From a virus, in IMG/VR virus record IMGVR_UViG_3300014720_000002: a DNA stretch of 64,000 nucleotides. One strand, 5' to 3'. Below are positions 1 through 64,000 of this stretch, piece after piece. The notes under the pieces were generated by a model. It had not been told where the DNA came from. It saw only the letters and a list, made by a program, of their open reading frames with translations, and did not search any database. The stretch's first letter is position 1; the number at the start of each line of letters is the position of its first letter. The translations under genes and the position numbers were made by a program.

Positions 1-2
1 CT

Positions 3-212
3 TGGGTTTGGCTGCCGGTTTTCCTGGCGGCAGTGCTGATAAACCCGTTTCTCCACGCAGGCCACCCCTGGAAAGGGCGCAGGGAAAGCCTGGATAGCTG
101 GCGTGAGTATGGCACTGAACTAGCCCTCGGCTTTGCGCTGATCTTCTGGTGGTGCGCACTGCTGAGCCTGGCGTGCATCATCAAGATACTCGCGGTCCGC
201 GCTGGACAATGA
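3..212 (+). CDS. C-terminal part of a membrane protein (truncated by window edge)
   Basis: Open frame WVWLPVFLAAVLINPF...FALIFWWCALLSLACIIKILAVRAGQ* with two hydrophobic segments. Confidence 0.5.
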   Translation, partial: WVWLPVFLAAVLINPFLHAGHPWKGRRESLDSWREYGTELALGFALIFWWCALLSLACIIKILAVRAGQ

Positions 213-323
213 CTTTCGGCGCCCCTGCACGGGTGCCGGTAAATACGCGGCAGTCACCTGGCCGCAACTAGGGCGATAAAGCCCGATGGTGAGGAAAGCC
301 ACCCGCTGGGGAGCAATCATCAC

Positions 324-524
324 ATGGCAAGAAAACACAAGGGATCGGTTCGTCACAACAGCGTGGTAGCGGCCTACAAGTTCACGCCGCCACCGCGCAG
401 CACCACCCCGCCGGCCGTCATTGCGCCGTCGCATCTGATTTCGGCGCATGCCGACATCAAGGGTATCACCTTCCGCAGCCTCGGGCGCGGCGGGGTTATC
501 CGTTCGCAGACCCAGGCCTGGTAG
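324..524 (+). CDS. Small basic hypothetical protein
   Basis: 66-aa ORF, GGGAG upstream, followed by a hairpin. Confidence 0.35.
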   Translation: MARKHKGSVRHNSVVAAYKFTPPPRSTTPPAVIAPSHLISAHADIKGITFRSLGRGGVIRSQTQAW

Positions 525-537
525 GCCGCAACCATCA

Positions 538-583
538 ACGGCTGCCCGGGATCGCGCTGGCGGTTCCGGGCAGCCGTCTTTAT
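538..583 (+). terminator. ~40-nt hairpin plus CTTTA tail (hairpin family copy 1)
   Basis: ACGGCTGCCCGGGATCGC-GCTG-GCGGTTCCGGGCAGCCGT (18-bp stem with G-T pairs) then CTTTATG. Confidence 0.6.
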
Positions 584-800
584 GTTCAAGATCGAGCACT
601 TTTTTCTGAGCGGCTGGGAGGATGCTGGTTGGATTGAGACGGGTGCGGATGATGCGGATCGCCCGTCGCGATTTGCGACTTTGGAGGCGGCCAACCAGGC
701 CATCGACGAGTTTATCGCCGACAGCGTGGCTGCCCATGCTGCAGGGGATTTATCCGCTGCTTACGACCGCGCGGAGTTCCGGGCGGTTACTGTTGAATGA
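582..800 (+). CDS. Hypothetical protein
   Basis: 72-aa ORF, ATGA overlap with next gene. Confidence 0.7.
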   Translation: MFKIEHFFLSGWEDAGWIETGADDADRPSRFATLEAANQAIDEFIADSVAAHAAGDLSAAYDRAEFRAVTVE

Positions 801-1720
801 GCTACCCAATTTTAGATTTTACCTCGCCTGGTCCAGGGCTTGAGCCAGACGCCGACCGGTCGTCGTTGATGATCGTGCCAGGTCCCACGGACCTGGTGCT
901 CTACCACTGGAAGGACTTTGATCATAAGGCACCGCGCGACCGCAGTATTTCGCCCATGACTTGGGCGGAGTTCATGGACTTTTGCCAGGAACGCTGCGAT
1001 CTGCCTTACCAGTGCGTCGATACGGTGTGCTTCAGCGGCGGCAAGCTGCTGGTGGATGCCTGGTGTGACAACTACAAGTGGGGCCGGGCACGCTCCCGCT
1101 ACACGCGCGGACTGGTGCCCATGCTGACGCGTGTGTGCGACGCCGGTCTGATTGATCGAAGTCGGACCCCGGTGTGTCTGGGTAACTGGGCTAATGGCGA
1201 GGCGTATGAGCCGCTGGGAACACTGGCCGAGATCGTGGATGACTTGATGTCAGCCCGGACGATGGTGCTGTGGCACGGCACCACTTCCCTTAACGCCAAG
1301 CGGATCGCCAAGCAGGGGTTCAAGCTGGATACGGTCAGCCTCAACAAGAGCAAGAAAGAAGCGATCTACTTTTCTGCCTCGGCATTCCGGGCCAGCTATT
1401 TTGCCCGTGATGCGGTGGTGCGGCAGCGCAAGCTGTTGAAGAAGGAAGCGCCGGCTGATTGGAGCAAGCAGAAGCTGGCGGCTATCGAGCCCTGCGTGAT
1501 TCGGTGTCTGTTCGATCGTGCTGAGGTGCTGCCGCATCTGCTGCCGGATGACGACTGGTTATCGCTGGCCAGTCATGAGGGAATTGACCCAGGTCGTGGG
1601 TTTGCCAGCCTGGCTGAGTTCGGACAGGTGGCTATGCGGGAAGTGCCAGAACACAGTCGGGACATCTGGATGTTGGACAAGCTCAGCCACGACCGAGGAG
1701 AAATCCGGAATGAAGATTAA
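797..1720 (+). CDS. Putative ADP-ribosyltransferase (PARP/ART-fold) domain protein
   Basis: C-terminal half has WHGTT...GF...AIYFS...ASYFA, matching the HGT / YF[ST] / Y-A pattern of the ART fold. Confidence 0.6.
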   Translation: MSYPILDFTSPGPGLEPDADRSSLMIVPGPTDLVLYHWKDFDHKAPRDRSISPMTWAEFMDFCQERCDLPYQCVDTVCFSGGKLLVDAWCDNYKWGRARSRYTRGLVPMLTRVCDAGLIDRSRTPVCLGNWANGEAYEPLGTLAEIVDDLMSARTMVLWHGTTSLNAKRIAKQGFKLDTVSLNKSKKEAIYFSASAFRASYFARDAVVRQRKLLKKEAPADWSKQKLAAIEPCVIRCLFDRAEVLPHLLPDDDWLSLASHEGIDPGRGFASLAEFGQVAMREVPEHSRDIWMLDKLSHDRGEIRNED

Positions 1721-1976
1721 GTTCGCCGACATAGCCAACGGCACGCGGGTGACGGTCACTAACGAACCATGGGGCGCCGATGAGGAAGTGATGCCCAAGG
1801 TGGAGGTGTCTGGCGTGCTGGTCCTGGCTGATCCGAGAGATTCGTCTGACTCGCACTTTGTCCGGGTGAAGGAGGATGGGGACGGCGTGTCCGGGGTGAG
1901 CTTCAACTCTGATGATGTGCGGGAGGTGGAGGTGCTACCTAGCGGTAGAATCGTGGTGTCGCTTCAATTCACATGA
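1710..1976 (+). CDS. Hypothetical protein
   Basis: MKIKFADIANG..., GAGGAG RBS, overlaps both neighbours. Confidence 0.75.
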   Translation: MKIKFADIANGTRVTVTNEPWGADEEVMPKVEVSGVLVLADPRDSSDSHFVRVKEDGDGVSGVSFNSDDVREVEVLPSGRIVVSLQFT

Positions 1977-2221
1977 ACGGATTCATCGTGGTGGTCCGGC
2001 CGTATGACGATCTGGCGCTGCTGCCGGACCTCTGGCTGGTGCATGGTCTGGCTACGAAGCAGCGCCAGGCCAAGTTTGAGCAGGCGTTCAACTCAGCCCT
2101 GGCGAAGTGCAAGCAGCGCGACCCGGACGAGTGGAACATCGACGATGTCCGGCGTGAACTGCAGGGCTCGCGGCGCTGGGAAATAACAACGCTGGAGACA
2201 GGCGTTTCAGTGACCTACTGA
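1973..2221 (+). CDS. Hypothetical protein
   Basis: 82-aa ORF, ATGA overlap. Confidence 0.7.
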   Translation: MNGFIVVVRPYDDLALLPDLWLVHGLATKQRQAKFEQAFNSALAKCKQRDPDEWNIDDVRRELQGSRRWEITTLETGVSVTY

Positions 2222-2228
2222 GACTGGC

Positions 2229-2564
2229 ATGCCCAACGAGTTTATCTACAACATGGCTACTAAAGTCGTGGCGCGGGTGTGGACGTTCGTCTCGGACTCC
2301 AACCCCGACAAGGAATACGAGACGCTCCAATACACGGACGCCTCTACGTCCTGCAACTGCCCAGGCTGGACCCGTCGGGTGACCGCTGACGGCCAGCGCA
2401 CCTGCAAGCATACCCGGCTGGTGGACCAGGGGCGTGCCGACGCGGTGGCGGTGTCGTCGCAGAACTATCAGGCGGTGAACCGACCGACCCCATCGGCAGC
2501 CAAACCCAAGAGCAAGAAGGCCGAAGGGTTCAGTGAACCAGGCAAGCGGGAGTTTGTGTTGTGA
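2229..2564 (+). CDS. SWIM zinc-finger protein
   Basis: SCNCPGW...RTCKH = CxC-Xn-CxH SWIM signature. Confidence 0.75.
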   Translation: MPNEFIYNMATKVVARVWTFVSDSNPDKEYETLQYTDASTSCNCPGWTRRVTADGQRTCKHTRLVDQGRADAVAVSSQNYQAVNRPTPSAAKPKSKKAEGFSEPGKREFVL

Positions 2565-3037
2565 AACTGACCGAAGCACAAGAGCGCTGGCTGGCCGCGC
2601 TGGAGAGCGAACAGTATGCGCAATACACCGGCGCTCTTTGTCGTGTGGATGATGATGACTCCCGCAGCTATTGCTGCCTGGGCGTGGCTGAGATGTCGCT
2701 CGGGACCGAGACGGCCGGCCCGGTGGTGAGTGACGGTAAAAGGGTCATGTCGTTCTTGTCGCGTGACGAGGACGGCGATGTGGAGGATTCGGCACGATGT
2801 GCTGTGTTGTCTGAGTCTGTGTGTCGGCTCGGGTTGAGGTCTCCGACAGGGGAGATAGCACGGGAACACAAGGACGCATTTGACGCCGCGTTGCTGCGCC
2901 ACAGTCCTGACCTGCCGTTCAAGGAGCTAAAGCTGGCGGGTTGCCTGGCCAGTCTAAACGACAAGGTAAGGCCTCCGTTCAAAACCATCGCAGCGGCCAT
3001 CCGTGAGGTTCCCGAAGCAGTGTTTGAAGTATGCTAA
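2561..3037 (+). CDS. Phage hypothetical protein (YCCLGV type)
   Basis: WLAALES..YAQ..GAL...YCCLGVA pattern seen in phage early proteins. Confidence 0.7.
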   Translation: MKLTEAQERWLAALESEQYAQYTGALCRVDDDDSRSYCCLGVAEMSLGTETAGPVVSDGKRVMSFLSRDEDGDVEDSARCAVLSESVCRLGLRSPTGEIAREHKDAFDAALLRHSPDLPFKELKLAGCLASLNDKVRPPFKTIAAAIREVPEAVFEVC

Positions 3038-3543
3038 AACCAAGTTTGTTCTACACCCGGCAGCCGCACGACGCGGTGATGTCGTCGAATGAGGCCCAGG
3101 TAACGGCCAGGCTGTGCATGAAGTGGCTGATGGAGCAGGGCGATCGCTGGCAGAAGATTCCTCTGCTGTTGATCAACCGCTTTTACCAGGAGGCTGGCGG
3201 CGACCGTAAGCTGTCGATGGATGAGCGGAAGGAGTTTCGCCGCTGGTGCGCCAGTCCCTGGCGGGCCATGGCGTTCTCGCCGGTTTGGTTGAACCTTGGA
3301 CTGGACAAGCTGAGCGTCTTCTTCGCGGCAGCACAGCCAGACGAGCTTCAGGCGTTCCTGGAGTTCCGCCGGCAAGGACTGCATCTGGTCGAGGTGGCCG
3401 AATTGGCCCGGCTGGCGCTGGCGGACGGTGACATGTTCGACAGCGCGGCGGATCAGATGGACTTGTCTGACGCCTACATGAAGAAGGTGCAGACTGGTCT
3501 GCATTACTTCTGCGGTCCCGACCATGGACGCCCCTACCGTTAA
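3031..3543 (+). CDS. Hypothetical protein
   Basis: 170-aa ORF tiling with neighbours. Confidence 0.65.
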   Translation: MLKPSLFYTRQPHDAVMSSNEAQVTARLCMKWLMEQGDRWQKIPLLLINRFYQEAGGDRKLSMDERKEFRRWCASPWRAMAFSPVWLNLGLDKLSVFFAAAQPDELQAFLEFRRQGLHLVEVAELARLALADGDMFDSAADQMDLSDAYMKKVQTGLHYFCGPDHGRPYR

Positions 3544-3721
3544 GGAACTGCTGCCGGTCATCACGGCGTTTGCCAACCGGCAGCCGATTCAGTTCCGCGA
3601 GCGCAAGACGGATGGCCTGGCCAAGCCGGGCCAGTGGGTTGATGTGAATCCCGACACCACGCAGTTCAGGCTGACGGAGTATGATCTGCTGGTGAGGGAC
3701 TGGAGGGTTAAACCTCAATGA
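3524..3721 (+). CDS. Hypothetical protein
   Basis: 65-aa ORF, overlaps neighbours. Confidence 0.65.
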   Translation: MDAPTVKELLPVITAFANRQPIQFRERKTDGLAKPGQWVDVNPDTTQFRLTEYDLLVRDWRVKPQ

Positions 3722-3948
3722 GCAGAAAGCGCAGTCCAGCGAATAAACGTCGGCCGCGTGAGCAGGCGTTCAAGGTGGTGTGGGAGCTAGACCTGGTTAT
3801 GGCGCGGACCCCGCGCGCCGCCGCCGAACAGGCGTTCAAGATCATCCAGGAGCCGGGCACGGAGTGCACGGTGTTCCAGGTGCGCGATCAGTCGGGCAAA
3901 GTGCACGACATCGATCTGTCGGTTGCGGAAGAAGATACAAGCAAATGA
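3718..3948 (+). CDS. Hypothetical protein
   Basis: 76-aa ORF, ATGA overlaps. Confidence 0.7.
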   Translation: MSRKRSPANKRRPREQAFKVVWELDLVMARTPRAAAEQAFKIIQEPGTECTVFQVRDQSGKVHDIDLSVAEEDTSK

Positions 3949-4478
3949 ACAATCCGAACGAAGCAGAAAAATCTGGGGCCAAGATGCTGGCCGACATCCA
4001 GGTCTGGTTGAAGGCGACCGGGATCGATGCCGCGATGGCGCTTATCGATCTGGTCCGGCGCGGAGAGATCGGTTCGTCCACGGCGGTTGATCCTGAGCAT
4101 GGCACCGTGTTTTTGCTGGCCATGGCGCCAGCGAACCGGCTCGGCTCGCTGGCAGGCATGCCGACCGGGATCCCGGGTGACACCCTGATTCCGATGCCGG
4201 TGGCGCAGCTACTCACGGGCGAACAGGCGCAACAGGTTTCTCAGGCCGGTGCCTCTGGCCGCATGGTGCTCTTCGATGCCACCGCGGCTACCCGCCAGCC
4301 CGCGGCGAATGAGCCGCCTGCGCCGTTCAGCAGCGAGCAGACGCAGGACTGGCGTTACGAGGTGGCCAACGGTGACACTGTGCTGGGTCTTTCGGAGTGG
4401 TGTGCCCATCAGCGGGAGAGCCGTGTCGCAGACAACGCCCAGCCAACGAATGAGCAAACCAAGTCCGGACAGCCGTGA
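3945..4478 (+). CDS. Hypothetical protein
   Basis: Start re-called at the ATGA overlap (MNNPNEAEK...). Confidence 0.65.
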   Translation: MNNPNEAEKSGAKMLADIQVWLKATGIDAAMALIDLVRRGEIGSSTAVDPEHGTVFLLAMAPANRLGSLAGMPTGIPGDTLIPMPVAQLLTGEQAQQVSQAGASGRMVLFDATAATRQPAANEPPAPFSSEQTQDWRYEVANGDTVLGLSEWCAHQRESRVADNAQPTNEQTKSGQP

Positions 4479-5013
4479 GCAGATGCAGGAGGTCATGGTC
4501 AGGATGCAGGTTTCCCTGACCGTGCCGGCTCGGCTGTCCACCGACGAAGTTCGCCGGCTGGTGCAGCGGGGGCTGAACGGAATGTTTCCGGCTTACCACC
4601 GCCACTACCACCGGACGCAGTTCGCCGAGGAGGCCGACATCTACCGTCCGGAGACGGCCCACACGCGCTGGCACGAGGTGTTCCAGGCGGCAGAAGCAGG
4701 CCAGGACTGTTCGCTTACCCTGACGGAGGCCCTGGAGGCCCTGCGTCGTCCGCTGTCGATTACGGCCGCAGAGTGGCCAGCCGGCACGTCTTTGACGGAT
4801 GCCTGCCGCAAGGTGGAGAATCAACGGCTGCAGATGTGGCAGCATGTCATGGACACGCTGGGCGAGGCGCTGCCGTCGGTCTGGGAAACCATGCCGGGTG
4901 AGGCGGCGCGCTGCGTGTTTGTGGGCACCATGCAAGAGGTCAAGGAGTTCCTGGCAGGGCTTACTCCCCGAGAGGGAGCAAAGTTGGAGATCAGGCACAA
5001 AGGGACAGCGTAA
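4450..5013 (+). CDS. Hypothetical protein
   Basis: Start re-called at MSKPSPDSREQ. Confidence 0.65.
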   Translation: MSKPSPDSREQMQEVMVRMQVSLTVPARLSTDEVRRLVQRGLNGMFPAYHRHYHRTQFAEEADIYRPETAHTRWHEVFQAAEAGQDCSLTLTEALEALRRPLSITAAEWPAGTSLTDACRKVENQRLQMWQHVMDTLGEALPSVWETMPGEAARCVFVGTMQEVKEFLAGLTPREGAKLEIRHKGTA

Positions 5014-5014
5014 C

Positions 5015-5323
5015 ATGAGCAAACCAACAGTCAGGTCGGTGAAGATGTGGGCGCCGGTTATCTGGAACGGCAAGAAGCGCGAGCCGGACTTCTCCACGCT
5101 CAGCCGCCGGCGCAAGGACGCCGAGCAGGTCAGCAATTATCCGCCGGTCCAGGTGGTGGTGCAGTGGGACGGCAAGATCGGCGGCTCCAGCTTCGTCACC
5201 CGGGTGATCTGGGTGCATCAGGTCGAGCTTGCCTTTGCCGGCGGCGAGAAGTTCCTGGGTATTGAGGCGGTGTGTCGCGGGCCGGTTGACCTGGGTCGCG
5301 GGGTCGCGGGGTCAAGGGGCTGA
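5015..5323 (+). CDS. Hypothetical protein
   Basis: ATG 1 nt after upstream TAA (MSKPTVRSVK...). Confidence 0.6.
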   Translation: MSKPTVRSVKMWAPVIWNGKKREPDFSTLSRRRKDAEQVSNYPPVQVVVQWDGKIGGSSFVTRVIWVHQVELAFAGGEKFLGIEAVCRGPVDLGRGVAGSRG

Positions 5324-5538
5324 TGGTGCGCAGTCCCATTACCGGCCAGGAGTATGTGGTCGAGGCTTCGGCGGGCGGCCTCGTCGGCACTTCTGTGGCT
5401 GTCATCAAGGCGGCTCTGGCGGGATGCAGCCGGGCTGAGGTCAAGGCGCAGCTTGCCAAAGGCCGGGAGCAGTTGCAGCGGGTCAGCCTGGCCGGCACGC
5501 CGGAGTTTTGGTGGGCGGTGGAGAAGATCGTTGGGTGA
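5323..5538 (+). CDS. Hypothetical protein
   Basis: TGATG overlap, 71 aa; stop abuts periodic array A. Confidence 0.65.
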   Translation: MVRSPITGQEYVVEASAGGLVGTSVAVIKAALAGCSRAEVKAQLAKGREQLQRVSLAGTPEFWWAVEKIVG

Positions 5539-5958
5539 TGGCGAGGCAGCGGCAGGTTCTGTTGCTCATTGGTAAGGTCCGTTAATGTCCGGCGCTGTGG
5601 AGTAAAGTGACGGTGAGGCTGGGCTGGGTCACGCATGGTGTTGGTATCGTCCCGATAGGTTACGTTCAGCAAGGTAGCGTGAAGGTGCAGCGCCGGTATG
5701 TCGGCGCCTGGTTTGATCTGGTCTTGCGCAGGTGGTGATCCGTAGCGTCAGGTGAAGTTTCGTCCGGGTGTGGCTCGTCAATGTCGCGCACTGTTCAGCG
5801 AAGGCACTGTGGATCTGGGCCTCGTTCTGTGGCGGTGTTGTGTTGTCCCGTGAGGTTTCGTATTGGTGCGGTAATGCACGCCTCGGCGCAGTGCCGGCAG
5901 GCTACGGTTAGGCCGGGCAATACAAGGCAACGCTTAGCAAAGGTTCAGCAACGCAATG
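5535..5958 (+). repeat. Periodic NNNGY array A (5-nt register with +1 slips)
   Basis: G at nearly every 5th base, usually followed by C/T; register slips at about 5572, 5613, 5644, 5685, ~5700-5711, 5732, 5768, 5804, 5835, 5866, 5897, 5943. Confidence 0.85.
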
Positions 5959-6255
5959 AGCATATTCAATCCCAACGCACTCCCAGACCGGTCACCGATG
6001 GCCGCCATCCGGCCTGAGCACTGGCCGGAAACGCTGGCCGAGTTGTCCTGCCATGACGTGGTCGTGAACTCGGTGCTGCAGGCCAGCGGCCCGCATTATG
6101 CAAACCTGTCGGAGCAGGAATCACTGCGGCTGATGGTGGTGCTGATGGCGCAGCGGCATCAGCATGTGCTGGCGGAAGCCATAACGCAGGAATTCAAACG
6201 TGCTCCGCAGCCAATCGTGCTACCCCACAAACGAGATGATCAGAAAGTTCGGTGA
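5956..6255 (+). CDS. Hypothetical protein
   Basis: 99-aa ORF starting where array A ends. Confidence 0.65.
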   Translation: MSIFNPNALPDRSPMAAIRPEHWPETLAELSCHDVVVNSVLQASGPHYANLSEQESLRLMVVLMAQRHQHVLAEAITQEFKRAPQPIVLPHKRDDQKVR

Positions 6256-6562
6256 AGGACTCAGCACCCGGCGCGAGACGCACGAGGAACTGGGCGGCGG
6301 CTACGGACCAGACAAGCACAAACCGCTGGTGGCGGAGTTCATCGCCAACGACCAGGTGCAGATCTGGCCCAAGCGTTCCAGCCGCAAAGTGCAGATCGGC
6401 CTGCTGGATCTCTACGCCATTATCGTGCGCAAGAACGCCAACCTGGCCACCCTGGAGAAGGCGCGGGATCGGAAAGCTAAAAAGGAGAGCCAGCGAAAGG
6501 CGCGGCAGATTGCCGCCGCGGATCGACGGCTGCGCAAGGCGGCCAAAACAAACCTATGTTGA
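6236..6562 (+). CDS. Basic hypothetical protein
   Basis: MIRKFGEG..., K/R-rich helical C-terminus. Confidence 0.65.
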   Translation: MIRKFGEGLSTRRETHEELGGGYGPDKHKPLVAEFIANDQVQIWPKRSSRKVQIGLLDLYAIIVRKNANLATLEKARDRKAKKESQRKARQIAAADRRLRKAAKTNLC

Positions 6563-6903
6563 GTGAACAAGAGCGGCTGTGCTACCGGTCGCTGAAGGAA
6601 GGCGAAATCATCCAGCATGGTGATTTGGAGCTTGGTGGCGGTGAGCACGACCACTGGACGCCCGTCCTTCATCGGATCGGAAGCCCAGCCCCAGCGCCGG
6701 AATATCCGGCCCACAGCAAGTTCCTGCGACGCATCCTGTGCGCCTGGAAAGCCGACGATGACGGTGTCCTGCATGCCGCCTGCGGACAGGCGTATTGCTT
6801 CGAGCACGAGTTCACCGTTGGTGGTGCCTACCAGTTCTGCCCAGGATGTGGAAAACCCATTCGCCTATGCCCACCAACCTTGATCCCGGAAAGCGAGAGT
6901 TGA
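6556..6903 (+). CDS. Zinc-ribbon hypothetical protein
   Basis: ACG...FCPGCGKP Cys motifs. Confidence 0.65.
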   Translation: MLSEQERLCYRSLKEGEIIQHGDLELGGGEHDHWTPVLHRIGSPAPAPEYPAHSKFLRRILCAWKADDDGVLHAACGQAYCFEHEFTVGGAYQFCPGCGKPIRLCPPTLIPESES

Positions 6904-7328
6904 AGCGCACCCAGCGCACCAAGCCATGCCACGACTGCCCGTTTGCCAAGCACACGGCACCTGGTGCGTTGGGCGGTTCCACCCCTGAGGTGTATATGGG
7001 GCAGATCCAGGGTCCGTTCTGGCTGCCCTGTCACAACAGCAGCGGCTACGAGGAAAGCCGACGCGACCCGGGACATGAGCAGTGCGCGGGTGCTGCCATC
7101 TTCCGGGCTAATACGGGGCTGGAGCAGTTGATGCCTTCGGCCTTGCTGCATCTGCCTGCGGATGACAGCCAGGTGTTCCGAGGACCGGTGGAGTTCCTGC
7201 AGCACCATCTGGGCTTTACGCCGGAGCAGGTGCTGGCCTGGTTTCGCGCCAACCCGCCACAGAAGCTGCTGCAGGACGAGCTTGCCAAACAGGAAGCACA
7301 GGTGATGTTGCTGCCCAAGAAACCATGA
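6900..7328 (+). CDS. Cys-rich phage protein (PCxxCPF...CH...CAG type); paralog of 15065-15373
   Basis: KPCHDCPF...PGALG...PCH...QCAGAAIFRAN; TTGA overlap start. Confidence 0.65.
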   Translation: MKRTQRTKPCHDCPFAKHTAPGALGGSTPEVYMGQIQGPFWLPCHNSSGYEESRRDPGHEQCAGAAIFRANTGLEQLMPSALLHLPADDSQVFRGPVEFLQHHLGFTPEQVLAWFRANPPQKLLQDELAKQEAQVMLLPKKP

Positions 7329-7606
7329 GCGACCTCAAAACCTACGGCAAAGGCACCCGGGTCATGTGCGACCACCATTTCAGCGGCAAGCCGCGCGGCG
7401 TGGTGGTGGCCGTGCTGGAGCCTGGGCGGGGTAGCAGTGCCACGGAAGGCCGGATTCAGGTTCGGCTGACTGAGACGGTTGGGCCTTGGAAGAAAGGCGA
7501 GCTTCGGGAACTGCCGGCCTGGCTGGCGGTGCCACTGGCTCAGCTTCGTCCGCCGCGCGCTGGCGAGTTTTTCACCCGCGTCCTCACCGACTATCAATGG
7601 GCATGA
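7325..7606 (+). CDS. Hypothetical protein
   Basis: 93-aa ORF, ATGA overlap. Confidence 0.7.
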   Translation: MSDLKTYGKGTRVMCDHHFSGKPRGVVVAVLEPGRGSSATEGRIQVRLTETVGPWKKGELRELPAWLAVPLAQLRPPRAGEFFTRVLTDYQWA

Positions 7607-7812
7607 AACAACTGAGCGACCTACAGCCGGAGCCATCCGTGGTGGATGCCAAGGTGGATGAGGTGCTCATGCCTGGCCAACTGAGCCAGGCGGAAGTGAA
7701 GCAGGCCGCCGACAAGGCGGGTCGTGACAAGCTGCGCGTCCAGGGTGCGGCGATACGGATGATTTTCAGTGGCCTTGGTCCGACGAACGACTGGTTTTCT
7801 CATTATGACTGA
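7603..7812 (+). CDS. Hypothetical protein
   Basis: MKQLSDLQ..., ATGA overlap. Confidence 0.6.
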   Translation: MKQLSDLQPEPSVVDAKVDEVLMPGQLSQAEVKQAADKAGRDKLRVQGAAIRMIFSGLGPTNDWFSHYD

Positions 7813-8053
7813 CCGAAAGTTTTACTACCGGGAGTTTCTCATCCGGGTTGTCTCACCTGAGCCGGTGGATTCCATTGATGCGCTGCAGCGGGTGCTGAAC
7901 GATGAGCAGATGGGTGTCTGGTGCTCGCGCGAGCCTCAGCCCGCCCGTATGCTGGACGGCAAACAGACGGCTGACGAATTGAAGCAGATGGGGGCCACGC
8001 CACCGCTCTTCGACCTCGACGACGCCGGCAACGATCTCGATCCGGACGAGTGA
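7805..8053 (+). CDS. Hypothetical protein
   Basis: MTDRKFYY..., acidic tail, tiles with neighbours. Confidence 0.65.
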   Translation: MTDRKFYYREFLIRVVSPEPVDSIDALQRVLNDEQMGVWCSREPQPARMLDGKQTADELKQMGATPPLFDLDDAGNDLDPDE

Positions 8054-8376
8054 ACACCATTTTCGATGTTTATCGCCATGGCGCCAACCTCGGTTGGTCG
8101 GCTGACCAGGTGGTGACGGAGGTGCAGCGGCGGTTTAAGGCTGGCACCAAGCTGGGCGCCAACCATCTGCGCAAGCAGTATGCCGACACGGTGATGATGG
8201 ACCGGATCCAACTGCTGGCCATGTGCAAGGACCTGCGGGCCGTGTTGCACAGCTTCAGCCCGGACGGTCGTCCGCATGTGCCGTCGCTGGAAGATCCAGC
8301 CTGGCCGATGGTGCCGGCGGCGCTGCAGTCCAGCGCGGAACTGATTCAGAAACTAACCCCGACCGAAAATGAGTGA
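8050..8376 (+). CDS. Hypothetical protein
   Basis: GTGA overlap, 108 aa. Confidence 0.65.
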   Translation: MNTIFDVYRHGANLGWSADQVVTEVQRRFKAGTKLGANHLRKQYADTVMMDRIQLLAMCKDLRAVLHSFSPDGRPHVPSLEDPAWPMVPAALQSSAELIQKLTPTENE

Positions 8377-9082
8377 TCCGATTGAGCATGCCGTGGCCGG
8401 ACTGTTACAGAAGGCCATCGACGAAGGCACCAAGGAAGCGACCCATGCTGCGGTGGAGATGATGTCGGCGGCCTGTGGTTACCTGCTGCCCCGGGTTTCT
8501 TCCGTGGACGTGAACTTGAAGAACGGGCATGCGCGCATCGAGTTTCATTCTCCATGGCGGTCGCTCAACCGCAAGCCGTTGCCGAAGACGCAGCAGCGGG
8601 TGGCTTTACTGAAGGTGCGGCTTGCCCTGACCAGGTATTTCCGGCTGTTCCCACAGTCTGCCGTGCCTCCGATCTCGGTGGTCAACTGCCCGACCTGTAT
8701 CGGCCGAGCGCCCATCAAATGTGCGGAAATGGCCTGGCAGGAGTGGCGTCAGCGGTGCACCAAGGTGGTGCAGGACGCCATCGACCAGAAGGGCTGGGTG
8801 GCTGGCTCGCTGGATGTGGACAAGGCCCATGGGCGGCGGGTGGAGATTCACGGCTATCTGATCGACGCCAAGACCGCCAAGCCGGTGAGCGCCGTCGAAT
8901 GGGAGGCGTTTGCGCAGATGTTCGATGCTGCGCTGTTGGGACCGGACCAGCAGAAGATCCAGGTGGTGCGGTGCCAGAAGTGTGCCAGGAAGTCCGCGGC
9001 TATCATGAATGGCATCGAGCAGGCCGATCGTCCGTCTCCGGACGCGCAGGATAGTTGTGGTAGCCAGAGTTTCGCCGCATGA
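8369..9082 (+). CDS. Hypothetical protein
   Basis: 237-aa ORF with two CxxC pairs. Confidence 0.7.
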   Translation: MSDPIEHAVAGLLQKAIDEGTKEATHAAVEMMSAACGYLLPRVSSVDVNLKNGHARIEFHSPWRSLNRKPLPKTQQRVALLKVRLALTRYFRLFPQSAVPPISVVNCPTCIGRAPIKCAEMAWQEWRQRCTKVVQDAIDQKGWVAGSLDVDKAHGRRVEIHGYLIDAKTAKPVSAVEWEAFAQMFDAALLGPDQQKIQVVRCQKCARKSAAIMNGIEQADRPSPDAQDSCGSQSFAA

Positions 9083-9669
9083 AGGGGCTGCATCGCTGGA
9101 TCCGGCATGTGGTGGTGCGCCAGCCGGAGATGAAGCAACAGCAGAGGTTTCCTGGACGCGGCGGGTTCAGGCTGCTGGCTGACGCCCTGCTGTTCATCGA
9201 AGCACACGCTCCGCTCTGGAAGCTGGATTACGCGCCGCCAGGGGTGGAGTCGATCGGCAGCCCAGCCTATTTACCAGGCTTCAGCTATTGTCCCGGTCGT
9301 GCGTTGTCGGAGGTGCAGCGGGAGCTTGATTACATGCTGGCCTGGCGGCATCCGGCTGGGTCGATCAGCCGATGGGGTGTGGTGTCAACGGACCATGCGC
9401 GACTGACGAACCTGGCCGACGAACTGCACATGCTATTCCCGCATCTGGTGCACCGGGTGGTGGAGGTCCCAGAGTTGGCGGAAGTCCCGTGGAGTTCCTG
9501 GGACGAGCCAGTGAACGGCACGCATCCGCTGTGGAAGCTGCCGCAGGTTCCGCTGGGAATTCAAGTTGTGCTGGGCGGACGCTGGATGAAGCACTCCGTG
9601 CCGGTGCCTACGCCGGCAGGGGCGGATGCGCAGACGGGTGAGTTGGGTGAGCGAAGCATGATTCTATGA
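9079..9669 (+). CDS. Hypothetical protein
   Basis: 196-aa ORF, ATGA overlap. Confidence 0.65.
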   Translation: MKGLHRWIRHVVVRQPEMKQQQRFPGRGGFRLLADALLFIEAHAPLWKLDYAPPGVESIGSPAYLPGFSYCPGRALSEVQRELDYMLAWRHPAGSISRWGVVSTDHARLTNLADELHMLFPHLVHRVVEVPELAEVPWSSWDEPVNGTHPLWKLPQVPLGIQVVLGGRWMKHSVPVPTPAGADAQTGELGERSMIL

Positions 9670-10088
9670 TGAGTGAACCGTTGGCGGAAGGTCATCTGAG
9701 ACTGAGAGACAGGGAGGGCTGTGACCACGGAGTGCTGGAGGATCTGTTCAGCCGCATCTCCCGGCATCTGCTGAAGCAGAACGCCAAGGCCAAGAACGAC
9801 AAGGGCGCCTGCCGGTATTTTCAGCCCGACACCGGGCGCAAGTGTGCGGTGGGCTGCCTCATCCGGCCGGACACCTACGTGGAGACCATTGAGGGCTGCG
9901 AAGTGGACAGCGATGAAGTTCGTCAGGTGCTGGAACACTCTGGCGTGAGTGTCGCCCATCGGGCGGTTCGTGATCTGCTGATCCTGCTGCAGCGGGTGCA
10001 CGATCACGAGGATGTCGAGGACTGGGCGCATGTGCTGACGCACATGGCCAAGGAAAACGGATTTGAAATGCCATGCCTAAAGAACTGA
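9666..10088 (+). CDS. Phage protein (CRY...CAVGCLI type); paralog of 13978-14439
   Basis: FSRISRHLLKQ...CRY...CAVGCLI...LQRVHD. Confidence 0.7.
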   Translation: MMSEPLAEGHLRLRDREGCDHGVLEDLFSRISRHLLKQNAKAKNDKGACRYFQPDTGRKCAVGCLIRPDTYVETIEGCEVDSDEVRQVLEHSGVSVAHRAVRDLLILLQRVHDHEDVEDWAHVLTHMAKENGFEMPCLKN

Positions 10089-10282
10089 CTTACGGCGATC
10101 TGCTCAGCCAGACCGGCACCGCGGGTCCGCGGCCGTTCCTGCACTGCCCAGCGTGCGATACGCGCTACTCGGCCAACGCGGCCGACTACTGGGATCGCGA
10201 CAAGTGCGAGGTCATCCGCTGTTGGCGCTGTGAAGAGCCGTTGCTGCGGGTCCGAGAGGAAACCAGACTGGTGGAGACTTGA
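10073..10282 (+). CDS. Small zinc-finger protein
   Basis: HCPAC...CWRC. Confidence 0.65.
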   Translation: MPKELTYGDLLSQTGTAGPRPFLHCPACDTRYSANAADYWDRDKCEVIRCWRCEEPLLRVREETRLVET

Positions 10283-10584
10283 GCATGAACTTGCATATCG
10301 ACGCGGAAGATCTGGTCAGTGCGTTTGGACGGCAGTTGCTGGGTGTCCGGGTGTTTGTCCTTGAACCCCGGGGCGAGGTGCCTGCTGGTTGGGCCACGAT
10401 CCGGCAAGTTGTGCCTGACAAAGAGGAGCCAACCATCGTGCTGCAGGTGACCCAGGACAACTACGGGTCGATCGGTGTTTTTGACAACGAGCGGCTGATG
10501 GTCCCCATCAAGAAGGGGAAACGGCCAGGACAGTTCCAACTGTTGCATGCCGTGCCGTCCAAGCGTAAAGCCCGAAAAGCATGA
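10279..10584 (+). CDS. Hypothetical protein
   Basis: 101-aa ORF overlapping neighbours. Confidence 0.65.
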   Translation: MSMNLHIDAEDLVSAFGRQLLGVRVFVLEPRGEVPAGWATIRQVVPDKEEPTIVLQVTQDNYGSIGVFDNERLMVPIKKGKRPGQFQLLHAVPSKRKARKA

Positions 10585-11228
10585 AGCCAAAATTCTACAC
10601 CCCGCCGAAGTTCGAGTGGGACGGCCCTTATGACGGAGGCAAAAGCCCGCGCTGGTGCTGCCAGCACAAGGAACTGCGAGGGTTGGATGTGGTCGAGCCG
10701 CTGGGGAACAACAAAGGCTGTCTGCTGGTCTATTTCCGAAACGACCACCTGCAGGACTTGTTTGGCGAAGGCACAGGCGGTTCTACGCTGCTGGATGGAG
10801 ACCAGTTCAAGGACAAGGACGAGCTTGCGGGGTTCGCCCTGCGGCTGGTCCGCTGGCACGCCAAGGCGGTGGAGAAGGTGCCGGTGCCGACCGAGGTCAA
10901 GGCGCTGGTGGGCCGAATCCGCCACGAACTGCACGCGCAGGCGCAGAAGCTGCGCGAGCAGTGCGTCTATCACGAGATCCTGCGCCAGGCTGTGGACCGC
11001 GTGCTGCCGACCGTCGGGCTGGAGCCTTACGACGAACCAGGAGACCTGGCCGCCAATCTAATCCGCAAGCTCAACGAGTTCGTCCTGCCCTGCGATCCGC
11101 CCAAGTCGCCGCCCTTCTTCAGCGAGGGCAAGCTCTACGACCTGCTCGGCAAGACTGATGCCCGGGATGTGCTCAGCCTGATCGCCGAGGTGAAGCGCCG
11201 ACTGGACCCGGTGAGAGGTGCGCTATGA
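10581..11228 (+). CDS. Hypothetical protein
   Basis: 215-aa ORF, ATGA overlaps. Confidence 0.7.
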   Translation: MKPKFYTPPKFEWDGPYDGGKSPRWCCQHKELRGLDVVEPLGNNKGCLLVYFRNDHLQDLFGEGTGGSTLLDGDQFKDKDELAGFALRLVRWHAKAVEKVPVPTEVKALVGRIRHELHAQAQKLREQCVYHEILRQAVDRVLPTVGLEPYDEPGDLAANLIRKLNEFVLPCDPPKSPPFFSEGKLYDLLGKTDARDVLSLIAEVKRRLDPVRGAL

Positions 11229-11851
11229 AAGGCAAGCACAAGGACCGTCAGCCGGACACCATCCGGGCGGAGATCAAGCGCTGGGAAGATTACCTGGCGC
11301 AGCGCCTTCAGCAGCAGGTGGCCCGCGATGAGGAGTTGAAGCGCCTGCGGATGGAGGAAGAGCAGGTGAACAAGGAATGGCGGGCCAGGCAGGCCGAGTT
11401 TCGTGCTGCAGGCAGCCGGCGGTTTCAGTTACTGCAGGAGTTGGTCCGCCGGGACAACGCAGCAGTGCTGGAAAAGCTGACCGGATTGCGGAGCCAGCTT
11501 GCCCTGTCTGAGCGGGTGGCGGAAGGGTCACCACGGGTGCAGGCGTTCATCAAGGTCATCTCTCGCGGCATCGACTGGAGCGGGCGGTGGGTCTGTGTCT
11601 GGGAACAGGGTGACTTCTGCATACTCACCAAGCGCACCGGGTCGGTGTTCGCCGGCATCGGCTGTCGGGCCGTGGCGCCGGCCCTGCATGGACTCTACGA
11701 CCTGCGGAGGCTGGACCAGCCTGCTGACCACGGTGGTATCGCTGTTGGTCAGGCGCTGGAGCGGAAGTGCTGTCTGGCCAAGCAGGAGGGCGGTCGCCTG
11801 ACTCCGACCATGAAGCAGGAGTGGATCAAGGTGGCGGAAAGGAGTGCGTGA
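11225..11851 (+). CDS. Coiled-coil hypothetical protein
   Basis: E/Q/R-rich helical N-terminal half. Confidence 0.7.
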   Translation: MKGKHKDRQPDTIRAEIKRWEDYLAQRLQQQVARDEELKRLRMEEEQVNKEWRARQAEFRAAGSRRFQLLQELVRRDNAAVLEKLTGLRSQLALSERVAEGSPRVQAFIKVISRGIDWSGRWVCVWEQGDFCILTKRTGSVFAGIGCRAVAPALHGLYDLRRLDQPADHGGIAVGQALERKCCLAKQEGGRLTPTMKQEWIKVAERSA

Positions 11852-11853
11852 GC

Positions 11854-12144
11854 ATGGCAAAACCAACCATCTATCAAAAGGCCGTGGGCAAGTGCCCCGT
11901 CTGCGGCCGGTATCCAACCTGGTTCAACGACGTGCCGCTGACGGCCTTCTGCTGGGGACCGACCAAGGGCAGGCGCAACCACGAGAACCGCGAGGCCAGG
12001 TGCATCGTTCCCGGAAAGGCGCAGCCTTATGGGCGTGGTCCGAGGAAGGCGGTGTGGGCAGTGCAAGCAGCAATATGGATAAAGAAATCGAAGCAAGCTT
12101 CCACCAGCAGATCGAAGCGTTCCGTCAGTGTCGGACGAGGTTGA
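11854..12144 (+). CDS. Zinc-ribbon hypothetical protein
   Basis: MAKPTIYQKAVGKCPVCG..., GGAG upstream. Confidence 0.55.
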   Translation: MAKPTIYQKAVGKCPVCGRYPTWFNDVPLTAFCWGPTKGRRNHENREARCIVPGKAQPYGRGPRKAVWAVQAAIWIKKSKQASTSRSKRSVSVGRG

Positions 12145-12590
12145 TCGACTACAAGGCGCAGGTGTTTCCCAGGGAGCAGCCGGTGCAGGTGAACTGTGCA
12201 CGGTATCAGGGCACGGCCATTGTCATCCTGGACGCGGAGTGTCCGCCTGACATGCTGGCGGTGGGTCTGCCCAATGGAAACCACCACTGGTATCCGTTGG
12301 AGGCATGCACGCCGGCGAATTGGCCTGACCCCGAGCCGCCGGTCAGCGCGGGGACGGCGCTGTTGAAGTTCGGCGCACCGCCGGCTCGCCTACTCACCCG
12401 ACCAATCATCTCGGTGGATCGCCGCACGGGCAAGCTGGGAATCTTTGACGAGTTCGACCTGATCTGGGGTTTCCGGGCGTTCGAGGACGAGGCGCATGCC
12501 GTAGAGATGGCCAAGCTCTGGCTCAAGTCCTTCTGCAACCTGGATCCGGAGGTGGTGCATCCCAACGTGACCAAGATGAAAGTGAACTGA
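12075..12590 (+). CDS. Hypothetical protein
   Basis: Start re-called at MDKEIEASF. Confidence 0.65.
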   Translation: MDKEIEASFHQQIEAFRQCRTRLIDYKAQVFPREQPVQVNCARYQGTAIVILDAECPPDMLAVGLPNGNHHWYPLEACTPANWPDPEPPVSAGTALLKFGAPPARLLTRPIISVDRRTGKLGIFDEFDLIWGFRAFEDEAHAVEMAKLWLKSFCNLDPEVVHPNVTKMKVN

Positions 12591-13081
12591 TGACCAAAAT
12601 GCCGTTGGTAGTTCCGCGCATGCCGCTGGATGACGCCAAGCCCGACGGTTACATGGAGAGTCTTGACGACTGGATCAAGGCCAACCTGGAGGCGGTGAAG
12701 TGGTTCTTGGAGAACGCCACCGCGGTTAGCACGACTATGTCACCGGCCGTGCGCCTGGTGGTCATCCATTACCACTCCAAACCCGACCGTGCTGGTAACG
12801 TCTATTGGGCGTTCCGCTGCATCGAGCCGAGCACGGGTGGAATGGTGGAGGGCCGGCACGGCGGCGGCGACCCGAACCTGACCCAGGCGCTCTGGCGCAT
12901 GGCTGATGACAACTCTCCCGGCAGCAAGGTGCTGAGGATTCCAAAGGAACTGGGCATCCGTCAGTTTGCCCGGATGATCGACGAACCTGGCTGCGACATG
13001 GCCGGCACGTCCGGCGGTCAGATCTTGGACTACATCTCCAGCCGGATGCCGGCTGGCTTCTTGGAAAGGTTCAGAGCATGA
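12590..13081 (+). CDS. Hypothetical protein
   Basis: TGATG overlap, 163 aa. Confidence 0.7.
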   Translation: MTKMPLVVPRMPLDDAKPDGYMESLDDWIKANLEAVKWFLENATAVSTTMSPAVRLVVIHYHSKPDRAGNVYWAFRCIEPSTGGMVEGRHGGGDPNLTQALWRMADDNSPGSKVLRIPKELGIRQFARMIDEPGCDMAGTSGGQILDYISSRMPAGFLERFRA

Positions 13082-13212
13082 CGGACAAGGAAGAAATCGA
13101 ACGGTGGTTGGCCACGCTGCCCGACGGCATGCCGGTGGGTGTCGATGAAGGCGGCCTGACGCTGGTGGCAGAGGATGGGTCGTATTTGGAAGTCGGAGGA
13201 ATATCAGGATGA
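13078..13212 (+). CDS. Small acidic protein (44 aa, not in the ORF track)
   Basis: MTDKEEIERWLATLPDGMPVGVDEGGLTLVAEDGSYLEVGGISG*, ATGA overlaps at both ends. Confidence 0.65.
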   Translation: MTDKEEIERWLATLPDGMPVGVDEGGLTLVAEDGSYLEVGGISG

Positions 13213-13973
13213 GCACTCCAAAATGGGTGGCGCCCGCCGGCAGCCAGGAAGGGTATCAGGTGGCCCGGACCAAATTCGTAGCCCACGCACTGCTGGCCGA
13301 GTTCGTGTTACAGAAAGCGCAGCAGGAAGATCGGCCGCTTGAGGTGCTGTCATTTCCCGGCACGTCTTTTCAGTGGGAGCACATGCTGCATGCGGCATCG
13401 TCCGGAGAGATCCGGCTGACCGGGCTTGAGTCCAATCCGAAGGTGTTTCTGAAAGGCGAAACCAAGCTGGAGGCGCTGCAGATGCCGATGCGCTACATCC
13501 ACACTACGGACCTGAACTTCTGGAAGCAGGAAGGCGCGCAGAAGGACGTGGTGTGGCTGGACTACTGCGGACCGTGGTCCAAGCTCAAGATGGCCTCGGT
13601 CAAGGCCATGATAGCCAATCGGCGGCTACGTCACGGCCAGACCGGACCCTTGCTGGCCGTTACGCTCATGGATGGGATGGACTTCCAGACCATCGGCGAA
13701 CTGATGTTGCTGGCCAACACGAAGACCCGGCGATTCAAGGCCCGAGTGGGCGGGATACCGAAGTGGATTGACCAGGTGGCGCGCGAGCATGGCGGCGCGG
13801 CGGAGTTGAAGTTTCTGCTGCATTATCGTGATGGTTTGCGCAAGGCCACGCCCATGCTGACGTTCGTGCTTCAGTTGCACGACCGGCCGAAGAAATTCGA
13901 TGTTTGGAATGCTGCCACGATGGATCTTCTACAGGATCGCCTGACCGCCATCATCAACCGAATAGGAAGGTAG
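13209..13973 (+). CDS. Putative class I SAM-dependent methyltransferase-like protein
   Basis: EVLSFPG (motif I-like), LTGLESN (acidic strand-2 end), KDVVWLDYCG (DxxxxDxxG motif). Confidence 0.45.
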   Translation: MSTPKWVAPAGSQEGYQVARTKFVAHALLAEFVLQKAQQEDRPLEVLSFPGTSFQWEHMLHAASSGEIRLTGLESNPKVFLKGETKLEALQMPMRYIHTTDLNFWKQEGAQKDVVWLDYCGPWSKLKMASVKAMIANRRLRHGQTGPLLAVTLMDGMDFQTIGELMLLANTKTRRFKARVGGIPKWIDQVAREHGGAAELKFLLHYRDGLRKATPMLTFVLQLHDRPKKFDVWNAATMDLLQDRLTAIINRIGR

Positions 13974-13977
13974 CTGC

Positions 13978-14439
13978 ATGAACTACATCTCGGACGGGAC
14001 AGTGATCGATCAGCGCACCTACGACGGGCTGTGTGACATCTTCAACCGGGTGGCGAGCCATCTGCTGAAGCAGGCCCGGCGAGCCGTTGCGCACTCGGCC
14101 ACGGGCGGGATGGGCTGCCGCTATCGGTTGTGCGACGGACGGGCCTGCGCGGTCGGTTGTCTCATCACCGATCAGAATTATCATGACGGGCTGGAGCGCA
14201 AGAATTCCGATGACCCGCTGGTTGTTTCCGCCGTGACGGCCAGCCTCGGCCGGTCGCTCACCAAGCATGAGCAGCAGTTGCTGGAAGCGCTGCAGCATGT
14301 GCATGACATCGACCTGGCGACCTGGGGCGATGATTCCGGCATCCCAGCTTGGTCGATCGTGGCGTCGCTGAACCGGGTGGCGCACCGGTTTGACCTGCCT
14401 GGACTACCGAAACCCAAAGACGCACCAGCCGGCGTATGA
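13978..14439 (+). CDS. Phage protein (CRY...CAVGCLI type); paralog of 9666-10088
   Basis: FNRVASHLLKQ...CRY...CAVGCLI...LQHVHD. Confidence 0.7.
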   Translation: MNYISDGTVIDQRTYDGLCDIFNRVASHLLKQARRAVAHSATGGMGCRYRLCDGRACAVGCLITDQNYHDGLERKNSDDPLVVSAVTASLGRSLTKHEQQLLEALQHVHDIDLATWGDDSGIPAWSIVASLNRVAHRFDLPGLPKPKDAPAGV

Positions 14440-14816
14440 GCACTCCGAGACTGGAAATTCGGCAGCTTGGTCTGACGCACGTCACCCAAAGCTGCCCGTG
14501 GGGCCTCTACAGCCGTCACGGGCATCGACTGCTGTGCTCGGACGGACAGGTGCGCGCCGCCACTCTCGCCTCTACCCCGGACACGTTCTTCAGCGTGCCG
14601 GCGTCGGTGCGGGTGAAGGGCAAGACTGTCTCGGGCTACATGACGGTTGAGGAGGCTGGTGGCGGCAAGCTGCGTGCCTACGTGTTCCGCCATCATACGG
14701 CTCACCGGGACAAGCTGCCGGCCTGGCCTGACCGGTTCACTCCGGAGCATGAGAGGCTGGTGAACAGTGTGATTACGCATGATCAATCAAAAGGAACTGA
14801 CCGCGCTGGTCGCTGA
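14436..14816 (+). CDS. Hypothetical protein
   Basis: 126-aa ORF, ATGA overlap. Confidence 0.7.
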   Translation: MSTPRLEIRQLGLTHVTQSCPWGLYSRHGHRLLCSDGQVRAATLASTPDTFFSVPASVRVKGKTVSGYMTVEEAGGGKLRAYVFRHHTAHRDKLPAWPDRFTPEHERLVNSVITHDQSKGTDRAGR

Positions 14817-15093
14817 GGGGGCGACGCTGCTGGCGGTGTATCGGTTGCGGGAGGATGGCGATGGCGATTTCATCGCCTTGTTCGACATCGAGAACTGCGC
14901 GGAGCGGTTCGCCGACAATACCGGCGACGGTGCGGCTGTGTTGGCTGCCGTTGTTCAGGCCGGCCTTGCGGACGACGGCGAGGAAGCCGTGTGGGTCTGC
15001 TTCCAACGGATGGCTGATGTGGTGGACATTCTGGAGGGAGCCCAGGAACGGTGGGAAGCTCAACGTGAAAAGCCGCACAACCCCGTGCCGTGA
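14779..15093 (+). CDS. Hypothetical protein
   Basis: 104-aa acidic ORF. Confidence 0.65.
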   Translation: MINQKELTALVAEGATLLAVYRLREDGDGDFIALFDIENCAERFADNTGDGAAVLAAVVQAGLADDGEEAVWVCFQRMADVVDILEGAQERWEAQREKPHNPVP

Positions 15094-15373
15094 ATGTCCC
15101 TGGCGCCGAGCTTCGGCGCCAGGATGGCTGGGTAGCGAGCAGACGCCGGAGGAGTGGGTGAAGACAGCGCATGGTGAGGTGACCGTGGAATGCCACACGG
15201 AAGCGCCCAAGCTGTGTGCTGGCATCGCCATTTACCGCACCAACGTCGCCAAGAAACTTCGCAACGCCAGCGTGCCCATCCTGTCCGGCGATAAGTCTAA
15301 GGTGTTTGCTACGCCGGCGGAGTTCATCCAACACCACCGGTCTGGTGTGGTCAGCAGTGAGATCAAAACATGA
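15065..15373 (+). CDS. Cys-rich phage protein; paralog of 6900-7328
   Basis: TPCRECPW...PGWLG...ECH...LCAGIAIYRTN. Confidence 0.65.
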   Translation: MKSRTTPCRECPWRRASAPGWLGSEQTPEEWVKTAHGEVTVECHTEAPKLCAGIAIYRTNVAKKLRNASVPILSGDKSKVFATPAEFIQHHRSGVVSSEIKT

Positions 15374-15930
15374 GCAAACTTGATGCAGCGGTCGAAGAAG
15401 TGCAGCGCGCTTTGGAAGGGTTCACCGAGGACTGCTTGACCAATCATCCGGAACAACGGGTGGAACTGGAGGCGGCCTGGTTGCTTATCCGGCGTCGGCT
15501 GTTGCGCCTTCCCTCAGATGGGTTGCGATGTGGGGAGCGGTTGTATCTGGATGGCAATCTGCATGCGGTCTGCACTCAGCCAGGAGGGGTTGAGCACACG
15601 CATCACGATCTGGACGCTCAGCAGGCCATCGCGGCAGGGCTGGCCCGTCCGGCCTCGGACACAGATCGGCCGCATGCGCCAAGTGAGGTGCAGAACCAGC
15701 AGGTGGCTGAGTGGCCTTGGCAGGATGCCGGGGTGCATCCATTCTCTCCGCATGAACTTGGCCTGAGGGATAGCGAGGGCGCGCAAGACTGGATCAGCAA
15801 TGATGAGTTGGTAGGGTTGTCGGAGGCCCGCCCTGGCGGCATCATCGGCTACATTCATCGACTGCACGCCGACCGGATTGCCGGTCTTTTGAACCTGGCC
15901 GGGATGGTGGTTGAGAACGAACATGATTAA
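15370..15930 (+). CDS. Hypothetical protein
   Basis: 186-aa ORF, ATGA overlap. Confidence 0.65.
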   Translation: MSKLDAAVEEVQRALEGFTEDCLTNHPEQRVELEAAWLLIRRRLLRLPSDGLRCGERLYLDGNLHAVCTQPGGVEHTHHDLDAQQAIAAGLARPASDTDRPHAPSEVQNQQVAEWPWQDAGVHPFSPHELGLRDSEGAQDWISNDELVGLSEARPGGIIGYIHRLHADRIAGLLNLAGMVVENEHD

Positions 15931-16002
15931 CATGGTGGAACACATTCGGGCAGACCGGCGGTTGACTGCCCAGGCCAAGGTCAGTCAATTCTCTTGATCT
16001 AC

Positions 16003-16377
16003 ATGACCACCGAGGAACTCTTCGACGCGGTGGCGCCCATCGCCATCTACCACTGCACGGACGTGCGGTTCCAGCAGCGGGCCAAGGTTGGCCTGCGCAA
16101 GCTGAAGGCTGCCGGAGTGCAGCTTCCGGACGAACCGCTGGATGATTTGGCTGACTGGGCCAAGGACGAGCACGACCGGCTGTTCATTGAGATCGTCAGC
16201 GATCTCGCCCCGGAGTGGACCTGGGATTACGACCGCTGGGGTGCCAAGGCATGGAAAGATGAACGCGGCGCGCTGGTGTTCGCCGGTGACGCGCACGATC
16301 AGTTTCCTTGGTATGAGACGGCGGCTCTGCTGAAGGAGCGGGTGCTGGAGCATCAACTGGAGGGAGCGACGGCGTGA
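16003..16377 (+). CDS. Hypothetical protein (may extend to 15923 across a 1-nt frameshift)
   Basis: MTTEELFDAV...; upstream 24-codon ORF stops at TCTTGA in the adjacent frame. Confidence 0.65.
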   Translation: MTTEELFDAVAPIAIYHCTDVRFQQRAKVGLRKLKAAGVQLPDEPLDDLADWAKDEHDRLFIEIVSDLAPEWTWDYDRWGAKAWKDERGALVFAGDAHDQFPWYETAALLKERVLEHQLEGATA

Positions 16378-17030
16378 ACGACGAGCAACTGATCAGTTTG
16401 ATGGACAAGGTCGCGGAGGATCACGCCAGCCGAGGGCAGACCTACGCCGGCGGACCCTATCGCAAGCACCTGGAGGATGTGGAGCGCCTGCTGAGGACCG
16501 CCTGTAACGTCGCCTGGGTGGAAGAGGAGTCGGTCGGCGCTTTGCTTGCCGCCGGCATCCTGCACGACTGGTTCGAGGACTGCTTTGACGGGTCGCACAA
16601 GTTCTCACACTGGCGCCTGACCGGAACGCTGATTGACTGGCAGGGTGAGTTTGGCGTGCCAGCCGTCAGCCTGATGATGGCGCTGCGCTGCTCCGATCCG
16701 CCCGGCATGTCGCGACGTGAGGCCAAACGGGCTATCTTGCCGGTTATCGTGGCCTGCGAAGGTGCCCGGGCAGTCAAGCTGGCTGATCGGATGGCGAATC
16801 TGGAGCAGAGCATTGCTGACCGCAATCGAAAGCATCTGGAACGCTACATTGAAGAGGCTAGGCAGTTAGCGCCGGTGGCGGACCAGCTTGAGACTCCGGT
16901 TGATGCAGTGCAGGAGACTCGACACTACGCCCCGGTGCGAGACTACTTGGCTGGTTGCTATGCGGATGTCCTGGCTCGGGCCGCCGAGAGTTTTCATACT
17001 CTGCGCGGCCCGACCAATGCGGTGAAGTGA
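16374..17030 (+). CDS. RelA/SpoT-type HD-domain hydrolase (small alarmone hydrolase / Mesh1-like)
   Basis: H...Q...G.PY..HL..V, AGILHDWFED, AVKLADRMANL. Confidence 0.8.
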   Translation: MNDEQLISLMDKVAEDHASRGQTYAGGPYRKHLEDVERLLRTACNVAWVEEESVGALLAAGILHDWFEDCFDGSHKFSHWRLTGTLIDWQGEFGVPAVSLMMALRCSDPPGMSRREAKRAILPVIVACEGARAVKLADRMANLEQSIADRNRKHLERYIEEARQLAPVADQLETPVDAVQETRHYAPVRDYLAGCYADVLARAAESFHTLRGPTNAVK

Positions 17031-17373
17031 CGGTATTGGAACGCTTAGCCGCGTGCCGCCATGCCTAGCACAGGCTACGTGCGGTCCGGTCAGGTCTCGT
17101 AATGGTAAAGTGACGCAAAGTCGGGCTTCGTCGAGCGATGGCCGGGTGTGGTCAAGCAGGGTGTGGTGGTTCAAAGTTAAGGTGTCGCGTCGCCTAGTCA
17201 GGTCACGCGCCGGCAATGGATGGTGCCGTCCGGTTTAGCAGCGCAGCGGCATAGTGACGAAAAGGCCTGTAACGTGAAGCACAGGTAAGGTGCCGTGAGG
17301 CATGGTGAGGTCTGGCACAGGTAAAGCAGAGTCACGCGGGGTCCGGTTCAGGCGAGGATAGGTGGAGTCACGC
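17022..17373 (+). repeat. Periodic NNNGY array B
   Basis: G every 5th base (one miss, 17171); slips at 17033, 17074, 17105, 17141, 17182, 17213, 17249, 17285, 17321, 17352. Confidence 0.9.
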
Positions 17374-17376
17374 AGC

Positions 17377-17640
17377 ATGCAGATTCGATTGAAAGAACGC
17401 TGGCAGGCGTGGGTGGAGGTGTGGACCGCCATCCGCGCCTGCCATGCCGGCAGGAACGAGAAGCTGGAGGTGCGGCGCACCGGACAGGTCTGGGACGTCG
17501 GTGCCAGACAGTATCGCGAGCGGCTGGAGTTCCGGGCCGCCGACAACCCCGGCTGGGAAGGCTACAACCGCTCCCGGAACCTGCTGGCGACGAAGGTGCC
17601 GCGCCTGTCCAAGGCGCTGGAAAAGTTGAAGTGGATATGA
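17377..17640 (+). CDS. Hypothetical protein
   Basis: MQIRLKERW..., GGAG upstream at the end of array B. Confidence 0.65.
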   Translation: MQIRLKERWQAWVEVWTAIRACHAGRNEKLEVRRTGQVWDVGARQYRERLEFRAADNPGWEGYNRSRNLLATKVPRLSKALEKLKWI

Positions 17641-17990
17641 GCAAGAAGACGATGACCCTGGTGGTCGAGATCGAGTATGATGGGTTGGAAGGACCGTTCC
17701 GACCTGCCCTGGTGAACAAGCTCAAGGACCGGCTGCACGCCATGGTTGAGCGCGAGGCTGGCGAGGGCGGGCTGTCGCCGGACGATGGCAGTGTGGCCGT
17801 GGCAAGCTGGGACGCCCGGGTGGCTGATGGGCCGCTCACGCTGCTGAACCCGGCGCAGGTGCGCGATCTCAGCAAGCTGCTGGATTACACTGAGGCGGAT
17901 GAAGAGCGACACTACGAGGAGAGCAAACCCTGCCGCAACCACATCTGGCATTCGATTCGCCGGCTGAGGAAAGCTACACCCGAACCATGA
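17637..17990 (+). CDS. Hypothetical protein
   Basis: MSKKTMTLVVEIEY..., ATGA overlaps. Confidence 0.7.
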   Translation: MSKKTMTLVVEIEYDGLEGPFRPALVNKLKDRLHAMVEREAGEGGLSPDDGSVAVASWDARVADGPLTLLNPAQVRDLSKLLDYTEADEERHYEESKPCRNHIWHSIRRLRKATPEP

Positions 17991-18457
17991 ACCTTTACTC
18001 ATTCGGAGCCGCGGCCAGGGAAGGCGCCTGCCGAGCAACCTGGGACCCTAAGCACAGCAACTTCGTGATGCACATCTGGCAGAAGGGTAAGCCGACGCCC
18101 ATCGCCACCTGCCGGGATACCACGCAGGAGAAGTGCGAGGCGGCGGCGCGGCAGGTCAAGGAGGCGCTGGAGCTTCAGGCGCGGCTGGAGTCGCCGGAGT
18201 TCAGCGCCGCGCTTAGGCTTGCCCTGGAGGGCACGCTGACTACCCGGCTGCGTTCGGTGCACGGGCTGGACCCGTTCTCACGGAAGCGCACCAAGCGCGC
18301 GGCTGAGTTGGAAGTCGAGTTCTTGGTTGGCGCCATGAGCGCCATCAACGCGACGTTTCCTGGGCGTGACTCCGAACTCAGCAGCAAGGTGCCGGTTTAT
18401 TGGCCCATGTGCCTTATGAGTGGGCGCTCGGTGCTGCAGTCCGCGAAGAAGTCATGA
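17987..18457 (+). CDS. Hypothetical protein
   Basis: 156-aa ORF, ATGA overlaps. Confidence 0.7.
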   Translation: MNLYSFGAAAREGACRATWDPKHSNFVMHIWQKGKPTPIATCRDTTQEKCEAAARQVKEALELQARLESPEFSAALRLALEGTLTTRLRSVHGLDPFSRKRTKRAAELEVEFLVGAMSAINATFPGRDSELSSKVPVYWPMCLMSGRSVLQSAKKS

Positions 18458-18735
18458 AGCCACTATATTACTACGTCCTCATCGACAGTGAAACCTTGGC
18501 GCGGTTGCAAGCACGGGTTGCCACCAGGTTCCGATTCCACGGGCGCATCCAGGTATTTCGGATCGAGCGCAACCAGGTGATCAAGGCAGAGAGTCTCTGC
18601 ATCCAGTGCCCAGACCAGTTGTCCGCTGAAGTGCGGGATGATCTGCTCAGCTTTGTGGCTGGTTTCGTTGAGGGGGCCGACCTGCAGTCATCGACCGCCC
18701 ACCTGGGTGTAACGGAGCCGTCGGTTGTGACATAA
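18454..18735 (+). CDS. Hypothetical protein
   Basis: MKPLYYYVL..., ATGA overlap. Confidence 0.65.
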   Translation: MKPLYYYVLIDSETLARLQARVATRFRFHGRIQVFRIERNQVIKAESLCIQCPDQLSAEVRDDLLSFVAGFVEGADLQSSTAHLGVTEPSVVT

Positions 18736-18799
18736 GATGGTGAAGGAAGAGCTTCCTTTACCGGCAGTGTTGCCGGGCAACCATCAACGAAAGCCAAGT

Positions 18800-19183
18800 A
18801 TGAAAGCACTGTGGAACCACCTGAGAATCGATCAACGTGCCGCCCTGGCCACTGCCTTTGGCGTGGTCTTGATCGTGGCCATCGGCCTGCTGCTCGCCCG
18901 TTACGGCGTGCCGGGCAGCCAGAATGCCGGGATCGTCCGGCTGTCGGTTGAACTGCCGCCGGGTCAGTCCCGTGCGGAGATCCTCCTGCCGGGCGGCTCG
19001 TCCGGTAGCTGGGACGAGATCCAGCAGATGATCAGCAGCATCCGCATCACGCGGAATGACGGCAGCACGCGGGACTTCAGTCCCCATCAGTTCGACAAGC
19101 TCAGCCAGGAGACACACGCGTTCCGGGAGGTCACGTTAATCACGACCAACCACGCCAGGATCACTTTGGCCAGGCAACCTTGA
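18800..19183 (+). CDS. Single-pass membrane protein
   Basis: ALATAFGVVLIVAIGLLLA hydrophobic helix near the N-terminus. Confidence 0.65.
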   Translation: MKALWNHLRIDQRAALATAFGVVLIVAIGLLLARYGVPGSQNAGIVRLSVELPPGQSRAEILLPGGSSGSWDEIQQMISSIRITRNDGSTRDFSPHQFDKLSQETHAFREVTLITTNHARITLARQP

Positions 19184-19194
19184 ACGCAGCGAAC

Positions 19195-19248
19195 GGCCCG
19201 CTGCCGGTCCAGTAGGATCGGCAGCGGGCCGGTTATCCAATCCTTTAG
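19195..19248 (+). terminator. Hairpin plus TCCTTTAG tail (hairpin family copy 2)
   Basis: GGCCCGCTGCCGGTCC-AGTA-GGATCGGCAGCGGGCC, then TCCTTTAG at 19241. Confidence 0.65.
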
Positions 19249-19251
19249 TTT

Positions 19252-19983
19252 ATGGGTGTGCATCAGCGTAAATTCGGGAAGGAGAATCCTCTCAAGTTCG
19301 ATTGCGTCACGTTCATGACGCTGGCGACCAGGCATCGCTTTCGCGAGGTAAGCGGCTGGTTTCCGCAGGAGGAAGAAACCTACCGTCTGCCGGCTGAACT
19401 GCAGTTGGCCAACTGGTATGGTAATGCGCCGCAGCAACCGGATCAGGCGGCCATGCAGCATGATGAGTCGGCTGACCTGGACGCGCTGGCCGATGTTACT
19501 CGACCGTTCGGCTCCGAGCGGTGGCATGACTTTGATCGTCTGCCATTGGCAGAGCGGTTGGAGGCTCTGAAGCTGTTCTACGATGATCTCACCTGCGACC
19601 TGCAGTCGCTGCGGCAGAGATTCAAACCGGAGGAGGTAGAGAACTACACCGGCCCTGACAGTCCTGCTGCTGAGTTGAAAAAGCTGGTCCGTTACCGGCA
19701 ACGTGTGGCGCGAAAAATCGAGCGCGTGCGCCGCACGATCGACAAGCAGGAAAAGCTACGGCTGCAGATGCAGGCGTCGCGCGACCGCCTACGGATTGTT
19801 TGGGAGAGGTCGGACCGCGCTAAGGAGGAAAAGCAGGCGTCGGCGAAATGGCAGCGTCAGTTGGAGTTGCTGACCTATCTCGCCGAGGCCAAGGCGAAGA
19901 GCGATCACTACGCCAACAAATCCCGGAGGCACAGCCCGCAGGCTGCCATGGCTGATCGTGGAAGTCAGGCACTCGGCGGGTAA
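19252..19983 (+). CDS. Hypothetical protein with coiled-coil C-terminus
   Basis: 243-aa ORF; start uncertain. Confidence 0.65.
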   Translation: MGVHQRKFGKENPLKFDCVTFMTLATRHRFREVSGWFPQEEETYRLPAELQLANWYGNAPQQPDQAAMQHDESADLDALADVTRPFGSERWHDFDRLPLAERLEALKLFYDDLTCDLQSLRQRFKPEEVENYTGPDSPAAELKKLVRYRQRVARKIERVRRTIDKQEKLRLQMQASRDRLRIVWERSDRAKEEKQASAKWQRQLELLTYLAEAKAKSDHYANKSRRHSPQAAMADRGSQALGG

Positions 19984-20012
19984 AACCGAGTGCCAACAAA
20001 AGTAAAAAATCT

Positions 20013-20312
20013 ATGTCAAATCCAAGCGCAACGCCGAAGCCCAAGACGCCAGCCGAGTTGTCCTGCACTGACTTGTTAGGATGCCCGTTCTGTGGTGAAC
20101 AGCCGGAATACTCGCCAGCCGCCAAAGACCCAAACAACCCGCCGTATGGCTGGCCACACACGCTAAACCACAACTGCAAAATCATCGGAAGGCAAATCTG
20201 CATCCGCTGCGACTACTCCAAATGTGAGGACACAAGAGCGGCGGTGACTGCCGTGTGGAACACTCGCTGGCATCCTAACCATCAATCTGCGGCGCGACAA
20301 CTGTTCGCTTAA
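20013..20312 (+). CDS. Lar-like (restriction alleviation) zinc-ribbon protein
   Basis: LLGCPFCG...C...A...WNTR pattern. Confidence 0.55.
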   Translation: MSNPSATPKPKTPAELSCTDLLGCPFCGEQPEYSPAAKDPNNPPYGWPHTLNHNCKIIGRQICIRCDYSKCEDTRAAVTAVWNTRWHPNHQSAARQLFA

Positions 20313-20315
20313 ACT

Positions 20316-20603
20316 ATGAGTAAGTCGGAGAAGCTGAGAAAATTGGCCAACGCCGTTCGGCGTTACCGCGGCCTGCTTGGATCGCCTGGGCATGACGGCG
20401 TGGTCCGGTGGAAGCAGCCACCCATACCTTCAGCCAAGGACGATGTCCGGCGCTGGCTGGGCAGGCTGGGCCTGGATGTGGAAGCGCATCTGCGGCGTGT
20501 GGACGAGTTTCCTTCGCTGCAGCAGTTCGCGGAATGGCTGGAAGAGTTGGAGAATGGCAATGAGCACGTTGTGGCAGGAACTTCGGAAGTGGGAAAATCA
20601 TGA
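20316..20603 (+). CDS. Hypothetical protein
   Basis: MSKSEKLRKLANAV..., 95 aa. Confidence 0.65.
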   Translation: MSKSEKLRKLANAVRRYRGLLGSPGHDGVVRWKQPPIPSAKDDVRRWLGRLGLDVEAHLRRVDEFPSLQQFAEWLEELENGNEHVVAGTSEVGKS

Positions 20604-21399
20604 AAAGAAACTGGCTGATCAGGCATTACCAGGCGGCGCTGGTGTTCGCGAGCCGGACCCGCAATCGCCCCCTGTCCGACTACGTTCGACAGGAGTTGAA
20701 AAGGTGGTCGGCGGCACCGTCCTCTGGAAGCCGGTCGATCGCCTAGCGGCTAAGATGCTGGCCAAGTCGCCCTGGTGGGCGCAGCCAGTGCATGTGCCGA
20801 CACCGCCACCAGCGGCGCCGGCTGCAGTTGAGAAGGCAAAAAAGAAGAGAACACACAAGATTATGGGAGACAACGCTGTCATTGTGGAGACAGGAGACAA
20901 GCGTGCGCCACAGGATGTCCGTCCGCGGATGAACGACGCGAGCTACACGAGCGCATGCGGGCTGGAGGTGCACCGGATCAACGGGCAGGACATGATTTCG
21001 CTGGAGAGTGCGCAGACTGTCCTCTGTGCCGAGATTGCGAAAATGCCCAAGGAGACGCGACCGCTGGTTTTGGCCGCCCAGGACGCCCGACGGATCGTTA
21101 ATGAGTTGACGGACGGCATTGGCGCCGATCAGGAAAAGTTCAGGGTCAGTGCCAAGATGTTCCTGGAGGATGTCCGCCAGACCCGGTTTGCGGTGGTGCA
21201 GGAGGCCAGCGCAATGATGACGCCATTGCGCGATGTCCGCACTTTCTTCCTGGGGCCGGATTACAAGGAGCAGGTGACCAGGTTGAAGGAGTTCGTGGAA
21301 CTTTGCGAGCGGCTGCAGAAGCTCAAGGAGTCGGGTTTCCTGGATAACGTCGCGGACACCATGCTGCGACTGGCAGATCGGCCAGCCACCGGCGCCTGA
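20560..21399 (+). CDS. Hypothetical protein (start 20560 or 20863)
   Basis: Long open frame with helical C-terminal half; start ambiguous. Confidence 0.6.
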   Translation: MSTLWQELRKWENHEKKLADQALPGGAGVREPDPQSPPVRLRSTGVEKVVGGTVLWKPVDRLAAKMLAKSPWWAQPVHVPTPPPAAPAAVEKAKKKRTHKIMGDNAVIVETGDKRAPQDVRPRMNDASYTSACGLEVHRINGQDMISLESAQTVLCAEIAKMPKETRPLVLAAQDARRIVNELTDGIGADQEKFRVSAKMFLEDVRQTRFAVVQEASAMMTPLRDVRTFFLGPDYKEQVTRLKEFVELCERLQKLKESGFLDNVADTMLRLADRPATGA

Positions 21400-21405
21400 T
21401 TGAAT

Positions 21406-21483
21406 GCGCTGTGGTGCTTGGAAAGGTCTCGTGCGGTCGCGTTAAGTCACGGTCCAGTGAGGGCGTGGCAAAGTCCTGCGCGG
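21406..21483 (+). repeat. Short periodic NNNGY array C
   Basis: G at 21406, 11, 16, 21, 26, 31, 36, 41, 46, 51, then slips at 21452 and 21468. Confidence 0.75.
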
Positions 21484-21529
21484 AACCGCACCAGTTGGGC
21501 TTCGGCCCGCTGGTGCGGTTTCCTTTAGC
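21482..21529 (+). terminator. Hairpin with cUUCGg loop plus TCCTTTAGC (hairpin family copy 3)
   Basis: AACCGCACCAG-TTGGGC-TTCG-GCCCG-CTGGTGCGGTT-TCCTTTAGC. Confidence 0.7.
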
Positions 21530-21647
21530 CATCCACTCCCGCAACCAAGCACGCCGCTGTGTCATAAGCCTTTGGACAGGACTGTTTCTTGTCTGGGAGC
21601 ATCCGGCCTCCAACCATTTAAGCAACTGCCGGAAGGAGAACTGTAAC

Positions 21648-22730
21648 ATGTCAAAGATCAAAGAGGCGGCGATCCTCAAAATCGTCACTCATCCCGGCCG
21701 GGCGCACCGGGATGAGTTTCTGGCCATCGCCATCGTGCTGGCCAGCCTGCCCGCCGCGCAGATGCGGCAGGTCGCCATCGAACGCCGTCAACCCAAGCGC
21801 GAGGACACCCTGGATAAGGGCGTGCTGGTGCTGGACATCGGCGGCGGTGAATTCGACCACCACCAACTGTCCCCAGAGGCGCCGGCGACCTGTGCGCTCA
21901 CCCTGGTGCTCAAGGACCTCGGGCTGCTGGAGCAGGCGCGCGAGGTCTGGTCGTGGCTGGAGTTTGTCGAGGTCATGGACAGCAAGGGACCGGGGGCGGT
22001 CGCCTCGCGCGCCGGCGTGCCCTGGGACAAGCTCTCCGGGCTGACCATGAATCCGGTCGAGATGTGGGCGCTCCATTGGTTCGCCAACAACCCGGACAAC
22101 ATGAAGGACGTGCTCAACGGCGTCGGTGCCCGGTTGTTGTCCGAGCTTGCGGACTACCGGTCGGCCCTGACCCTCCTGGACGCGCACGCCCATGTGGTGT
22201 TCGTGCGCGGGGTGGCGTTGCTCGACCTCACATTCACGAGCGACACGACCGCCGTCAACAAGTGGCGCATGCAGCACTGCCCTCACGCCAAGGGCAGCAT
22301 CATGAAGGACGACCGCGGCGGGGGCTACACGCTCTACGCCTGGCAGATGGGCGGCGGGTCCGGCTGGCTGGACTTCCGCCGGCTGGCGCATCCCGGCATC
22401 ACCTTCATCCACAATGGAGGGTTCCTGGCCAAGACGCGGATGACGGTGACGTTCCGTGAGGTTCTGGATCTGCTGACACAGGCGCTGCCGTCGGAGCCGG
22501 TCTGCCTCGGCAGCATGGTGGGCAATGGGTTCTCGGTGCAGGGAAGCTGGCAGCCGGCGCCGACAGATGACGGATCGCATTTCGTCATGGTGACGATCGG
22601 GACGGCCAAGCACGGGTGTGTGGAAGGTATGCTCTGCTTCCGCACGGAGGCGGCGCTGCGCTCGGCCATGAGCCATGTGCGCAACCGCATTGAGATCAGC
22701 CTGTCGAAGGGGGAGGTGGCCCATGCTTGA
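21648..22730 (+). CDS. MYG1-family (DHH superfamily) metal-dependent hydrolase/exonuclease
   Basis: VTHPGRAHRDEFLA...LDIGGGEFDHHQ; AAGGAG RBS before ATG 21648. Confidence 0.75.
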   Translation: MSKIKEAAILKIVTHPGRAHRDEFLAIAIVLASLPAAQMRQVAIERRQPKREDTLDKGVLVLDIGGGEFDHHQLSPEAPATCALTLVLKDLGLLEQAREVWSWLEFVEVMDSKGPGAVASRAGVPWDKLSGLTMNPVEMWALHWFANNPDNMKDVLNGVGARLLSELADYRSALTLLDAHAHVVFVRGVALLDLTFTSDTTAVNKWRMQHCPHAKGSIMKDDRGGGYTLYAWQMGGGSGWLDFRRLAHPGITFIHNGGFLAKTRMTVTFREVLDLLTQALPSEPVCLGSMVGNGFSVQGSWQPAPTDDGSHFVMVTIGTAKHGCVEGMLCFRTEAALRSAMSHVRNRIEISLSKGEVAHA

Positions 22731-22860
22731 AGTGCGCATGCACTGGCGCCGAGGTCATCTGCACACAGTGAAGTTCGGCAAGGGTCGGGAGAGTTCCCGG
22801 CTGGACTGGTTCGAGCCGATATTGGTCAATGCGCCGGAAGGAAAGGAGGTGAACGTATGA
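22723..22860 (+). CDS. Small hypothetical protein
   Basis: GGAGG RBS; overlaps both neighbours. Confidence 0.55.
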   Translation: MLEVRMHWRRGHLHTVKFGKGRESSRLDWFEPILVNAPEGKEVNV

Positions 22861-23213
22861 GCGAAAAGAGTGAGCAAGTGCTGCGGGACGCCATCGAAAA
22901 ACATGTTGGCGCACTACTTCACGCAGAGTTGCAACGGGACGAACTGCATGTCTATCTGTCCTGGGACAAAGCTAGTGGAAAAGTCACGGTTAATTGCTTC
23001 TCGACCTTGGCGCTGAACCTTCTCGATCGATCGCATAAGACCACCGTCGGCGGCTTGGACGAGTTGATCGACAGCGTGTTGGAGGGCTGCGACCGAAAGC
23101 AGGCCAAGGTTTGTCTGGACCAGATACAGGCAAGCTTGGACAAGGCTCGTGCTGGCTGGCAGAAAGTATGCGCTGAGTGGGATCGGGAACATCGACCTGC
23201 GAATCGCAGGTAA
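22857..23213 (+). CDS. Hypothetical protein; last of the small-gene block
   Basis: GGAGG RBS, 118 aa; stop abuts array D. Confidence 0.7.
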   Translation: MSEKSEQVLRDAIEKHVGALLHAELQRDELHVYLSWDKASGKVTVNCFSTLALNLLDRSHKTTVGGLDELIDSVLEGCDRKQAKVCLDQIQASLDKARAGWQKVCAEWDREHRPANRR

Positions 23214-23590
23214 AGCAAAGGTGAGGCGAGGTGTAGCATCGTTGCGTGCGGTTCAGGTGTAGTGCCGTGAAGATGGGTAATGTAAAGCGCCGGCGAGGTG
23301 ATGCTTGGTGTGGTGGCATCGCGTTTGGAACAGTATTGGAGACGCGGCGCACAGCATGGTAGCGCAATGTGGTGGCGTCGTATCGAGGCGCTGAGTATTG
23401 GCCTGGCACGGCGGCGGTGGGCACCGTAAAGCTACGGCATGGTCACGTCAGGTTCAGTGCAGCACAGGTAACGCGACGCAAGGTTCGGTTTCGTGCTGTC
23501 ACGTATCGGTTTGGGTGGGTCGAGCGCTGGGCTGTCAGGCAAAGGCGAGGCGGGGTCTGGTCCGGTTTCGTTACGTCGTGCGCTGTGCCG
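23210..23590 (+). repeat. Periodic NNNGY array D
   Basis: About 75 register positions, G at all but one (23318); slips at 23221, 23257, 23293, 23339, 23375, 23401, 23437, 23468, 23509, 23545. Confidence 0.9.
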
Positions 23591-23639
23591 ACGAACACCA
23601 GTTGGGGCGCAAGCCCTGGCTGGTGTTCGTCCTTTAGCT
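23591..23639 (+). terminator. Hairpin with GCAA loop plus CCTTTAGCT (hairpin family copy 4)
   Basis: ACGAACACCAG-TTGGGGC-GCAA-GCCCTGG-CTGGTGTTCGT-CCTTTAGCT. Confidence 0.7.
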
Positions 23640-23680
23640 ATCAGTTGAAACTCCCGCCGGATTGCGGCACGCTCCGCCTG

Positions 23681-24433
23681 ATGTCTGAGCCCCGTGTCAC
23701 CGCCATCGTCGTCAACTGGCGCCGTCCCGACAACGTCCAGCGGATTCTCCGCGCACTGCGCCAGTCGTCGGCGCGCTGCCACATCATCGTCTGCGATGTC
23801 CGGGTGGATGAGACCTATCGGAAGGACACCTTCTTTGAAGGCGCCGACGAGGTTCTCCACCTGTCCCGCAACCACGGCGGTTTCAACCGGCTGGTGCCCG
23901 CCATGCTTGTGCAGACCGAGTTCACCTACTTCCATGACGATGACCTGCTGCCCGGACCCGAGGCGCTCGCCGCCCTGATGCGTTGCGCTGACGGCATGCT
24001 GGGCATGGGCGTGCTTGGCCAGATCGGACGGGTCTATCCAGACGGGCAGTTCGGGACGGATGATGTGCTGCGCGATGAGCACGTCTGCGTGCCGGTGGAC
24101 AACGTCATCCGCGGCGCGCTCGTCCGCTCGGCACTGCTGCCCGGCGTCATGCACTTCTGGCATCGCCACGGGCGCAACTTCATCACGCCGGAGGGGTTGG
24201 TGCATGATGACCTGATGCTGAGCTTCGCGCTCCGCTCCGCCGGGCACATCAACCGGCTCACGCCCGCTGACCACCGCAACGACACCATGATCAACAGCGA
24301 GGAGTTGCCGGACCAGTATGCACTCAGCCGCCGGCCCCAGCACCGACCCGAGCGCGCCGCCATTGTGGCATGGTTCAATCAGCAGTTTCCCGGCCGGCTC
24401 ACCCCGCTGCTGCCGGCGGTCCATGTTGTATGA
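23681..24433 (+). CDS. GT-A fold glycosyltransferase
   Basis: VTAIVVNWRRP...IIVCD...YFHDDDLLP (DxD); true start after array D. Confidence 0.75.
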   Translation: MSEPRVTAIVVNWRRPDNVQRILRALRQSSARCHIIVCDVRVDETYRKDTFFEGADEVLHLSRNHGGFNRLVPAMLVQTEFTYFHDDDLLPGPEALAALMRCADGMLGMGVLGQIGRVYPDGQFGTDDVLRDEHVCVPVDNVIRGALVRSALLPGVMHFWHRHGRNFITPEGLVHDDLMLSFALRSAGHINRLTPADHRNDTMINSEELPDQYALSRRPQHRPERAAIVAWFNQQFPGRLTPLLPAVHVV

Positions 24434-25188
24434 AGCCGCTCGTCAAACTAGCCCTGGCCCACTGGATGCGTGAGGACGCCCAACCTGATCCGGCGGCTGG
24501 GTTGGCGGCTTTGGCGGGTGTGTCAGCGGCCAGCCTGGCGGGTCAGCCGCTGCTGAACATTTTGAAGCGCGAGCCGGCTGGTCCGCTGAGTGTCACGCCC
24601 GAGCGCGCCACGCGCATACTGCAGGCGTTGTCGCCGGGAATTGACTTGCGGGTGGAGTCAGGTGCCGCGGCTCAGTATCGACCGACCTGGCTGGGTGGTG
24701 CGAAACCCAAAGGGACGATTCTCACTTCAGCCACCACCTCGGGAAAACTACCATTGGATGTCCTGCTCCACGAGTTGGGGCACTCTGATGTCCACGCTGG
24801 CCCCTCCCGCGCCCTACGCGCGCTGGGTCCGCTCCGCATGCTGGGTCAGGTCGGCGGGCTGGGATTTGCCGGGCTGGCACCGCTGGCCTATTTCACGGAG
24901 ATGGAAGACGGCCAGCGGGACAAGCTGATGGACTGGGCGTCCATTGCCGGCGGGACGGGCGGGACGCCGGTGCTCATAGATGAAGCCCTGGCCAGTATCA
25001 AGGCGCTCAAGCACTTCGACACGTTGGGACGGACGGGACGCCTGGGGCCGGCCTCCCGTCTGGCCGTGGCCCGAGGGCTGATGCGCAAGCGTCTGCTGGC
25101 GGCTTTCGGCACCTACGGGCTGTCCACCGCCGGCGCCGTGGCCGCTCCCCAGGTGGCCAAGTGGTGGGCGCACCGTGATCCGCAATAG
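24430..25188 (+). CDS. Putative zinc metallopeptidase (YugP / Zn_peptidase_2-like)
   Basis: LLHELGHSDVH (HExxH) ... DEALASIKAL ... LLAAFGTY. Confidence 0.65.
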   Translation: MKPLVKLALAHWMREDAQPDPAAGLAALAGVSAASLAGQPLLNILKREPAGPLSVTPERATRILQALSPGIDLRVESGAAAQYRPTWLGGAKPKGTILTSATTSGKLPLDVLLHELGHSDVHAGPSRALRALGPLRMLGQVGGLGFAGLAPLAYFTEMEDGQRDKLMDWASIAGGTGGTPVLIDEALASIKALKHFDTLGRTGRLGPASRLAVARGLMRKRLLAAFGTYGLSTAGAVAAPQVAKWWAHRDPQ

Positions 25189-25304
25189 GAGGTCTTTCCG
25201 TGCCATAAGGAGGTGACGGAGGTCTGTTATCTTCGTCCATCTGCCCCGGCTCGTCATGGCTGGGGGTGGTGGCATCCTGCAGTGGCAAAGAGAAAGACAA
25301 GACA

Positions 25305-26333
25305 GTGAAAGCAATCAATCAGTTGGTGGCGAAGTTGAAAGCCTGGGCCGTGGCGGTGTGCACGGACAGCAAGCTCGAACCGCGCCTGCAGACGCTGGCC
25401 AACATCGAGAGCCAATCCTGGACCGAGCTTGGCAGCCCAGATCGCGACAATGACAGCATCGACAAGCACCTGCGAGTGGTCTTCATGGCCCAGCGCACGC
25501 GCAGCCAGATGCGGGTCAACGCGCTGTTGGATTCGTTCGGCCCGCAGTTGGCCGCACTGCCGGTGATGCTGCGGACGGCCATTGAGACGTCGGCCAGCAA
25601 GAAGCCCGGTGAGGCAGCGCTCCTGCGCCGCTTCTTCGAGAGCGAGGCGGAGACGAAGGCCGCCGAGGCCGGTGTGGACATGGTCGTTGCCATGTGCAGC
25701 AAGGATGAGGACGGGCACCCACTCAACCCGGAGATTGCCGCCCTGCATTTGGAAACCCGTCGGGTGGAGGCAGAGATCAGCAAGCTGCGCGATGCCGGAT
25801 GGTATCGCGATGAGTTGAACCAGAAGCGCAAGCAACTGGCCGACATCATCGAGCAGCGCAATCGCCGTCCAGAGGCAGAGGTGCAGGACACCCAGATGCT
25901 GGTCCTGGTGCCGCACTATCTGGAGCAGCGTGCGCGGCTGGCCGAGTTGGAAGAGTCCATTGCCAAGTCCGGCGATTTCGATGTGCTGGACAAGGAAATC
26001 GCCGGGGTCATGTCGGTGGACAGCCTGCCCAAGTGGCGCGATGGGTCGGCCGACAGCCTGCAAGGGCTGGCGGACTTGATCAGCCGGATGGTGTCCTTCA
26101 GCCGCCTGACCGGCAGCGCGGCGCTCGCGGACGAGCACAACCGGCTGGCGTTGATTGCTGCCGCGTTGAACGTGCACGCCGTGGCCCAGGGATCGCCGGC
26201 GACCGGCAGCCGGTTCACCATTGCCCCGGACGGTCGGGTGGTGGGCGTGTGGTCGCTGCCGGGCGAGGTGCAGCAGGTGCTAAACCGCCCGGTCTCTCGG
26301 CTGAGTGGTGAACCGCTGCCGGAACAGGAGTAA
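25305..26333 (+). CDS. Coiled-coil hypothetical protein
   Basis: Long helical ORF, GTG start. Confidence 0.7.
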   Translation: MKAINQLVAKLKAWAVAVCTDSKLEPRLQTLANIESQSWTELGSPDRDNDSIDKHLRVVFMAQRTRSQMRVNALLDSFGPQLAALPVMLRTAIETSASKKPGEAALLRRFFESEAETKAAEAGVDMVVAMCSKDEDGHPLNPEIAALHLETRRVEAEISKLRDAGWYRDELNQKRKQLADIIEQRNRRPEAEVQDTQMLVLVPHYLEQRARLAELEESIAKSGDFDVLDKEIAGVMSVDSLPKWRDGSADSLQGLADLISRMVSFSRLTGSAALADEHNRLALIAAALNVHAVAQGSPATGSRFTIAPDGRVVGVWSLPGEVQQVLNRPVSRLSGEPLPEQE

Positions 26334-26337
26334 CGCC

Positions 26338-26670
26338 ATGCGATACCATCAGATCATCCGGGAGGCTCTGAATCCTCCGCAGGGCAGAGTCACCGTGCGT
26401 TCGCTCACCCGCAGGCTGGCTGAGGCTGGCCTGCGGGTGAAGGTCTGGCGCAGAGCCAGCGCAGAAGAAGTTCGGCGCGCGTTTGAGGCGGGCGAGATCG
26501 TGTTGCTGCCGGTGTTCAAGCAGCGTCTGTTTGGGCGCAACGGCACTGGTTGGCATACCGTGAGCAAGCGTCTCGTCAGTCGGGGCTTCGTTAAACTCGA
26601 ACGCTTGGGGCTGGAGTTGAGTCTCCGGGAATGGACACCCAAAGGCACAGCCATCATCTGCGACCCATGA
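26338..26670 (+). CDS. Basic hypothetical protein
   Basis: MRYHQIIRE..., 4 nt after upstream stop. Confidence 0.6.
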   Translation: MRYHQIIREALNPPQGRVTVRSLTRRLAEAGLRVKVWRRASAEEVRRAFEAGEIVLLPVFKQRLFGRNGTGWHTVSKRLVSRGFVKLERLGLELSLREWTPKGTAIICDP

Positions 26671-27227
26671 GCATCCTGCGCGAAGTCCTGGACGACGTGG
26701 TCCAGGCATTTGGCATGACCTCGGTGCCTGACCGGCCCGAGGTCTTCGCTGGCGGTGTGCGGCTGGATGTGCCGCTGCGCTGCCAGTTGGACAGTTACTC
26801 CTGCGGCGCCCAGGCGGGCTTCACAGTCGCCCGGGCCTTGGGGAGCCGGGTTTCATACGGGCAGTTCCGGCGCAGCCTCAAGCTGTCCCGGGATGGCAGT
26901 GAGCCGGGTCAACTGGTCCGGGCACTGGTGCGGCATGGCGTCAAGGCGGACACGGTGTGCAAGCTGTCCATGGACCGCCTGCGGGACTGCATCGACCAGG
27001 GTCAGCCCGTCATCATCGGGGTGCAGAACCCCAAGGCGGATGCTGGGCACTGGGTGGTGGTCTATGGCTACGACCTGGACGCTGGCACGGTGTTCATGGG
27101 TGTCAACGGGATGCCGTGGTTCAACCGCCGGGAGTATCCCGTGCGGGAGTTCCGCAAACTGTGGGAGCCCAAGGGCTGGGGGCTGGTGTGCTCTGGCCGC
27201 CGGCGCCTGCGCTGCCGGATGAAGTGA
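26667..27227 (+). CDS. Papain-like cysteine peptidase (C39-like)
   Basis: Q...SCG catalytic Cys and GHWVVVYGYD catalytic His. Confidence 0.8.
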   Translation: MSILREVLDDVVQAFGMTSVPDRPEVFAGGVRLDVPLRCQLDSYSCGAQAGFTVARALGSRVSYGQFRRSLKLSRDGSEPGQLVRALVRHGVKADTVCKLSMDRLRDCIDQGQPVIIGVQNPKADAGHWVVVYGYDLDAGTVFMGVNGMPWFNRREYPVREFRKLWEPKGWGLVCSGRRRLRCRMK

Positions 27228-27231
27228 GCAA

Positions 27232-27282
27232 GAAGTGGGCGGGCTGGGGCGCAAGCCCTGGGCTGTCCACTTCCTTTTAGCT
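27232..27282 (+). terminator. Hairpin with GCAA loop plus CTTTTAGCT (hairpin family copy 5)
   Basis: GAAGTGGGC...GGGC-GCAA-GCCC...GTCCACTTC-CTTTTAGCT. Confidence 0.65.
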
Positions 27283-27344
27283 GTCGGGTCTTGAACTGAC
27301 CGGCCTGGCTGTGCTTCACTGCGGCTGTGCCGACCTTGTCTCCC

Positions 27345-29672
27345 ATGCAGAAGCTGATGGCCGCCCTGGGCACCTCGGTCCCGGAAGGTATCCTCGGTCC
27401 CCGGCTGCGCGACCTGGCGCGCGAGGGTGGGCTGGCGTTCGCGCATCCTGGTGGATGGACCGATGCCTACCGCTCCCGCAAGCGGTATGCCCCAATCTGG
27501 CGGACGGCGCAGGAACTTGGCGTGCTGCCGACCGTCACTGCTGACAAGCGCCGGCTGCGTGACTTTGCTGACGGGGCGGTGGTCAATCTCGGGACGGACA
27601 AACCGCCGTTCAAGACCACTTGGAATGCCCGTGCGCCTGACTACGCCAGAAACTGGGCCTTGTCCGACGGCTCCGTGGACAAGCTGCGTGAGGCCGAATT
27701 GTTGCACGGATTCATACCAAAGACGGAAAGCCTTCGCCGGTTCACCCGTTCTGTCAGTCTTTCTCCGGCACGACAGGCTGCGTTGAAGCAGAAGCTGGAT
27801 GCGGCATATCCCGAAGGCTGGCTCATCAAGTCGCGCGGTTATATCGGGCAGATGACATCTGACATGCCGACGGACCTGGCCGCGGCGGGCAAATGGCCGG
27901 TGTTAGACGGGCAGGCCGCCGACTGGATCGTCCAGTCCCGGCAGGACATAGGTCGGTTTGCCCAGCCGCAGGCGCAGGTTGAGCGCTGGCTGTCCAAGCG
28001 TTTCGGTGCGCGTCCGCACGGCACGCACGAATACAGGGTGCATGTGCTCAATGGTCGGGTGGTGCCTTATGCCACAAAGCACAAAGGCGGTCCGGCGCAG
28101 GGTTTTTTGGAACGCTGGATGCCGTGGAATACGGCGCGCATAAACCAGGCCGAGGCGTTGACCCAGCGGGCCGCGAACCAGCTTGGTCGCGGCGATCGTA
28201 ACAAGACTTTCTATGCTTTTGACATAGGCTTCACTAACCGAGGAAAGCCGTTTGTCATCGAGGCCAATCCTTCAGCCACTGATGGAATGTCCGGCGAGTT
28301 CGCGGACCCTCATGTTCAGGACGCCATCGCGGCGGCCATCAAGGGCCAGTTACCCAACTACGTGAAAGCGCGGCGTGGGCTGTGGGCAGGCGGCACCGGG
28401 CTGGGAGTCTATCAGGCGTTCAAGCCAGAGGATGACACCCGCCCCGCCTGGCAGCGCTGGATGGGCAAGCAGTCGAGCCGGCGCGGTGGCTGGCTGGGCG
28501 CGTTTCCAGAGTATGTCGGTCTGTTGGAGTATGTTGGTCGTCCTGGCCTGTATAAGTCGGGAGGTATGGTAACGTCTGCGCTGGCCGGAATGCTGGCCGG
28601 TCGGGGAGTTGACGTAGCCGCCACCAAACTGCTGCGCCCGCTGGTGCCGGGGTGGAATTCATGGATGCACCGTATGGGACTTGAAGCCGGCTTGACGGGC
28701 GGGACCAGGGCGTTTTTACCAAACACCAGAAGGGCTTTGGGCGCCATCTCTGGCGGCGGCACTGGGGTGGTGGATTATGAGCTTGGCAACCAGATCGGCA
28801 GCGAGGTGCGCGGACGTTACCTTAAATCGCCTGGCCTGGTGGCCCGCGACACGGCTTCCCGGCTCACCGCGGACCGCTACCTGCAGGCATTGCGGACGAA
28901 TAAGGTGCCAGGACTGGCGCGGCGAGAAGCACAGCTATTGCGTCGGTCGGCACCATCCTTCGTTCGGAGCATCGCTGCGGGAGAGGTCAGCATGACCGGA
29001 CTGACTGGTGAAAATCTGACCTCGCCGTTGCTGCGGCACGCCCGGGCCGCGTATCAACACACTGCACCTGAGTTGTTGGCGCAGGATGTGACGCAATGGA
29101 CCCGCTGGTTGCCGAAGAGGTTCAGACCGGATCCGGCAACGACGGGCATGCGGATGCAACAACATCTTTCCAAACTGACTGGACCAGATCGTCCCTGGCG
29201 GCAAGCTATCGCGGGACCGGCGGTATCGGGAGGTTTGGGAGGTTTGGGAAGTTTGGCTGAAAATCTGGGGCAGGAGTTGATTTCGGGCAGCATGGCAGGA
29301 CCAATCATTCCCAGCGTGATCGCCAGCGCCGCCGGGCATCTACCTAACACTGCCGTCAATAATGTGTTGACGGCAGGTGCGGCGGCGGGGGCGTCCAATA
29401 CACTGCAGGCATTGAAATACAAATTGATGCTAACTGGTCACCAGCAACCTCGGCCGCTGGGATGGGGCGCACGGCTGCTGGACGCGACCTTCGAGCCGAC
29501 GGCTTCAGAATTCATACGGGCTGGGCAGGATTTACGACGGCTGCAGGATTCATCGCGCAGACTGTCGGCAACCCGACAGCCGGTTCAGGCTAGGCTCCAG
29601 GCGCATTCAAATGTAGGGCAAGGATTGCAGGCCGACGCGCGTCAGCTACAGCAGGCATGGTTTAACCGGTGA
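27345..29672 (+). CDS. ATP-grasp (RimK-like) ligase domain fused to a Gly/Ala-rich C-terminal region
   Basis: WLIKSRG, WIVQ, HEYRVHVLNG, FYAFDI...PFVIEANP (E-x-N) in the N-terminal half. Confidence 0.7.
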   Translation: MQKLMAALGTSVPEGILGPRLRDLAREGGLAFAHPGGWTDAYRSRKRYAPIWRTAQELGVLPTVTADKRRLRDFADGAVVNLGTDKPPFKTTWNARAPDYARNWALSDGSVDKLREAELLHGFIPKTESLRRFTRSVSLSPARQAALKQKLDAAYPEGWLIKSRGYIGQMTSDMPTDLAAAGKWPVLDGQAADWIVQSRQDIGRFAQPQAQVERWLSKRFGARPHGTHEYRVHVLNGRVVPYATKHKGGPAQGFLERWMPWNTARINQAEALTQRAANQLGRGDRNKTFYAFDIGFTNRGKPFVIEANPSATDGMSGEFADPHVQDAIAAAIKGQLPNYVKARRGLWAGGTGLGVYQAFKPEDDTRPAWQRWMGKQSSRRGGWLGAFPEYVGLLEYVGRPGLYKSGGMVTSALAGMLAGRGVDVAATKLLRPLVPGWNSWMHRMGLEAGLTGGTRAFLPNTRRALGAISGGGTGVVDYELGNQIGSEVRGRYLKSPGLVARDTASRLTADRYLQALRTNKVPGLARREAQLLRRSAPSFVRSIAAGEVSMTGLTGENLTSPLLRHARAAYQHTAPELLAQDVTQWTRWLPKRFRPDPATTGMRMQQHLSKLTGPDRPWRQAIAGPAVSGGLGGLGSLAENLGQELISGSMAGPIIPSVIASAAGHLPNTAVNNVLTAGAAAGASNTLQALKYKLMLTGHQQPRPLGWGARLLDATFEPTASEFIRAGQDLRRLQDSSRRLSATRQPVQARLQAHSNVGQGLQADARQLQQAWFNR

Positions 29673-29822
29673 GCCTGCAACGGAAGTCGTCCGCGGGGTA
29701 TAAGACTGTGAGCAGACCGTTGTTTGCTTGGTCGTCCTGTGGACGGCGTAATTCGTGGAGCATATACGTGTATGTTGAAAGCATTACTAAGCGGGATTAA
29801 CGGCGCCGTAAATGGGGCGGAG

Positions 29823-30191
29823 ATGAAACAGCAAAACGACGCCTTGCGAAAAGTATTGGAGCAAGCGATCAAGGTCGCAGTCAGCCCGGAAGCAACACCG
29901 GACGAGATGGATAAACTGAGTCAGCGGCTGGGCGTAGCTGCCTTAGCTGCGGAGGGCTTGGCCGCGCTGGAGCAACAGGAGGCCTACAGCAGGTTTAACC
30001 GGCTGGCCCGCAACTTCGACCTTCAACTGGAGGCGCTGCCGGCGCTGCTGACTGCCGCCCATGAAACCTTGCCAGCCGGAGATCCAGGCAAGGCGGTGCT
30101 GCAGTTCCTTACGGCCCGGACACCGCTGGAACTGGCGGCCGCTATACTCGCGCTCAAGAAGCTCCGGCGCGAAGAAGCTCCGGCGGTCTAG
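29823..30191 (+). CDS. Helical hypothetical protein
   Basis: MKQQNDALRK..., GGAG upstream. Confidence 0.6.
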   Translation: MKQQNDALRKVLEQAIKVAVSPEATPDEMDKLSQRLGVAALAAEGLAALEQQEAYSRFNRLARNFDLQLEALPALLTAAHETLPAGDPGKAVLQFLTARTPLELAAAILALKKLRREEAPAV

Positions 30192-30192
30192 C

Positions 30193-30237
30193 CAGCTAAA
30201 AGAAAGCTATCCGACGGGGGTAGTTTTCTTTTAGCTG
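30193..30237 (+). terminator. 20-bp inverted repeat ending TTTCTTTTAGCTG (hairpin family copy 6)
   Basis: CAGCTAAAAGAAAGCTATCC-GACGG-GGGTAGTTTTCTTTTAGCTG. Confidence 0.7.
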
Positions 30238-30287
30238 TTGGGTGTGTGGTGTTGCCATTCCGCTACCGGGCTGGCACGCTGTCCGGC

Positions 30288-33200
30288 ATGATTCAAGCCA
30301 GCACCGAACCCTACGACCCCCTGCTGGACGCGAAGGCCGCCGGCATCCGCGCCGATCTGCGCGCCGCCGAGTCTACCACCAACCGGGAGCCGACCAAGGC
30401 TCAGATCCGCGCAGAAAATTACGCCAAAGGTGAGTTCAAGTGGCAGGGGTTGACGGTGCGCATCGAGAATCCCCGGGGCAGTGTGCGCAGCGGTGTCACA
30501 AAAGACGGACAGCCTTGGAGCCGAACGCTCAGGCACATTTACGGCCATCTCTGCACGAAGCGACATGGGCGCAGCGATGCGGACGGCGACGGTATCGACA
30601 TCTTTGTGGGCGATCATCCCGACAGCGCGTTGGTGGGTGTGATAGACCAGTTCATCGACGGCAAGTTCGATGAGGTAAAGTGCGTCATCGGATGCCTGGA
30701 CGCAGCCGACGCAGAACGCGTCTATCTGGCCAACTACCAGAAGAATTGGGACGGTTGCGGAGGGGTGACACTACTGACCGCCGAGCAGTTCAAGTCCTGG
30801 GCGAAGAACGGCGACACCGGCAAGCCGCTCAAGGGGCAGGACATGGCTTCGTTTCACAAGACCGCGCTGGACTTCAGCGAGGAGAGGCGCAAGCCGATTG
30901 GCTACGACGCCGACGGCAACATGGTCTGCGGTGACGGTTCAATCTTCGCTACCCGGGAGGAGATGGAAAAGCTTCGCCGACCGGCCGGCGCGCGGCTGGA
31001 CCAACTGGCTGTGCTGCCGCCAGGAATCACCGTTGAGCCAGGCAATGCGAAGGCAGCCGACGACCGCGCCTGGCATGTGGGGCGGAACACCGGCGAGATC
31101 AAGGAGGCCCGCACCGGCTTCCATCGCCCTGAGAACTTCGACCTCCTCAAGGAGCACAGCACGGAGAAGCTCAAGGTGGAGGCCGGCTGCAATGACTGGG
31201 AATCCGCCTGGACCGGCATCACCTTCACGTTCCCCGACCTGGGGCGTCAGGTCTGGGCGCACTTGACACCGCCCGCCACCTGTATCGACTCCGAGACGCC
31301 CAGCAAGGACCTGCCGCCCAGGGAGGAAATCCACGACTGGCAGGACAAGCTGGTGAAGGCATGGCTGTCTGCGGCCAAGGAACTGGCCCGCCAGGAGGAC
31401 GCCAAGCTGCATCCCGAACACTTCCTGCAGGCGGCCAAGGACACCCAGGTCAAGCAGTGGGTGGAGGCGGTGGGCGAGAACCGCATGAAGTGGGATCCGG
31501 TGAAGCAGGCATCCGTGGCGCCTCCAGCCGCCCAGCCGGAGGTCCAGGCTGGTCCGCCGCGCACCGGCCCCGAGGCCATCCTGCACGCCCTGCAGAACCT
31601 CGACCTGGACAAGCTCCGGGCTGACTCGATGGACGTGGTCCACCGCAAGCTCAAGAGCAAGCGCCCCGCTGCCGTGCAGATCCTGGGCTATCTGGAGGGT
31701 CTCAAGCGCGCCGAGATTCAGCCACACCAGTTGATGATCAGCCGGGTGCCGGTGCTGCCGCCCCAGTTCCGGCCGTTCTCTGCGGCTGGCGAGGCATTCA
31801 TCCCCGGCGATGCCAACGAGCTTTACCGCGACCTGTTCAACGTCCGGTCGGTCTATGAGCAGATGCGCGAGCGGCTGGGCGAGGAGGGGTCGCGGGCCGC
31901 GCGGCTCAACCTCTATGACGCCATGTCCGCGGTTTATGGGTTTGGCGAGCCGGTGTCCCCCAAGACGCGGGAGCGCGGGGTGACGGGGTTCCTGAAGACC
32001 CTGACTGGTTCATCGCCGAAATTTAGTCTGGTCCAGCGAAACCTCCTGTCGAAGGATGTGGACTACGTGGGGCGGGGCACCATCGGCGTTGATCCCGACC
32101 TGGGTATGGACGAGGTCGGCATCCCGGACGAGATGGCCTGGAAGCTCTACGCGCCGTTCATCCAGCGGCGGCTGGTCCGGGCTGGCATGTCGCCGGAGCA
32201 GGCGGTCAAGCAGATCAAGGACCGGACCAAGGAAGCGGAGAAGATGATGGACGGCGAGATGGCGGAACGCCCGGTGATGTATTCTCGCGCTCCGTCCTGG
32301 CACAAGTTCAATTTTGTGGCGGGCATGCCCAAGCGGCGGACGGGCAGCACGATCATGGTGAATCCGTTCGTGACGACTGGCCTGAACGCCGACTTTGACG
32401 GAGATTGCGGTAGATTTGTGTTGAGGATAAAGAGGAATGTGGAGACAGTGGCTGGCATAACATCACCTACCACTGAAATCAAGCTGAGCGAGCAAGTCAT
32501 GCACATCGACCAGATGCCCCGCATCGAGGACACCGCGGTCGAGAAGTCTGCGCGCGTGACCGAATGGGATGTCCCCGCTGGCACGCAGCTTTACGCGATT
32601 GACCTCAAGACCGGACAGCACGCCTGGGCGGATGTCACCAAGGTCAGCCTCCATCGCAACCTGGTGGCTTACACCGTCCAGCTTGCCTGCGGTGAGATGC
32701 TGGTCGTCAGCGAGGACCACAGCGTCATCACCTACAACCCGGCGACTGGCGCGCTGGAGAAGACCAAGCCGGCCGATGGGGTCGGTCAGTTCGTTCCGCG
32801 CGCCACGCGCATGTCCACGGCCAAGCCCATTGAGCAGGTGATCGCCAGCCGGGAGGGGCATGAGTGGAAGTTGAAGCTGACCCGTGATGTGGGCGTGTTC
32901 CTGGGGCTGCTGGCGGGAGATGGTTGCATGATGGGTGACCATGTTCTGGCCCTTTACGGCACTGGATTTAAGGCCGCCAACCGCGCCAAGTTCACGGAGG
33001 TGGTGCAGTCGGGAGCACTGCCTTACGGACAGCATGTGGGCGAGCTTTCATGGGTGGCGGACAGCTTGGGCGGAGGTTCTGGGCTGCGCGAGCGTAGCCA
33101 GGTCGGCAACACCGCCTGGTTCAGCCGCTGGCTGCAGGATCACATCGGACACGGCGCGCTGAACAAGCGCGTGCCGGCCTTCTCCCTGCAGGCCGGGCCG

Positions 33201-34160
33201 GAACACCTCATGGGCGTTCTGGATGGGCTGCTGTCCTCGGACGGATCGGTGTCGGTCAGCCGGGCTAAAAAGAAGCCGCAACTGCTGGTGAACTTCAGCA
33301 CTTCCAGCCCAGACCTCGGGCTGAGCATCCAGGAAGTCTGTCGGCTGCTTGGTGTGGCGACGCACGTCACGCCCTACAAGTCACCCACCAGCGGCAAGGA
33401 CGCCTGGATCATCACACTGTCCACCGTGGGGTTGAAGAGCCTGGTCGCGGAGCGCCAGTTCACGCTCACCCACCCGGAGAAGAACCGCATCCTGCAGGAA
33501 CACATCGATGAGGTCAGCACGAACCGGGGTGGTGATGTGGTGCCTTATCCGCTGCACCTGCACAAGTTGATGCAGGCTGCGCATGTGGATCACACGGGCG
33601 GCAAGAAGAAACCCAGCGGCAAGACCGACTTCGGCTCGCTCGACCAGTGGAAGATGCACGGGGTGTGGTCGCGCGGCGCTGCCTTGCAGTGGATGGATGC
33701 TTACCTAAAGACCACCACCGGTATCATGAACCCCGAGCCGTTCATGCAGTATCGCTCGCTGATGGCGGACCGGTCGCTGCGCTGGGAGCGGGTGGAGAAG
33801 GCCGACCGGATGCACGATCCGATGGACATGTGGGACGTGACCATCCCTGGACCTTACACGTTTGCCACGTCGTCCGGCCTGTTCGTGCAGGATACCGTCG
33901 CCGTCCACCTCCCCATCATGGACGCGACGGTGAGCGACGCGAAGAACAAGCTGATGCCCTCCAAGATGCTGCTCAGCCCCAAGGACCGCGACAAGGTGGT
34001 GCCGGGGCTGAAGCAGGAGCAGATCCTCGGACTGCACAACGCCCAGGCTCGCCCCGCCCTGGCCAAGCACGTCTTCCCGGATGAGCGCAGCGCCATGATG
34101 GCCATCCGGGCGGGCAAGGTGCGGATGAGCGACGAGATCGAGATCACAAGTCCGGCTTGA
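30288..34160 (+). CDS. rpoC: Fusion: inorganic-pyrophosphatase-like domain + unknown domain + RNA polymerase beta-prime middle part (catalytic NADFDGD) with intein
   Basis: IENPRGS...DGDGIDIF...FDEVK (phage InPase-like); SRVPVLPPQFRP, RNLLSKDVDY, RAPSWHK, NADFDGD|TVAVHLP align by eye with bacterial beta-prime; a phage fragment, not full rpoC. Confidence 0.9.
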   Translation: MIQASTEPYDPLLDAKAAGIRADLRAAESTTNREPTKAQIRAENYAKGEFKWQGLTVRIENPRGSVRSGVTKDGQPWSRTLRHIYGHLCTKRHGRSDADGDGIDIFVGDHPDSALVGVIDQFIDGKFDEVKCVIGCLDAADAERVYLANYQKNWDGCGGVTLLTAEQFKSWAKNGDTGKPLKGQDMASFHKTALDFSEERRKPIGYDADGNMVCGDGSIFATREEMEKLRRPAGARLDQLAVLPPGITVEPGNAKAADDRAWHVGRNTGEIKEARTGFHRPENFDLLKEHSTEKLKVEAGCNDWESAWTGITFTFPDLGRQVWAHLTPPATCIDSETPSKDLPPREEIHDWQDKLVKAWLSAAKELARQEDAKLHPEHFLQAAKDTQVKQWVEAVGENRMKWDPVKQASVAPPAAQPEVQAGPPRTGPEAILHALQNLDLDKLRADSMDVVHRKLKSKRPAAVQILGYLEGLKRAEIQPHQLMISRVPVLPPQFRPFSAAGEAFIPGDANELYRDLFNVRSVYEQMRERLGEEGSRAARLNLYDAMSAVYGFGEPVSPKTRERGVTGFLKTLTGSSPKFSLVQRNLLSKDVDYVGRGTIGVDPDLGMDEVGIPDEMAWKLYAPFIQRRLVRAGMSPEQAVKQIKDRTKEAEKMMDGEMAERPVMYSRAPSWHKFNFVAGMPKRRTGSTIMVNPFVTTGLNADFDGDCGRFVLRIKRNVETVAGITSPTTEIKLSEQVMHIDQMPRIEDTAVEKSARVTEWDVPAGTQLYAIDLKTGQHAWADVTKVSLHRNLVAYTVQLACGEMLVVSEDHSVITYNPATGALEKTKPADGVGQFVPRATRMSTAKPIEQVIASREGHEWKLKLTRDVGVFLGLLAGDGCMMGDHVLALYGTGFKAANRAKFTEVVQSGALPYGQHVGELSWVADSLGGGSGLRERSQVGNTAWFSRWLQDHIGHGALNKRVPAFSLQAGPEHLMGVLDGLLSSDGSVSVSRAKKKPQLLVNFSTSSPDLGLSIQEVCRLLGVATHVTPYKSPTSGKDAWIITLSTVGLKSLVAERQFTLTHPEKNRILQEHIDEVSTNRGGDVVPYPLHLHKLMQAAHVDHTGGKKKPSGKTDFGSLDQWKMHGVWSRGAALQWMDAYLKTTTGIMNPEPFMQYRSLMADRSLRWERVEKADRMHDPMDMWDVTIPGPYTFATSSGLFVQDTVAVHLPIMDATVSDAKNKLMPSKMLLSPKDRDKVVPGLKQEQILGLHNAQARPALAKHVFPDERSAMMAIRAGKVRMSDEIEITSPA
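32406..33893 (+). mobile_element. Intein with LAGLIDADG homing endonuclease inserted directly after NADFDGD (496 aa, Cys...Gln-Asp | Thr)
   Basis: Removal restores NADFDGDTVAVHLP; internal FLGLLAGDG and LDGLLSSDGS; terminal DVTIPGPYTFATSSGLFVQD. Confidence 0.9.
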
Positions 34161-34855
34161 CAACGGCGAGGTTGCTCCCAAGCTGGCCGGGCATGACTCC
34201 AGATGATGCGGCTGACATCTTCACGGATCGCTGCGAAGGCGGCGCCTGGAGGGACAATGACACCTGTGATTTCTGTGGCGGCTGCCGGCCGTCCATCGCG
34301 CTGGCCGCCATCAAGGCGGGTGCGACGGTGAGCCCCACGGATAAGAGCTACAAACGCTACGTGGAGGGCGGCGATGTGCGCGTGCCCAGTTGCGGCGGCA
34401 AGCTCTACCTGAACCACTTCAGCGAAGCCCAGGCACTGGAGTTCGTGCGGCTGGACGTGACGGGCCAGATGCGGGTGGCACATCCTGGCTACTTCTACTC
34501 CAAGCTGGCCTTCGGACGTTACAAGGACTCTATCCAGGCGTTGCTGGCCGAGTTGTGCCCAGGTGACAACGCAGAGTCGCCGGTGACTCAGCCCGTCGCA
34601 CCCAAGCCGCCGGAACCCACCCGCACTCCCGGCTCACCGCCGGATGGCATGACCTCCCGCGTGCATGTGCTGCCGCTGGATGACCTGCAGTTCCACGCCG
34701 CCTCTGACCTCTGCTGGTGTCGGCCTACGTTCCTCCCGTCCGGGGTGATCTGCCATCACGCACTGGACGGTCGCGAGGCGGCTGAACGACAGCACGGCTT
34801 TGGCACTGGACGCGGCTGGCTCAAGCAGATCGAATACGTGCCTCTCCCAACATGA
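34157..34855 (+). CDS. Hypothetical protein with Cys/His clusters
   Basis: CDFCGGC and HAASDLCWCRP...CHH. Confidence 0.65.
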   Translation: MTTARLLPSWPGMTPDDAADIFTDRCEGGAWRDNDTCDFCGGCRPSIALAAIKAGATVSPTDKSYKRYVEGGDVRVPSCGGKLYLNHFSEAQALEFVRLDVTGQMRVAHPGYFYSKLAFGRYKDSIQALLAELCPGDNAESPVTQPVAPKPPEPTRTPGSPPDGMTSRVHVLPLDDLQFHAASDLCWCRPTFLPSGVICHHALDGREAAERQHGFGTGRGWLKQIEYVPLPT

Positions 34856-35154
34856 ATGCACCCAAAGGTTGTCTCCGTCTGATTCCGGCCCTCGCTGGCG
34901 CAGCCGCGCTGGCCATCATCCCGCTGCTGCTCATCCTGATGGCGTGTCGCGCCGACATGCCGCGCGCCAAGGACGGACAGGGCGTGGAGTTCGTCTGCAT
35001 CAGCAAAGCCATTCCCGGCACACCGGACAAGCCGGGCACTGCGGACTTGTGGCAGAAGGTCGGTGAGACCGGCACCAATCACCCCGTCTATCTGCGCCTG
35101 CTGCAGACGGACCCCAGCCAGCCGTCCATGTTCACCCGAGTATCTCAACCATGA
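34852..35154 (+). CDS. Putative lipoprotein
   Basis: Hydrophobic signal ending LILMA-C lipobox. Confidence 0.6.
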   Translation: MNAPKGCLRLIPALAGAAALAIIPLLLILMACRADMPRAKDGQGVEFVCISKAIPGTPDKPGTADLWQKVGETGTNHPVYLRLLQTDPSQPSMFTRVSQP

Positions 35155-36290
35155 AAACTCCCCTTGAGAAATCCCTGTTCATCTTGGTCGCCCTGATCCT
35201 CTGCCTGGGCAGTGCTTGTCCTGAGCGCAAGCCAACTGGTCCAGCCGGCGCCACCCCGCCAGCGCAGACGGGCAAGCTACCGCAGGCCATCTCCCTGGCG
35301 GAGAGCAACGCGGCTGCCGCCCTGGTGGCGCTGGACAAGAAGTTCGCAGCACTGCAGGCCGAGTATGATGCGCTGAAGCAGAGCGCGGCCAAGGCATCGG
35401 CCCAGGTGGGATCGGCCAACATCGCCAACACCAACCAGCCACCCTCCCCGGCGACGCAGGTGGTGGACCGGGAGACCAAGCTGGCCATGACGAACCTGCC
35501 GCCCCAGGACGTGACCGAGGCGCTGGAGGCGGCCAAGCGGCGCATGGCGCTGTTGGAAGGCCGCACCGTGGAGGCCGAGGCGCTCTATAAGACGGCGCAG
35601 ACCGAGGCCGATCGGATGAAGGCGGAGCAGGCCAAGCTCAAGGCCGACACCGAGACAGCCCGGCAGGAGGCGGAAGCACAACGGCAGAAGGCCGCCGCCG
35701 CCCAGGCCGCGCTGGTGCAGGCGCAGAAGGAGCAGGCCGCCGAAGTGGAACGGAACCGGGCCGCCAACCAGGCGAAGCTGGATGACGCGGAACGCCGGGT
35801 GAAGGAGGCCCAGGACAAGGCTGCCGCCGAGCAGCACAAGTTCATCTTCCGCACGTTGCTGGGGGTGGGCATTGGTCTGTTCGTGGCCGGGGTGGTGATG
35901 ATCGCGCTCACCAACGGAGTAGCGTTGATGAAGGGCGGCCTGCTGTCCGCTGGTGGTGCGGTGGCGATTGGATTGGCCCAAGTCATCTCGAATCCTTGGT
36001 TCGACAAGGTGTTGACGGCCGCCATCGTGCTCGGTGTGTTTGCTTTCGTGGGATACCTCATCTGGGAGCGGAAGGAGGCGCAGGAGCGCAAGAAGGTGAA
36101 GGAGGAACTGCAGCAGACGCAGGAGGCCAGCGCCTTCATCGTCAAGGCCATCGACGACGAGGGCCTGGTGGTAAAGGACAACGCCAAGACGGCGTTTGGT
36201 CGGCATCTGTCCGGCGCGATGGACCGGAAACACAAGCAGGTCATTGCCAAGATCCGCAACGAGGTCGTGCCCGCCATCAAGATGTCATGA
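35151..36290 (+). CDS. Lipoprotein with long coiled coil and three C-terminal TM helices (spanin-like architecture)
   Basis: LILCLGSA-C lipobox; A/E/K/Q heptad-like region; three hydrophobic helices. Confidence 0.65.
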   Translation: MKTPLEKSLFILVALILCLGSACPERKPTGPAGATPPAQTGKLPQAISLAESNAAAALVALDKKFAALQAEYDALKQSAAKASAQVGSANIANTNQPPSPATQVVDRETKLAMTNLPPQDVTEALEAAKRRMALLEGRTVEAEALYKTAQTEADRMKAEQAKLKADTETARQEAEAQRQKAAAAQAALVQAQKEQAAEVERNRAANQAKLDDAERRVKEAQDKAAAEQHKFIFRTLLGVGIGLFVAGVVMIALTNGVALMKGGLLSAGGAVAIGLAQVISNPWFDKVLTAAIVLGVFAFVGYLIWERKEAQERKKVKEELQQTQEASAFIVKAIDDEGLVVKDNAKTAFGRHLSGAMDRKHKQVIAKIRNEVVPAIKMS

Positions 36291-36775
36291 GCAACACCAC
36301 CGAAAAATCCGACGAGGTGCGCAGCCTCAAGCGCGCGTTGATCGACCACATGGTCACGACGATGGTGGCCGGCATGATGTCGGGCTTCCTGTTCCTGATC
36401 TGGCATCTCTACTCCACGCTGGAGAAGCGGGTGAGCGAGACCGAGCGGGAGAACGCCGCCGCGCTGCTGGTGCTCAAGGAGTCGGCCATCAGCTACAAGG
36501 TCCGGCTGGACATGCTGGACCGGGAAATGGCTCGGCGGCAGGAGACCCCGGCCGCTGTGGCGGCAGCACCTGCGCCAGCGCCCAAACCGGAGCCATCCTT
36601 CTGGACTGCACCGCCAGCGCGCACCAACAACCCGCCGTCCTTTCAGCAGCAGGGCCAGCAACAGCAGTCCTACGCACCACCCATGCTCCGGCAGTCGCCG
36701 GTGGCGGATGTGGAGGCGGCGCGCGACGAACTCCGCAAGAAGATCAGCGACCTCAAACCCGGCAGCAAACCATGA
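36287..36775 (+). CDS. Single-pass membrane protein with coiled coil
   Basis: MVAGMMSGFLFLIW TM helix; P/Q-rich linker. Confidence 0.65.
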   Translation: MSNTTEKSDEVRSLKRALIDHMVTTMVAGMMSGFLFLIWHLYSTLEKRVSETERENAAALLVLKESAISYKVRLDMLDREMARRQETPAAVAAAPAPAPKPEPSFWTAPPARTNNPPSFQQQGQQQQSYAPPMLRQSPVADVEAARDELRKKISDLKPGSKP

Positions 36776-36951
36776 CCGTCCTGTTCTGCATCTATCTCGT
36801 CCTCGGCATCGCGTGGGCCATCTACGCTGGTCGCATGCAGTTCAAGAGTGGCCTGTCCAGTCGCATGGACCTGCAGTTCTGGCTGTGCATTAGTCTCAAT
36901 CTCGTGCTGTGGCCGCTGGGCGTGATCAGTGCATGGATGGCGCGGCGGTAG
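36772..36951 (+). CDS. Small two-TM membrane protein
   Basis: MTVLFCIYLVLGIAWAIY...FWLCISLNLVLWPLGVI. Confidence 0.65.
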   Translation: MTVLFCIYLVLGIAWAIYAGRMQFKSGLSSRMDLQFWLCISLNLVLWPLGVISAWMARR

Positions 36952-37014
36952 AGCGACTCGCCGGCCAGGTGCTTTGCGAATTGCGCGGCAACCGATGGTG
37001 CGTTACACACAGGC

Positions 37015-37686
37015 ATGCCCGAAACGACACCGGCAGCAAAGACGGGTTTGCTCGCAACTCTGCGGGGTAAGGCCGTCGCCTTCATTATCCGCTCCAAAGC
37101 CCTGGCCAGCCGGACCCTCCAGCGTGCCAAGGACTTGTCCCGCGGCGTCACCCGTGCACGCAGCGACCGATGGGACACCGTGAGGGACGCCTACCTGAAG
37201 TCGCACCCGTGGTGTGCCGCCTGCGGCTGCCGGGACGCCAAGGTGCTCAACGGCCACCACCGAAAACCTTTCCACCTCTTCCCGGATTTGGAACTCGACC
37301 CAACGAACTTCATCACGCTGTGTGAGACCAGCCGGCGCTGTCATCTGGATGTCGGACACGAGGGCAACTGGAAGGCATGGAACCCGGCGGTTGATGGCCA
37401 GGCCAAGCGCATGCTGCGGCTGCGTTCGCAGCGGGGCGAGATGGACGCCATGTCGGTGTGTCCGACACCGGGACGCAATGTGCGCACCAACGCGGCCCGG
37501 TTGGCTGAGTTGCTGGAGATGTGGCAGGCCTTGCCGCCGACCGGCCCTTCCCGCGCCAACCTGGTGAAGAGCGTGCTGCGACAGGATCCCGTGCTGCACG
37601 ACGCGCTCAAGCGCGAGATTGAACGGATTGAGTCGGCTGCAGGCTTGCCTCCCGCCCCACCTTCCGCTACGCTGCCGCCACAATGA
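37015..37686 (+). CDS. HNH endonuclease domain protein
   Basis: CAACG...GHHRKP...DPTNFITLC...CHLDVGH. Confidence 0.8.
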   Translation: MPETTPAAKTGLLATLRGKAVAFIIRSKALASRTLQRAKDLSRGVTRARSDRWDTVRDAYLKSHPWCAACGCRDAKVLNGHHRKPFHLFPDLELDPTNFITLCETSRRCHLDVGHEGNWKAWNPAVDGQAKRMLRLRSQRGEMDAMSVCPTPGRNVRTNAARLAELLEMWQALPPTGPSRANLVKSVLRQDPVLHDALKREIERIESAAGLPPAPPSATLPPQ

Positions 37687-37802
37687 CATACCGGACGAAC
37701 AGTATTTCGCCGGCTTTGTGTTTCATGCCCTGCACAGGAGCCCTTCAGCGGCACACCAAGCTGGTTTCTTCGTGCAAGCAAGGGGGCGCAGGGCGTTGAC
37801 GC

Positions 37803-38597
37803 ATGCCTTCCTGGTCCAAAGATCTCGGTAACTTCGGCCGGCTGTCCAATGCCGACCGCCTCATGCTGTCTCTGCGCATTGGTGGCGCGGTGGCGCCTTA
37901 CCTGAACTTCATCCCCTTCGCCACCACGACCCGGCTGGCCCGGGGACAGGGTGGCGAGGGTGCGCAGTTGGGAGCGTTCGAGGATGTGGGTCGTGGCGTG
38001 GGCGGCCTGGGCGGAATGGCCGCCGCCATCCAGGGTGGCAAGTCGGTGAAGAGCCGTGCGGCAGCCATCGCATTGCTGCTGGGTGGTGAGACGATGGGCG
38101 CGATGCTCGGCCATGCCGGCGGCAACGCCATTGGGCAGAGTGTCCTCAAGCAGTCGTCGGCCAACACGCTGGACCGCACGTTGCCGGTGCTCTCGCCCTA
38201 CGAGACAGAGCAGCGCAGCCTGACGCACCAGGGCTGGCGCGGCATTGGCACCGGGCTGCTGACGGATCTGGGCTACACGCTGGGCGGAATTGGTGGTGCA
38301 GGTGCCGGGGCGCTGGCGGGTGCGAATGCCCATGCGCTCACCACGGGCGACTGGCAGCCGGTCAGGTGGCTCACCCAGATGGCCCAGCGCAAGCATGTGC
38401 CGCTGCGCGAGCGTCCTCATCTGTCGGGCCGCCTCATGCTCACCATGCTGGGTGGCCTGGGGCTGGGCGGACTGGCTGGCGGAATGCTGGGCCACGACCT
38501 GGGCGAAAACGCCGGCGAAGCGCTGCTGCAGCCCCATCGCACGAACGCCAAAGAGCTTGCGCTTTACAAGCTGCGGAAATTTCTCGACAATCCCTGA
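37803..38597 (+). CDS. Glycine-zipper-rich hydrophobic protein
   Basis: Repeated GxxxG helices (GGIGGAGAGALAG, GGLGLGGLAGGMLG). Confidence 0.7.
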   Translation: MPSWSKDLGNFGRLSNADRLMLSLRIGGAVAPYLNFIPFATTTRLARGQGGEGAQLGAFEDVGRGVGGLGGMAAAIQGGKSVKSRAAAIALLLGGETMGAMLGHAGGNAIGQSVLKQSSANTLDRTLPVLSPYETEQRSLTHQGWRGIGTGLLTDLGYTLGGIGGAGAGALAGANAHALTTGDWQPVRWLTQMAQRKHVPLRERPHLSGRLMLTMLGGLGLGGLAGGMLGHDLGENAGEALLQPHRTNAKELALYKLRKFLDNP

Positions 38598-38599
38598 AC

Positions 38600-39109
38600 G
38601 TGAACACGGCCCCGAACGATTCTTTCAGCAAGGCACTTTCCGCAGTCCGTGCCGCCCGTGAACAGGTCGCCAAGCTCGCCTTCGTGCCGCTCCCGCCGGA
38701 TCAACCGGCCCCGCCGCAACAAGCCATGCCGATGGATCCCAGCATGGCCGGCGGTGGAATGGCACCTGGCATGATGCAAGGCGACCCGGCAGCAATGCCT
38801 CCGGGTGACCCGATGGCGGCTCAGGCCGGTGGTGTCCCGCCAGGCATGGCGCCCATGATGCCCCAGGGCGCACCACCGGCCGAACCGATGCCGCAGGAAG
38901 ATCTCGGCCCGGTGATCGAGCAGATCATGCAGGCCATGCAGGCGGTGGACGAAACGCTCCGCCAGTTCGCGCAGGAACATTCCCAGCTTGCCCAGCAGGT
39001 GGAGCAGTTGGGACAGCAGATGCAGCAGATTGTCCAGCAGCACGAGATGCTGATGGAGGCGATCAAGGAACCCTCTCCGATGGATGGCAGTGTGCAGCAG
39101 CCGATGTGA
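38600..39109 (+). CDS. P/M/G/Q-rich protein with C-terminal coiled coil
   Basis: GTG start; VAKLAF motif followed by low-complexity region. Confidence 0.65.
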   Translation: MNTAPNDSFSKALSAVRAAREQVAKLAFVPLPPDQPAPPQQAMPMDPSMAGGGMAPGMMQGDPAAMPPGDPMAAQAGGVPPGMAPMMPQGAPPAEPMPQEDLGPVIEQIMQAMQAVDETLRQFAQEHSQLAQQVEQLGQQMQQIVQQHEMLMEAIKEPSPMDGSVQQPM

Positions 39110-39486
39110 ACATGAACCCTACCCTTAAACTTGAACTGTCGTTGTGCCTGGTGAAGCAGGCCGACATGTCTGGCATGGGCGGGGCCGCCTCCGGCCTGTT
39201 GGGCTGGCCGGGCGCTGCGCTCTACGGCGGGTTGGCTTCCGACAAACATCCCGGACGTGACGCGGCGATGATGGCTGGTGGCAGCATGGCTGGAGGAACA
39301 GCGGGTGCCCTCGGTGCCTACCTTCTCTCGGCCCTGGCCGCGCGCAACCGGCCTGGTGCCTTGGGCGGTTCGTTGGTCGCGGCTCTGCTCGGTAGCACAG
39401 CGGGATCGGCTGCTGGCTCCGGTCTTACTGCCCGCCATCTCGCACAGGACAACACGCCGCACTGGCGCAAGGCCCTCGGACTCTAA
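39106..39486 (+). CDS. Glycine-zipper small protein
   Basis: VKQAD near the N-terminus; GxxxG repeats. Confidence 0.7.
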   Translation: MNMNPTLKLELSLCLVKQADMSGMGGAASGLLGWPGAALYGGLASDKHPGRDAAMMAGGSMAGGTAGALGAYLLSALAARNRPGALGGSLVAALLGSTAGSAAGSGLTARHLAQDNTPHWRKALGL

Positions 39487-39489
39487 CCC

Positions 39490-39717
39490 ATGCTCCGCCT
39501 CCGCCATCAAGACGGCAAGCTCACGGAAGTCCCCGCCGGGGTCTTCGTGGAGATTGTCGATCCGGGCACGCAGAAGTTGGGTGCCGCGCTCTTCTCACCC
39601 CGACCCGGCGAAGTCCTGCAGATCACGCCCGGCTCACCGGACGCGCGGCGCTACACCACCATGTTCCCTGGCGTCCAGTTTGCCGATGCGGTGATCCCCC
39701 GCTCCAGCCATGTCTGA
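39490..39717 (+). CDS. Hypothetical protein
   Basis: 75-aa ORF tiling with neighbours. Confidence 0.7.
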   Translation: MLRLRHQDGKLTEVPAGVFVEIVDPGTQKLGAALFSPRPGEVLQITPGSPDARRYTTMFPGVQFADAVIPRSSHV

Positions 39718-40225
39718 CCTGCGCACCATGTCCAAGGCCGTCGCCGCTGGCAACCGCGCCACCACCGCGGACGCGATGGCCATGCAGGTGCCGTTCTTCT
39801 TCCCTGGTCGGCTGGTGGATGGGCAGACGCTGGGCTGGCTGCGCATCGCACGGCGCGAGATGTGGCTGGCTGGCTTCCGCGTGGACGCCAAGCTGCCCGG
39901 CGGCACGTCACTGACCCGCGCTGGCTTCCAGTTGTGCCGGGGCGACCTGCAGGCGATCTCGGGCGCGAAGCTGACGCTGGCTGGTGTCGTTCCGTCGGGC
40001 GAGCTTCGCCTGAACCCTGACTTCCCCATGCCGGCGGAGTCGCTGTGGACGGTGAAGCTGCTGAACGAATCTGGCGATGCCGTTGACACGCTACCGGCTG
40101 ACCTTACGCTGACCTACTGGCTGCGCTACGCGCCTGGTCCGTCGGGCAGCCTCAACTGGACGCCTTACTCCCTGCAGTCCGGCATTGGCTTCTACCAGGT
40201 CGGTGATACCTTCGTCGTCGGCTAA
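39710..40225 (+). CDS. Hypothetical protein, probably tail-associated
   Basis: Directly upstream of tail fibre; beta-rich. Confidence 0.65.
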   Translation: MSDLRTMSKAVAAGNRATTADAMAMQVPFFFPGRLVDGQTLGWLRIARREMWLAGFRVDAKLPGGTSLTRAGFQLCRGDLQAISGAKLTLAGVVPSGELRLNPDFPMPAESLWTVKLLNESGDAVDTLPADLTLTYWLRYAPGPSGSLNWTPYSLQSGIGFYQVGDTFVVG

Positions 40226-40237
40226 CGCCTCACTACC

Positions 40238-42631
40238 ATGATCGTTCCTGTTTCAGAACTCCGCGCCCGGTTCGAGACGGCTGACCGGCCGAACCAGAAG
40301 GACTTCGTCGATCTCATTGACACGCTGCTCACCCAGGCGGCTGGCACCGTGACCCCGGAGATGCTTGCCGCCGGGGGCGCGCGGACGATGCTGATCAACA
40401 ACCCCAGCAATCAGACGCTCTGGGCGGCGCTCTCCCTGGCCACGCTCAAGTCGTCGTTTGTGGCGGTGGCGACCAACAGCGGGAACGATTACACCATCGA
40501 TGTGAATCCTGCGCCGGCGGCACATGCCGACCTGGAGGGTGTGCCGTTGATGGTGCGCATGCCGGCGAACAACACCGGCAACGTCCAGTTCCGCGCGCAC
40601 TCGTCGCTGGGGTTGAAGAAACTCTTGTCGAACACGGGGCAGGAGCTTGGGGCGGATGATCTCACGGCCAACCAGGTGATCCTGGTGACGTTCAACTCCG
40701 CGCTGGATTCTGGCAATGGTGGCGCCTATCAAGCCATCGGTGTGCTGGGTGTGGATTCGTCAACGCCGCCCAGCGGTTCTGCCGGCGGAGATTTATCCGG
40801 CAGCTACCCCAGTCCTTCCATCGGCGCTGGTAAAGTCGTGCTGGCTCATCTGGCCAATGACTCGGTCAACAAGGACAAGCTGTTGGCTGGCGGAACTGAG
40901 GCGGCTGGCAAGGTGCTGGGTCTGGTGGTAGGTGGCGGCGGGCTGGAACTTTCCTGGGTGGACGACCAGAACACCGGTGGTGGCGGCGGCTCGTCCGGCG
41001 GGGCGACCAACTATTTCAACCTGGTGACCACGCCCACGGTCTTGGCTTCAGGCACCACGACCTACCCAACCACTTACACGCAGATCGCTGGCTCCACGCT
41101 GGCTGCCGCCGGAGTTCCGGTGGGTGCGGCGTTTGCGCTGGTGGAGATCTACCTCAAGAACGGCGACTCAACTTTTGAACTCTGGGCGCAGTCAGCTTCG
41201 GGCGCCCCTGAACTGCTGCTGGCCCGCAACGTGTCCGATTACGGCAGTGCCGGTCCTCAGGGCATCAGCGTGCAGGCCATGATTCCGCTGCACTCTGACC
41301 GTTCGTTCTACTACAAGTTCATCTGGACCAACGCCGGCAGCGGTCAGACTCACAACTGGGCGGTCAAGCTCATCGGTTATTACTCACCGGGCATTGCGGC
41401 GGCCGGGACGCAGACGACGGTGTTCCTGAGCAGCCAGGTGGAACTGACGTCGGCTTTGGCGTCTGGCGAATCGACTTTCGACCTGCGCACGCCGGGTTAC
41501 GTGCCGGCGCTGGCTACCGCCGCCGTGCTCTGCATCAAGACGGACGGGGCAGCCAATGCCACAGTAGAAGGCCAGCCGTTCGGCGGCTCTGCTTGGTTGT
41601 TGCTGCACCACACTGGTCCGGACTACGCAGGCAATAGCAATATCTCCAGCGTGCAGGTCACAGTGCCGCTTTCGGCTGATGGCCGGATGAAGCTGAAGCG
41701 CACCCTGAACATTAACAGCAATACGACGCAGGTCCTCCTCCAAGGTTACCTCCTTCCCGGCACCACGGCGGCCCCCATCCAGAGCGGCACAGCTTCAGTC
41801 AACGCGGGGGGTCTGTATGCCAACAAGTCCGTCATTACGCACGGGCTCGGTTATGTGCCACCACATGTTCGGCTGGTGCTGCGCTGCATAACCGATGAGC
41901 TTGGCTATGTGGCCGGTGACGAGATCCCGCTTGAGAACGTGCTCTATCAGGCCACCACATTCAGGGCGTTCGACTGGCTGGTCACAGCCAATACCGTGGA
42001 GATCTGGCGAGTGGACAATGTCACCTACACGCCCGCTGTGCTGGGTAAAACGTCCAGCACACAAGCGCAGATCACGCTGGCAAAGTGGGAACTCAAAGCC
42101 TACTGGGCGCGCGTGGACGGAGTGATTCCCGGCAACCTGGCTGGCGTGGTCAAGCAGATGCTGCAGGCTGTCAAGACCACCTCGGAGGAGATGACCGCCA
42201 GCGACGGCACCTGGTCAGCCATCTCCGGCCTGAGCCAGACCATCACGTTGAACCGCGCCACCAACAAGGTGCGCGCCCAGGCGGTGGTGCACCTGGGCGG
42301 CGTCAACAACTACCAGAATCCGATCCGTCTGGTGCGGACAGTGGGCGGAACGCCGACGGTCATTGGCATCAACACGGACACGCTGGACGCCGGGCTGGCG
42401 GGCTGCAATGCCGGTGCCATCGCCAGCGCCTACAGCATCGAATACACGCTGCTGCCTACCGTGATCGATTTCATCGACACTCCCGGCGCAGTCGGGCCGG
42501 TCACCTATCACGTCGAGGTTCGGCGCGGGGTCAATGCGACCAAGATCAACAAGACCGATTACGACACCAATGCCGCCTATGGCCGTGGACGGACGGTGAG
42601 CGTGCTGACCCTGACGGAGGTGGCGGTTTGA
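40238..42631 (+). CDS. Tail fibre / receptor-binding protein
   Basis: RFETADRPNQKDFVDLID N-terminal motif, GDLSGSYPSP, G/T/S/A-rich beta domains, ends VSVLTLTEVAV. Confidence 0.75.
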   Translation: MIVPVSELRARFETADRPNQKDFVDLIDTLLTQAAGTVTPEMLAAGGARTMLINNPSNQTLWAALSLATLKSSFVAVATNSGNDYTIDVNPAPAAHADLEGVPLMVRMPANNTGNVQFRAHSSLGLKKLLSNTGQELGADDLTANQVILVTFNSALDSGNGGAYQAIGVLGVDSSTPPSGSAGGDLSGSYPSPSIGAGKVVLAHLANDSVNKDKLLAGGTEAAGKVLGLVVGGGGLELSWVDDQNTGGGGGSSGGATNYFNLVTTPTVLASGTTTYPTTYTQIAGSTLAAAGVPVGAAFALVEIYLKNGDSTFELWAQSASGAPELLLARNVSDYGSAGPQGISVQAMIPLHSDRSFYYKFIWTNAGSGQTHNWAVKLIGYYSPGIAAAGTQTTVFLSSQVELTSALASGESTFDLRTPGYVPALATAAVLCIKTDGAANATVEGQPFGGSAWLLLHHTGPDYAGNSNISSVQVTVPLSADGRMKLKRTLNINSNTTQVLLQGYLLPGTTAAPIQSGTASVNAGGLYANKSVITHGLGYVPPHVRLVLRCITDELGYVAGDEIPLENVLYQATTFRAFDWLVTANTVEIWRVDNVTYTPAVLGKTSSTQAQITLAKWELKAYWARVDGVIPGNLAGVVKQMLQAVKTTSEEMTASDGTWSAISGLSQTITLNRATNKVRAQAVVHLGGVNNYQNPIRLVRTVGGTPTVIGINTDTLDAGLAGCNAGAIASAYSIEYTLLPTVIDFIDTPGAVGPVTYHVEVRRGVNATKINKTDYDTNAAYGRGRTVSVLTLTEVAV

Positions 42632-42939
42632 GTCCGGTGTTCAAGGCATTGAGCCGGCTGCGTCCAGGGGCGCTGTTCCGTCTGGATGGCGACACGCTGA
42701 CCGGGGTCACATGGGAGACGCCGGGGGTGGTGCCGGTCACGCAGGATGAACTCGACAGCATGCTGGCCGTCATCCAGGAAGAACAGGCCGCGCTTGCCTA
42801 CCGCATCCAGCGCGCCGCCGAATACCCCACGGTCGGCGACCAGTTGGACGATCTCTACAAGCGCGGTGCCTTCTCGCCCGAGATGACCGCGCGCATCAAG
42901 GCGGTAAAGGACAAGTATCCCAAGCCTTCCTCGGTATGA
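42628..42939 (+). CDS. Tail-fibre partner/chaperone (XkdW-like)
   Basis: RAAEYPTVGDQLDDLY...IKAVKDKYPK; TTGA overlap with fibre gene. Confidence 0.7.
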   Translation: MSPVFKALSRLRPGALFRLDGDTLTGVTWETPGVVPVTQDELDSMLAVIQEEQAALAYRIQRAAEYPTVGDQLDDLYKRGAFSPEMTARIKAVKDKYPKPSSV

Positions 42940-43118
42940 GACGCTGGTGGCAAAACCTTGTCGGCTGGTGGACCTGGCGACAGGACCGCCAGCAGCGCTT
43001 GCTCAGCCTGCGCGCTATTCGGAGGACCAAAGCGCCCCATTTTCGACGAGCGCAGTGGCTGATCTACGACATCGTCCGCCTGCTGGAACAGCGCCCACGC
43101 AAGTTTCTCCCCGCCTGA
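42936..43118 (+). CDS. Small basic protein
   Basis: ATGA overlap, 60 aa. Confidence 0.5.
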   Translation: MRRWWQNLVGWWTWRQDRQQRLLSLRAIRRTKAPHFRRAQWLIYDIVRLLEQRPRKFLPA

Positions 43119-43262
43119 CTTAACGCAAAAGATTTTGCGTGAATCGGGCTTGACGCAAAGCCAGCTTCCGCTCAACTTCAACCCGTCGAATGGGTGCGGC
43201 CTCTCCGGCTGCGCCCCGCCAGGCTGAGAGTTGGATGGTTGATTGTTGGTTTGCTGAAAGTC

Positions 43263-44006
43263 ATGAAACCGTTGCGTATCGCCTTTGCCGGCGCGCTTTT
43301 CTCCGGCAAGGACTTCGTGGCATCACAGGTGTGTGAGAAGAAGATCGGGTTCGCTGATCCGATCTACGCGGTGAGCCGTCACTTCAATGGGACGGACGAC
43401 AAGCAGGTGCCGGGCATCCGGCGCTTCATGCAGTTGGTCGGTCAATGGGGCTGGGGCTTCGTCTCCGAGGACCCCGATTATCAACACTCCCCGGTGCGTG
43501 CGCTGCTGTCCTCGCAGATCGTGGCACTGGGCATGCGCGGTGTGTTCGGCGATGAGTTCACTGGCTGGGAGAAGTTTGGACACTCCAAGACCCTGTGGGT
43601 GGACATGCTGTGGAATCGGCTGCAGAAGATCGAGCAAAGCTGCGCCATCACCAATGTGCGCTTCCCGCACGAGGTGGAGTTCTGCCGTGAGCGCGGTATC
43701 CCGCTGGTCCTGGTGGAGTGCTCGTTGGAGACCAGGTTGGAGCGGCTGGCTGCCGCCGGCTCGAAGCTGACGGAGAAGGAACTGACGGACACGAGCGAGA
43801 AGCTTCCAGGTGAACTGCGCAAGACGTTGCCGGACCATCAGATCATCTGGAACGACCATCGTCCGATGCCGGAAGGTGGGCAGGGCCGACGCGGCTACCT
43901 GACGGTGGAAGAGTTTGGAGCGCATATCTACCGGAGCGAGATGGCGCGCGGTGACACGGCTCGCTCCGGAGCGCGGGTGGAAATCCACGACCCGCTGCAC
44001 GCCTGA
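43263..44006 (+). CDS. Deoxynucleoside monophosphate kinase (phage dNMP kinase-like)
   Basis: IAFAGALFSGKDF P-loop, GFADPIY, RRFMQLVG, ITNVRFPHE. Confidence 0.75.
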   Translation: MKPLRIAFAGALFSGKDFVASQVCEKKIGFADPIYAVSRHFNGTDDKQVPGIRRFMQLVGQWGWGFVSEDPDYQHSPVRALLSSQIVALGMRGVFGDEFTGWEKFGHSKTLWVDMLWNRLQKIEQSCAITNVRFPHEVEFCRERGIPLVLVECSLETRLERLAAAGSKLTEKELTDTSEKLPGELRKTLPDHQIIWNDHRPMPEGGQGRRGYLTVEEFGAHIYRSEMARGDTARSGARVEIHDPLHA

Positions 44007-44269
44007 TGATCCCAGCCCAAAAACTGACCCTGCAGTCGCATTGGGCTGGTGCGCCCATGCTCGGCGGCGAACCCCTGTGGGAGATCCGCACGATCATGGC
44101 GCTGGACTGGCCGAAGAACCTGTTGACATTTGCTTCCACTGTGCTGCCCGAGAACGCGGTCCTGGCGACCACGACGATCGGGGAGTTTGCCCGCTGGGCA
44201 CGGCGCGAGATCCCTCCTCAGGAGATCCCGGCTGCCGGCATCCGCGCCTATGGCGCTTCCCTGCGGTGA
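44006..44269 (+). CDS. Hypothetical protein
   Basis: TGATG overlap, 87 aa. Confidence 0.55.
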   Translation: MIPAQKLTLQSHWAGAPMLGGEPLWEIRTIMALDWPKNLLTFASTVLPENAVLATTTIGEFARWARREIPPQEIPAAGIRAYGASLR

Positions 44270-44278
44270 CTGAACTGT

Positions 44279-44489
44279 ATGAACCAATACCTCGAACTGC
44301 TTGACGACATCATGGCCGATGGCTTTACGCGCGTCGGCCGCAATGCGGATGGAGTTGCGTGTCGCCAACCAGTTGCTACGCAGCGCACACGAGATCAGCA
44401 CCCGCGAAGGTCGCGATACCGACTGGGTAGCGTTCAGGGCCAGGCTTGAGCCGACCTTGGTTGTGCAGAACACAATACTCAACGGCTGA
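44279..44489 (+). pseudogene. thyA: Thymidylate-synthase-like 5' fragment joined out of frame to the 3' end of another ORF
   Basis: MNQYLELLDDIMADGFTRVGRN resembles ThyA/td N-termini; similarity ends after ~22 codons. Confidence 0.45.
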
Positions 44490-44540
44490 CCCGCAACCTT
44501 GGCTTGTCTTGACGCCGGTGTTCAGGCACCTTCCCGGCAA

Positions 44541-45245
44541 ATGCCTGACGCCGGCGTCTCCCTTTTTGCAGCAGCTTTCGGATTGCAGCTTGTGCTGGGC
44601 TTGTCGCTAGTGATCCAACTGCTGGCCTGCTGGTGGTGCTGGCGCATGGTTTCCATCCGTGAGGGCGCCCGGCGGATTGGCTGGTTTCTGCTGGGTCTCG
44701 GGCTGGGCTTGATGGCGGTGCGCCGTGGCGCCACGCTGTTCAACCTGGCCCTGGAGGACACTGAGTGGGTATCCGACCACTTCTACCTGCTCACCTCCAT
44801 CCTGCTAGGATCGGCCGTCTATCTGCTGCGCCGTGGCTTCCAGGAGGAACTGGACCAGTGGCGCGAACTGGCTGAACAGCAGCCGACGATGGTGTGGATG
44901 GCCGGCGCCAACGGCGAGACCCTGTTCGTCAACCGGCACTACGCCAGCTACTCCGGCCTGACCACCAAGGACTGCTGGCACTGGGGCTGGCTGAACCTGA
45001 TCCACCCGGAGGACGTGGACCGCGTCACCAAGGCATGGCTGAGCAGCCTGAAGGACGGACAGCCGTTTGAGGTCCGGGAGCGCCTGCGGCGGTGTGACGG
45101 CACGTATCGCTGGCATCTCTGTCGCGCCTGGCCCATCAAGGACGGACGCGGCCGGGTGGTCCGGTGGTATGGCAGCAACACGGACGTGCACGATTTTCAG
45201 GAGGCGACCAGCTTCTTCACTGGAGGGAAAGACACACCGTCATGA
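44541..45245 (+). CDS. Membrane-anchored PAS/PAC domain protein without kinase domain
   Basis: Three N-terminal TM helices; VNR...WLNLIHPED...RLRRCDGTYRW...WYGSNTDVHD. Confidence 0.85.
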   Translation: MPDAGVSLFAAAFGLQLVLGLSLVIQLLACWWCWRMVSIREGARRIGWFLLGLGLGLMAVRRGATLFNLALEDTEWVSDHFYLLTSILLGSAVYLLRRGFQEELDQWRELAEQQPTMVWMAGANGETLFVNRHYASYSGLTTKDCWHWGWLNLIHPEDVDRVTKAWLSSLKDGQPFEVRERLRRCDGTYRWHLCRAWPIKDGRGRVVRWYGSNTDVHDFQEATSFFTGGKDTPS

Positions 45246-45727
45246 GCATGAACGATGAAGATCTGAAAAAGGCGTTGGGGCATCTGAAGGACGAGATCCG
45301 GACGCTGCGTTCGCGCGCTGACACCATGGTGGCGTCAGGCGACGCGCAGTATCGAGGCGTCGCCGATGAACTGCGCAAGCTGCAGGACTCGCTGGACCTC
45401 TGCATGAAGGAGGTCAAGGAACTGCCCCGGGTCATGGAGGTGGTGCTGCGCATCAAGAACGCGCTGTCAGGCCCGGAGGATGGTTCGGCCGACGGCTTCT
45501 TCTCCAAGGTGCGTCGCCTGCGGGAAGACCTGGATGCGCTGGTCACCAAAGTCAACACCGCCCAGCCCACGCACATGTTCATCACGCGTGACTCCAAGGA
45601 ATGGACGGAGATGACCCAGACCGTCAAGGAACTCGACAAGATCCGCCATCAGCAGATCGGAGCCATTGCCGCCGCCTCCACCATAGGCGGCCTGTTGGGC
45701 TTTGGCCTCAGCTTCCTCTTCAAGTGA
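45242..45727 (+). CDS. Coiled-coil protein with C-terminal TM anchor
   Basis: Heptad-like helices; ends IGAIAAASTIGGLLGFGLSFLFK. Confidence 0.7.
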   Translation: MSMNDEDLKKALGHLKDEIRTLRSRADTMVASGDAQYRGVADELRKLQDSLDLCMKEVKELPRVMEVVLRIKNALSGPEDGSADGFFSKVRRLREDLDALVTKVNTAQPTHMFITRDSKEWTEMTQTVKELDKIRHQQIGAIAAASTIGGLLGFGLSFLFK

Positions 45728-46239
45728 GCAGCAGCCCCAACACCGCCTACCTGCTGAGAGCCGCCAACGACCTGGCTAGAGACCTGGGGGTCTGCGCGCC
45801 CATACGGGTGCTCATCGTGGATGACGACCAGGAGTCCTGCTTCAATCTGCGCCGGGTCATGGTGGAGTTGTCGGGTGTGGACTACCAGGTGGACATCGAG
45901 ATGGACCCGATGCGGGCCAAGTCGCGGATGGCCGAGCAGCTTTACGACATCTACATCGTGGACCAGAACCTGGGGCACGGTATCATGGGGCTGGACCTGA
46001 TTGCCGACCTGCAACGAGAGGGCTGGCACTCGCCCTTCATCATGGTGACCGGCAGTCCGCTGCATGACCGTCAGGCCATGGCGCAGGACTGCATGGCCTA
46101 CAAGCTGAAGTCGGAACTCACGTCGCCGGACATGATCGACCGGACCATACGCTTCTCGCTCAAGAACTTCTGGACCCGGGAATGCGCGGGTCACTGCAAA
46201 CATGAAGAACCAAAGTCCCCAAGCCTATCTCCGGCGTAA
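45724..46239 (+). CDS. Stand-alone response-regulator receiver domain protein
   Basis: VLIVDDD, YIVDQNL (phospho-Asp), GLDL, IMVTG, YKLK. Confidence 0.85.
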   Translation: MSSSPNTAYLLRAANDLARDLGVCAPIRVLIVDDDQESCFNLRRVMVELSGVDYQVDIEMDPMRAKSRMAEQLYDIYIVDQNLGHGIMGLDLIADLQREGWHSPFIMVTGSPLHDRQAMAQDCMAYKLKSELTSPDMIDRTIRFSLKNFWTRECAGHCKHEEPKSPSLSPA

Positions 46240-46387
46240 GCAGGCGGGTGGGCTGGCGCCGAACACCTTCCCCTCCGGACGGGTGGCGGTGCCGCGCTTC
46301 GAGCAGGGCTTTGCGGTCACCACGCCGACCCGCCGGCTGGGAACGCCGCTCAAGATCCAGGCGGTCGTCTATATCGGAGCGTCGTGA
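46202..46387 (+). CDS. Small hypothetical protein
   Basis: 61 aa, RKQAG motif. Confidence 0.5.
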   Translation: MKNQSPQAYLRRKQAGGLAPNTFPSGRVAVPRFEQGFAVTTPTRRLGTPLKIQAVVYIGAS

Positions 46388-46443
46388 ATTGATTTGCCCA
46401 GCCTGCTTCCGGGCGTTAGGGTGACCGTCAACAAAACGCGCTT

Positions 46444-46848
46444 ATGCCAGGACATATCAACAACGAGGACGTCAAGGCGGACTACCTGACGGACTTCAGT
46501 CTCTACGGGTCGGCCACCGGCGGCGTCGCTGCGGTGCTCAATAACCTTGCGCCGCTCGACCTGCTCAAGTCGGTCACGGCCGCGCGCAACCGTCTGCTGA
46601 TTGTCCCGCGCAAGACCAGCGGTGCTGGGGCCGGCACCGCCAAGTTCAAGGTGCACGCCAAGCTGCCCGGCACGCTGGACGCCGTGTGGGTGCTCGTGGC
46701 CGAGACCACCAGCTTCGGCGCGGCCGACAAGCTGGTCCGGTTCGACAACCTGCCGGCCGGCATTCTGGTGGTCGAGACCGTGGTCGAGACTTCCGGTGAC
46801 GTGGTGGCCGTGCACGTTGCGCACAACGAGAACACCGGCGTTCTGTAA
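46444..46848 (+). CDS. Hypothetical beta-rich protein
   Basis: 134-aa ORF with strong GC3 bias. Confidence 0.7.
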   Translation: MPGHINNEDVKADYLTDFSLYGSATGGVAAVLNNLAPLDLLKSVTAARNRLLIVPRKTSGAGAGTAKFKVHAKLPGTLDAVWVLVAETTSFGAADKLVRFDNLPAGILVVETVVETSGDVVAVHVAHNENTGVL

Positions 46849-46861
46849 TCCTCTCCCAGCC

Positions 46862-47131
46862 ATGGCGGTCTATGTGGACAACCAGCGGCTGCCGTTCCGG
46901 GGCATGCTGATGTCCCACCTGGTGGCTGACACCGAAGCCGAGCTTCATGCGATGGCCGGCCATCTCGGCCTGCGCCGCAACTGGTTCCAGAACAATCCGC
47001 GCGGCACGCCCCACTATGATGTCTGCCAGGCCACTCGGTTGAAGGCCCTGCAGGCGGGCGTGTTGCCCGTGGACCGGTCCAGACTGGTGGCCGTCATCCG
47101 CCGGCTGCGCGAACAACGGAGGTCCGCGTGA
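46862..47131 (+). CDS. DUF4031-family protein
   Basis: MAVYVD...SHLVADT..ELHAMA..LGL...WFQ...HYDV. Confidence 0.75.
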   Translation: MAVYVDNQRLPFRGMLMSHLVADTEAELHAMAGHLGLRRNWFQNNPRGTPHYDVCQATRLKALQAGVLPVDRSRLVAVIRRLREQRRSA

Positions 47132-50130
47132 AAGCCATCGACCTGATGGTGAAGAGCCTCCTGCCGCCGGACCTCTACGACCCGGCGCGGCGCTACAACA
47201 AGAAGGGCATCGACGCCCTGCTGGCCGAAGTCGCGCGCCGCTATCCTGACCGCTATGCCGACATCGCTGAGGGGCTGGCGGACCTGGGGCGCAACACCGC
47301 CTACTTCCAGGGCGAGACGCTGACGCTGGCGGACATGAAGGCGCCGTTCAACAAGCAGGAGGAGTTCGCCAAGATGGACGCGGAACTGGGCGCCGTGGAG
47401 CACAGCGACCTGAAGGATGACGAGAAGCGTCAGCAACGGCTCAAGATCTGGGAGCGGTATGCCGGCCAGTTGGAGAAGCAGACGGTGGACGCGTCCATCC
47501 GTGCCGGCAGCAACCTGGCCAACACCGTGGTGTCCGGGGCGCGCGGCAATCCATTCCAGTTGAAGGCGATGGTCACCACACCTGCACTCTACACCGACTA
47601 CCGCGACCGCCCGGTCGAGTTGTTTGTGCGCAACAGCTTTGGCGAAGGACTGCGCCCGGCCGAGTATCTGGCCTCTACGTTCGGTGTGCGCAAGTCCGTC
47701 ATCTCGACAAAAAACCTCACGGCCGAAGGCGGAGACATGCTCAAGCAGTTGATGCAGGTGTCCACGCCGCTCATCGTCACCGCCAAGGACTGCGACACCA
47801 CCAACGGCCTGGACTTCGCCGCCGATGACGACGCGCTGCGTGGCCGCATCCTGGGCCAACCTGCCGCTGGCATTCCCGCCGGCACGCCCATCGACCGCGA
47901 GGTGATGAACAAGCTGCGCCAGGCCAAGGTGAAGACGGTGATCGCGCGCAGCCCGATGACCTGTCAGGCGAAAGAGGGCATCTGCTCCAAGTGCCTTGGC
48001 CTGCTGCCGGAAGGCAAGCTGGCGCCGCTGGGTTATGCGGCCGGGATTACGGCCGCGCAGGCCACAGGTGAACCGGTGACGCAGGGGGCTCTTAACTGCT
48101 TGGTGGAAGGGACGCTGGTGCGGATGGCTGATTTTTCGGTGCGTCCTATTGAATCTGTGCGCGTAGGTGACTGGGTGCTTGGGTCGGATAAACAAGGCCA
48201 GACCTTTCCGGTAGAAGTCATAGGTAAGTGGGACCAAGGGTTGCAATCAGCCCACGAGTTCTCGTATCGCATGGGTAACACCAGAAGGTTGTTGACGTTG
48301 CAAGCTACCGTCGAACATCCATTGCTCTCCAACAAGAAGGTGTATGGTAATCACAAATCACCGAACAACCGCAGGGTAGTGATGTTGAAGGCAGGTTATC
48401 CACATAAGAACCTTGGGGTGGTTTTGCCAGTAGATAACAAACATGCAGGCGTGGACGAGCCATTGGCTATGCTGGTCGGCGTTTGGCTTGGCGATGGAAT
48501 TCGCAACGGACCCGACAACCCTGAGTTGAGAATGTCGTGCGCTGATGCTACGCAGATGCAGAGACTTGGAGAGATTTACGCGGCCCTTAATCTCAAGTTC
48601 ACTAAAAGAAAAAGATCGTTTGACTGGGGCATAACCCAATTAAAAGACAGCGTGCGGCAGGATGAAAAAACCGGTCGGCTTGTAGCTGGGCTAAGGAATA
48701 CCATAAAGCTGCGGCTGGAGCAGATGCGACTACTTCGTTGCTACGCGCACGAAAAGTTCATACCCCGCGAGGTGTGGAATTGGAATCAGTCCAGCATAAC
48801 CAGCCTAGTGGCTGGTTATTTGGCCACCGACGGCAGCGTGTATCGTAACAAAGAGGGGCACGTAGGTCTGAGCTTTGGGTCAGTGTCCAAGCAACTTCTG
48901 GAGGATCTTCGCGAGCTTTTAGCTGTCCGGCTGTGTGTGTATGGCTCGGAAATTAGCTGCACAGGAGAGGCTGGTAGCGGAAATCGCGTGCACGCCATGT
49001 GGCAGTTTTACATCACACGTCACGATCAAGTCGAAAGGCTGGCGTCCCTGATTCCAGAAATACCCGGCGTCAAGGACGCTCGGCTTCGTCAGTATCTGCG
49101 TGAGGTAACTTACGCCAAGCAACACACTGAGGGATTTTATCGGGCGCTGAGGGTGGGCATTGTTCCGATCGGACCACAGCAATGCTGGGATTTGACCGTG
49201 GATCATCCTGACCATCTGTTCGTCCTGGCCAGCGGCATCATCTGCAGCAACACCAAACATTCCGGCGGCGGATTCTCCGGTGGCAAGAAGCAGTTCGCCG
49301 GACTGCCCATCATCACGCAGTTCATCCAATCGCCCGAGGTGTTCCCACATCGCGCGGCCACTGCCCACCTGGACGGACGGGTGGAGGCCATCGACGAGGC
49401 GCCCCAGGGTGGCACGTTCATCACGGTGGCCGGACAGCAGCACTTTGCCCTGCCTGGTTACGAGCCGACGGTGAAGGTGGGCGATGAGGTCGAGGCCGGG
49501 GATTCGTTGAGTGAGGGCATTGTCGATCCCGCCGACGTGGTGAATTTCCGCGGGCTGGGCGAGGCCCGTCGCTACTACGCTGACCGGCTGGGGCAGATCC
49601 TTTCCGACAGCGGTGCCGGCAATCCTTCCAAGCTGAACATGGAGACGCTGGCCCGCGCCACGCTGGACCATGTGCGGGTCAACGACCCAGACGGGCTGGG
49701 CGACTATCTGGTGGATGACCTCGCCTCCTACAACCGGGTGGCGCCGGACTATTCGCCGCCGGCGGACACCAAGCCATTGTCGCTGGAGAAGGCCAAGGGG
49801 ATGTATCTCCAGTCACCAGCCCTGCACTACACCATCGGCACCCGGCTCACACCCCGGATGCTCAAGCATCTCGGCACGGTGGGTTTCCAGCAGGTCAACG
49901 CAAGCCCCACGGCGCCCACCTTCACCCCGGAGATGGTCCGGCTGCGGGGCGCCAACTTCAGCAACCCCGACTGGCTGGCCAAGCTGGACACGAGCTACCT
50001 CTCCACCAACCTGGCCGGCGATGCCGCGCGTGCGCGCGATACCGACGTGGGGGAGAATGTTCACTTTGCGCCGCGCCTGGCGGTTGGTGTAGGCTTCGGC
50101 CAGAAGGTCGAGCAGACGGGCAAGTTCTGA
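47128..50130 (+). CDS. rpoC: RNA polymerase beta-prime C-terminal part (bridge helix, Zn site, trigger loop) with intein
   Basis: SGARG, SFGEGL...STFGVRK, KDCDT, RSPMTC...GICSKC, AAQATGEPVTQGALN|TKHSGG; a phage fragment, not full rpoC. Confidence 0.9.
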   Translation: MKAIDLMVKSLLPPDLYDPARRYNKKGIDALLAEVARRYPDRYADIAEGLADLGRNTAYFQGETLTLADMKAPFNKQEEFAKMDAELGAVEHSDLKDDEKRQQRLKIWERYAGQLEKQTVDASIRAGSNLANTVVSGARGNPFQLKAMVTTPALYTDYRDRPVELFVRNSFGEGLRPAEYLASTFGVRKSVISTKNLTAEGGDMLKQLMQVSTPLIVTAKDCDTTNGLDFAADDDALRGRILGQPAAGIPAGTPIDREVMNKLRQAKVKTVIARSPMTCQAKEGICSKCLGLLPEGKLAPLGYAAGITAAQATGEPVTQGALNCLVEGTLVRMADFSVRPIESVRVGDWVLGSDKQGQTFPVEVIGKWDQGLQSAHEFSYRMGNTRRLLTLQATVEHPLLSNKKVYGNHKSPNNRRVVMLKAGYPHKNLGVVLPVDNKHAGVDEPLAMLVGVWLGDGIRNGPDNPELRMSCADATQMQRLGEIYAALNLKFTKRKRSFDWGITQLKDSVRQDEKTGRLVAGLRNTIKLRLEQMRLLRCYAHEKFIPREVWNWNQSSITSLVAGYLATDGSVYRNKEGHVGLSFGSVSKQLLEDLRELLAVRLCVYGSEISCTGEAGSGNRVHAMWQFYITRHDQVERLASLIPEIPGVKDARLRQYLREVTYAKQHTEGFYRALRVGIVPIGPQQCWDLTVDHPDHLFVLASGIICSNTKHSGGGFSGGKKQFAGLPIITQFIQSPEVFPHRAATAHLDGRVEAIDEAPQGGTFITVAGQQHFALPGYEPTVKVGDEVEAGDSLSEGIVDPADVVNFRGLGEARRYYADRLGQILSDSGAGNPSKLNMETLARATLDHVRVNDPDGLGDYLVDDLASYNRVAPDYSPPADTKPLSLEKAKGMYLQSPALHYTIGTRLTPRMLKHLGTVGFQQVNASPTAPTFTPEMVRLRGANFSNPDWLAKLDTSYLSTNLAGDAARARDTDVGENVHFAPRLAVGVGFGQKVEQTGKF
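48097..49251 (+). mobile_element. Intein with LAGLIDADG homing endonuclease in the trigger loop (385 aa, Cys...Ser-Asn | Thr)
   Basis: CLVEGTLV start; VGVWLGDG and AGYLATDGS; WDLTVDHPDHLFVLASGIICSN end; DNA visibly more AT-rich than flanks. Confidence 0.92.
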
Positions 50131-50145
50131 TAACCTTCTGAGCAA

Positions 50146-50697
50146 ATGAACCACTTGACCAAGCTCTCGTTCGTGAAGGCGTCGCTGACGGCGGACACGG
50201 CGCTCATGGGTGCATCCATCATTCCCGGATTTGTGGGCGCTGGTGCCAGTCTGGGACAAGCTGGGCTGAATTTTTCACGGGGCAATTACTGGAGTGGTCT
50301 GGGTAATGCGGCCTTTGCGCCATTGGCATTTTTCGGCGGTGGTGCAATGCTGGCCGGACTGAAAGGGACTGTGCGTGGCGCCAAGGCGCTGGCGGGTTTC
50401 AAGAAGACTGCTCCTGGTCTGAGTGGCGTCGCCAAGAACATGATGGTGCCGACCATGGGTGCCAACTCGGCGCTGGGTAAGACAATCGTCAATCGTCCTG
50501 GCATGGCGACGGTGGCGGGCTTGGGTGCGCCGGCTCTGGCTAACTCCGCCCAAGGTATCGCCGACGACGCCAAGCAGATGAACCTGACCCGTCAGCAATG
50601 GAGCGGTGCGTTCTCAAACTTTATGGACGGACGGCGCGGCGAAGCACATGACCCCGTCAACGCCGGCGCCACCGGGAATCCTAATCTTTACACCTGA
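50146..50697 (+). CDS. Gly/Ala-rich hydrophobic putative virion protein
   Basis: TKLSFVKAS N-terminus; GxxxG helices. Confidence 0.7.
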   Translation: MNHLTKLSFVKASLTADTALMGASIIPGFVGAGASLGQAGLNFSRGNYWSGLGNAAFAPLAFFGGGAMLAGLKGTVRGAKALAGFKKTAPGLSGVAKNMMVPTMGANSALGKTIVNRPGMATVAGLGAPALANSAQGIADDAKQMNLTRQQWSGAFSNFMDGRRGEAHDPVNAGATGNPNLYT

Positions 50698-50729
50698 CCC
50701 TGCTTCCATTACCGTCGCCCAGCATCAGT

Positions 50730-51398
50730 ATGAGCAACCTCGCCAAGAAAGCTTTTGCCGAAGGATTCGCACGGCGCCAGCAACAGCTTGCCTCCGGCCT
50801 GGTGAAGTCGGCCATCCCCTCGCGCGCCGGCATGTTCATCGATCCCCGGCGCGCAGCGTATGTGGAGGCGCTCGGGCGTGATCTTTTCAAGAAGGTCAAG
50901 ACGGACAAGGGTCTGTTGAGCGGTCTGCGCGCTTCCATGCTGGGTGGCTATGAGGGTTACGACCGGCTGGGCTGGGCACAGCGCAACTACGTGGACAGCA
51001 TGCGCGCTCTTCAGAAGAAGCTCCGCGCCGCCCGTTCCGTGGGCAGCACGTCGGCTGAGCGCGCGATCCAGGCCGAGATGTCCCGGGCAAAGACGACGTT
51101 CAACGACACGAGCAAGCGGCTCTATCAGGAAGTTGGCACCACGGCGGAAGCGCGCATGCCGTTGATCGACACCGCCCTGCCGGCTGCTGGTGCCGCTGGT
51201 CTGGCCGGCGCTGGCGCACTGGGGATCGGCAATGTCACGGGTGCCAACTCGCAGCGCTGGGAGGATTACAACCACCAGGCGCAGATGCCGCTGCTCGAAC
51301 GGCTCCGTAATGTTTTCGCGCCGCAATCTGTGGCGCGTGATCAGTTCAATTCCTCCACGATGCCTCGTGGAGCCATGCCCAACTCGAATCACCAATGA
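50730..51398 (+). CDS. Putative virion protein
   Basis: VKSAI motif; AAGAAGLAGAGALG helix. Confidence 0.7.
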   Translation: MSNLAKKAFAEGFARRQQQLASGLVKSAIPSRAGMFIDPRRAAYVEALGRDLFKKVKTDKGLLSGLRASMLGGYEGYDRLGWAQRNYVDSMRALQKKLRAARSVGSTSAERAIQAEMSRAKTTFNDTSKRLYQEVGTTAEARMPLIDTALPAAGAAGLAGAGALGIGNVTGANSQRWEDYNHQAQMPLLERLRNVFAPQSVARDQFNSSTMPRGAMPNSNHQ

Positions 51399-52408
51399 AG
51401 ACTCTTCTCCCGGCAATCTATCTCGCCAACCGCAACCAGATGGTGAAGGAGGCCGACATGGCCGGTCTGCTTGGGCGTGGGCTCGGCTATGCCTTTCGTG
51501 GCGGTGCCGCTGCACCCGGACTTGCGCGGCGTGGGCTTGCCGCCACAGCCCGAGGTGTTGAAGCCATGCCCGGTCTGGCTCGGCAAGGTCTGCGTTCTAC
51601 CGCGCAGTTCGTCGAGAACATGCCTGGGCGCGTTGCTCGGGGTCCGGTTGGAAATGCTTACCGCTCTGGTGTGGCAAATTTTCGTGAAGGTGCCGGTTTT
51701 TCTTTGTCGCCGGACCAGGCTTGGCTGAGAATGACGCAGCGTGGAGATCAGTTTGCGCGCAGCCAGACGCCCTGGTTGCAGCGTTCAGTAGGCTTCAACT
51801 CCAATGGACTGGCGACCTTGGCTGGCACAGGGGCGGTAGGTGCTGGCGTGAGCGGATGGAACAGCCACCAGCTTGGATCTGACTGGGGGCAACAGACACT
51901 CCAGGCTGGCCGTGGCATGGCGCCTAGTTTCCACATGCCGGGCATTCAGTCGCCGGTGCAGATGAGTGTCCGTTCGCCGTTCAAGAGCGCAAGCTGGACC
52001 GGGCATTGGGTGAAGGTGGCAGGCACTCCGCTTCAGACCGGTATTCAGATAGCCATGCAAAAGACGGCACCCGCCTTGGGGGCCGCTGGAAAAGCTCTTA
52101 CACCCGCAATGGAGGCGGCCAAGCAAAGTCTCCCTTATCTGATGCCGCACAGGTCGTGGCTGAAGCACACACCCGAGGCAATCCGCCCTTATGCGATGGG
52201 CGCCCTCACCAGCGGCCCCGGACGCTGGATTCAAGATAATCCTGGCACGTCCGGTCTCATAGCCGGTGCCGGCCTCATGCGTGGCGGCGAATATGCGCGC
52301 AACACCGTCCGTGAAAACCGCATCGCCAACCTGAGCCCGATGGAACGGCTGATGATGGCGGGCGGGCTGATCTTCAACCCGCAGAGTGTCGCCAGCCGGC
52401 TCTACTAA
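51395..52408 (+). CDS. Gly/Ala/Arg-rich putative virion protein
   Basis: VKEAD, FKSAS, VKVAG, QKTAP motifs separating segments. Confidence 0.7.
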   Translation: MKTLLPAIYLANRNQMVKEADMAGLLGRGLGYAFRGGAAAPGLARRGLAATARGVEAMPGLARQGLRSTAQFVENMPGRVARGPVGNAYRSGVANFREGAGFSLSPDQAWLRMTQRGDQFARSQTPWLQRSVGFNSNGLATLAGTGAVGAGVSGWNSHQLGSDWGQQTLQAGRGMAPSFHMPGIQSPVQMSVRSPFKSASWTGHWVKVAGTPLQTGIQIAMQKTAPALGAAGKALTPAMEAAKQSLPYLMPHRSWLKHTPEAIRPYAMGALTSGPGRWIQDNPGTSGLIAGAGLMRGGEYARNTVRENRIANLSPMERLMMAGGLIFNPQSVASRLY

Positions 52409-52417
52409 CGCAATCTC

Positions 52418-54988
52418 ATGACAGCAACTCTCGACCAGCAGTGGCGCAAGCTCGCGGCGGCCACCGTCACCGCGCCGCGCGAGGAAGTGGAGCGCACCTT
52501 CGCCGACCTGGCCTACACCGTGGTCCAGAACAAGGCCGCCCCGCTCATGCGCCCTGGCTTCCGCGTGGGCTTCGAGATCGTGTTCACCAACGACCAGAAC
52601 ACGCGCATGGTCGGCATCTTCGTGTTCAAGGTTGGTCCGGCGATCTTCTACGTGCCGACCTTCTTCATCAATGGCGCGGTCAAGGGCGCCGAGATGATCT
52701 ACCGGGTCAAGGAGCAGCGCATCGTGCCGCTCACGCCCGAGTGGGCCGACTTCCTGGTGAACCTGCATCCCCGGGCCGAAGGCGTGGATGTGCCCACCTC
52801 CGACCGTGCGAACTACGGCGCGCAGATGGACCTTCGTTCGCTGGCCGCGCCGACGTATGCGGGGATGAAGGGCGTCGCCTTCGACAAGCAGGCGGCTGAA
52901 AACTGCGCGACCGCTGTGCTGCAGGAGATCGACCGTCAGTTGGATCTCAAGCAGGAGATGGGCGCTGACTTCAAGGGCGCACATGCCATCACCATGAAGA
53001 GCGGCGAACCGCTGCTCAATGTCTGGCTGGCCAAGCAGGCTTGGGGGGTGAAGATCGCCGAGGCGGATTACCGCCGGCCGGCCAAGGAGTTGGCCGCTGA
53101 CATCATCGCTGATCTGCGTGCCCAGGCCGATCCTGCCGCCACCATCAAGGCCGCGCGCCAGGGCGCCCATGCCCAGTTCAAGACATGGATGGAGATGCCG
53201 GTCAAGCAGGCCGCCGAGGAAGGCGTGTCCGTGCTGCGCCGCTTTGTGCTGGAGTCCGGCGGGCGCAGCGCCATGCGGAAGATCGCCAACACCGTCCAGG
53301 CGTCCCGCCCGTTTGCTGAGGCGCTCTATCTCGGGTCCGAGGAAGCGAACTACAGCCCGGATATCCCGGAGCAGGAAAAGCAGGCATCCGGCCCGCAGGC
53401 TGTGCTCATCGCCCATCTCAACCCGCTGGACAACGCTGCGGTCAAGCAAGCGTCAGCGGAGCAGATCCGGGAGGGCTTTGTGATCGAGGATCTCCGCAAG
53501 GAGGCTGAGGTCAACGTCGAGGTGGCGGATGACACGCGCTCCGAATTGCAGACCATCGCCGAGCCGGGCCAGTATGACGTGCTCATGGCGGGCGGCATCA
53601 TGCGTCCGGCCTTGGTGGGTTACTCCGACCAGTCCGACCTGCTTCACACCCGGCCTGGCAGCGGTAGCTGTTCGCCTGCTCCCTGCAGCCCTGTTTCGAT
53701 CCAGCAGTCCGACATCGTGCTGGTGGACCTGGAGACCGGCGAGTCGCGCTCGATCTGGAATTCGCGCGGCACCAACCCGCTGCATGGGCGCGGCGACGGC
53801 AAGGTGGAGACAGACAAGCTGATCGCCATGCCTTCGGCCGGCAAGTGCTACCGCCTGTGGGACTCGGAGAAGCAGACGCTGTCTCAGCCCTTCTACGTCC
53901 GCCGGGTGGACGACAAGGAGATGGGCCTGAAGCGCATCCAGATCTTCACCGGCTCCTGGCTCTATCGCGGCGAGCCCGGCACGCTGCTCTGGATCAACCC
54001 TGACTTCGACGGCGTCAACGTGGCGGAGAAGGTCATCGGCAACTGCTGCAAATTCATCGAGGTTGCGGCCAAGGTGGAGAAGCGCGAGTCCAACGCCACC
54101 GGACTGGCGCCCGCTACCGTTGCCACCAGCGGCAACCTGGCGGCGGTCAACCAGCTTCTCCTCGACCAGGATCTCAATGTGGCTTACGTCGGCGAGGCCA
54201 CACTCACTCCGGGTGATGGCTACGCGCTGGCGCAGATGATCTTCGGCGCTGGCTACAAGCGGGCCAGCCTGCAGTTGGCCGAAGGCGGCCGGTTCGTGGT
54301 TGAACTGGAGAGCGGCGTCAAGCTGGCTTCCCGGTTCAACCGTTTCGGCGCGCTGATGACACTCATGTCCCGCTGTGCCCTGCGCGAGAAGCTCGCCCGG
54401 ACGCTGGTGGAGCGCGCGGAGAATTCCGGCGTGGTCCGGTTCTTCTACCAGCCGTTCGAGAAGCTCGCCACCAACCTCGGCGTCAGCTTCCCTGAGTTCG
54501 AGCAGTATGTGAACGAGGACTTCGGTGTGCCGGCGGAAGGCAGTTCCATGCAGGCGGTGCAGGTGGACTCCACGCCTGTCGAAGTGCCGCAGCAGCGCAT
54601 CGGTGACCGCTGGAGCCTGGAGACGGGCGACACCACGGACACCATCGACGCCCAGCTTCCCGTCCAGTTGTGGGACATGTCCAAGTCCATGGGCCTGCCC
54701 AACCTGTTCGAGCACGGCGTGGTGGGCACGCTGGTCAACACCTACGACTCGGTCGGCATGGTGGACAAGTGGCTGCCCGACCTGGAGCAGGCCCTTGACC
54801 GGATCGGCCGGCTGCTCTTCCTCATCTACTGGAAGCCAGAGGATTTTGCCTCGGCCTACGGTAGCGACGACCAGACTGCGCTGGAGAACAAGGCGCTCTC
54901 CACCTTCAAGGCTTTCGGTGATCTCACCCTGGAACTAATGCTCAAGAACCGCGAGCACCAGCGTGGCTCGCCGGGCTTGATGTCCTGA
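52418..54988 (+). CDS. Large morphogenesis/virion protein of unknown function
   Basis: 856 aa, strong GC3 bias, about ten K-x-A motifs. Confidence 0.75.
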   Translation: MTATLDQQWRKLAAATVTAPREEVERTFADLAYTVVQNKAAPLMRPGFRVGFEIVFTNDQNTRMVGIFVFKVGPAIFYVPTFFINGAVKGAEMIYRVKEQRIVPLTPEWADFLVNLHPRAEGVDVPTSDRANYGAQMDLRSLAAPTYAGMKGVAFDKQAAENCATAVLQEIDRQLDLKQEMGADFKGAHAITMKSGEPLLNVWLAKQAWGVKIAEADYRRPAKELAADIIADLRAQADPAATIKAARQGAHAQFKTWMEMPVKQAAEEGVSVLRRFVLESGGRSAMRKIANTVQASRPFAEALYLGSEEANYSPDIPEQEKQASGPQAVLIAHLNPLDNAAVKQASAEQIREGFVIEDLRKEAEVNVEVADDTRSELQTIAEPGQYDVLMAGGIMRPALVGYSDQSDLLHTRPGSGSCSPAPCSPVSIQQSDIVLVDLETGESRSIWNSRGTNPLHGRGDGKVETDKLIAMPSAGKCYRLWDSEKQTLSQPFYVRRVDDKEMGLKRIQIFTGSWLYRGEPGTLLWINPDFDGVNVAEKVIGNCCKFIEVAAKVEKRESNATGLAPATVATSGNLAAVNQLLLDQDLNVAYVGEATLTPGDGYALAQMIFGAGYKRASLQLAEGGRFVVELESGVKLASRFNRFGALMTLMSRCALREKLARTLVERAENSGVVRFFYQPFEKLATNLGVSFPEFEQYVNEDFGVPAEGSSMQAVQVDSTPVEVPQQRIGDRWSLETGDTTDTIDAQLPVQLWDMSKSMGLPNLFEHGVVGTLVNTYDSVGMVDKWLPDLEQALDRIGRLLFLIYWKPEDFASAYGSDDQTALENKALSTFKAFGDLTLELMLKNREHQRGSPGLMS

Positions 54989-55124
54989 GCCATGCGCACG
55001 CGCAGGTTTCAACTCTTCGGCCGCTGGTGGATGGTGCATCTGACCACCACCGCACCCTGGCTGACTGTCCATCGAGGACAACACTGCATCTGCGATGTGC
55101 TGCATCGCCTGACCTGTATCCACC

Positions 55125-56174
55125 ATGAACCGGCTTCAAGTAACCCGACTGGCCCAGCTTCTCCCAGAAGGCTGCACCTATCTCCGATCACTTCCAGCCG
55201 CCCCGAGGCGGCTTGATCCCAACACGGACGGACTGGTGGACCGGCTGGTGTTCTGCCTGCATGATCCCCAGGTCGGCTTCCGTTTTGTGCAGGCGCACAT
55301 CGAGATGGGCGTGCCAATGGATCCGACCATCAACGAGGAGTCGCTGCACCTGGCCTACAACTACATGAAATGCACGGACACGGAGCACCAGCATTTCATG
55401 ACGGCCTATGCCCTGCACATGAACCATCCGCAGAGCGGCGTGCTGGGCAGCCTGGTGCGTGCCTACCTGATCTGCCCGGACATCAGCTACCAGAAGATCA
55501 GTTCCGACCTGAAGGTGCCGGTGGCGGCGGTGCGGCTCTTCGAGGAACTGTTCTTCAACGTCCGCGACCGGATGGACGAGCCGGCCTATATTCACGGCGT
55601 GGTGTTCCCTGAGACCCGCATGCCTATCATGCGTCCGGGCTATGGTGACCGTGAGGATCCTCGCCTCATCGTGCTGCGCATGGCCTACGATCACGGGATC
55701 GAGCCGGCCATGGCGGTGTCCGGCCGTCGGTCGGCCATGACGCAGGAACACAACTCCTCGGATTCGGCGTTGCGTGTGGAAGGTTCCATCATGAGCACGG
55801 CGCTCACCCAGGCGCGCATCGGCATGGGCAGCGGCGCGGCCCTCAGCCACGCCCGGCAGATGATCTCGGCGGCCAAGATCGGCGGGCAGGAGCAGGGCAA
55901 TGACGGGCGCATCTCCGGGCTGGAGTCGGTGGCCAATCGGCATCCGGTCTCAGATGAGATCAAAGCCTACAACAATCCGGACACCCGCGCGCGGTTGTTG
56001 AACGAGTCGTTCAGCGAGGTGGCGAAGAAATCGCCGGACGCCCTCATGCTGCCTGACCAGTTACCGTCGCGCCGTCCTGACTATCAGCCAGGCGTGGCGC
56101 CGGAACTCATCGCCAAGCTGCGCAGTGCCGGAATCAAGAAAGAGGCGGCCAAGGCACAGCCAGTCAAGGCTTAG
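55125..56174 (+). CDS. Hypothetical protein, possible HTH
   Basis: SYQKISSDLKVPVAAVRLF HTH-like segment; start uncertain. Confidence 0.65.
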   Translation: MNRLQVTRLAQLLPEGCTYLRSLPAAPRRLDPNTDGLVDRLVFCLHDPQVGFRFVQAHIEMGVPMDPTINEESLHLAYNYMKCTDTEHQHFMTAYALHMNHPQSGVLGSLVRAYLICPDISYQKISSDLKVPVAAVRLFEELFFNVRDRMDEPAYIHGVVFPETRMPIMRPGYGDREDPRLIVLRMAYDHGIEPAMAVSGRRSAMTQEHNSSDSALRVEGSIMSTALTQARIGMGSGAALSHARQMISAAKIGGQEQGNDGRISGLESVANRHPVSDEIKAYNNPDTRARLLNESFSEVAKKSPDALMLPDQLPSRRPDYQPGVAPELIAKLRSAGIKKEAAKAQPVKA

Positions 56175-56247
56175 AGGTCAAGCTCAATTTGGGCTTGTTA
56201 AAGCCAACCACGCTGCCTATTGTGGCCCAACGCAGTGGCTATGGCTT

Positions 56248-57714
56248 GTGAGACAAGAACTTCTAACTTGGCTGGTTGATGACATTGCTCCGGCAGTGAA
56301 GCAGGGCGCTTCGGCCGAGGACGCAATCATCAAGCTCGCGACCGATCAAAACCTTGCCCCGGCTGCCGTCGAGGCGCTTGGCCAGTTGTTCAACACGGCC
56401 AAGACTGTCTCCTACCTGGACAAGGCAGCTTCGCGCGGCGGCACCTTCAAGATTCTCGACGTGCCGGGACTGGTGTCGCGGTATCTCACGATGAAGCCCG
56501 TCACCACCTCGACCAAGACCGCTGGCGCCGAGCCGCTGTGGGAGGCCGATTGGGACGAGGTGCAGACCCTGCCCTCCGTGCTCAAGTCGCTGGTGCAGGA
56601 CGCCGACCCCGTGCTGGAGACTGCCATGCCGGCAGCGCACATCCTGGCCAAGAGCGCCTCCGCGCCGCTGGCATCGCAGGATCTCGTCAAGGCCGCCGGG
56701 GATGTGCTGCGTCAGCGCGAGTTCGACCTGCTGGAAGATGCGCGAGGCGTGCTTCGACAGATCCACGCCAAGGTGGCGGGCTGCACCATCTCGTTCAGCG
56801 AGGTGGAGGCGGATGCCCTGCTGCTGCACGGCGACAAGATCAAACCTGCCGTCGAGCAGGCGGCGCGTTTCTGCAAGGCTTCGCACCTGGCGGTTGAGCG
56901 TGCTACCGGCCCCGGCTCCCGGCGCCTGGTGATCGACACCGAAGGCATGCAGCCGCTCTTCCTCAAGCTGGCCGAACTGCAGTCACAGCTTGATCAGGTG
57001 CGCGGCAAGACCACGCAGATGGATGCGTTGACCAAGGAGGCGGTCAGCGCCGCCACGGCCACTGAGTCGTCCCGTGCATCCACCAAGCCCAAGGTGCCTG
57101 ACATGCACGCCGCCCCGGCCGATGACGCCGAAGGTGGCAAAGGTTCTGATCGAGGCGACCGTTCTTCCGGCGGCAAACCGCAAGGCGGCAAGCCTGCGCG
57201 ACCTTCTGGTGGCGGTAGCTCACCCTCTGCGCCCAGTGGTGGCAAGGGTGGCGGCGGCAGTGCCAAGACAGTGCTGACGGACTCGTCGGAGTGGCTGTCC
57301 AAAGGACCGGTTGGCGCCATGGCCGACGAGTATGTCAGCCAGGCCAAGAAGGTGCTGATGTCGCCAAACAACACCGGGCAGGAACTCGTGGACGACAGCG
57401 CGCAGGATTACGAGCAGACCTCCATGCTGCAGAAGCTGCTCCTGACCGATGAAGTGCTGTCTGACGCCGACCCTGAGCGCGTTGCCGAAATCTACAACAC
57501 GTTCCGGACCACGATGCCGGCGTTGGCGGCTGATCCAAATGTGATGCGCGTCGCGCTGCGCAGCGCGCTGCAGCACGACGGCATCGCGCCGTTCGATGTG
57601 AAAGGTTTCCTCGACACGCAACTGGCCGCGCAGCGGATGGACCTCAACCGCCGGCAGTTGAAAGACACCCTCTACAAGGGCAAAGACTTGCCAGCCGCCA
57701 AGGGACGGGATTAA
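56248..57714 (+). CDS. Putative virion/morphogenesis protein
   Basis: GTG start; several K-x-A motifs; G/S/P linker. Confidence 0.7.
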   Translation: MRQELLTWLVDDIAPAVKQGASAEDAIIKLATDQNLAPAAVEALGQLFNTAKTVSYLDKAASRGGTFKILDVPGLVSRYLTMKPVTTSTKTAGAEPLWEADWDEVQTLPSVLKSLVQDADPVLETAMPAAHILAKSASAPLASQDLVKAAGDVLRQREFDLLEDARGVLRQIHAKVAGCTISFSEVEADALLLHGDKIKPAVEQAARFCKASHLAVERATGPGSRRLVIDTEGMQPLFLKLAELQSQLDQVRGKTTQMDALTKEAVSAATATESSRASTKPKVPDMHAAPADDAEGGKGSDRGDRSSGGKPQGGKPARPSGGGSSPSAPSGGKGGGGSAKTVLTDSSEWLSKGPVGAMADEYVSQAKKVLMSPNNTGQELVDDSAQDYEQTSMLQKLLLTDEVLSDADPERVAEIYNTFRTTMPALAADPNVMRVALRSALQHDGIAPFDVKGFLDTQLAAQRMDLNRRQLKDTLYKGKDLPAAKGRD

Positions 57715-57724
57715 ACTCTCCGGC

Positions 57725-58033
57725 ATGAGCGAGCCCACCATCCAGGCCAAGGTCGATCCCGCCCGGCATGCCGCCGATGTCCTGCAGCAGCTTTTCCAGT
57801 CGGATCCGGAGGGCTGTCAGAAATTTATCGCCAACCGCACCACCGTGGAACTGAAGGGGCCGGACACGCTGCCGGTTGAGTTCGTCAAGAAAGGCGACAA
57901 GATCACAGTGGGGCCGCTGGGCCTGCTCAATGGCGTGCTGGCCGGATTGTCCAACAACTATGTCTGCGCCACCGTCAACGAGGAGGGCCGCATCGTCGGC
58001 TTCAGCACCATGCCGCGCCAACTCCCGTCATGA
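57725..58033 (+). CDS. Hypothetical protein
   Basis: 102 aa, CCGGCATG start context. Confidence 0.7.
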   Translation: MSEPTIQAKVDPARHAADVLQQLFQSDPEGCQKFIANRTTVELKGPDTLPVEFVKKGDKITVGPLGLLNGVLAGLSNNYVCATVNEEGRIVGFSTMPRQLPS

Positions 58034-58644
58034 AAATCCGCAAGCTCGTTGAGAACCTGGGTGGACGCTACCACGTCCAGATTTCACCGTTCGACTTCAC
58101 GGCGCTGGAGGAGGAGAAGCTCGCGGTGTTTGGCGAGCCCATCGTCAATGCCGGCGGCACCTTCCTCGGCGACGTGACCCGGCCTGGTCAGGTCAACACC
58201 GTGGTGGCTGCCTCGGGCGGCGGTGGCAGTGGCGCCACGTTCGAGCCGGTTCTCGACATCAACGGCGCCATCGTGGAGATCAAGATTCTCACCCAGGGCA
58301 CCGGCTACACGTCCAGCCCGACACTGACCATCACCGGCGCTGGTTCCGGGGCAGAGGCGCTGGCTGTGGTCGAGGACGGCAAGGTCACGGACATCGAGAT
58401 CATCGCCTCCGGCACCGGGTATCAGAAGACGCCGGTGACGGTCTCGTTCACGCTACCCAACCGGCATCGCCGGCTGCGTTCTGACTTTCCCGTCAAGCAG
58501 GTGTTCGACCTGGCCGATGATGTCAATGCCGACGCCAAGGCCGAGCACTGGGCCAAGGTGGTGCAGGACCGCATGATCGAGGCGCGTGACTCGGTGCTGC
58601 TCCGTGCGCGGCCTCTCGAAGGCGAGACCGTGGTGACGGTGTGA
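58030..58644 (+). CDS. Structural protein with two GxGA...GxGY..P beta repeats
   Basis: GSGATFEPVLDINGAIVEIKILTQGTGYTSSP and GSGAEALAVVEDGKVTDIEIIASGTGYQKTP. Confidence 0.7.
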   Translation: MKIRKLVENLGGRYHVQISPFDFTALEEEKLAVFGEPIVNAGGTFLGDVTRPGQVNTVVAASGGGGSGATFEPVLDINGAIVEIKILTQGTGYTSSPTLTITGAGSGAEALAVVEDGKVTDIEIIASGTGYQKTPVTVSFTLPNRHRRLRSDFPVKQVFDLADDVNADAKAEHWAKVVQDRMIEARDSVLLRARPLEGETVVTV

Positions 58645-58648
58645 TCGT

Positions 58649-59680
58649 ATGACCATCCCTCAAATCGACCCGCAACTGGTCAAGGATCTCGTCCTTCCCG
58701 GCCTCGTAGGCGCTGCCGGCGGTGGCGGACTGGCGGGCTATCTGGCCAGCCAGGAAGCCCGCCCTGACGAGGCTCCCGGCGAGCGGCGTCGGCGCATCAT
58801 GCGCAATGCGCTCATGGGCACGGCGCTGGGTGGCGTGACGGGCGCGGCTCTCCCGCAAGGTGTGAAGATGATGACAGGACCGTTTCGTGAAGGCGGAGCC
58901 AGTCCGGGCATGTTCTCGCGGGGCGTGGATGGCTTGACTGATTTCGGCATCAACCACGCCGCAGGGTTGGGCACGCTGGCCCTGGGCGGCATGGGTGTCA
59001 GGCATCTGGTGCGCAGCAACCGGACCAACGCGCTGCGCCGCATCGCCCAGATGGTCAAGGGCGAGAAGTCCCTGGCGCACCGCATCACTCCCGGCGAACT
59101 CACACCCGATGTCCTCCATTCGTTCCTCACCGCTTCACCGGAAAACCGGTCCAAGGTCATGCACGTTGTGGACAGTGCTCTGAACCGCCGGTCGGAGCGG
59201 GGCATGGGCCTGGCTGCCAACGAGCTTCTGATGGAGGCTGGCGTGCGAGGGTTCCCGTTCAACCGGGCCACTGCGTTTGCTGACGAGAGCTACGACCTGC
59301 TGCACTCCAAGCCGGTGCCCAAGCGGGTGGCGCGCGGTCTGGCTGAGCATCTTGGCCAGTCCGGTCGTGGCTTCATGTCCAACCAGGTGGCGCGCATCGC
59401 CGACGGGACTGGTCCGTTGCTGGGTGACGCCGGCAAGCGCATGACCCGTGGCATCTCTGATCTCATGCCCGCCTGGGTGCCCGATCACATTGCCCAGCGC
59501 ATCGCCGGAATTCCGAGCACGCGTGGCCATGACATTGGGCGGATGTTCTCGGAAGTGTTCCGTCCTTCGCTGCGAGGTTCGGAGGGCATCTCGCAGTTCT
59601 CGCCTACCACCATGACGGCTGGGACGCTGGCGGGTGCGGGTGCCGCCGATGAACTGCAGAACCGCCTGATGGGCAACTAG
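58649..59680 (+). CDS. Glycine-zipper putative virion protein
   Basis: GLVGAAGGGGLAG and GTALGGVTGAAL helices. Confidence 0.7.
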   Translation: MTIPQIDPQLVKDLVLPGLVGAAGGGGLAGYLASQEARPDEAPGERRRRIMRNALMGTALGGVTGAALPQGVKMMTGPFREGGASPGMFSRGVDGLTDFGINHAAGLGTLALGGMGVRHLVRSNRTNALRRIAQMVKGEKSLAHRITPGELTPDVLHSFLTASPENRSKVMHVVDSALNRRSERGMGLAANELLMEAGVRGFPFNRATAFADESYDLLHSKPVPKRVARGLAEHLGQSGRGFMSNQVARIADGTGPLLGDAGKRMTRGISDLMPAWVPDHIAQRIAGIPSTRGHDIGRMFSEVFRPSLRGSEGISQFSPTTMTAGTLAGAGAADELQNRLMGN

Positions 59681-59683
59681 CGC

Positions 59684-61147
59684 ATGGACAAGGTCATCTT
59701 CTCCCACGACAACGACGCGGTCCTGAAACGGGCCGGCGGGCATCTGGCCTTCCTGTTCGAGAATGCGCGTCAGGTGAAGTCGGCGGCCTCGTCGGCTTTC
59801 TCTGACAAGCTGCTGCGCCAGCATCTGCCGGACGACAACCACTTCGGCGTGCACCTCATTGCCATGGGGGCGAGCGAGAACTACGGCTTCAACAAGAACG
59901 GCGACCACTGGGCCAGGCCCGACCTCAAAGCCCGGCACGACACGTTCGTGAAGTGCGGTCATTTCTTCGTCGAGCACCGCAACCGCGATCCCAAGCTCGC
60001 CATCGGCAAGATCGCGGCGTCGGGCTACAACGACGAGATGGACCGGGTGGAGTTGGTGGTGCACGGCTGCAAGAAGAAGGCGGCGGAACAGCACGAGCGC
60101 GCCAAGCGAGGTGAGCCACTCGCCTTCTCGATGTCAGCGCGGGTGCCCCACGATGTCTGCTCGTGCTGCGAGAACCACGCCAAGAGCGCGCGGTTTTATT
60201 GCACGCATCTGGCCAACCGCATGACCCAGTTCGTGCCGGAGTTCCAGAAGTTCGCCTACGCGCGCAATCCGCAGCCGACGTTCTTCGACATCTCCGACGT
60301 GCGTAATCCGGCTGACCGCATCGCCTGGTATCTCGAATACATGCTGGACAAGGACAACCAGAAGGCGGCGTCGGCGGAGTTCCCGTTCAGCAACCTGGTG
60401 GCCGAGCGCATCGGCGTCGGACTGCCGACGGAGTTGGGCTGGTCCACCGTGGCGGGACGGGCCGTGCTGGAAAAGCTCGCGCACGAGGAGGCGTTCACGC
60501 AGGCCGTCCTCCGGGGCGAAGTGAAAAGCGAGGATGGTCGCGCGCATCTCGTGAAAGAAGCGATGCCGTTCCTGTTCACGGGCGACGAGATTTCTGACGC
60601 GCAGTTGCAGATCTTGCGGCAGGTGCAGCCCGACGTGGTGTTTCACCATCTGGCCAAGCATGCGGCCGTGCTGCCTTTTCCAACTTTCTTCGCGATGGTC
60701 AACGGCATCACACTGGCCGAAGCGGATCAGCACGCGGTCTGCAAGGCCGCACAGCAGAAGCTGTCCACGCTGTTCCGCGACCTGCAGCAACAGCCGGCCG
60801 AGCCGGAACTGGAGCAGTTGTTCGCGCCGGCATCGCTGTTCAAGGCCGCCTGTGAGTGTGGGCCGGGTGACCCGGTTCAGTCACTACTCGACCAGGTCGG
60901 CGAGAAACTTTCCATGCAACCTGCCCAGGTGCGTGTCCGGGTGGTTCGGACCTGTGCAGCCGCCCCGGAGCAACACAAGAGCGCGTCGGCTGTTTCCGAC
61001 GAGTTCCCGGCCGAGGTCATGGAGAAGGCGGCGAACGTCAGCCGTGCCTACGCCACTTACAGGGTGGCGCAGTTGGTTCACCTCACTGATCACAACCTGA
61101 TTGACGATCCGGTTGTGCCGCTGCTATTCTGTCAGCACAAACGCTAA
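59684..61147 (+). CDS. Putative prohead (head maturation) protease with Cys-rich insert
   Basis: FVEHRNRD...AIGKI...RVELV...FSMSARV..DVCSCC...YCTHL; upstream of scaffold-like and capsid genes. Confidence 0.65.
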   Translation: MDKVIFSHDNDAVLKRAGGHLAFLFENARQVKSAASSAFSDKLLRQHLPDDNHFGVHLIAMGASENYGFNKNGDHWARPDLKARHDTFVKCGHFFVEHRNRDPKLAIGKIAASGYNDEMDRVELVVHGCKKKAAEQHERAKRGEPLAFSMSARVPHDVCSCCENHAKSARFYCTHLANRMTQFVPEFQKFAYARNPQPTFFDISDVRNPADRIAWYLEYMLDKDNQKAASAEFPFSNLVAERIGVGLPTELGWSTVAGRAVLEKLAHEEAFTQAVLRGEVKSEDGRAHLVKEAMPFLFTGDEISDAQLQILRQVQPDVVFHHLAKHAAVLPFPTFFAMVNGITLAEADQHAVCKAAQQKLSTLFRDLQQQPAEPELEQLFAPASLFKAACECGPGDPVQSLLDQVGEKLSMQPAQVRVRVVRTCAAAPEQHKSASAVSDEFPAEVMEKAANVSRAYATYRVAQLVHLTDHNLIDDPVVPLLFCQHKR

Positions 61148-61152
61148 CCGCT

Positions 61153-62340
61153 ATGTCTCAATCAATCCTCACCTTCGAGCAGCTTGGCCAGCGCCTCAAC
61201 GCCCGTTCCAAGTCGGCCTCCACTCCCGCGACGCCGACCAAGTCGGCCTGTGATGTTCCGGCCGTGCCGGAGAAAGATCCGCAGGACAAGGGCAACGTGG
61301 GCGTGCCGGTTGATCCCGCCGCCGCGCCCGCCAAGCAGAACGTGCCGGCCAGCGCCAGCAACGGCGGCGCCACTCCGACGCTCCCCGCTCCTGCGCCGGC
61401 CAAGACCGTTTCCGGCGAGGAGTCGCCGTCGCTCACCGACAAGATCGCCAAGGTGTCGTCCGGCATTGCCGGTGCCATCACCGCGATGCGCGCCGGCAAG
61501 TCCGCCTCCGAAGCTGCGCCGCCGAACGACAAGAAGAACACCGACGGCGACGCCGGCAAGGAAGCCAAGCCGGCGGATGCCGCCAAGGATCCCGCTGCCG
61601 CACCGGCTCCCGCTCCGGCCGCCGACCCCAAGGGTGCGCTGCCCAAGACCGAGCCGACCAACACGGACGCCAAGAAGGAGGCCAGCGAAGAAGTCACCAT
61701 CGACCCGGCGCTCTATGCCAAGTTCGCGGCGGAACTCGCCACCAGCGAGGAAGGCCAGGCGGTGATGCGCAAGATCGCTGAAGCCAAGTTCGGCGCTGGC
61801 GTGGCTGACGACCTGATCAAGGCCGCCATGTTCATGGCCGAGCAGGAAGCCCTCATCGAGGAAGCTGAGGCGTCCGGCGCATTTGCCGCCGAGGAAGCGT
61901 TCAAGTCTGCCTCTGCCGAGGACCAGCAGGCCATCATCAAGCTCGCCCACATCCACCAGGCCGGAGTCGCTGGCTGCACGGATGAACTGGAGCAGCACTT
62001 CTACCTGGAAGGCGCCAAGGCGGCTGCCGCCATGATGGAAGATCCCGCCATGATGGGCGAGGAGATGCCGGCCGACTACAACGGCGAGGGTGTGTCCGAC
62101 ACCGACATCGTCGCCGTGCTCGACCAACTCGTGCAGTCTGGCAAGGTCACCCCGGAAGAGGCCGCCCAGGCGCTGGCCATTCTGCAGGGTGGCGGCGAAG
62201 GCGGCGGTGAAGCTCATCCGGCTGGTGCCGGGGAACCGGCCGACGACGCTCCGCCCGAAGAGAAGGAAGCGCACGCGATTCTCAAGCAGGCCAACGCCAT
62301 CGCCGCAGGCGAGACGCCGGCTGCTCCTGCCAAGGCATAA
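61153..62340 (+). CDS. Scaffold-like low-complexity protein
   Basis: A/P/K/E/D-rich, between protease-like and capsid genes; many K-x-A motifs. Confidence 0.6.
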   Translation: MSQSILTFEQLGQRLNARSKSASTPATPTKSACDVPAVPEKDPQDKGNVGVPVDPAAAPAKQNVPASASNGGATPTLPAPAPAKTVSGEESPSLTDKIAKVSSGIAGAITAMRAGKSASEAAPPNDKKNTDGDAGKEAKPADAAKDPAAAPAPAPAADPKGALPKTEPTNTDAKKEASEEVTIDPALYAKFAAELATSEEGQAVMRKIAEAKFGAGVADDLIKAAMFMAEQEALIEEAEASGAFAAEEAFKSASAEDQQAIIKLAHIHQAGVAGCTDELEQHFYLEGAKAAAAMMEDPAMMGEEMPADYNGEGVSDTDIVAVLDQLVQSGKVTPEEAAQALAILQGGGEGGGEAHPAGAGEPADDAPPEEKEAHAILKQANAIAAGETPAAPAKA

Positions 62341-62361
62341 CCGGCAGACATCGTTTCCGGC

Positions 62362-62850
62362 ATGGACCGCAATCTTCATGACGCAGTGGCGGGTCCGATG
62401 GGGGAAGCCCTGGCTACCTTGGAGGAAGCACTGTTGCAGCATGCGTCCGACCAGGCCAAGATTGCCGCCCTAACGGGCAAGCTCGCCGAGCAGGAACAAG
62501 TTCTCCTGCGGGTGGCTGATCTGGAGACCAAGCTTGCGGCGCAGGACAAGGTTATCCTGGAGAAGGTGGCGGCTGGTCGCCGTCCATTCGCCGCAGGCGA
62601 CCTGCAGAACTGCCTTACCCGGCTGGTCAATCTACATCTGCTGCGACCTGAGGTTCAGGAGAAGGTTGCCTCAGAACTTCAAGAGAATCCCAACCGGGTG
62701 TTCGGCATGATGCTCAGCCTGACCCAGGCGCTCATGAGCACGCCTTCGGAAGGCCAGCCGCTTACCAAGGAGGCTGACACCGATGCTGACGCCGACCCTG
62801 ACGGCTGGTGGCGCGCGGCGCGTGGCCTGCCGGTGGCAATGCGCTCGTGA
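62362..62850 (+). CDS. Coiled-coil head-module protein
   Basis: Heptad-like N-terminus; EKVAA, EKVAS, TKEAD. Confidence 0.65.
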   Translation: MDRNLHDAVAGPMGEALATLEEALLQHASDQAKIAALTGKLAEQEQVLLRVADLETKLAAQDKVILEKVAAGRRPFAAGDLQNCLTRLVNLHLLRPEVQEKVASELQENPNRVFGMMLSLTQALMSTPSEGQPLTKEADTDADADPDGWWRAARGLPVAMRS

Positions 62851-63158
62851 ACACCTTGTCCCCATCGTCTCGGCTGGAGGTTGCATTCGTGCTGGTCAAG
62901 CAGGCCGGTGCTTTGAACTGGCTGGCCCGCGGCGCTCGTGCTCTGCGCGGCACCATGAATGTCCCCATCGGGCGCACCCTCAACCCAGATCTCAGCGAGA
63001 TGGTCCTGCGCCAGCCCAAGACCAACTGGTTGCCGCGCAGTCTGCGTCCGGCGCCTAAGAAGCTGCCCATCGCACCAGACGGCGGTGATTCCGTTTTCCG
63101 TCCTCAAGCTCCTGCAACTGGTGGCTTGCCTTTTGAGCGTCCGCCTGGCAGTCTTTGA
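62847..63158 (+). CDS. Small basic protein
   Basis: GTGA overlap; VKQAG motif. Confidence 0.5.
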   Translation: MNTLSPSSRLEVAFVLVKQAGALNWLARGARALRGTMNVPIGRTLNPDLSEMVLRQPKTNWLPRSLRPAPKKLPIAPDGGDSVFRPQAPATGGLPFERPPGSL

Positions 63159-63243
63159 ACCGTCAACACTTTGAGGGGAATCCTCAAGCCCAGCGCCGGC
63201 TGTTCCGGCGGTGGTGAGTCAACAGTAGAAACGAAGCACACAA

Positions 63244-63789
63244 ATGCCTACTTACGGTGAATACCGGCGTTCAGTGCCCCGCGTCAACGTCCGTCGTGGT
63301 TACCACGGCAACGAGACCAGCGGCCTGACCCGCACCGCCAAGCCCAAGGCGAATGAAAGCATCCAGTCCGGTCAACTCATCTCCCTCGACAGCAATGGCG
63401 AGTGGGTCAAGGGTGTGGCCGCTGGCAAGGAACCGTTCATCGCGTTCCATGACCAGGCCGACACGGATGTTCAGTCGTCAGGGCTGCTTCTCGGGCTCTC
63501 ATGCGCCGGGGATTACGTGATCGAAACAGGCTGGTTCGTGGCCGCGTCCGTCTATGCCGAGGGCACTCCCCTCATGGCCGCGACGGGTGGCGACGCTGGA
63601 TCAGTGAACGTGGCCACCGATGGCTATGCTGGAACCACCGACATCGTTGGCGTCGTCTCGCACGGCGGCAAGCAGAACGTCGCGGCGGTCAACAGCCAGG
63701 CCGCCGCCACCGTCGTCAGCAGCGTGCTCACGCTCAATGTGCTGACGTTCACGACCCGCTGGATCCCGCATCGCGCGGATCAGGCTTAA
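63244..63789 (+). CDS. Putative head decoration protein
   Basis: Beta-rich, immediately upstream of the capsid gene; GQLISLDSNG..VK pattern. Confidence 0.6.
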   Translation: MPTYGEYRRSVPRVNVRRGYHGNETSGLTRTAKPKANESIQSGQLISLDSNGEWVKGVAAGKEPFIAFHDQADTDVQSSGLLLGLSCAGDYVIETGWFVAASVYAEGTPLMAATGGDAGSVNVATDGYAGTTDIVGVVSHGGKQNVAAVNSQAAATVVSSVLTLNVLTFTTRWIPHRADQA

Positions 63790-63818
63790 TGCCCTGAACC
63801 CAGAAAGGACTCACTACC

Positions 63819-64000
63819 ATGAATCCCCAGACTCAAGATCCAGTGGAAAACATCCAGGAACTGAACCAGAAACTTCTGGCGCAGATCGTGGAATCGCAGG
63901 ACGGCGAGGTCAAGCAGGCGAGCGCGGCCGGATCGAACATGATCCGCCGCAAGATCCGCGAGGAAGGTTTCCTCCGCCGGATCATCCCCGAGCAGACCGC
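63819..64000 (+). CDS. Major capsid protein, N-terminal 60 aa (truncated by window edge)
   Basis: MNPQTQDPVENIQELNQKLLAQIVESQDGEVKQASAAGSNMIRRKIREEGFLRRIIPEQT; position after protease/scaffold/decoration-like genes; GAAAGGA upstream. Confidence 0.6.
   Translation, partial: MNPQTQDPVENIQELNQKLLAQIVESQDGEVKQASAAGSNMIRRKIREEGFLRRIIPEQT

What the first reader, a model, noticed from the sequence alone, without database searches (positions are those of the whole stretch)
21406..21529. Short array C coupled to the same hairpin that closes array D
Seen: a ~78-nt NNNGY tract runs directly into ACCAG-TTGGGC-TTCG-GCCCG-CTGGT...TCCTTTAGC. Array D runs into ACCAG-TTGGGGC-GCAA-GCCCTGG-CTGGT...CCTTTAGCT. 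The inner stem and tail are shared, the outer stems differ but both pair, and both loops are stable tetraloops (UUCG, GNRA). Inference: array plus hairpin is one unit, possibly a discrete 3'-UTR-derived RNA or a protein-controlled terminator analogous to TRAP attenuation.
Basis: partly seen in the sequence, partly recalled or inferred. Interest (0 to 1): 0.7.

Follow-up and report, generated by a model that had tools for sequence, protein, structure and literature searches.

The report
VIPR guide array capped by terminator-like hairpin
This is a short string of guide RNAs for a phage-borne, CRISPR-related VIPR silencing system, sitting between a gene's stop codon and a strong hairpin of a kind this phage also places after genes that have no guides, so it is a new example of a recently described system, not a new kind of RNA switch.

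Summary
Window 21406-21483 carries 15 GYNNN pentamers (G 100%, Y 93%) in three runs, each closed by an extra G. They run directly into an 18-bp hairpin (21482-21522, -34.5 kcal/mol) followed by CUUUAGC. Array D ends in a homologous 19-bp hairpin with the same tail.

The tract is a VIPR vrRNA array of the staggered, YNNNG type (bioRxiv 10.64898/2026.04.26.720920). A Cas7-fold Vipr gene lies 29 kb upstream of array C. In 71 of 80 viral contigs with a homolog, such an array lies within 1.5 kb of the gene.

The hairpin is not specific to arrays. A third paralog (27232-27281) follows an ordinary gene. At least four more hairpin-UUUAG elements sit at gene ends. Arrays A and B have none, and arrays in relatives show no hairpin enrichment. 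Seven of 19 stem pairs covary among the three paralogs, and G-U pairs favour the + strand RNA.

Most likely it is a terminator-like or 3'-end-protecting gene-end hairpin that also caps the last guide. I found no TRAP protein, no GAG/UAG repeats and no antiterminator. No guide target was found.

Earlier follow-ups of this scan had already called arrays B and D of this genome VIPR arrays, and had found VIPR arrays in other genomes.

The parts
20863..21399 (+). Upstream gene of unknown function (longest ORF starts at 20377). Its stop TGA at 21397-21399 lies 6 nt before array C.
   Evidence: ORF list. No Pfam or PHROG match.
21406..21451 (+). Array C unit 1: nine GYNNN pentamers plus a closing G (46 nt). 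This is the only full-length guide in array C.
   Evidence: Phase parse, composition, significance.
21452..21462 (+). Array C unit 2: two pentamers plus G (11 nt). The same kind of mini-unit opens arrays A, B and D.
21463..21483 (+). Array C unit 3: four pentamers plus G (21 nt). Its last bases are the first bases of the hairpin.
21482..21522 (+). Hairpin C: 18-bp stem with one bulged U and a cUUCGg tetraloop.
   Evidence: -34.5 kcal/mol, z -5.4. -33.4 on the + strand against -30.4 on the - strand. CM hit at 31 bits.
21523..21529 (+). Conserved tail CUUUAGC directly after the stem.
   Evidence: Shared with D, the 27232 copy and others.
21535..21542 (+). ACTCCCGC block, shared with the region after hairpin D (23650-23657). 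Role unknown.
   Evidence: Alignment. Eleven copies genome-wide, mostly in coding DNA.
21648..22730 (+). Next gene, with a MYG1/UPF0160-like N-terminus. It starts 118 nt after the tail.
   Evidence: Pfam PF03690, E 3.6e-6.
23210..23590 (+). Array D: 74 pentamers in 11 units. The last unit (nine pentamers plus G) ends on the first base of hairpin D.
23590..23638 (+). Hairpin D (perfect 19-bp stem with three G-U pairs, cGCAAg loop) plus tail CUUUAGC.
   Evidence: -40.7 kcal/mol, z -6.7. -36.9 on the + strand against -29.8 on the - strand.
27232..27281 (+). Third paralog of the hairpin (inner CUGGGGC-GCAA-GCCCUGG as in D) plus tail CUUUUAGC. It starts 4 nt after the stop of an ordinary gene, with no array upstream.
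   Evidence: (upstream array score 12.3 against 27-30 for C and D).
30193..30237 (+). Unrelated stem with the same UUUUAGCUG tail, between a 155-aa gene and the phage RNA polymerase gene.
   Evidence: CM hit at 18 bits.
19194..19249 (+). 16-bp hairpin (-40.9 kcal/mol), followed 10 nt later by TCCTTTAGT. It lies at a gene end with no array.
5541..5955 (+). Array A (about 80 pentamers). It runs up to the next ATG with no closing hairpin.
17019..17376 (+). Array B (69 pentamers). It runs up to the next ATG with no hairpin-UUUAG element.

Best explanation
Array C is a minimal VIPR guide-RNA (vrRNA) array of the staggered GY-NNN (YNNNG) type. It holds one full 46-nt guide and two short units. It is transcribed as the 3' UTR of the upstream gene and read by the phage's Cas7-like Vipr protein, which is encoded 29 kb upstream of array C (7.6 kb before the window). 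The hairpin is a separate element. It belongs to a family of long G+C-rich stem-loops followed by C-UUU(U)-AG that this phage puts right after stop codons. In C and D the array sits between the stop codon and that hairpin. The hairpin most likely ends or pauses transcription, protects the RNA 3' end from exonucleases, or both. That would fix and stabilise the 3' end of the last guide. Shown here: the array, the Vipr fold, the link between the Vipr family and such arrays, the hairpin family and its covariation, and its independence from arrays. Inferred: transcription, processing into guides, Vipr loading, and termination or 3' protection.
For: Array: period-5 G signal and (GYNNN)k+G units identical in form to arrays A, B and D. 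No background window reaches its score. The unit form matches the published staggered arrays with 1-nt overlaps and YNNNG repeats. Protein: L004:4073-4930 has a conserved GLGQWRSGGxG loop. Its AF2 model (pLDDT 76) matches type VII Cas7 and Csm3 at Foldseek E 1e-7, probability 1.0. At least 526 IMG/VR stretches encode relatives. In 71 of 80 fetched loci a strong same-strand period-5 array lies within 1.5 kb of the gene, against 2 of 79 farther than 3 kb away. Hairpin as a general gene-end element: copies at 27232, 30193, 19194 and genome 9087 and 29895 start no more than about 10 nt after a stop codon and have no array upstream. TTTAG occurs only 19 times on the + strand of 167.6 kb, and 7 of these directly follow a strong hairpin. 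RNA-level selection: 98% of cells paired, and 7 of 19 pairs show compensatory change among C, D and E, with 0/500 shuffles as high. G-U pairs make the + strand fold 3-7 kcal/mol better than the - strand. UUCG and GNRA loops and a U-rich tail are typical of intrinsic terminators (established knowledge). Some relatives close their arrays with textbook terminators: L012, and L035 twice.
Against: The U-tract is short (C-UUU-AGC). The simple terminator scan did not flag C or D. Stems of 18-19 bp are longer than usual for intrinsic terminators. At 30193 the next gene starts 9 nt after the tail, so full termination there would need a promoter overlapping the element. No RNA data exist, and the host and the transcribing polymerase are unknown. 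The conserved AGCYRU after the Us is not explained by a plain terminator. The hairpin begins at or within one base of the closing G of the last unit in both C and D, which hints at more than chance adjacency. No target was found for the guides. No vap gene was sought. The arrays are far from vipr, unlike in most relatives.
Confidence: 0.6

Rival explanations
1. The hairpin is an RNA processing site, for example for host RNase III or a phage nuclease. It would cut the array-bearing 3' UTR away from the downstream message, as at T7 intercistronic RNase III sites, and would not be a terminator.
For: The stems are long and nearly perfect at 18-19 bp. The U-tract is short. Genes follow closely on the same strand, 9-54 nt after the tails at 30193, D and 27232 (118 nt after C), so read-through seems needed. 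Such hairpins recur every 2-3 kb between 19 and 30 kb. The sequence after the stem is conserved.
Against: There is no internal loop of the T7 R1.1 type. UUCG and GNRA loops with a U-run directly after the stem are the terminator signature. No RNase III gene was looked for, and the host is unknown.
Confidence: 0.17
2. The hairpin plus CUUUAGC is this phage's counterpart of the structured 3' tail of type II vrRNAs. It would be a handle that nucleates or stops the Vipr filament, so that array C plus hairpin is one vrRNA of about 125 nt.
For: Type II vrRNAs are 9-16 repeats plus a conserved structured tail of about 40 nt, and the tail is taken to confer competence for Vipr complex formation. C and D end in a conserved structured element of about 48 nt. 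It starts on, or one base before, the closing G of the last unit.
Against: Arrays A and B (149 of 238 pentamers) have no such element. The same element follows ordinary genes with no array. It is absent from 80 relatives. Shared 3' flanks between arrays of one locus are rare in this Vipr clade, 3 of 68 loci.
Confidence: 0.12
3. A Vipr-controlled attenuator, in the TRAP style. A Vipr filament on the last pentamers would melt or block the base of the hairpin and so set read-through into the downstream gene.
For: The 5' arm of each hairpin begins at the array's last unit. The outer stem, which differs between C and D, is the part next to the array.
Against: No alternative antiterminator structure is predicted, and nascent-RNA pairing of the 5' arm is no stronger than at the array-less copy. 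The same hairpin works in contexts with no array. No TRAP is encoded. The repeats are not (G/U)AG. Array ends in relatives show no such coupling.
Confidence: 0.07
4. Array C is a decayed remnant or a chance G-rich tract with no function, and only the hairpin matters.
For: It is short. Two of its three units (11 and 21 nt) are shorter than nearly all units in the other arrays (most are 31-46 nt). No target was found.
Against: It has 15 of 15 G and 14 of 15 Y in register, with the correct +1 G at each junction. Its score exceeds every background window. It is on the same strand and in the same kind of site as array D.
Confidence: 0.04

Closest known systems
VIPR systems with staggered vrRNA arrays and YNNNG-type repeats (bioRxiv 10.64898/2026.04.26.720920, Results and type classification)
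   Same: Phage-borne. A Cas7-like minimal RAMP. Five-nucleotide repeats with a fixed G and pyrimidine and variable other positions. Units joined with a one-base overlap. No CRISPR repeats or other cas genes nearby.
   Different: The arrays are not beside vipr. They are spread over four sites 13-31 kb downstream, inside unrelated operons. The targeting rule for three variable bases is not published, and no target was found here. No vap gene was identified.
Structured 3' tail of type II vrRNAs (SUSP1 and P. fulva clades) and solo vrRNAs (bioRxiv 10.64898/2026.10.15.759431)
   Same: A repeat tract followed directly by a conserved, structured 3' element of about 40-50 nt. Arrays encoded away from vipr resemble solo vrRNAs.
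   Different: Here the element is a plain long hairpin, not a pseudoknot. It closes only two of four arrays, once per array and not once per guide. It also occurs after ordinary genes.
Rho-independent (intrinsic) terminators
   Same: G+C-rich stem, UUCG or GNRA tetraloop, U-run right after the stem, position just after a stop codon, and a better fold on the sense strand.
   Different: The stem is 18-19 bp, about twice the usual length. There are only 3-4 Us, followed by a conserved AGCYRU. Same-strand genes follow closely.
TRAP-mediated attenuation of the Bacillus trp operon
   Same: A periodic protein-binding RNA tract lies immediately upstream of a terminator-like hairpin.
   Different: The repeat is GY-NNN, not (G/U)AG with 2-3 nt spacers. 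There is no TRAP gene and no antiterminator/terminator alternative. The likely binder is a helical Cas7-like filament that guides DNA recognition.
T7-type intercistronic RNase III sites
   Same: Long hairpins between same-strand phage genes that would leave a protective 3' stem on the upstream RNA.
   Different: No internal loop or bulge pattern typical of T7 sites. No cleavage data.

Membership tests
VIPR system | A Vipr protein: a minimal RAMP/Cas7-like fold with a G-rich loop | tested here: met
   L004:4073-4930 (genome 40072-40932). Conserved GLGQWRSGGxG loop. The AF2 model matches type VII Cas7 and Csm3 at E 1e-7, probability 1.0, TM (target) 0.5-0.59. No sequence-level match in PDB, Pfam or PHROGs.
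VIPR system | vrRNA of tandem 5-nt repeats with conserved G/Y positions and variable positions, at least four units | tested here: met
   15 pentamers in array C and 238 in arrays A-D, with G 91-100% and Y 91-94%. Array C exceeds all 47,650 background windows.
VIPR system | Physical link between the vipr gene and its arrays | tested here: inconclusive
   Not adjacent in this phage: no array near vipr, and arrays lie 13-31 kb downstream. But 71 of 80 relatives of this protein have an array within 1.5 kb, so the family is array-linked.
VIPR system | Staggered array architecture (units share one base at their borders) | tested here: met
   Most units are 5k+1 nt (11-46 nt; array A has a short irregular stretch), and every unit but the last of array B is followed by a G. 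This matches the legend of Fig. S18.
VIPR system | Guides specify a natural target through a gapped code | tested here: inconclusive
   No match above the shuffled-guide level in the phage's own genome under 12 rules. No exact match for guide C1 with skip 0 or 1 in viral contigs or genome contigs. The rule for NNN-type repeats is not published.
VIPR system | vrRNAs are expressed, processed and bound by Vipr | not testable with these tools
   Needs small-RNA sequencing and pull-down.
VIPR system | Accessory vap gene | not tested
   The neighbours of vipr were not analysed.
Type II vrRNA 3' tail | An invariant structured tail after each vrRNA's repeat tract | tested here: not met
   The element is present only after arrays C and D and absent after A and B. 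It also occurs without any array. There is no hit in 80 relatives.
Intrinsic terminator | Stable G+C-rich stem-loop just downstream of a gene end | tested here: met
   -34.5 and -40.7 kcal/mol. The array-less family members start no more than about 10 nt after a stop codon.
Intrinsic terminator | U-tract directly after the stem | tested here: inconclusive
   C-UUU-AGC (in C the stem's last bases make UUUCCUUU). This is below the threshold of the consensus scan. T-runs are otherwise rare in this 62% G+C genome.
Intrinsic terminator | Transcript 3' ends in the U-tract | not testable with these tools
   Needs Term-seq or in vitro transcription.
TRAP-type attenuator | 9-11 (G/U)AG triplets separated by 2-3 nt | tested here: not met
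   The fixed positions are G and Y, and the next three positions are variable.
TRAP-type attenuator | Mutually exclusive antiterminator and terminator | tested here: not met
   No specific competitor structure is predicted. The hairpins contribute -19 to -28 kcal/mol net, and the array-less control behaves alike.
TRAP-type attenuator | TRAP (MtrB, PF02081) protein | tested here: not met
   No match in the 167.6-kb phage record, while the control search rings in Bacillus subtilis. The host genome is unknown.

The most novel reading that the evidence does not exclude
In staggered VIPR arrays, which have no per-guide tail, a terminal hairpin that begins exactly at the closing G of the last unit acts as a physical stop or nucleation point for the Vipr filament. 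Conversely, Vipr loading onto the last pentamers opens the base of the hairpin and lets transcription run into the downstream gene. Guide loading and operon read-through would then be coupled.
Probability: 0.1. Interest if true: 0.6.

Novelty: new member of a known kind. Interest (0 to 1): 0.3.

Why it matters
VIPR systems were first described in 2026, and how staggered arrays are transcribed, bounded and processed is not known. This phage shows guide arrays placed in the 3' UTRs of unrelated operons, far from vipr. Two of them are slotted between a stop codon and a pre-existing gene-end hairpin. That suggests a simple way for arrays to acquire a defined, protected 3' end without a dedicated tail, and it gives clean constructs for testing this. 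It also warns against reading any conserved structure next to a vrRNA array as part of the guide. Beyond that, the finding is an expected feature of a known system.

Tried and rejected
(1) Strict-phase GY counts and a fixed-period Fourier scan were weak, because the register slips by +1 at each unit. Lag-5 autocorrelation and a phase-tolerant parse worked.

(2) Rfam found nothing at gathering threshold over the window, nor at E<=1 over 21300-23800.

(3) The search for close relatives failed.
- The MYG1-like protein found no relative in viral contigs or metagenome contigs.
- Hairpin-plus-tail DNA patterns gave only chance hits in A+T-rich coding DNA.
- blastn against GenBank phages gave no match.
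So the 75-86% identical Vipr relatives (P0002-P0004) and the 194-kb contig holding P0001 could not be fetched.

(4) MAFFT misaligned hairpin C. I built the model from D and E only and let Infernal align C.

(5) The pre-filter of the genome search missed C with that model. The search with filters off found it.

(6) Guide targets: 12 read/skip rules against the phage's own genome gave nothing above shuffled guides. This includes the guide-beside-its-target idea from other genomes. Exact skip-0 and skip-1 patterns for guide C1 found nothing in viral or prokaryotic contigs.

(7) K-mer enrichment in intergenic DNA gave no clear phage promoter motif.

(8) TRAP-like attenuation was rejected on repeat type, lack of an antiterminator and lack of TRAP.

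(9) DNA-level cruciform or protein-binding palindrome is unlikely. G-U pairs make the + strand RNA fold clearly better than the - strand.

Full report
**What is there.** After the TGA at 21397-21399 the + strand reads GCGCT GTGGT GCTTG GAAAG GTCTC GTGCG GTCGC GTTAA GTCAC G, GTCCA GTGAG G, GCGTG GCAAA GTCCT GCGCG G. It then runs into GGAACCGCACCAGUUGGGC-UUCG-GCCCGCUGGUGCGGUUUC followed by CUUUAGC. All 15 pentamers start with G, and 14 have a pyrimidine second. The other three positions vary, and each run is closed by one extra G. G autocorrelation peaks at lags 5, 10 and 15 (0.31, 0.20, 0.21), while coding controls are flat. A phase-tolerant score for the 85-nt tract is 31.6. None of 47,650 windows elsewhere in the 167.6-kb genome, on either strand, exceeds 25.4. 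Genome-wide, only four tracts stand out. All are on the + strand and all are intergenic: A 5541-5955, B 17019-17376, C, and D 23210-23590.

**What the arrays are.** The preprint describes phage-borne minimal RAMP proteins (Vipr). It describes vrRNAs made of 5-nt repeats with conserved G/Y and variable positions. Its variants include YNNNG repeats and 'staggered' arrays whose units overlap by one base. Arrays A-D are built that way. Most units are 5k+1 nt long (mostly 31-46 nt), and a G follows every unit but the last of array B.

The candidate vipr gene (L004:4073-4930) starts 8.5 kb and ends 7.6 kb before the window. It has no sequence match in PDB, Pfam or PHROGs. Eighteen homologs share a GLGQWRSGGxG loop. 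The AlphaFold model (pLDDT 76) matches type VII Cas7 and Csm3 at Foldseek E 1e-7. At least 526 stretches in IMG/VR encode relatives. In 71 of the 80 fetched loci, a strong same-strand period-5 G array lies within 1.5 kb of the gene. Only 2 of 79 have one farther than 3 kb away. The protein family is therefore tied to such arrays, and array C is best read as a small vrRNA array. This phage is unusual in that no array is next to vipr.

**The hairpins.** C folds at -34.5 kcal/mol (z -5.4) and D at -40.7 (z -6.7). The stems have 18 and 19 pairs, with cUUCGg and cGCAAg loops. A third copy lies at 27232-27273. It has D's inner sequence and the tail CUUUUAGC. It starts 4 nt after the stop of an ordinary gene, and nothing array-like lies upstream.

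A covariance model built from D and that third copy alone finds C as the next best hit in the window (31 bits, E 2e-6). It finds two other gene-end hairpins weakly, at 535-586 and 30197-30239. Across the three paralogs, 98% of cells pair. Seven of 19 pairs change on both sides, no shuffle of 500 matches this, and sliding the partner drops pairing to 30-52%. The caveats are that there are only three sequences and that the alignment was fitted to the model. G-U pairs make the + strand fold better than the - strand: -33.4 against -30.4 for C, -36.9 against -29.8 for D, and -34.4 against weaker than -26 for the third copy. The stem is therefore selected as + strand RNA.

**The hairpin is not array-specific.**
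- TTTAG occurs only 19 times on the + strand of the whole genome. Seven of these directly follow a strong hairpin: genome 9087 and 29895, and window 19194, C, D, 27232 and 30193.
- Only C and D of these have an array upstream.
- Arrays A and B run up to the next ATG with no such element.
- The model finds nothing in 1.18 Mb from 80 Vipr-encoding relatives.
- In those relatives, array ends are no richer in stable hairpins than control sites (13% against 9% at -20 kcal/mol or below).
- They are also no richer in hairpin-plus-T-run sites (12% against 17%, p 0.34).
- Arrays within one locus seldom share a 3' flank (3 of 68 loci).
- A few relatives do close their arrays with textbook terminators: L012, and L035 twice.

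**Most likely mechanism.** The phage places long G+C-rich hairpins followed by C-UUU(U)-AG right after stop codons. In C and D an array sits between the stop codon and the hairpin. I read the hairpin as a terminator-like or 3'-end-protecting element that also fixes and stabilises the 3' end of the last guide (confidence about 0.6).

Several points weaken this reading. The U-run is short, and the simple scan does not call C or D. The stems are unusually long. Same-strand genes follow within 9-120 nt. The conserved AGCYRU is unexplained. These points leave room for a processing site (0.17), a tail-like handle (0.12) and Vipr-dependent attenuation (0.07).

For TRAP-style attenuation I found no GAG/UAG repeats. 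I found no specific antiterminator, and the array-less copy behaves the same. No TRAP gene is present. One detail favours a closer link. In both C and D the hairpin starts on, or one base before, the G that closes the last unit.

**What could not be done.** No guide target was found under 12 read/skip rules in the phage's own genome. Exact skip-0 and skip-1 patterns for guide C1 also found nothing in viral and prokaryotic contigs. The comparative test therefore rests on distant relatives (33% Vipr identity or less) and on three paralogs.

**Verdict.** This is a new member of the VIPR kind, with dispersed staggered arrays, capped here by an ordinary-looking gene-end hairpin. Earlier follow-ups of this scan had already called arrays B and D of this genome VIPR arrays. 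My added result is that the shared hairpin is a stand-alone element.

Noticed in passing
window 17401-17444: A very stable hairpin lies 24 nt into the 87-aa gene that starts right after array B. It folds at -39.4 kcal/mol on the + strand against -30.3 on the - strand. Its frame has GC3 0.86, so it is in coding sequence. It has no UUUAG tail. It may affect translation or mark an RNA end after array B.
   Followed up: partly
window 5934, 17045, 17235: TTAGC is rare: 26 copies on the + strand of 167.6 kb, against about 110 expected from base composition. Three of them lie inside arrays A and B (CGCTTAGC twice, GGTTTAGC once), besides the two hairpin tails. It could be a processing or boundary signal.
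   Followed up: no
window 5530-5540, 17019-17029, 23210-23220, 21452-21462: Arrays A, B and D each open with a mini-unit of two pentamers plus G (11 nt), which overlaps or abuts the upstream stop codon. Array C has the same mini-unit internally. They share no sequence, and their role is unknown.
   Followed up: no
G000:C1:40072-40988 (7.6 kb before the window): The vipr gene has no adjacent array, unlike 71 of 80 relatives. Thirteen nt after its stop lies a 44-nt hairpin with perfect central pairing (-36 kcal/mol) and no U-tract.
   Followed up: partly
window 30193-30248: An A-rich/U-rich inverted repeat (AGCTAAAAGAAAGCTA...TAGTTTTCTTTTAGCT) fills the gap before the phage RNA polymerase gene. 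The longest-ORF start of that gene is only 9 nt after the tail. It looks like a bidirectional terminator, yet it leaves no room for a promoter.
   Followed up: no
L035:10461-12180: A relative with 44% G+C carries two long staggered GC-NNN array blocks. Each is closed by a canonical terminator with a T6 run, which makes it a clean case of an array as a terminal transcription unit.
   Followed up: partly
window 21535-21542 and 23650-23657: An ACTCCCGC block follows both the C and D tails at 5 and 11 nt. It is not seen after the 27232 copy. Meaning unknown.
   Followed up: partly
This probably reflects ambiguity codes or a second assembly version. None falls in 21400-21650 or 23200-23700.
   Followed up: partly

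What the first reader, a model, noticed from the sequence alone, without database searches (positions are those of the whole stretch)
23210..23590. Helically phased NNNGY arrays: a 5-nt register that slips +1 about every 36 nt (best copy, array D)
Seen: between two genes, G occupies almost every 5th base (about 74 of 75 positions by manual count), mostly followed by C/T, while the other three bases vary, so this is not an ordinary tandem repeat. The register shifts by exactly +1 through a 6-nt NNNGGY-type unit at 23221, 23257, 23293, 23339, 23375, 23401, 23437, 23468, 23509, 23545 (segments 36, 36, 46, 36, 26, 36, 31, 41, 36 = 5k+1). The mean period is 324/63 = 5.14 nt, or about 10.3 nt per two units. 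Arrays A and B give about 5.15 by the same count despite different sequences. Established: about 10.2-10.4 bp per turn is typical of DNA wrapped on a protein core, and the B. subtilis TRAP ring binds RNA with 5-nt-periodic NAG triplets. Inference: these are selected cis-elements where only phasing matters, either a DNA wrapping/loading platform or an RNA track for a ring-shaped protein (7 units per 36 nt). I know of no characterised function. This is the best candidate for an undescribed system in the window.
Basis: partly seen in the sequence, partly recalled or inferred. Interest (0 to 1): 0.92.

Follow-up and report, generated by a model that had tools for sequence, protein, structure and literature searches.

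The report
Phage VIPR guide-RNA arrays (GY-NNN type)
The five-base G-pyrimidine pattern is real: it is a string of short guide RNAs for a Cas7-like protein (a VIPR system, first described in 2026) carried by a large phage, and each "+1 slip" marks the border between two guides rather than DNA helical phasing.

Summary
Spectral power peaks at 5.14 nt, z = 22-31 against dinucleotide shuffles.

The window holds four such arrays, all intergenic and on the gene strand: A 5505-5957, B 17019-17376, C 21406-21487, D 23210-23594.

These are staggered guide-RNA (vrRNA) arrays of a VIPR system (bioRxiv 10.64898/2026.04.26.720920 and .720927).
- The phage encodes one Cas7-fold Vipr protein 13 kb upstream of array A.
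- In 74 of 80 viral contigs encoding its homologs, the same kind of array lies within 1.5 kb (median 22 bp), on the same strand.
- Array period varies with guide length (5.02-5.26 over 91 arrays). Slips show no phase compensation and no 10-10.7-nt signal appears, so the DNA-wrapping and heptamer-ring readings fail.
- Each 5n+1 segment reads as one guide, (GYNNN)n plus a closing G.
- A relative phage has arrays at the same two sites. Its flanks and tail hairpin are 76-90% identical, but the arrays cannot be aligned.

No targets were found, and transcription could not be checked. This is a new member of a known kind. The scan already reported such arrays in at least 17 other genomes.

The parts
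5505..5957 (+). Array A: about 13-14 abutting guides of GYNNN units. The first clean guide starts at 5541, after the stop codon of the upstream ORF at 5536-5538. The array ends at the ATG of the next gene (5956).
   Evidence: 88 lattice points, 82 G; 74 five-nt and 13 six-nt steps; period 5.15. z = 31 against shuffles. Guide list; ORFs.
17019..17376 (+). Array B: about 10-11 guides, fitted between the stop codon of ORF 16374-17030 and the ATG at 17377.
   Evidence: 69 lattice points, 68 G; slip spacings 31, 36, 41, 31, 36, 36, 36, 31. z = 29..
21406..21487 (+). Array C: short array of about 3 guides between ORF 20377-21399 and the MYG1-like gene (ATG 21648).
   Evidence: Lattice trace and sequence. 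The orthologous site in relative L098 holds a roughly 300-nt array.
21488..21530 (+). Tail module of array C: hairpin GCACCAG-TT-GGGC(UUCG)GCCC-G-CTGGTGC, followed by ..CCTTTAGCC.
   Evidence: The motif has two copies in the genome, one after array C and one after array D. Homology to relative L098 begins exactly here, at 21484.
23210..23594 (+). Array D (the finding): 2 leading units, then nine guides closed by slips (23221-23544; lengths 36, 36, 46, 36, 26, 36, 31, 41, 36 nt), then a terminal run of 9-10 units that leads into the tail hairpin.
   Evidence: 75 lattice points, 73 G. z = 21.8. Guide list. The core is no more folded than shuffles, z = +0.4.
23590..23638 (+). Tail module of array D: a 19-bp hairpin with a GCAA tetraloop (GACGAACACCAGUUGGGGC GCAA GCCCUGGCUGGUGUUCGUC), followed by CUUUAGC.
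   Evidence: Fold of 23540-23680 gives -71.4 kcal/mol, z = -5.0. A second copy follows array C. It is conserved in relative L098, where the alignment resumes at 23582.

Best explanation
Arrays A-D are staggered guide-RNA (vrRNA) arrays of a VIPR system carried by a large phage (167.6-kb record, about 86% complete). Proposed mechanism: the + strand is transcribed with the surrounding genes. Copies of the phage's Cas7-like Vipr protein (G000:C1:40072-40848, about 8 kb before the window start) bind the RNA, one protomer per pentamer. They sequester the constant G and pyrimidine and present the three variable bases. Each filament then binds a matching double-stranded DNA target in a rival mobile element and silences it. 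Each 5n+1-nt segment is one guide, (GYNNN)n closed by one more G. Two abutting guides therefore give 'GG' and shift the register by +1. The 5.14-nt mean period only reflects this phage's commonest guide length of 7 units. Shown here: the pattern, the protein fold, the protein-array association across viral contigs, and the turnover of array content between relatives. Inferred from the published type II system: transcription, processing at the G|G borders, filament formation and DNA silencing. Unknown: the targets and the exact pairing rule of the NNN.
For: (1) Pattern and significance.
(2) One Vipr-type gene in the genome (profile match E 5.9e-80). The AlphaFold model has pLDDT 79.5. Best Foldseek matches are Cas7 of type VII and Csm3 of type III (E 1e-7, probability 1.0). 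A profile search of PDB sequences hits type VII Cas7 (E 0.0015) and, marginally, 36pp 'SUSP1 Vipr protein' (E 0.94).
(3) hhalign against the SUSP1 Vipr gene product aligns the G-loops, GLGQWRSGGWGTF with GVGDWRP-RFGRF (probability 63%, E 7e-5). W178 and R179, which hold G2 and Y3 in SUSP1, are kept. D177, which holds G1, is Q here, an invariant column in this clade's alignment. That fits a repeat that has lost the first G.
(4) Association: at least 545 IMG/VR stretches encode relatives. In 74 of the 80 fetched loci an array of 36 or more units lies within 1.5 kb (median 22 bp), with its G lattice on the gene strand.
(5) Slips act as punctuation. About 84% of 6-nt units end in G followed by G. 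The last unit has its own consensus, G-C-A-A-N-G. The period tracks guide length: 5.153 +/- 0.038 over 91 arrays, and 5.22 in genome G001, whose 49 guides have 4-5 units.
(6) Relative phage (Vipr 86% and glycosyltransferase 81% identical): arrays sit at the same two intergenic sites. Flanks and tail hairpin are 76-90% identical in nucleotides, but the arrays cannot be aligned even at word size 7.
(7) No cas operon or CRISPR-type repeats.
(8) Literature: VIPR, 'staggered arrays' whose vrRNAs follow one another directly, and alternative YNNNG repeats (10.64898/2026.04.26.720920).
Against: No target was found for any guide. Sequence similarity to the experimentally studied SUSP1 Vipr is limited to the G-loop, and the clade profile finds nothing in the SUSP1 genome. 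Here the arrays are 13-31 kb from the vipr gene rather than adjacent, unlike 74 of 80 relatives. Figure S18 of the paper, which defines 'staggered', is not held, so equating the +1 slip with the published guide boundary rests on the legend text alone.
Confidence: 0.9

Rival explanations
1. DNA-level element: G at every half turn (10.3 bp per two units) forms a platform on which a protein wraps or loads double-stranded DNA.
For: The mean period in this phage is 5.12-5.15 in three arrays. Doubled, that resembles the helical repeat of wrapped DNA.
Against: No power at 10.0-10.7 nt for any base, for W, or for GT/GC beyond controls that shuffle units on the same lattice. The period ranges from 5.02 to 5.26 among 91 arrays of the same protein clade and follows guide length. 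Slip order shows no phase compensation. The signal is strand-specific, always on the strand of the vipr homolog.
Confidence: 0.02
2. RNA track for a ring-shaped RNA-binding protein (TRAP-like or Sm-like heptamer) that controls expression of the downstream gene, with 7 units per ring.
For: Arrays A and B end exactly at the start codon of the next gene. 36 nt is the commonest segment in arrays B and D.
Against: Segment lengths run from 21 to 51 nt in this phage, and relatives use mostly 4-6 units. The arrays follow a Cas7-like protein across 74 of 80 contigs, not a ring protein. Array content is replaced between relatives while the downstream gene stays, which is unexpected for a leader that regulates that gene.
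Confidence: 0.03
3. The arrays are VIPR-type RNA but act as decoys that titrate the Vipr proteins of rival phages, or they serve the phage's second Cas7-like protein rather than the first.
For: The arrays are not next to the vipr gene. No target was found. The phage has a second Cas7-fold gene at G000:C1:164476-164920.
Against: Homologs of the first protein, not the second, sit beside such arrays: 74 of 80 loci against 0 of 12. The variable triplets differ in every unit and turn over between relatives, as expected of guides.
Confidence: 0.04

Closest known systems
VIPR systems with staggered vrRNA arrays and alternative YNNNG repeats (bioRxiv 10.64898/2026.04.26.720920, text, methods 'VIPR type classification' and legend of fig. 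S18)
   Same: A stand-alone Cas7-like RAMP in a virus. Intergenic 5-nt repeats with a constant G-pyrimidine and variable bases. Guides follow one another directly, with no separate spacer or handle.
   Different: The staggered type was not among the architectures the paper confirmed by small-RNA sequencing, and its pairing rule is not given. Here the arrays are split into four blocks spread over 18 kb, 13-31 kb from the vipr gene, set between unrelated genes. Two of the four end in a conserved hairpin tail.
Type II VIPR of Escherichia phage SUSP1 (KT454805.2, vipr 28474-29061; PDB 36pp; 10.64898/2026.04.26.720927)
   Same: One protomer per pentamer. G-loop motif G-x-W-R...F/W-G-x-F with the Trp and Arg that hold G2 and Y3. 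The repeat tract is followed by a structured 3' tail. The information content is similar: here about 15-27 variable bases per guide, against 18-32 for 9-16 NN units.
   Different: SUSP1 uses GGY-NN with about 100-nt separate vrRNAs of 9-16 repeats next to the gene. Here the unit is GY-NNN with 5-9 units per guide and abutting guides. The Asp that reads the first G is Gln. Overall sequence similarity is undetectable outside the G-loop.
Class 1 CRISPR Cas7 backbone on crRNA
   Same: RAMP fold (Foldseek E 1e-7 to type VII Cas7 and Csm3). A periodic protein filament on the guide, with a thumb that interrupts pairing at fixed intervals.
   Different: 6-nt period with one flipped base, long conserved repeats, and cas1/cas2 adaptation genes. 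None of these is present here.
   Same: A 5-nt-periodic RNA motif read by repeated protein subunits.
   Different: From general knowledge, TRAP reads 11 (G/U)AG triplets on a closed ring in one leader. Here there are 70-90 units per array, punctuated into guides, linked to a Cas7-like protein, and the variable bases are the payload.

Membership tests
VIPR system (Vipr + vrRNA) | Stand-alone RAMP protein (RRM core, glycine-rich loop, thumb) outside any cas operon | tested here: met
   Model pLDDT 79.5. Foldseek best matches are Cas7/Csm3, E 1e-7. G-loop GLGQWRSGGWGTF. No CRISPR-type repeats in the genome. Neighbouring genes are small and of unknown function.
VIPR system (Vipr + vrRNA) | Homology to experimentally characterised Vipr (SUSP1) | tested here: inconclusive
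   hhalign probability 63%, E 7e-5, over 37 G-loop columns only. PDB profile hit to 36pp has E 0.94. The clade profile finds nothing in the SUSP1 genome. The structure of 36pp is not in the fold library used.
VIPR system (Vipr + vrRNA) | Tandem pentanucleotide repeats with constant G(G)Y and hypervariable remaining bases, at least 4 units, non-coding | tested here: met
   G at 92-98% of lattice points, Y next in 84-92% of units, the other three positions mixed, no period 3.
VIPR system (Vipr + vrRNA) | Arrays linked to the vipr gene (typically in the flanking intergenic regions) | tested here: met
   Same genome and same strand. Across the clade, 74 of 80 loci have the array within 1.5 kb. In this phage adjacency itself is not met: the arrays lie 13-31 kb downstream and nothing array-like flanks the gene. 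The paper calls adjacency typical, not obligatory.
VIPR system (Vipr + vrRNA) | Residues that hold the constant bases (SUSP1: H17/D177 for G1, R138/W178 for G2, R179 pocket for Y3) | tested here: met
   W and R align and are conserved in the clade. D177 aligns with an invariant Q, matching the loss of G1 in the repeat. H17 and R138 could not be placed by a tool.
VIPR system (Vipr + vrRNA) | vrRNAs are expressed, processed and co-purify with Vipr | not testable with these tools
VIPR system (Vipr + vrRNA) | Variable bases spell a gapped DNA target in a competing element | tested here: inconclusive
   No match above controls in the phage's own genome, relatives, 80 VIPR loci, two complete relative genomes, IMG/VR, metagenome contigs or GTDB genomes. 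Indirect support: in-register stop triplets are depleted in the clade (181 against 245 expected, z -5.5).
VIPR staggered array | Consecutive vrRNAs follow one another directly, the end of one marking the start of the next | tested here: met
   Segments of 5n+1 nt abut at G|G. The border units have their own consensus. The actual RNA ends were not observed.
Helically phased DNA-bending or wrapping element | Sequence signal at one helical turn (about 10-10.5 bp) with a constant physical period | tested here: not met
   No 10.0-10.7-nt power. The period varies from 5.02 to 5.26 with guide length and shows no phase compensation.
CRISPR array | Direct repeats of about 24-40 nt separated by unique spacers, with cas genes | tested here: not met
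   TRF finds no such repeat in the window. No 14-mer family recurs at 40-110 nt spacing in the genome.

The most novel reading that the evidence does not exclude
In this GY-NNN clade the Vipr filament keeps the 5 RNA : 3 DNA geometry of type II VIPR but, having lost the pocket for the first G (Asp to Gln), lets that base pair with what is the skipped base in SUSP1. Targets would then be read as contiguous triplets, codon by codon, with no gap. In addition, the guides would be matured out of ordinary operon transcripts from arrays scattered between genes, rather than from a dedicated locus.
Probability: 0.35. Interest if true: 0.6.

Novelty: new member of a known kind. Interest (0 to 1): 0.35.

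Why it matters
The finding explains a pattern that looked like an undescribed system, and it removes the helical-phasing idea. It also adds a well-delimited natural example of the least studied VIPR format:
- one constant G plus a pyrimidine, with three variable bases per unit;
- about 38 short abutting guides;
- arrays far from the effector gene.

It offers three testable points:
- the 5n+1 'closing G' rule for guide borders;
- a residue change (Asp to Gln in the G-loop) that goes with the loss of the first G;
- the fact that relatives with 76-90% identical flanks carry completely different guides at the same sites, which shows fast guide turnover.

How such guides are acquired is unknown. 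Orthologous arrays like these are the material needed to study it.

Tried and rejected
Coding and known RNA families
- Coding reading: rejected. There is no period-3 signal, and the arrays cannot be aligned between relatives whose flanks align.
- Known RNA family: none in Rfam.
- Structured RNA: the array core is no more stable than shuffles (z +0.4). Only the tail hairpin is structured.

Target searches, all negative or at chance level
- Own genome under 0-, 1- and 2-base skips.
- Guide peptides against the phage's own six-frame translation. The best case (A2 reverse strand against the RNA polymerase beta-like motif MGLNARIGL) has p = 0.02 before correcting for about 50 tests, so it was dropped.
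- All-against-all search of about 920 guides from 91 arrays over 1.39 Mb of VIPR loci, with exact and mismatch-tolerant seeds. The only excess, at a 2-base skip, was arrays matching homologous arrays.
- Exact decoded guides D9 and D11 in IMG/VR, wobble-free D11 in IMG/VR, and D9 in metagenome contigs.
- Wobble-free D11 in GTDB genomes: 8 scattered hits in unrelated taxa, with chance-level third-position matches and no second guide nearby.
- Cross-targeting between this phage, relative L098 and the complete genomes G001 and G002.

Codon-likeness of the triplets
- In-register stops are depleted in the clade (z -5.5) but not significantly in this phage (z -1.2).
- The fit to a codon model beats position-preserving shuffles (z 8.6 in the clade, 1.9 here), but the in-frame model is not the best of the six frames in the clade.
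- Similar guide pairs in G001 differ synonymously in 4 of 9 differing triplets (for example TTA/CTA and CGA/AGA), against 20% in shifted frames. With only 6 pairs this is merely suggestive.
- An ATG excess at the first triplet is confounded by a general preference for A there.

Other
- SUSP1 genome searched with the clade profile: nothing.
- Close relatives sought through the glycosyltransferase in IMG/VR: only 25% identical hits.

Full report
**Observation**

The region 23210-23600 was read and analysed numerically. G power peaks sharply at a period of 5.14 nt. A lattice trace that allows steps of 4, 5 or 6 nt places G on 73 of 75 lattice points, with 64 five-nt steps and 10 six-nt steps. The base after G is a pyrimidine in 56 of 64 five-nt units, and the other three positions are mixed.

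Against 300 dinucleotide-preserving shuffles the peak has z = 21.8 for array D, 29.1 for B and 31.0 for A. Only the harmonics 36/7 and 36/14 carry power. No period-3 signal is present: 0.2-0.9, against 13.3 in the adjacent gene. Tandem Repeats Finder does not detect the arrays as repeats; its only row inside them is a 28-nt one at 5927-5954. Rfam gives no match in the window.

The window lies at 48542-112541 of a single 167,647-bp virus record estimated to be 86% complete. In the whole record only arrays A (window 5505-5957), B (17019-17376) and D exceed the spectral threshold. A short fourth array, C (21406-21487), appears in the lattice trace. All four are intergenic and carry the G lattice on the strand of the surrounding genes. 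A and B fill the space between a stop codon and the next ATG.

**The lead and the literature**

Notes from earlier readers of the same genome suggested a 'VIPR-like' system and pointed to Cas7-like genes outside the window. I checked both points.

VIPR (Viral Interference Programmable Repeat) systems were described in 2026 preprints. A stand-alone RAMP protein, Vipr, polymerises on a vrRNA made of GGY-NN pentamers, one protomer per repeat. It sequesters GGY and presents NN, which pair with double-stranded DNA while skipping every third target base. Binding silences transcription of competing phages and satellites.

[quoted passage not shown] A later preprint recovered 5-nt-period arrays with non-canonical motifs next to Vipr-like folds.

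**The protein**

The gene at G000:C1:40072-40848 (L001 4091-4933) has no Pfam, PHROG or direct PDB sequence match. It does have 26 homologs in the large protein collection.
- Its model (pLDDT 79.5) matches Cas7 of type VII and Csm3 of type III best (Foldseek E 1e-7, probability 1.0).
- The clade profile hits type VII Cas7 (E 0.0015) and, marginally, PDB 36pp 'SUSP1 Vipr protein' (E 0.94).
- I located the SUSP1 locus in KT454805.2 and read its GGT-NN vrRNAs and vipr gene.
- hhalign of the clade profile against that protein aligns the glycine-rich loops, GLGQWRSGGWGTF with GVGDWRP-RFGRF (probability 63%, E 7e-5).

In SUSP1, W178 stacks on G2, R179 closes the pyrimidine pocket and D177 hydrogen-bonds G1. 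Here the Trp and Arg are conserved, while the Asp is an invariant Gln. That fits a repeat which keeps G-pyrimidine but has lost the first G. Outside the G-loop, similarity to SUSP1 is not detectable.

**Association of protein and arrays**

A scan of IMG/VR found at least 545 stretches encoding relatives of this protein, and 80 loci were fetched.
- In 74 of the 80 loci an array of at least 36 units lies within 1.5 kb of the gene (median 22 bp), with the G lattice on the gene strand.
- Over the 91 arrays pooled from those loci and this phage, the period is 5.153 +/- 0.038, ranging from 5.02 to 5.26.
- About 84% of six-nt units end in G and are followed by G.
- The commonest number of units between slips is 5-6.
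- The unit before a slip has its own consensus, G-C-A-A-N-G.
- A complete 204-kb relative genome (G001) has one 1.2-kb array right after its vipr gene. Its period is 5.22, and it holds 49 segments of 4-5 units that typically begin GCAAN or GTAAN and end GTGNNG.

**What the slip is**

The +1 slip is punctuation between guides, not a physical phase correction.
- The order of slip spacings shows no compensation across 85 arrays: mean z +0.49 against permuted order, lag-1 correlation 0.007.
- Mean segment length per array ranges from 12.6 to 39.9 nt.
- In this window no base or dinucleotide has power at 10.0-10.7 nt beyond controls that shuffle units on the same lattice.

In SUSP1 the G's of a repeat are held by one protomer and the pyrimidine by the next. 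A guide with n presented segments would therefore need n+1 anchoring G's. This is my inference, and it accounts for the 5n+1 arithmetic and the GG at borders. The value 5.14 = 36/7 only says that seven units is this phage's commonest guide length.

**Turnover between relatives**

A relative phage from Logan assemblies has a Vipr 86% identical and a glycosyltransferase 81% identical to this phage's. It carries arrays at the same two intergenic sites as arrays C and D.

blastn with word size 7 aligns the two phages at 76-90% identity on both sides. The alignments resume exactly at the tail hairpins (21484 and 23582). Nothing aligns across the arrays. Numbers and lengths of guides also differ: array C is about 85 nt here and about 300 nt there. 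This is the behaviour of a guide array whose scaffold is kept while its content is replaced.

**Tails**

Arrays C and D each end in a homologous hairpin followed by CCTTTAGC. The stem CACCAG..GGGC/GCCC..CTGGTG is shared; the tetraloop is UUCG in one copy and GCAA in the other. These are the only two copies in the genome. The array D copy is very stable (z -5.0). The array core is not structured (z +0.4). This parallels the published layout of a repeat tract followed by a structured 3' tail, although the hairpin could equally be a terminator.

**Pairing rule and targets**

These remain open. I decoded about 30 guides of five or more units by taking the three variable bases of each unit.

Every search for matches stayed at the level of shuffled controls or found nothing. 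The searches covered the phage's own genome, the relative's contigs, the 80 VIPR loci, two complete relative genomes, IMG/VR, metagenome contigs and GTDB genomes, with 0, 1 or 2 skipped bases.

Indirect evidence suggests that the triplets follow codons of target genes:
- In the clade, in-register stop triplets are depleted (181 observed against 245 expected, z -5.5).
- The triplets fit a codon model better than position-preserving shuffles (z 8.6).
- Near-duplicate guides in G001 differ by synonymous changes, such as AAG/AAA, GTG/GTC, TTA/CTA and CGA/AGA.

In this phage alone these signals are weak (z -1.2 and 1.9), and the G001 sample is only six pairs. The contiguous-triplet reading is therefore the novel case, not a conclusion.

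**Verdict**

The pattern is real, strongly non-random and functional-looking. It belongs to a kind published in 2026, and this scan has already met it in at least 17 other genomes. Three features distinguish this instance:
- the GY-NNN format;
- short abutting guides, mostly 5-9 units;
- four arrays dispersed 13-31 kb from the effector gene.

Transcription, processing and targets are not shown here.

Noticed in passing
G000:C1:164476-164920 (L002 6477-6920), about 52 kb beyond the window end: A second, minimal Cas7-fold protein (148 aa; model pLDDT 91; Foldseek TM up to 0.70 to type VII Cas7). It lies between an SbcC-like ATPase and an SF2 helicase. Its G-loop (GLSPFGSKFGFGRF) lacks the Q-W-R motif. 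Its 12 IMG/VR homolog loci have no pentamer array within 6 kb. Of 5 complete or nearly complete (98-100%) large-phage genomes carrying it, 2 also carry a Vipr of the first type.
   Followed up: partly
window 21488-21530 and 23590-23638; L098 1237-1285 and 4104-4160: A conserved tail module after arrays C and D: a nested hairpin with a stable tetraloop, then CCTTTAGC, then ACTCCCGC a little further on. Arrays A and B lack it. It could be the vrRNA 3' tail or a phage terminator.
   Followed up: partly
window 22732-22838 and 22857-23213; L098 2521-3582: The relative phage has a 353-aa AcrVA2-like (anti-CRISPR family, PF26125) gene between the MYG1-like gene and array D. This phage keeps only about 107 nt matching that gene's 3' end (90% identical). 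An unrelated 118-aa ORF follows.
   Followed up: partly
L001 5253-5729 (G000:C1:41252-41728): A DUF8296 (PF26948) gene lies two genes downstream of vipr. It keeps that position in the near-identical contig L083 and in relative contig L085. This makes it a candidate accessory (vap-like) gene, untested.
   Followed up: no
G001:C1:75801-76976 (loci L120): A complete 204-kb relative genome carries 49 very short guides (4-5 units, 21 or 26 nt). Several are near-duplicates that differ only by synonymous codon changes when read as triplets, for example KNYVD written twice and NIL-stop written twice.
   Followed up: partly
window 17362-17640 and 17409-17990: Two overlapping + strand ORFs in different frames follow array B. 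It was not resolved which one is the real gene after the ATG at 17377.
   Followed up: no
window 21648-22730 and 23681-24433: The genes flanking arrays C and D are a MYG1-like protein (PF03690, E 3.6e-6) and a family-2 glycosyltransferase (PF13641, just under the curated cut-off). All other array-flanking ORFs have no Pfam match.
   Followed up: yes
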